Shown here piece by piece: positions 1 to 6,373 of a DNA stretch of 6,373 nt. The notes under the pieces were generated by a model that was not told where the DNA came from, did not search any database, and saw only the letters and a list, made by a program, of their open reading frames with translations. Made by a program: the position numbers and the translations under genes. This DNA is from a virus. How positions within the stretch are numbered: position 1 is the stretch's first letter; each line of letters starts with the position of its first letter. Where the stretch lies: the IMG/VR virus record IMGVR_UViG_3300020040_000010, positions 1 through 6,373 of that record; one strand, given 5' to 3'.

Positions 1-121
1 CTGAACATCAAGTAATTATGTGTGTTTATCATGCTGTGCCTATGCTGGATTGGAATTTAACAGGTCAGGCTCCTCAATTGACCGTGACTGCTATCTCTGA
101 CTTCCCCCAACCTGCTTTTGA
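1..121. repeat. Terminal redundancy, left copy. It is identical to 6253..6373 and marks a circular genome assembled with overlap (unit length 6252 nt).
   Basis: Base-by-base comparison shows ctgaacatcaagtaattatgtgtg...cccccaacctgcttttga at 1-121 and again at 6253-6373, with no mismatch. Confidence 0.97.
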
Positions 122-497
122 TCAGCTTGGTATGCAGGTTGTTCCTGCTTTGAACCTCCAGAATAATCCCGGCCGTTCTGTCTCTGGTAATCCTTCCCTT
201 GGTTATAATCTCCGCTACTGGCAGTGGAAGTCTAGCATTGATACTGTTCATGCTGGTTTCCGTTCTGGAGCTGCTTATCAGTCTTGGGCTGCTCCTCTTG
301 ACGGTTGGCAGGTTTTGACTTCCGCTGGTGCTTGGTCTTATCAATCTATGAAGGTTCGTCCTCAACAGTTGAATTCTATTTTTGTTCCACAGGTTGATGC
401 TACTAACTGTTCTGTTGCCTTTGATCAGTTATTGTGTAATGTTAATTTCCAAGTGTATGCTGTTCAGAACTTGGATAGAAATGGTTTACCCTATTAA
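1..497 (+). CDS. VP1: Major capsid protein VP1 (F-like), C-terminal part. It continues from 4995..6252 across the circular junction. The first full codon starts at nt 3 and the TAA stop is at 495-497.
   Basis: The frame is continuous with the 4995 ORF (6252 is divisible by 3, so position 1 equals 6253). The supplied ORF 18..497 is only the part downstream of an internal Met. Position 3 is T-rich, like the other genes. Confidence 0.9.
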   Translation, partial: EHQVIMCVYHAVPMLDWNLTGQAPQLTVTAISDFPQPAFDQLGMQVVPALNLQNNPGRSVSGNPSLGYNLRYWQWKSSIDTVHAGFRSGAAYQSWAAPLDGWQVLTSAGAWSYQSMKVRPQQLNSIFVPQVDATNCSVAFDQLLCNVNFQVYAVQNLDRNGLPY

Positions 498-509
498 TTG
501 TGTGTTATT

Positions 510-953
510 ATGAGAAATTTTGCTTATAAAAATCCTGATTATATTAAAAATGAGGTTATTCCCGAATTGGTTGAAGAACATCCGTGTTATCAACAGTCTG
601 TTTATGATTCAGTTATGTACGATGAATCTCCTGATGGTGATTTGATCCAAGTTGATATGACCCAGATTTTATTAAATCAAGAAAAATATCGTCGTTTGCT
701 TGGTGATATGAATGTTCAGAATATTCTTGCCCAGATGCATCCTACTCAATCTACTGCTATGGATGATATGTCTGATGAAGAACGTTTTAATTGTGTTATC
801 TCTCGTCATTGTCAGACTATGTCAGAACGCCAGGCTGTTCTCGAACGATTAGCTAGTGAGAAGTCTGAGCTTTCTAAGTATGCTGAAACTATGTTGGCAG
901 AGCAAAAGTCAGAGCCCGCTTCTGCGTCCGCCCCTGACGCTGTTGCTCAATGA
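510..953 (+). CDS. Hypothetical 147-aa acidic protein, possibly a VP3-like internal scaffolding protein. The track ORF opens at TTG 498 and the first ATG is at 510.
   Basis: The ORF has genome-typical NNT codon bias. It sits between VP1 and VP2, and its size matches the roughly 150-aa VP3 of gokushoviruses. Its TGA stop overlaps the next ATG (ATGA at 950-953). I saw no recognisable catalytic motif, so the product name is positional inference only. Confidence 0.6.
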   Translation: MRNFAYKNPDYIKNEVIPELVEEHPCYQQSVYDSVMYDESPDGDLIQVDMTQILLNQEKYRRLLGDMNVQNILAQMHPTQSTAMDDMSDEERFNCVISRHCQTMSERQAVLERLASEKSELSKYAETMLAEQKSEPASASAPDAVAQ

Positions 954-2065
954 GATTTTATGATATTGGAGAAAGCCCCTTAATGGGGCACTCCGAAAAG
1001 CATATTGCTCCGCTTGTACTTGGTGGTATTATTGCTGCCGGTGCTTCTCTTGCCGGTAATGCTATTGGTGCGTCGTCTCAGAATAAGGCTAATCAGACTA
1101 ACATTGATATTAATCGTGAGAATAATGCGTTTAATGCCCGGCAGGCTCAAATCCAACGTGATTGGCAGGAAAAGATGTGGGGAATGAATAATTCCTATAA
1201 TTCCCCCAACGCAATGATTTCTCGTGGTTTGAATCCATTTGTCCAAGGTTCTGGTGCCATGGCTGGTTCTAAATCTCCCGCCTCTGGTGGCGCTGCTGCT
1301 TCCGCTGCTCCTCCTCCTAGCGTTCAGGCCTTCCGTCCTGATTTTTCTGACGTTGGTTCTGCATTGGCTTCTATGGCGCAGGCTCGTGCTTCTATGATTA
1401 ATGCTGAACAGAATGCTGCTCTTACTCCGTATAAGATTGAACAGATTCGTGGTGCTACTGATTATCGCAATATCGGTGTTGGTGCATCAGGTTACTGGAA
1501 TGCTTCTACTGGTAGACGCTCTGCGTTATTGGATCAGTCTAAGGAGTATCAGGAGCTTAAAAATATGGAATTTGCCGGTCGTCTTACGTCTGCTCAAGAA
1601 TCTCAGATTTTGCTCGATTCTGAAGCTCAACAGGTATTGAATAAATATCTTGATGAACAACAACAGGCTGATTTGTTTATTAAAGGCCAGACTCTGGCTA
1701 ATTTATATGCCCAAGGTGCTCTTTCTGAGGCTCAATATAAAAATCAGATGGCTCAAGCTGTTAAGACTTCCGCTGAAACGAACGGTATTCGTATTAATAA
1801 TAAGATTGCCGAACAGACTGCTGATTCATTGATTTATGCTAATATTCAGGCTAATCGTGCTCGTGGTTTATCTTCTCTATGGGATTCGAAGAATATTAAT
1901 GTTCTTAAGGATATTGAATATTCTAAGGATAAAGCCTTACGTGATTATTATAAATGGTCTGCTAAGGAAAAACAGAAAGATGTTAATTCTTATGAGTTGC
2001 GTAATGCTGTTGATTATGGCTCTCGTATTTTTCAAGGAATTGGTAATTCTGTTGGTCGTAAATAA
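950..2065 (+). CDS. VP2: Minor capsid / DNA pilot protein VP2 (H-like), 371 aa. An alternative in-frame start lies at ATG 983.
   Basis: There is an N-terminal hydrophobic helix (IAPLVLGGIIAAGASLAGNAIGA) and a Gly/Ala/Ser/Pro low-complexity linker (GSGAMAGSKSPASGGAAASAAPPPS). These are followed by a long Q/A/K/E-rich, helix-prone C-terminal half. This architecture and the position after VP1 are typical of microvirus pilot proteins. Confidence 0.75.
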   Translation: MRFYDIGESPLMGHSEKHIAPLVLGGIIAAGASLAGNAIGASSQNKANQTNIDINRENNAFNARQAQIQRDWQEKMWGMNNSYNSPNAMISRGLNPFVQGSGAMAGSKSPASGGAAASAAPPPSVQAFRPDFSDVGSALASMAQARASMINAEQNAALTPYKIEQIRGATDYRNIGVGASGYWNASTGRRSALLDQSKEYQELKNMEFAGRLTSAQESQILLDSEAQQVLNKYLDEQQQADLFIKGQTLANLYAQGALSEAQYKNQMAQAVKTSAETNGIRINNKIAEQTADSLIYANIQANRARGLSSLWDSKNINVLKDIEYSKDKALRDYYKWSAKEKQKDVNSYELRNAVDYGSRIFQGIGNSVGRK

Positions 2066-2077
2066 ATATTCTATTCG

Positions 2078-2111
2078 TTTGTCTTATATATTTACCTATT
2101 ATCTATTTTTG
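2078..2111 (+). promoter_or_regulatory. Candidate Bacteroidetes-type promoter: -33 TTTG at 2078-2081 and -7 TAttTTTG at 2104-2111. It would transcribe into the structured GC-rich core.
   Basis: The -7 box matches the TAnnTTTG consensus exactly. The spacer is 22 nt, slightly longer than I recall as typical. It lies in an AT-rich region where chance matches are plausible. Confidence 0.25.
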
Positions 2112-2183
2112 TTATAAATATTTGATTTTGCGAAATATTTTGACTCTCGGTAGTAAAATAATATTACGTATACATTCTTCAGG

Positions 2184-2460
2184 ACTAGAAGCCCATCACG
2201 GCGTTTGAGTGATATACACCTGCCGCCCGCATAGGGCCTGATCGAAAAACGGAGCGGAGCGACTTCTTTATAGAAGCGTTCCGCTTCGGTATTTTAGCAC
2301 GGAGTGCGCAAAGGCAGGTTCTATCTGACCTGCCGTGCCTATACACCTTTGTTTACATTTACTTGTTAATTAAGCGAAGCCCCTAGTTGTGTGCGAAGCA
2401 AATTCGAGTTATCCTCTCGAATTCTCCTCTTTCTTGTCTATAAACGCACAACTCACACTC
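2184..2460 (+). other. Structured non-coding element in the VP2 to lysis-module intergenic region. It may be a complementary-strand origin, a structured ncRNA or a recombination site.
   Basis: There is no ORF of 60 aa or more on either strand, and no ATG on + between 2191 and 2340. My hand count gives 83/150 G+C for 2191-2340 against 13/60 for 2101-2160. At least six hairpins and five short direct repeats are present (coordinates are in the findings). Confidence 0.55.
2250..2296 (+). terminator. Candidate intrinsic terminator: a 16-bp imperfect hairpin (2250-2288) followed by GTATTTTA.
   Basis: 2250-2261 pairs with 2277-2288 (12 bp, including two G-T pairs), A2262 is bulged, and 2263-2266 pairs with 2273-2276 around the loop TTTATA. 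The downstream T-tract is only 4 T, so this may equally be a purely structural hairpin. Confidence 0.3.
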
Positions 2461-2490
2461 TATGGTAGAATCTAAAAAAAAGAGATTTCT

Positions 2491-2521
2491 TTTGGAATTA
2501 TAAAAATAGTTTGTATATTTG
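2491..2521 (+). promoter_or_regulatory. Candidate Bacteroidetes-type promoter: -33 TTTG at 2491-2494, a 19-nt spacer and -7 TAtaTTTG at 2514-2521. It sits upstream of the 2573 ORF, the lysis module and VP4.
   Basis: Both boxes match the published Bacteroides sigma-AB consensus (TTTG / TAnnTTTG) exactly. The site lies about 50 nt upstream of the first ATG after the long non-coding region. Confidence 0.4.
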
Positions 2522-2572
2522 CCCCCAGTTAGAAGTTACAACTGTTATTAACATTTTAAAATTATTACAATT

Positions 2573-2767
2573 ATGCAGAAATTTATTATTTCAGTTAAAG
2601 AAAAGATTACAGGTCGTGATGTTATTTCGCCTTATGTTGTCAATTCTCTCGATGGTCTTGGACATTATTCTGAACGAGTTTCTCCGTTGGGTCTTGTTGT
2701 TATTGTGGATTCGATTAAGGAAGAAGATAATTTTATTGAACCTAAACCTCAAGGCAATGAAGAGTAA
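2573..2767 (+). CDS. Hypothetical 64-aa acidic protein (orphan).
   Basis: The ATG sits in the shared AATTATG context and position 3 is T-rich. This is the first ORF after the candidate promoter, and it overlaps the next ORF by 11 nt. I recognised no motif. Confidence 0.55.
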   Translation: MQKFIISVKEKITGRDVISPYVVNSLDGLGHYSERVSPLGLVVIVDSIKEEDNFIEPKPQGNEE

Positions 2768-2840
2768 TAATATTTGGAAAATTATAATTGGCGCTGTTTC
2801 TGCCGCTCTTGGTTACATTCTTAATGCTATTGGATTATGA
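2757..2840 (+). CDS. 27-aa single-transmembrane peptide MKSNNIWKIIIGAVSAALGYILNAIGL, a holin-like or lysis-accessory candidate.
   Basis: It has an ATG start, and its TGA stop overlaps the peptidase ATG (ATGA at 2837-2840). It is the only open frame covering 2768-2836. Its codons follow the genome NNT bias. A polar N-terminus is followed by a 19-residue hydrophobic stretch. It forms the tail of the supplied 2511..2840 ORF. Confidence 0.45.
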   Translation: MKSNNIWKIIIGAVSAALGYILNAIGL

Positions 2841-3145
2841 TTTGTATTCTTATTCATTTTTTGGAGTATTTATTGTTTTTTAATGTCCATTTTACGGTAA
2901 CTAGCGCTCGTCGTACCCCGGAACAGAATAAAGCTTGTAATGGTTCTCCTAATTCGCAACATCTTATTGGAGAAGCTATTGACCTAAAGCCTTATGGTTC
3001 TACTACTTATAATCAGTTGCTTGAATTTATCCATAGATATTCGGATAATATTCATGTATTTGATCAGTTGATATTGTATCCTACATTCATTCACATTTCA
3101 TTTGGTGCTCGTAATCGTCGTCAAGTGATTGATAAACGTAAGTAA
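2837..3145 (+). CDS. Zinc peptidase of the M15 family (Peptidase_M15_3 / VanY-like cell-wall peptidase), a putative endolysin of 102 aa.
   Basis: The motif TSARRTPEQNKACNGSPNSQHLIGEAIDL matches the family signature S-x-R-x(3)-N...G-x(3)-S-x-H-x(2)-G-x-A-x-D, with H42 and D49 forming H-x6-D. The third ligand candidate is H86, in YPTFIHISF. Confidence 0.8.
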   Translation: MICILIHFLEYLLFFNVHFTVTSARRTPEQNKACNGSPNSQHLIGEAIDLKPYGSTTYNQLLEFIHRYSDNIHVFDQLILYPTFIHISFGARNRRQVIDKRK

Positions 3146-3160
3146 TTATAAGTAATTATG
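3141..3160 (+). repeat. Tandem 10-mer AGTAATTATA AGTAATTATG. It spans the peptidase stop codon and the VP4 start codon.
   Basis: Read directly from the sequence. The second unit recurs exactly at 11-20 (= 6263-6272), inside VP1. Confidence 0.9.
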
Positions 3161-4978
3161 AAATATTCTCCTGATTTGCTTAGGGCTGTTGATCATTGTC
3201 AGCATCGTTCATTTATTACGAACAGGTACACTGGTGCCCGTATTGCCGTAGATTGTGGTCAATGCGATTATTGTATCCATAAGCGTGCTAAAAAAGCGTC
3301 TATGCGTGTGAAGACCGCAGGAAGTGCTTTTAAGTATTCTTATTTTGTGACTTTAACGTATGATAATGAACATGTACCCCTATTTAATTGTGAGGTTCTA
3401 GATAGTGCTTATGATGATGCCTTAGGTATCTCAGGAGATCTCCATTTTGGTTATGAAGAACATTCGTTTATTCCGGTATCCGAATATAGTTGCTCAGATC
3501 CAAGTCAATTGCGTCATATTTTCTTTACACAAGTACAGGGTACGGTTCCTTATAACCGTACCTCGTCTCAGTATGAAGCGGTTAAAGATAATTGGTTTCT
3601 TAGTATGGATGCTATCCGCTCCTTTATTAATAAGACGCAAACCTCTTCACCTTACGGTAAAGATGGACTCCTCTCTGATCGATACGGTGATAACCTTATC
3701 CCTTTTTTGAATTATGTTGATGTCCAGAATTATATTAAACGTTTACGTAAACATTTGTTTCAAAAATTAGGCTCTTATGAGACGCTACATTTCTACGCTG
3801 TGGGTGAGTACGGACCCGTACATTTCCGCCCGCATTATCATCTCTTATTATTCACAAACTCGGAGAAGGTCTCCGAGGTTTTACGATACTGTCACGATAA
3901 GAGTTGGAAACTCGGTCGTTCAGATTTCCAACGTTCCGCTGGTGGAGCTTCTTCGTACGTTGCGAGTTACGTTAATAGCCTTAGCGCTGCTCCCCTCTTA
4001 TATCGCTCATGCCGCTCATTTAGACCCAAGTCGCGAGCGTCTGTCGGATTCTTTGAAAAAGGCTGCGATTTCGTGGAAGACGAAGACCCTTATGCGCAAA
4101 TTGAGCAAAAAATCGATTCAGTCGTTAACGGAAGAGTCTATAATTTCAATGGCATCAGTGTTCGGTCAACTCCACCCATGTCGTATATCCGTACCTTATT
4201 GCCCCGATTCTCGTCTGCTCGCAATGACGATGTTGCTGCGATTGCTCGAATTCTTCTTGCTGTGCACCGAACGCCGCAGAGAATTGCAAGATTCGGAATT
4301 ATCCGCTACAAAGATTCGGTCTTGAGTCTTGTTCGTGCTTATTATCAATATCTTAAAGTTCAAAGTATCCTTACAGATGATGATAAAATTATATTACATG
4401 CTTCTAGGTGTCTTACTAGGTTCTGCAACAGTTCTAGTGATGTCGATATTGAATCTTATGTTAATAAGTTATATCGGTTGTTCCTATATGTCTCTAAGTT
4501 CTTCCGTAATTGGCATTTACCTTCCTTTGGTTCTGATGTTAGTGCTTACTCCGGTCGTATTATGTTTATTATTAAAACAGGTATAGAATATGAGAAAAAA
4601 TCGGATTATGTACGAATGTGTGATTCGTTGCGAATACAGCAGACTTTGTCAGCCCCCATGTTTCGGTATTTCTATTTACCAGCCGAAGGATGCGAAATGG
4701 CAACCATTGGTATCGGTGAGGATGGAGAATATGCAGACGGATTTATTCGTCCCGTTAAAGAGCAAATACGAGTACCGTTTGATGACCCCAGAATCCCACC
4801 TCTCGCGACTTGTAATTACTTCAAATGGGCTAAACCCGATACAAGAAGTTCCTATGATAGTGGGCAAAGTAGCGACTTACAGAAATGTCTTGATTTCCGT
4901 GCTGCCACCTTCTGCCGTGACATGATTAAGCATAAGAAATTGAATGATTCTAATAATATATTTAACCGTATGGTTTAA
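3158..4978 (+). CDS. VP4: Replication initiation protein VP4 (phiX174 A-like HUH rolling-circle endonuclease), 606 aa.
   Basis: It carries RCR motif I FVTLTY (aa 63-68, nt 3344-3361) and the HUH motif PHYHLLLF (H226-Y227-H228, nt 3833-3841). The two-tyrosine motif is YVASYVN (Y267 and Y271, nt 3956-3970), which compares with YVAKYVNK in phiX174 A. An N-terminal CGQCDYCIHKR Cys cluster is typical of microvirus VP4. Confidence 0.93.
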   Translation: MKYSPDLLRAVDHCQHRSFITNRYTGARIAVDCGQCDYCIHKRAKKASMRVKTAGSAFKYSYFVTLTYDNEHVPLFNCEVLDSAYDDALGISGDLHFGYEEHSFIPVSEYSCSDPSQLRHIFFTQVQGTVPYNRTSSQYEAVKDNWFLSMDAIRSFINKTQTSSPYGKDGLLSDRYGDNLIPFLNYVDVQNYIKRLRKHLFQKLGSYETLHFYAVGEYGPVHFRPHYHLLLFTNSEKVSEVLRYCHDKSWKLGRSDFQRSAGGASSYVASYVNSLSAAPLLYRSCRSFRPKSRASVGFFEKGCDFVEDEDPYAQIEQKIDSVVNGRVYNFNGISVRSTPPMSYIRTLLPRFSSARNDDVAAIARILLAVHRTPQRIARFGIIRYKDSVLSLVRAYYQYLKVQSILTDDDKIILHASRCLTRFCNSSSDVDIESYVNKLYRLFLYVSKFFRNWHLPSFGSDVSAYSGRIMFIIKTGIEYEKKSDYVRMCDSLRIQQTLSAPMFRYFYLPAEGCEMATIGIGEDGEYADGFIRPVKEQIRVPFDDPRIPPLATCNYFKWAKPDTRSSYDSGQSSDLQKCLDFRAATFCRDMIKHKKLNDSNNIFNRMV

Positions 4979-4994
4979 CTTTAATTAATTAATT

Positions 4995-6373
4995 ATGAGT
5001 AATTTTAATCCTTTGGATAGAGCGAAAATTCCTACCCATCGCTCTTCCTTCGACTTGTCTAGTAAAAAATTGTTTACAGCTAAAGTTGGAGAAATTTTAC
5101 CTTGCTATTGGCAGATTGGTATTCCCGGTAACAAGTATCGTATTTCCTCTGACTGGTTTACCCGTACTGTTCCGGTACATACCGCTGCTTACACCCGTAT
5201 TAAGGAGTATTACGATTTCTACGCTGTGCCGTTACGTCTGATTTCTCGTGCGCTTCCGCAAGCGTTTACTCAGATGACGGACTACATGACTAGCGCTGCT
5301 AGTTCTACTTCGAACGCTACTGCGCTTTCTTCTGTTCCTAATGTTACTCAGAGCTTGTTTAATACTTTTTTTCAGGCGGCTAATTCTCAAGATCAGACTA
5401 ATGTTCGTGATGACGCAGGTCTCCCTATTGTTTATGGTTCTTGTAAGTTGCTTGATCTGCTTGGTTATGGTTCTATGATTGCATCTTCCAATACTGGTAA
5501 GGCTGCTATTACTAAGAAGTATTTAGGTGTTGATAACCTTAGTGATACTGATAATCCTCTGGTTTACCAAACTTCACAAACTGTCAATATTTTGCCTCTG
5601 CTTGCATATCAGAAAATCTATTATGATTTTTATAGTAATTCTCAATGGGAAAAGCATAAAGCCTTCGCTTATAATGTAGACTATTGGCCTGGTACTGGTA
5701 TTGTTCCATTGGTTGCGGATATGGTTCGGCTGCGTTACGCTAATTACCCTAAGGATTATTTTATGGGAATGCTTCCCTCTTCTCAATATGGTTCGGTAGC
5801 TGTTTTGCCTGCGATTGATAGTTCTCTTCTTTCTTCTCAAGTTGGTTTATTCCCCTCACTTAGTTCTACCGTTGTTGGTTCGTCTGTTCAGAATCCTGTT
5901 GGTGGTAGTTCTATTATTTCTTCATCTTCTAATTCTTCCTCTGACCCTCGTTTTGTTCGTCTTAATTCCGACCTCTCTGCCCTCTCGCTTCGTGCTACTG
6001 AATACCTTCAGCGTTGGAAAGAAGTAGTTCAGTTCTCTAGTAAAGATTATTCAGACCAGATGGCTGCGCAGTTTGGTATTAAAGCTCCCGAATATATGGG
6101 AAACCATGCTCATTATATTGGAGGCTGGTCTAGTGTTATTAATATTAATGAAGTCGTTAATACTAATCTTGATACTGATTCTTCTCAGGCTTCTATTGCT
6201 GGTAAGGGTATAAGTTCTAATTCTGGACATACTGTTACTTATGATTGTGGTGCTGAACATCAAGTAATTATGTGTGTTTATCATGCTGTGCCTATGCTGG
6301 ATTGGAATTTAACAGGTCAGGCTCCTCAATTGACCGTGACTGCTATCTCTGACTTCCCCCAACCTGCTTTTGA
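4995..6373 (+). CDS. VP1: Major capsid protein VP1 (F-like), N-terminal 459 codons. It runs off the window end and wraps to 1..497. The full gene is 4995..6252 plus 1..497, giving 584 aa.
   Basis: I translated it by hand and found no in-frame stop: MSNFNPLDRAKIPTHRSSFDLSSKKLFTAKVGEILPCYWQIGIPGNKYRISSDWFTRTVPVHTAAYTRIKEYYDFYAVPLRLI... Later stretches read LLAYQKIYYDFYSN, RYANYPKDYFMGMLPSSQYG and LSLRATEYLQRWKEVVQFS. These match conserved Microviridae VP1 blocks. The ORF is missing from the supplied track because it has no stop in the window. Confidence 0.93.
   Translation, partial: MSNFNPLDRAKIPTHRSSFDLSSKKLFTAKVGEILPCYWQIGIPGNKYRISSDWFTRTVPVHTAAYTRIKEYYDFYAVPLRLISRALPQAFTQMTDYMTSAASSTSNATALSSVPNVTQSLFNTFFQAANSQDQTNVRDDAGLPIVYGSCKLLDLLGYGSMIASSNTGKAAITKKYLGVDNLSDTDNPLVYQTSQTVNILPLLAYQKIYYDFYSNSQWEKHKAFAYNVDYWPGTGIVPLVADMVRLRYANYPKDYFMGMLPSSQYGSVAVLPAIDSSLLSSQVGLFPSLSSTVVGSSVQNPVGGSSIISSSSNSSSDPRFVRLNSDLSALSLRATEYLQRWKEVVQFSSKDYSDQMAAQFGIKAPEYMGNHAHYIGGWSSVININEVVNTNLDTDSSQASIAGKGISSNSGHTVTYDCGAEHQVIMCVYHAVPMLDWNLTGQAPQLTVTAISDFPQPAF
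6253..6373. repeat. Terminal redundancy, right copy (identical to 1..121).
   Basis: Same comparison as for 1..121. Confidence 0.97.

Follow-up and report, generated by a model that had tools for sequence, protein, structure and literature searches.

A conserved, self-folding non-coding island in a microvirus genome, a candidate single-strand initiation signal

The non-coding island and its two modules

The window, that is, the whole 6,373-nt stretch of DNA analysed here, carries the genome of a microvirus (a small ssDNA phage), a 6252-nt circle in which positions 2173–2469 are non-coding. A first-pass annotation had described a GC-rich, ATG-free and structured island at this place, in a genome leaving otherwise at most 16 nt between genes. 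This last figure was inexact, as a 69-nt gap is present at 2768–2836. The composition stood up to recounting: 83 of the 150 nt of the core (2191–2340) are G or C (55%), compared with 27 of 118 (23%) in the AT-rich upstream flank (2066–2183) and 40% genome-wide. The + strand of the core is indeed free of ATG, with none from 2066 to 2461 and the first at 2462, where about four would be expected within 2184–2460. It is not a lasting property: relatives carry 0 to 5 ATGs, mostly one or two, and ATG depletion was dropped as a conserved trait.

All three frames of 2066–2572 contain stops. A hidden protein gene, namely a 53-aa open reading frame on the − strand (2185–2346), was ruled out because 1-nt indels occur in the alignments and the lengths of the islands are distributed evenly modulo 3. 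The GC-rich island is confirmed as a genuine non-coding element. Its conserved block begins at about 2173 and has the same sense as all genes (+ strand); the AT-rich flank at 2066–2172 is not conserved (identical fraction 0.08). The island consists of two modules, D1 (2173–2347) and D2 (2364–2460). The linker between them (2348–2363) is variable and constitutes an insertion hot spot, with inserts of 0–90 nt that include a palindromic cassette of about 33 nt (alignment A2) and, in relative L067, a threefold tandem repeat.

Among relatives picked by their Rep protein, the identical fraction of D1 and D2 was 0.87, versus 0.51–0.84 for the genes. No other part of the genome, genes included, is conserved as strongly as these two modules, and the most conserved 20-mer genome-wide (2373–2392) lies in D2. 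Profile searches with nhmmer, using D1 and D2, found D1 to be kept in 177 of 184 related loci.

Could such a segment be captured host DNA, or an attP or dif-like site for XerCD integration? Krupovic and Forterre reported dif-like att sites at the ends of Bacteroidetes microvirus proviruses, a position that corresponds to the present intergenic region (PMC3091885). However, the window contains no match to the dif consensus at up to 3 mismatches, no relaxed core match was found inside 2173–2469, and the long viral contigs proved to be chimeras that break within VP1, not at the island. A search of 185,579 species-representative bacterial genomes gave no island-pattern match and no Rep-relative provirus, contrary to the earlier suggestion of acquired host DNA or a recombination site. 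This origin for the island is scarcely credible.

Base pairing within D1 and D2

Folding of the island was compared with that of shuffled sequences, giving z = −4.8 for the + strand and −3.7 for the − strand with RNA parameters, and −3.8 and −3.2, respectively, with DNA parameters. Covariation in clade 1 was scored on 114 distinct homologous islands with a model of 12 helices, in which 94.9% of the cells were paired. Changes on both sides affected 24 pairs of the model, versus 5–12 in slid controls, and none of 500 shuffles matched this number. The intra-strand folds are real, as proven by covariation. Among non-Watson-Crick combinations in the helices, G.T (286) was tolerated more than A.C (85); therefore, the fold is on the + strand.

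All the helix arms quoted in the first-pass annotation were found where it had placed them, and compensatory changes back its helices H1, H2 and H5. It had overlooked two interleaved, pseudoknot-type pairings, one across H1 and one across H2, both in D1.

D1 is an accessory array made up of two small pseudoknots, the terminator-like H3, one mini-hairpin and one long hairpin. In pseudoknot 1 (2188–2213), stem A (2188–2193:2200–2205) is interleaved with H1 (2195–2199:2209–2213). H1 was 100% paired in clade 1, with 2198:2210 being G:C in 96 sequences, A:U in 12 and C:G in one. Support for stem A (2189:2204 is A:U in 79 and G:C in 15) is only moderate, because a majority of sequences have an A.G mismatch at 2190:2203. 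Directly 3' of H1 comes the box TATACACC (2213–2220), of which a second copy, forming direct repeat D9, lies 3' of the long hairpin (2340–2347). TATACACC also comes directly after a hairpin in a distant relative, Dulem virus 257; the box is missing from the D1-less genomes L161, L168 and L170. It was considered as a Rep nick site and rejected as a universal origin, since ATACACC occurs nowhere in these three genomes.

Pseudoknot 2 (2221–2237) interleaves 2221–2223:2229–2231 with H2 (2225–2228:2234–2237). Both of its helices were 100% paired, 2221:2231 being C:G in 105 sequences, U:A in 6 and G:C in 3, and 2228:2234 being C:G in 110 and U:A in 4. An alternative pairing of 2218–2224 with 2313–2319 had also been proposed; it is not conserved, 2221:2316 being unpaired in 105 of the 114 islands.

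H3 (2250–2295) is a long hairpin (2250–2288) with a bulged A2262, followed by TATTTT (2290–2295), and it contains the mini-hairpin GCGGAGC at 2254–2260. The long form, 91% paired largely via G.U changes, competes with a short hairpin (2273–2278:2282–2287), for which 2274:2286 is G:C in 71 sequences and A:U in 38. In a subgroup of relatives H3 is replaced by two GCGAAGC motifs.

The proposed H4 was upheld in part. Its inner stem (2313–2320:2327–2334) covaries and forms the long hairpin of D1 (2313–2334), with both-side changes at four pairs and two sequence versions, GGCAGGTT.../...GACCTGCC and GGCAAGACAG/CTGCCTTGCC. The outer stem (2297–2300:2335–2338), in contrast, showed no both-side change. 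Its GCAC arm (2297–2300) pairs locally with 2304–2307, where a both-side change was seen in 27 sequences, to give the mini-hairpin GCAC-GGA-GTGC (2297–2307), which was 100% paired (2299:2305 is A:U in 87 and G:C in 27).

D2 (2364–2460), the core of the island and found in all relatives examined, is a three-way fold of H6, a GAA-capped mini-hairpin and H5, with a further mini-hairpin just upstream. This upstream element, mini-hairpin 1 (GCGAAGC, 2374–2380), is followed by CC and then CTA (2383–2385). As read from the alignment, CTA stands 0–3 nt 3' of mini-hairpin 1 in the window and in seven of nine distant relatives. The mini-hairpin 1 stem covaries: L017 and distant relatives have A:U in place of G:C, and clade 2 has 46 G:C and 20 A:U.

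Within the closing helix H6 (2385–2453) lie mini-hairpin 2, H5 and, 3' of them, an unpaired linker. The helix had been correctly perceived, in a register off by two: the proposed pairing 2390–2395:2445–2450 was rejected by pair counts, the actual one being 2385–2392:2446–2453. In clade 1 this helix was 99.9% paired and 3 of its pairs covary; in the distant sets, 6 of its 8 pairs do so. Mini-hairpin 2 (GCGAAGC, 2393–2399) is stacked on H6. Its pair 2393:2399 is G:C in 64 sequences, C:G in 35 and A:U in 8, and about 90 of 114 islands have a GAA or GGA triloop here, about 16 a GNNA tetraloop. H5 (2401–2423) is a perfect 8-bp hairpin with covariation at 7 of 8 pairs in clade 1, 8 of 8 in the distant set and 6 of 8 in clade 2. 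Conservation extends to its loop, TTATCNT, and to its top pairs, GAG/CTC, which are constant within a clade and differ between clades (GTTATCC versus TTTACCTC). The linker that follows (2424–2445) is unpaired and pyrimidine-rich, and contains CTTGTC (2433–2438), near-invariant in both clades (alignments A3, A4 and A5).

Spread of D2, transcription context and mini-hairpin motifs

A covariance model of D2 (R1) gave full-length + strand matches in all nine distant relatives tested, gut microviruses whose Rep proteins are 24–35% identical, and full-length same-strand matches in at least 59 of the 67 genomes of a second clade. Both-side changes were found at 17 of 20 pairs in the distant relatives and 16 of 20 in clade 2, with pairing of 97–100%, percentages that are inflated for the distant copies, which were aligned by fitting to the model. 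Neither D1 nor D2 was found in the distant relatives by the nhmmer profile search, which ignores structure, so that D2 was recovered there by the covariance model only. With this model, D2 was absent from the gokushoviruses phiMH2K and Chp2.

This deep conservation invites another explanation of D2. In the phiX174 group, the plus-strand (Rep) origin is deeply conserved and similarly invariant, and the minus origins differ between phiX174 and G4. The persistence of D2 down to about 25% Rep identity could thus point to a Rep origin instead. D2 would then be the plus-strand, rolling-circle origin: Rep (VP4) would recognise H5 and nick the unpaired linker, for example in CTTGTC (2433–2438), where synthesis of the viral strand would both begin and end. 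Such a mode of action, with a hairpin as the binding site and cleavage in single-stranded DNA close by, would recall that of HUH enzymes such as relaxases. D2 is lineage-wide and the most conserved sequence of the genome, the H5 loop is clade-specific, as co-evolution with Rep would predict, and the fold leaves CTTGTC, which is kept in both clades, unpaired. Moreover, a search for a phiX-like plus origin (CAACTTG/ATATTAATAAC...) elsewhere in the genome gave no match above chance, the best 30-mer reaching 18–19 of 30 for a shuffled mean of 18.3. On the other hand, the long-range H6 and the multi-branch fold would be hard to extrude from the duplex replicative form, and strand-specific SSB-resistant mini-hairpins are known from ssDNA priming or initiation signals, not from Rep nick sites. 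D2 agrees with the phiX174 origin at only 13 of 30 positions in the CTTG register, and that origin sits within gene A, not in a spacer. We consider a plus-strand origin possible, if rather doubtful.

The transcription context was inspected on both sides of D2. H3 and its T-tract are likely the intrinsic terminator of the capsid/pilot operon; the short form of H3 was flagged as terminator-like, with a following run of only 4 T. An ordinary intrinsic terminator stands in D1's place in the natural D1-less genomes L161, L170, L176 and L178, and L168 keeps H3, followed by TATTTTTTG. Because a few natural genomes do without it, D1 is judged dispensable. Downstream, outside the fold (2474–2521), come an A-run (2474–2481) and a Bacteroidota-type promoter (2491–2521: TTTG at 2491–2494, 19 nt, and TATATTTG at 2514–2521), predicted to serve the early/Rep gene block. 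This promoter motif stands at a fixed distance from D2 in 121 of 129 clade-1 regions and 57 of 63 clade-2 regions. Upstream of D2, a hairpin and T-run are found in 48 of the 63 clade-2 regions, and D2 of the D1-less genomes is flanked by a canonical terminator on its 5' side and the early promoter on its 3' side. From these motifs, D2 is assigned in both clades to a poorly transcribed spacer between terminator and promoter. These helices would form equally in an RNA of this sense, and D2 could be transcribed by a polymerase reading through the terminator.

The earlier proposal of an ncRNA with its own promoter was weakened: the hairpin 2250–2288 plus T-tract is terminator-like as described, but the promoter-like motif at 2078–2111 lies in the non-conserved flank, and only 4–5 of 129 relatives have a promoter motif of the host type within the island or ahead of it. 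More generally, the island might act as RNA, either as a structured 3' tail of the capsid/pilot mRNA, for termination or exonuclease protection, or as a novel pseudoknotted ncRNA. The intergenic hairpins of phiX174 act as mRNA stabilisers. Having the sense of all genes, the island would be transcribed at least to H3, for which ordinary terminators stand in where D1 is lacking; two pseudoknots and G.U-tolerant helices are typical of RNA, and folding under RNA parameters gives a z of −4.8. Against this, in both clades the conserved core D2 comes after the terminator and ahead of the next promoter, no conserved promoter exists for an independent transcript, and the H3 hairpin is wholly missing in one subgroup. 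As the first-pass annotation had stated, the island matches no known RNA family: an Rfam scan of 1950–2700 returned three chance-level matches (14.6–16.6 bits, for gathering scores of 36–110), with none at E ≤ 10, and no tRNA or tmRNA was detected. The dominant loop also argues for DNA, since the C-GAA-G triloop is exceptionally stable as DNA and weak as RNA (PMC13037366). An RNA role is unlikely on balance.

Mini-hairpin DNAs of this type greatly exceed their RNA versions in stability, and SSB binds them poorly (Hirao review, PMC13037366). C-G-closed GNA or GNNA mini-hairpins were counted in 120 genomes. Their density was 10.9 per kb on the + strand of the island, versus 1.05 per kb on the + strand elsewhere and 1.03 per kb on the − strand of the island; the first comparison sets non-coding against coding DNA, which only the − strand comparison controls for. 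The island is about 10-fold enriched in mini-hairpin DNA motifs, on the + strand only. A similar bias was seen in nine distant genomes, where the non-coding DNA after the pilot gene, 11.8% of the genome, contained 38 of the 93 motifs on the + strand (p = 1e-12) and 8 of the 95 on the − strand. The mini-hairpin stems covary while the loops remain GNA, and the three + strand copies of exact GCGNAGC in the genome are all inside the island.

These data also bear on the idea that the island is a duplex protein-binding control region, such as an operator or upstream element of the early promoter, with helices that are by-products of inverted repeats. Many unpaired segments are invariant, and D2 ends about 60–90 nt upstream of the conserved promoter. 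Yet compensatory changes would be unexpected there, both in H6, whose partners are about 55 nt apart, and in mini-hairpin stems of 2 bp; nor would the enrichment be strand-specific, or G.T be tolerated more than A.C. We hold a duplex control region to be very improbable.

A candidate complementary-strand origin and its relation to known systems

Of the three explanations offered by the first-pass annotation, a complementary-strand origin is the best supported. It is favoured by the covarying intra-strand folds, the position between terminator and promoter, and the + strand-only enrichment in mini-hairpins. Our best reading, to which we nevertheless give somewhat less than even confidence, is that the island may be a cis-acting, single-strand initiation signal (complementary-strand or minus origin) on the packaged ssDNA. 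To our knowledge, the + (gene-sense) strand is the packaged strand in all studied Microviridae. The incoming + strand would be coated with host SSB, which the D2 three-way fold and its upstream mini-hairpin would resist, as would the D1 hairpins and pseudoknots. These structures would remain exposed as a landmark, and a host priming enzyme (primase, a PriA-type primosome or RNA polymerase) would start a primer on the adjoining unpaired conserved sequence, candidate starts being CTA (2383–2385) or the linker near CTTGTC. Primer synthesis would let host enzymes turn the injected ssDNA into the double-stranded replicative form. D2 would be the core of such a signal and D1 an accessory enhancer, its H3 also ending the late (capsid/pilot) transcript. 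We infer the priming activity, the nucleotides at which a primer would start, and the nature of the folded molecule, DNA and not RNA. The dispensability of D1 fits redundant or auxiliary priming signals; we know of no small pseudoknots as a feature of ssDNA priming signals.

More tentatively still, D2 might represent an undescribed, lineage-wide class of self-folding ssDNA origins in gut (Bacteroidota-type) microviruses: a three-way junction with hyperstable GNA mini-hairpins, extended by pseudoknots in many genomes, that would keep SSB off and attract Rep or a host enzyme for priming by its structure, not by sequence homology to a known origin. In a bolder variant, the pseudoknotted D1–D2 array would be a new class of structured RNA. 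Such microviruses count among the most abundant phages of mammalian guts and almost none is cultured; we know of no replication signal described for them. D2, which can be searched with a model, is a concrete candidate origin for Bacteroidota phages, and a non-coding marker to recognise and orient such genomes in metagenomes. It also provides a natural case in which selection maintains mini-hairpin DNA motifs, their stems covarying, over a deep divergence; such motifs had so far been described for only a few coliphage and plasmid origins. The element would have to be included in any microvirus genome that is synthesised or resurrected.

Intrinsic terminators and the mRNA-stabilising hairpins of phiX174 share with the island the location of H3 and TATTTT directly after the last late gene. 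Unlike them, the island is mostly something else, H3 accounting for only about 45 of some 290 conserved nt, with a short T-tract.

A second resemblance is to RSF1010 ssiA, which also contains mini-hairpin DNA, and to the vRNAP promoters of phage N4. Both have short hairpins with CCGAAGG or GCGGAGC-type GNA triloops, used by polymerases or primases on single-stranded or extruded DNA (PMC13037366). The same loop types are found at all four sites here. However, those systems need RepB' or the N4 vRNAP, which the present 6-kb genome does not encode, and they use a single hairpin, versus a three-way fold here.

The phiX174 primosome assembly site (the PriA/n' hairpin of the F–G intergenic region) is likewise a hairpin-bearing non-coding segment of the viral strand, and GCGAAGC occurs at 2358 in that region. 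Common sequence is limited to the 9-mer AAGCGAAGC, a match without significance, since 176 of 1000 shuffles score as high. Homology to the G4 and phiX174 origins was not detected, local alignment being no better than for shuffles and 9-mers at chance level, and the D2 covariance model scored under 9 bits on both genomes.

Mini-hairpin DNAs are frequent at phage replication initiation sites, as in G4, St-1 and alpha3 (PMC13037366). The complementary-strand origins of these three phages differ from the island in some respects. The island follows the pilot gene, whereas the G4 origin lies between F and G; its hairpins are mostly 3' of the candidate start, those of the G4 type 5' of it; it has a long-range closing helix and, in D1, pseudoknots; and the host is presumably a member of the Bacteroidota. 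In both cases, in contrast, a non-coding + strand segment carries an array of stable hairpins kept by base-pairing, with a structure presumed to resist SSB. Both also have a GCGNAGC/GCGNNAGC mini-hairpin beside an unpaired C-T-purine trinucleotide. The sole GCGAAAGC of G4, at 3977, falls within the annotated primer site at its complementary-strand origin and precedes CTG (3996–3998), the annotated primer start; the corresponding elements here would be GCGAAGC at 2374 and CTA at 2383.

Genome context and conservation of the island

The window is a single circular microvirus genome of 6252 nt, of which positions 1-121 recur at 6253-6373. All genes are on the + strand and, named from the annotation of relatives, encode the major capsid protein (from 4995, wrapping to 497), a scaffold-like ORF (498-953), the pilot protein VP2 (950-2065), a small ORF (2573-2767), a peptidase (2837-3145) and Rep/VP4 (3158-4978). 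The only large non-coding stretch, 2066-2572, holds the island, a GC-rich folded element (about 2173-2469) made of modules D1 (2173-2347) and D2 (core, 2364-2460). The first-pass annotation was right about this gap but overstated the packing elsewhere, as 69 nt (2768-2836) separate the small ORF from the peptidase; this spacing is also seen in annotated relatives. Its GC counts were reproduced (83/150 in 2191-2340 and 27/118 in the flank, for 40% genome-wide), every helix arm it quoted was located, and 2066-2461 is indeed ATG-free on the + strand, the first ATG being at 2462, but relatives do not conserve this property. As it had supposed, the island matches Rfam at chance level only; no tRNA or tmRNA was found in the scanned region of the window.

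Among GenBank phages, BLAST identified 34 related microviruses, sampled from lemurs, dogs and humans, that keep 2172/2182-2580 at 70-89%. The AT-rich flank 2066-2172 is unconserved, and in some genomes the island starts straight after the VP2 stop. Searching IMG/VR with a 30-nt pattern from the island yielded 107 microvirus contigs, each about 6 kb long. For a non-circular sample, 80 loci were chosen by their Rep protein (67-86% amino-acid identity): the island was on the Rep strand in 80/80, and the identical fraction was 0.87 in both island halves, 0.51-0.84 in genes and 0.08 in the AT flank. Captured host DNA is an unlikely source of the island. The most conserved 20-mer of the whole-genome alignment (n=70 genomes) is 2373-2392. 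A hidden gene was rejected because of 1-nt indels and island lengths evenly spread modulo 3.

Three further observations concern the rest of the genome. An AT-rich block (2541-2575, TTATTAACATTTTAAAAT..ACAATTATG) directly 5' of the small ORF start is almost invariant, even in genomes with a variable promoter region, and may serve as a signal for translation initiation or as a leader signal. Within Rep, nucleotide conservation peaks at 3791-3975 and 4179-4198, with 12-14-nt runs at >=95% (3912-3925, 4181-4192); these peaks probably reflect catalytic motifs, a cis-acting site such as phiX174 has inside Rep being possible. Finally, four IMG/VR contigs (L021, L063, L143, L149; 7.7-9.4 kb) exceed one genome length. 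They look like assembly chimeras, their microvirus part ending at differing points within VP1, and were rejected as proviruses on account of these variable breakpoints.

Base pairing and mini-hairpin loops

The island segment has a more stable predicted fold than its dinucleotide shuffles, whichever strand or parameter set is used (z of -4.8 and -3.7 for the two strands with RNA parameters, -3.8 and -3.2 with DNA parameters). A 12-helix model was evaluated on an alignment of 114 distinct islands (A2). Pairing reached 94.9%, and both-sided changes affected 24 pairs (313 cells), against 5-12 pairs (11-86 cells) in slid controls; none of 500 shuffles equalled the observed value. Pairing and covariation support helices H1 (2195-2199:2209-2213), H2 (2225-2228:2234-2237) and H5 (2401-2408:2416-2423), all drawn in the first-pass annotation, together with a local mini-hairpin (2297-2300:2304-2307), a long hairpin (2313-2320:2327-2334) and two 2-bp mini-hairpins (2374-2380, 2393-2399). 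H6, drawn in the first-pass annotation around H5 and here the helix that closes D2, exists at 2385-2392:2446-2453, in a register two positions away from that proposed. The supported long hairpin corresponds to the inner stem of H4; the outer H4 stem (2297-2300:2335-2338) is compatible with the alignment but has no compensatory change. Pair counts reject the suggested alternative 2218-2224:2313-2319, and long and short forms of the H3 hairpin (2250-2288) both fit the data. Pairings 2188-2193:2200-2205 and 2221-2223:2229-2231 interleave with H1 and H2, and are therefore small pseudoknots or alternative states. In proven helices G.T outnumbers A.C (286 vs 85), so the folding strand is the + strand. 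Action of the island as a duplex operator or as a dif-like attP is unlikely.

All three + strand copies of GCGNAGC in the genome lie inside the island. More generally, C-G-closed GNA or GNNA loops on >=2 bp are enriched 10-fold in the island, on the + strand only (120 genomes: 10.9/kb, against 1.05/kb on the + strand elsewhere and 1.03/kb on the island - strand). At 2393-2399, a GAA or GGA loop is kept in about 90/114 sequences while stems covary. Such "mini-hairpin DNA" motifs are extremely stable, far more so than their RNA counterparts, bind SSB poorly, and are frequent at the replication initiation sites of phages G4, St-1 and alpha3, as well as in RSF1010 ssiA and N4 hairpin promoters (Hirao review, PMC13037366). 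In G4, the sole GCGAAAGC copy falls within the annotated primer site; the F-G spacer of phiX174 contains GCGAAGC. The loop types of the island favour DNA over RNA.

D2 and D1 in distant genomes

A tblastn search with Rep gave 34 records at >=60% identity, as many as bear the island, and then none above about 40%. Nine relatives were taken from beyond this gap; across most of the protein, their Rep is 24-35% identical. They share a common gene order, and their pilot gene is followed by 0.4-1 kb that carries no annotation and in which sequence profiles found nothing. A D2 covariance model (R1) matched full-length on the + strand in 9/9, always in this post-pilot non-coding region (51 to 15.5 bits; E <= 0.005 in 7/9), and had no match in phiX174, G4, phiMH2K or Chp2. 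The region, 11.8% of the genome, also holds 38/93 of the + strand mini-hairpin motifs of these nine genomes (p = 1e-12), against 8/95 on the - strand. Among 67 further genomes chosen by the Rep of Dulem virus 257 (clade 2, the second, distant clade), at least 59 have D2. Fitting of the alignments to R1 biases the pairing percentages high (97.4% of cells in the nine relatives, all cells in clade 2); both-sided changes occur in 17/20 and 16/20 pairs respectively, and the number of differing pair types remains far from slid controls. Common to the clades are the two mini-hairpins with GNA caps, H5 (whose loop is specific to each clade), the CTTGTC of the unpaired linker (2433-2438), the closing helix, and a tail (G)TGACAC or CTCACAC.

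D2 is deeply conserved, its H5 loop differs by clade and its unpaired CTTGTC is invariant, which would suit a plus-strand origin with a candidate Rep nick site, and no phiX-like origin was found elsewhere in the genome; we consider this possible, though rather doubtful.

With separate profiles for D1 (2173-2347) and D2 (2364-2469), both modules were found in 177/184 loci. D2 occurs without D1 in L161 (1964-2064), L170 (2901-3011), L176 (4159-4264) and L178, and L168 (3748-3856) retains only the H3 part of D1. An ordinary intrinsic terminator (long GC hairpin and T-run) occupies the D1 site of D1-less genomes, followed by TTCCGAAAGTA(T)CG, D2, an A-run and the promoter; in L168, H3 is followed by TATTTTTTG. 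Therefore, H3 is probably the late-operon terminator, and D1 in its entirety is dispensable. The conserved TTCCGAAAGTA(T)CG is a further C-GAAA-G mini-hairpin motif. L161, L168 and L170 have no copy, anywhere in their genomes, of the TATACACC box that D1 carries as a repeat, and the box was thus ruled out as a lineage-wide Rep site. In Dulem virus 257 (L188 3480-3510; Rep identity 26%), a GCGTAGC-capped hairpin is directly followed by TATACACC, an arrangement shared with H1 and TATACACC at window 2195-2220; no other D1-like feature of primary sequence was seen in so distant a relative. The linker between the modules (2348-2363; A2 columns ~190-335) is an insertion hot spot, with inserts of 0-90 nt. 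At least 15 genomes carry there a roughly 33-nt palindromic cassette (CCCTAGATCTATTAGTAATGGATCTAGGAC), and L067 a 24-nt unit in three tandem copies, whose AGTCCAGGACTT resembles CAGGACT at the island 5' edge (2181-2187).

Terminator, promoter and function

A Bacteroidota-type promoter (TTTG, 17-23 nt, T(A)nnTTTG) lies 60-79 nt 3' of D2 in 121/129 regions of clade 1, the close relatives, and about 90 nt 3' in 57/63 clade-2 regions; just 4-5/129 regions have the motif 5' of or within the island. In the window the promoter (TTTG at 2491-2494, 19 nt, TATATTTG at 2514-2521) comes after an A-run, the two together covering 2474-2521; it points to a Bacteroidota host and marks where the early/Rep transcription unit begins. 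In 48/63 clade-2 genomes, as well as in clade-1 genomes lacking D1, a terminator-like hairpin precedes D2. D2 is therefore in a terminator-to-promoter spacer, a position that favours DNA over RNA as the folded molecule. A role as RNA, either as a 3' tail that acts in termination or stabilisation or as a new ncRNA, would agree with the island having the same sense as the genes, and terminator read-through is possible; we regard such a role as improbable.

Our best reading, held tentatively, is that the island is a putative signal for single-strand initiation on the viral strand that enters the cell; D2 would be its core landmark, and D1 would be an auxiliary array also carrying the late terminator. 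No description of this element was found in Rfam or the searchable literature. In other small microviruses hairpins have been predicted, and a hairpin is supposed, not demonstrated, to be necessary for minus-strand synthesis (PMC9865509). The island would most likely work like the hairpin arrays of ssDNA phage origins; neither sequence nor model places it in the G4 or phiX174 origin families.

Follow-up and report, generated by a model that had tools for sequence, protein, structure and literature searches.

A conserved 27-residue membrane peptide encoded beside a trimmed M15 peptidase is a candidate lysis effector of an Alpavirinae-like gut microvirus

Tiny single-stranded DNA and RNA phages are held, as a working rule, to escape from their hosts by means of a single, non-enzymatic lysis gene (PMC10614894). 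M15 peptidases, regarded as likely endolysins, were described in human-associated Microviridae by Roux et al. in 2012 (PMC3394797), and M15 genes are also found in Occultatumvirinae roseophages (PMC11499846) and in the Bacteroides phage phiHBP1 (PMC13064476). In 5 of the 11 cases considered by Roux et al., an adjacent 'unknown ORF' was merely noted (PMC3394797), and the work on microviral M15 peptidases since 2012 offers no account of how a signal-less enzyme gains access to the wall. Our search of the literature for a holin or a transmembrane (TM) lysis partner in a microvirus found none. Here, we analyse a 6,373-nt stretch of viral DNA (the window) that encodes such a peptidase, immediately preceded by an open reading frame of 27 codons. 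An M15 peptidase in a microvirus is already known, as the sequence-only reading of this DNA had supposed and Roux et al. document (PMC3394797); the new element is the 27-aa ORF at 2757–2840. Its product is a concrete and strongly conserved candidate for the missing membrane component in well over a hundred gut microvirus genomes, and bears on the host exit of microviruses outside the phiX174 group.

Genome organization and probable host

Bases 1–121 of the window are repeated as bases 6253–6373, and the genome is therefore a circle of 6252 nt. Upstream of the replication initiator (Rep), three genes are chained to one another by overlapping stop and start codons: ORF64, the gene for the 27-aa peptide and the M15 peptidase gene (Table 1). 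An Rfam scan of the window gave no match.

Table 1 Features of the host-exit candidate region and its surroundings in the window
Feature	Position	Strand	Remarks
Bacteroides-type promoter-like site	2491..2521	+	TTTG, ~19 nt, TATATTTG; ~50 nt upstream of ORF64
ORF64 (small acidic protein)	2573..2767	+	Opens the chain of overlapping genes; its stop overlaps the peptide-gene start
Gene for 27-aa single-pass membrane peptide	2757..2840	+	Candidate holin-like or Sgl-like lysis effector
ATGA overlap	2837..2840	+	Peptidase start codon on peptide stop codon
102-aa M15 (Peptidase_M15_3, LAS) zinc peptidase, minimal, signal-less	2837..3145	+	Pfam, PHROG, AlphaFold, Foldseek
Replication initiator (VP4)	3158..4978	+	Downstream of the cassette; Pfam PF23343 2.6e-14, PHROG 942 1.4e-33

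The VP1 capsid protein shares 25.5% identity (E = 3e-26) with that of Parabacteroides phage YZ-2015a and 36–38% with that of the B. fragilis microvirus phiHBP1, to which Rep is 32% identical; phiHBP1 carries, in addition, the same M15 subfamily as the window. Judged by this pairwise likeness of capsid and Rep, the phage is an Alpavirinae-like, Bacteroidales-associated microvirus. The gokushovirus framing first given to the locus is thus replaced, its capsid relatives being Bacteroidales-associated, Alpavirinae-like microviruses. The capsid similarity to YZ-2015a and phiHBP1, together with a conserved promoter-like site of the Bacteroides type, suggests that the host is most likely a member of the Bacteroidales.

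This site consists of TAnnTTTG at 2514–2521 and TTTG at about 2491, which correspond to the Bacteroides promoter consensus (TTTG / TAnnTTTG) reportedly described by Bayley, Rocha and Smith in 2000. Of 111 distinct relatives, 71 have an exact TAnnTTTG between −57 and −61 relative to the ATG of ORF64, and the relatives listed without it have a close variant at the same place. Because the window contains 3 matches to the promoter consensus against 6.8 expected by chance, the promoter-like site rests on position and conservation, not on enrichment. A sigma-70 promoter scan was near chance (7 promoter-like sites, 4.9 expected), and a terminator scan yielded 3 terminator-like hairpins (0.9 expected). 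ORF64 itself is conserved in all close relatives and kept in genomes that have no peptidase; searches against Pfam and PHROG returned no family match for its product.

An M15 peptidase reduced to its core

The assignment of the third gene to the M15 family (MEROPS M15, LAS clan), first made by eye, is borne out by profile and structure searches. Its product scores 33.2 bits (cut-off 23.2; E = 5.9e-8) against PF08291, one of the two Pfam families anticipated, so that the peptidase homology on which the sequence-only reading depended was indeed found by profile. PF08291 is also a precomputed Pfam domain in all 120 relatives listed, and the protein matches PHROG 894 'endolysin' at 9.5e-16. The AlphaFold model (mean pLDDT 96.8, pTM 0.87) has the LAS fold, and its top PDB matches in Foldseek were 1LBU, VanY, EndoT5, RB49, ShhN and LysB4; the anticipated likeness to phage L-alanoyl-D-glutamate peptidases is represented among these by EndoT5, RB49 and LysB4. 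The best match, to 1LBU, combines a modest E value of 1.3e-3 with a probability of 1.00 and a TM of 0.56. Direct searching of the PDB with the sequence produced spurious hits only, and a profile was needed; the profile reached 1lbu at 2.8e-11, with H42 aligned to H154 and D49 to D161, which we take to be zinc ligands of 1LBU. H42-x6-D49 and H86, picked out from the sequence as the metal site, are present and invariant in alignments of 18 and of 42 sequences. Across the 42 diverse homologues, S23 and R26 are likewise invariant and D76 and Q77 nearly so.

The Pfam match spans only positions 41–107 of the 108 in the PF08291 profile, short of a complete domain, and the homologues, which are 130–150 aa long, align from about their residue 50. 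By these alignments the 102-aa peptidase is a conserved, truncated core from which ~35 N-terminal residues of typical family members are absent. On the evidence of sequence and model, it is a trimmed LAS/M15 murein-peptidase domain that has kept its metal-binding and substrate-binding residues; as those ~35 residues are absent, its activity is assumed from conservation. In-frame stops at 2765–2770 and 2819–2821 rule out an earlier start. A start further upstream, as annotated in Dulem viruses 226 and 243, was rejected, as this part of the frame shows poor conservation and, in the window, contains stops. We also considered whether the peptidase might be split, with ORF64 supplying its missing N-terminal part, and discarded the idea: there is no resemblance, and ORF64-like genes both precede a full-length M15 gene in phiHBP1 and persist in peptidase-less genomes.

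The enzyme (11.8 kDa) has no signal peptide and no membrane segment, and is therefore made in the cytoplasm. Its N-terminal segment had been suspected of acting as a signal-anchor-release (SAR)-like element, a proposal that does not survive structural modelling. AlphaFold places residues 3–14 in a helix and residues 19–23 in a strand of the globular core (pLDDT at least 95), and the family consensus, MNxxLMHFLEYLLYSN, does not resemble a TM segment (Kyte–Doolittle 1.04 for its best 19-mer). This consensus contains H, E, Y and N, and the N-terminal TM domain outside the catalytic fold that marks a SAR endolysin is absent. The third motif does read H86-I-S88, as had been remarked, but it is no oddity: H-x-S with FDQ is the rule across the subfamily and is typical also of the cellular and prophage homologues of 130–150 aa and of dsDNA-phage proteins annotated as endolysins. 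We therefore reject it as a mark of lost or altered catalysis.

Members of the same subfamily are annotated as endolysins in Stenotrophomonas phage Salva, Xanthomonas phage Suba, Proteus phage Myduc and Bacteroides phage BS-TP3. The cellular homologues come mostly from Bacteroidales (32–58% identity in the best segment; 33–48% over matches longer than ~35 residues) and occur in Bacteroidales prophage lysis cassettes, beside TM and lipobox proteins. A scan of the genome contigs with a close alignment found cellular homologues only, and no integrated prophage of the clade.

A membrane peptide under strong purifying selection

The 84-nt peptide gene (stop codon included) encodes MKSNNIWKIIIGAVSAALGYILNAIGL, a product of 27 aa. 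A polar, Lys-containing and positively charged N terminus (MKSNNIWK) gives way to a hydrophobic tail of 19 residues that extends to the C terminus. The TM call was made by Kyte–Doolittle hydropathy and a simple script for the summed apparent delta-G. For the segment I9–L27 these give 2.03 and +1.3 kcal/mol, respectively, within the range of pinholin S21 TMD2 and TisB as scored with the same script. The peptide ends inside the hydrophobic segment (...NAIGL-COOH), and its variants all end 0–3 residues beyond that segment. G12, S15, G19, N23 and G26 share one face of the helix (p = 0.002 by shuffling), and the polar or small residues are one-sided in both of two diverged types of the peptide (p = 0.002 and p = 0.01). 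The TM residues G12, A13, S15–G19, Y20 and L22 are near-invariant across genomes whose Rep proteins differ by ~30%. Searches with the peptide gave no Pfam hit and best PHROG E values of 0.33 and 0.4, with no holin, toxin or Sgl family among them.

The hydrophobic ORF that the sequence-only reading had pointed to is conserved and uninterrupted in relatives with the peptidase. All 82 relatives for which upstream sequence exists carry it, in 78 versions that differ in nucleotide sequence, and the concern that it might not be conserved is thereby settled. Mean column entropy at codon positions 1, 2 and 3 is 0.26, 0.09 and 0.74, and 15, 6 and 26 of the 27 columns, respectively, are variable; dN/dS is 0.10 for the peptide, compared with 0.20 for the peptidase and 0.30 for ORF64. 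Since the ORF is universally present, varies at third positions and has so low a dN/dS, it is more than a chance ORF, and the pattern of substitution indicates a true protein-coding gene, on which purifying selection is stronger than on that of the peptidase. The gene is without annotation in 10 of the 11 related GenBank records checked. ORFs as short as 84 nt fall under the usual size limits of gene callers, and the peptide gene bears on better annotation of small genes.

Two readings that would deprive the peptide of a role of its own can be weighed at this point. The ATGA overlap of peptide and peptidase genes, correctly seen in the sequence, recurs as the same −1 overlap in 168 of 170 peptidase-bearing loci, in which the peptidase start codon is ATG in 167 and GTG in 3. 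So conserved an overlap would suit a mere translated leader, feeding ribosomes to the peptidase start and making a peptide of no relevance in itself. We regard this as very improbable: the pattern of dN/dS and nearly invariant second codon positions points to selection on the amino-acid sequence, and the ORF is equally constrained where no peptidase exists to regulate, so that the leader reading is already contradicted.

Alternatively, the 27 aa could be the last helix of a longer product of ~73–126 aa with three TM segments, class I holin-like and overprinted on ORF64. The peptide frame is open for ~70 codons upstream in the window and, of 128 distinct genomes, 125 have it open over 50 codons or more; synonymous divergence in ORF64 is low (dS 0.35) and its period-3 signal is weak, and dN/dS in the alternative frame is 0.79, compared with 1.05 for the same frame of the peptidase gene. 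However, +1 frames are open for 60–184 codons throughout the genome, and such long open frames follow from the fact that 55% of ORF64 third codon positions are T. The most variable sites of the overlap are alternative-frame second positions, the upstream start codons vary in position and type among relatives, and the frame is closed just upstream in Dulem 257, whereas the ATG at 2757 is conserved as a start, with GTG in its place in two genomes only. Nothing in favour of the three-TM protein thus goes beyond the genome-wide openness of +1 frames, and we treat it as a minor and improbable rival to the free-standing 27-aa peptide.

The peptide persists without the peptidase

Peptide and peptidase are coupled in ~90% of genomes, and diverged versions of the peptide adjoin M15 genes in distant microviruses. 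The overlap is kept in the diverged mar56 and mar62; a 3-nt gap separates the two genes in Bajarodmic 410 and 1134 and in Dulem 236 and 257; and in Bajarodmic 1034 a 31-aa homologue of the peptide lies 25 nt upstream of a full-length, 162-aa M15. In mar57, a 30-aa TM ORF, located after Rep, overlaps the 3′ end of the M15 gene.

Nine related genomes have no peptidase anywhere and keep the peptide at a dN/dS of 0.11, with Rep following the peptide gene after a ~55-nt spacer. These genomes are dispersed across the Rep tree and likewise across the module tree, yet they have one common junction allele, a combination that points to recombination and not to simple lineage; we accordingly rejected the view that they form a single clade. 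In distant peptidase-less relatives, other small TM or lipobox proteins stand at the position of the peptide. As the peptide is kept under equal constraint without the peptidase, it is the core component and the peptidase is the accessory one. The pair is therefore not obligatory, and the strict two-component lysis system that had been envisaged has to be given up. That the peptide persists without the enzyme also makes it the probable primary effector.

A core gene independent of the peptidase, located directly upstream of the replication initiator in every genome and linked to lysis by no homology, might also be non-lytic, serving in superinfection exclusion, in membrane anchoring of replication or assembly or, like phiX174 K, in modulating burst size, while the peptidase works independently or has a non-lytic role. 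However, the VP2–Rep region examined holds no other lysis candidate, and diverged small TM ORFs adjoin M15 despite a different gene order (mar57, Bajarodmic 1034). The other TM and lipobox proteins at the same position in distant peptidase-less relatives are as expected for a replaceable exit function, and a signal-less peptidase requires a membrane lesion to act. A non-lytic peptide is, in our judgement, unlikely.

A model for host exit

On balance, and by a narrow preference over doubt, we read positions 2573–3145 as the host-exit module of an Alpavirinae-like gut microvirus, in which the peptide would act as a minimal holin or as a lysis peptide of the L type, with the peptidase as an add-on endolysin acquired from dsDNA phages of the same hosts. 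The peptide would be inserted N-in/C-out in the cytoplasmic membrane, would self-associate via its small-residue face and, on reaching a critical level, would permeabilise or depolarise the membrane, this membrane step being the primary lytic trigger. In peptidase-less genomes the peptide step would be sufficient, together with host autolysins; where the peptidase is present, the lesion made by the peptide would also let the enzyme reach the murein, speeding or completing lysis. We put the peptide forward as the best candidate for the host-bursting factor of this phage group.

The locus resembles a holin gene in encoding a TM segment in a small phage protein and in adjoining an endolysin gene. 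Against a holin-like model, the peptide is without the charged C-terminal tail of canonical holins and belongs by sequence to no holin family, and the small pores of a 27-residue helix would not obviously pass a folded enzyme. To our knowledge, pinholins function only with pre-exported SAR endolysins; the window peptidase, as modelled, has no SAR domain. No spanin-like outer-membrane gene is evident. Finally, such very strong conservation of particular TM residues is unusual in a holin; binding to a defined protein of the host membrane would account for it at least equally well.

Such binding is central to a rival reading in which the peptide is a type-I single-gene lysis protein (Sgl, or 'protein antibiotic') whose TM helix inhibits an enzyme of lipid II supply (MraY, MurJ or similar), on the model of phiX174 E and the Sgls of phages M and PP7, with the peptidase as a dispensable helper after envelope failure. 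TM residues that stay near-invariant while Rep diverges by ~30% fit a fixed protein target, and the peptide is kept where there is no peptidase; moreover, Microviridae are expected to use a single gene for lysis, and among type-I Sgls the known membrane-located ones act on MraY or MurJ (PMC10614894). Yet the peptide has no similarity to E or to other Sgl families, and the coupling of a cytoplasmic muralytic enzyme in ~90% of genomes, across deep divergence, is left unexplained; the one-sided small/polar stripe is equally a signature of self-association. We consider a type-I Sgl a serious but rather unlikely alternative to the membrane-lesion model.

A bolder form of the lysis reading, which we advance tentatively and regard as possible rather than probable, holds that the peptide alone is a complete lysis effector and that the clade is intermediate between single-gene and holin–endolysin lysis. 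If so, the peptide would be the smallest phage lysis protein known, and a trimmed endolysin would have been bolted onto a core membrane peptide, to be repeatedly gained and lost by recombination. The invariant small-residue face would then represent a novel minimal pore or, alternatively, a novel druggable target in the membrane of Bacteroidales, and a 27-residue lytic peptide active on these bacteria would be of interest for phage-derived antimicrobials. A culturable Bacteroides fragilis microvirus exists (PMC13064476), and the idea of lysis by the peptide is therefore directly testable.

Comparison with known systems

The microviral M15_3 genes described previously (PMC3394797, PMC11499846, PMC13064476) belong to the same Pfam family and the same kind of virus as the window; they have already been proposed to be horizontally acquired endolysins, and some related genomes were noted to lack them. 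The FDQ...H-x-S motifs of the subfamily recur in the phiHBP1 enzyme. These reports, in contrast to the present locus, concern the enzyme only, with no membrane partner identified. Moreover, the window enzyme is N-terminally shortened to 102 aa, whereas the phiHBP1 M15 has 134 aa and is encoded after Rep, with no convincing small TM ORF adjoining its gene.

The LAS fold of the window peptidase is common to the zinc D-Ala-D-Ala peptidase of Streptomyces albus G (1LBU) and to EndoT5 (2MXZ), RB49, LysB4 and Ply500, and the zinc site of 1LBU and the phage L-alanoyl-D-glutamate peptidases, H-x6-D plus a distal His, is present as well. Identity to these proteins is 17–27% only, and the window enzyme differs from them as a bare 102-aa core that lacks the N-terminal part of the domain and has no wall-binding module.

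In the holin–endolysin cassettes of dsDNA phages, a small membrane-protein gene likewise lies upstream of, and overlaps, the gene for a signal-less muralytic enzyme, and homologous peptidases occur in cassettes of this type in Bacteroidales prophages. Pinholin S21 68, through its glycine-zipper TMD2, has a small-residue TM face suited to oligomerisation, as does the window peptide. Characterised holins are ~60–220 aa long; the peptide, far smaller at 27 aa, has one TM segment and no hydrophilic C-terminal tail. The window cassette also differs in having no dual-start/antiholin arrangement and no spanin gene, and in that its conserved core is the membrane component, which stands alone in some genomes.

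phiX174 E, the Sgl of phage M and MS2 L likewise come from tiny genomes and are short, membrane-targeted peptides with a basic N terminus and a hydrophobic domain. According to a title cited in PMC10614894 (Goessens et al.), a 25-residue C-terminal fragment of MS2 L forms pores. Sgls are defined by the absence of an accompanying muralytic enzyme (PMC10614894), whereas the window peptide is coupled to one in ~90% of genomes, nine genomes being without the peptidase. In contrast to Sgl genes, its gene is free-standing and not embedded in an essential gene, and it has no sequence similarity to them. The peptidase-less genomes suggest that the peptide, like an Sgl, may be able to stand alone.

Genome organization

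The window spans a whole circular microvirus genome: the first 121 nt recur exactly as a terminal direct repeat (1–121 = 6253–6373), so that the assembly is circular and the true genome length is 6,252 nt. The stop codon of ORF64, which encodes a small acidic protein, overlaps the start of the 27-aa peptide gene, and the stop of the latter overlaps the start of the 102-aa peptidase gene as ATGA in 168 of 170 loci; the three genes therefore constitute one chain. A conserved TTTG-N19-TAnnTTTG site lies 5′ of this chain, in agreement with the Bacteroides promoter consensus. ORF64 matches no family and is kept across the clade, including in peptidase-less genomes. Its dS is unusually low (0.35, versus 0.7–1.0 in neighbouring genes) and its period-3 signal is weak, which hints at an additional DNA or RNA constraint or an overprinted frame.

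Features of the window and of related contigs
Feature	Location	Remark
VP1	4995 across junction to 497	584 aa
151-aa ORF	498–953	
VP2 pilot protein	950–2065	
Stretch without convincing ORF	2066–2572	about 500 nt
ORF64	2573–2767 (+)	
27-aa peptide ORF	2757–2840 (+)	
102-aa peptidase ORF	2837–3145 (+)	
Replication initiator (Rep)	3158–4978	
GenBank peptidase CDS extended 21 codons upstream	L003 1138–1512 (PP511396, Dulem virus 226)	across unannotated peptide gene
GenBank peptidase CDS extended 21 codons upstream	L004 1138–1512 (PP511322, Dulem virus 243)	across unannotated peptide gene
Small lipobox-like protein, Dulem 263	L240 4657–4848	gut, peptidase-less
Small lipobox-like protein, Dulem 245	L241 4177–4374	gut, peptidase-less
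Small lipobox-like protein, chicken microvirus mg7_7	L242 4540–4716	gut, peptidase-less
Small lipobox-like protein, Dulem 232	L243 4379–4582	gut, peptidase-less
39-aa TM ORF, Dysgonomonas sp. 520 prophage	L092 3696–3815	ends 3 nt before full-length M15 gene

The stretch between VP2 and ORF64 contains two hairpins (2273–2287 and 2401–2423). Part of 2389–2475 is nearly unchanged in the relatives L181 and L224, with a diverged copy in L001, and a GTG mini-ORF of this stretch (MCEANSSYPLEFS...INAQLTLYGRI) is found again in L181 and L224; the stretch may be an origin of replication or a regulatory element, or may hold a mini-gene. The G+C content at 2401–3200, the cassette region, is 31–33%, versus 39–48% in most 400-nt windows (401–800 and 1601–2000 are also low, at 33–35%), which would fit, if weakly, an accessory module that was acquired. 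The +1 frame of every gene is open for 60–184 codons, with Leu/Ile/Phe-rich, ‘membrane-like’ translations, likely because third codon positions are T-rich (55% T in ORF64, the sole gene measured); such frames give rise to false TM-ORF calls in these genomes.

A conserved 27-aa membrane peptide

The sequence-only reading had proposed a holin-like peptide and an M15 peptidase as a two-component lysis cassette; it is correct in its coordinates, in the two translations, in the ATGA overlap and in the positions of H42, D49 and H86. Each of the 82 relatives with upstream sequence has the peptide ORF, which bears out its expected conservation alongside the peptidase; at the nucleotide level there are 78 distinct versions. 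Third codon positions hold most of the variation (entropies of 0.26, 0.09 and 0.74 and variable columns 15, 6 and 26 of 27 at positions 1, 2 and 3, respectively), and over 99 distinct genomes dN/dS is lowest for the peptide (0.10), followed by the peptidase (0.20) and ORF64 (0.30). By this substitution pattern the ORF is a real gene; that it is a mere translated leader seems very improbable, and a longer overprinted three-TM product improbable. The gene lacks annotation in 10 of 11 related GenBank records inspected in which it is present and is a hypothetical protein in one, and two records wrongly extend the peptidase CDS over it (table), in a poorly conserved frame.

The peptide persists where the peptidase has diverged to 48–57% identity, as MKRNWIKILIGAVSAALGYVLNSLGL in the microvirus mar56, MKAETKSKLWAAIISALVSLLSNLANIL in mar62 and MKSETKSKIWSAIIAAAVSLLTSIAQIFS in Bajarodmic 410 and 1134 and Dulem 236 and 257. 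In Bajarodmic virus 1034, a full-length 162-aa M15 is preceded at a distance of 25 nt by a 31-aa homologue (MSTKNKTFETILRVIIAVASALAGAFGYSQF), and in mar57 a 30-aa TM ORF overlaps the end of the M15 gene. All versions share a plan of 26–31 residues, with a Lys-rich polar head and a 17–20-residue hydrophobic tail reaching the C terminus. G12, S15, G19, N23 and G26 of the window peptide lie inside an 80° helix arc (shuffle P = 0.002); Ser, Thr and Gln residues of the diverged type likewise occupy one arc (P = 0.01).

The peptidase is a trimmed M15 core

The M15 assignment of the 102-aa protein holds: it matches Pfam Peptidase_M15_3 at 33.2 bits (threshold 23.2), over profile positions 41–107 of 108 only, and PHROG 894 ‘endolysin’ at 9.5e-16. 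Its AlphaFold model is confident (pLDDT 96.8), and the top Foldseek PDB matches are the S. albus zinc DD-peptidase 1LBU, VanY, the T5 and RB49 L-alanoyl-D-glutamate peptidases, hedgehog N-domains and LysB4; in a profile search, H42 and D49 align with H154 and D161 of 1LBU. Across 42 diverse homologues, S23, R26, N31, S40, H42, G45, A47, D49 and H86 are invariant, and D76, Q77 and R94 nearly so. An exhaustive search of clustered proteins returned 650 relatives (E ≤ 0.001). Beyond close microviral ones, most non-fragment relatives have 130–150 aa, and their alignment begins near residue 50, so the microviral enzyme is a conserved form shortened by roughly 35 N-terminal residues. An earlier start is excluded by in-frame stops at 2765–2770 and 2819–2821.

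Two supposed oddities proved ordinary. The hydrophobic N terminus (family consensus MNxxLMHFLEYLLYSN) belongs to the fold, residues 3–14 being modelled as a helix and 19–23 as a core strand, and H-x-S, accompanied by an FDQ motif ten residues before it, is standard in the subfamily, which includes dsDNA-phage proteins annotated as endolysins. Sequence and model describe a predicted cytoplasmic, signal-less M15 core that looks catalytically intact. The closest cellular homologues (33–48% identity, full-length matches), mainly in Bacteroidales, have ordinary TM and lipobox proteins as neighbours in prophage lysis cassettes. In one such dsDNA prophage cassette (L092), the TM ORF (...NILIIGAAVAAYFLFIKKK) and its M15 gene may correspond, on the cellular side, to the microviral pair.

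The peptide occurs without the peptidase

We scanned IMG/VR for the peptide core pattern and counted loci among the matches listed, a sample containing at least 102 microvirus loci with the peptide, at least 93 of them with the peptidase, and at least nine peptide-bearing genomes with no peptidase anywhere (L135, L167, L172, L181, L188, L191, L203, L212 and L218). The coupling proposed for the cassette stands and strict pairing does not; the observation is confirmed and its interpretation partly supported. In these nine genomes, the interval from the peptide stop to the Rep ATG is a common, conserved T-rich spacer of about 55 nt; seven share a linked peptide allele (...LSAIGV), and peptide dN/dS is 0.11 at dS 0.73. 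The nine are scattered among peptidase-bearing genomes in both the Rep and module trees, a pattern implying recombination of a deletion allele; whether a genome has the peptidase or lacks it therefore looks like a recombining polymorphism. The peptide is accordingly the core component, autonomous from an accessory peptidase.

More distant peptidase-less relatives have other small TM/lipobox-like proteins at the peptide's position, just upstream of Rep. Those of four gut viruses (table) have 58–67 aa, a single TM segment and a lipobox-like Cys (...VQSC/VQAC/LVSC...), and are encoded directly upstream of Rep or, in L241, one small ORF further upstream; they are candidates for further exit proteins.

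Implications for microvirus lysis

These comparisons show that the gene directly 5′ of the peptidase gene, and coupled to it, encodes a strongly constrained single-pass membrane peptide. We favour, with modest confidence, a minimal holin or L-like peptide with an add-on endolysin. The peptide would insert N-in/C-out, as the positive-inside rule suggests; it would also self-associate through its small-residue face and permeabilize the membrane as the lytic trigger, the lesion giving the 11.8-kDa enzyme access to murein. The weak points are that no holin family matches the peptide, that it ends without a C-terminal tail, that a lesion made by so small a peptide might not pass a folded enzyme, and that no outer-membrane (spanin) function is evident. 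The main rival, a type-I Sgl inhibiting a membrane enzyme of the lipid II pathway, would fit the extreme residue conservation and accounts less well for the coupled enzyme; we consider it unlikely, and a non-lytic role less likely still.

Peptidases of this kind are known already. M15_3 genes were reported in 11 human-associated Microviridae, six of them Alpavirinae, with horizontal acquisition argued, an endolysin role proposed and, beside them, only an adjacent ‘unknown ORF’ mentioned (five cases; Roux et al. 2012, PMC3394797). Marine Occultatumvirinae carry M15 genes, some subgroups excepted (PMC11499846), as does phiHBP1, which was the first Bacteroides microvirus to be cultured (PMC13064476), and GenBank relatives of the window already label the gene ‘peptidase’. 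In the literature searched we found no membrane partner described, and as far as these searches show, neither the conserved 27-aa peptide nor the fact that it is both coupled to the enzyme and independent of it has been described before; together these features open the question of lysis in Bacteroidales microviruses to direct testing.
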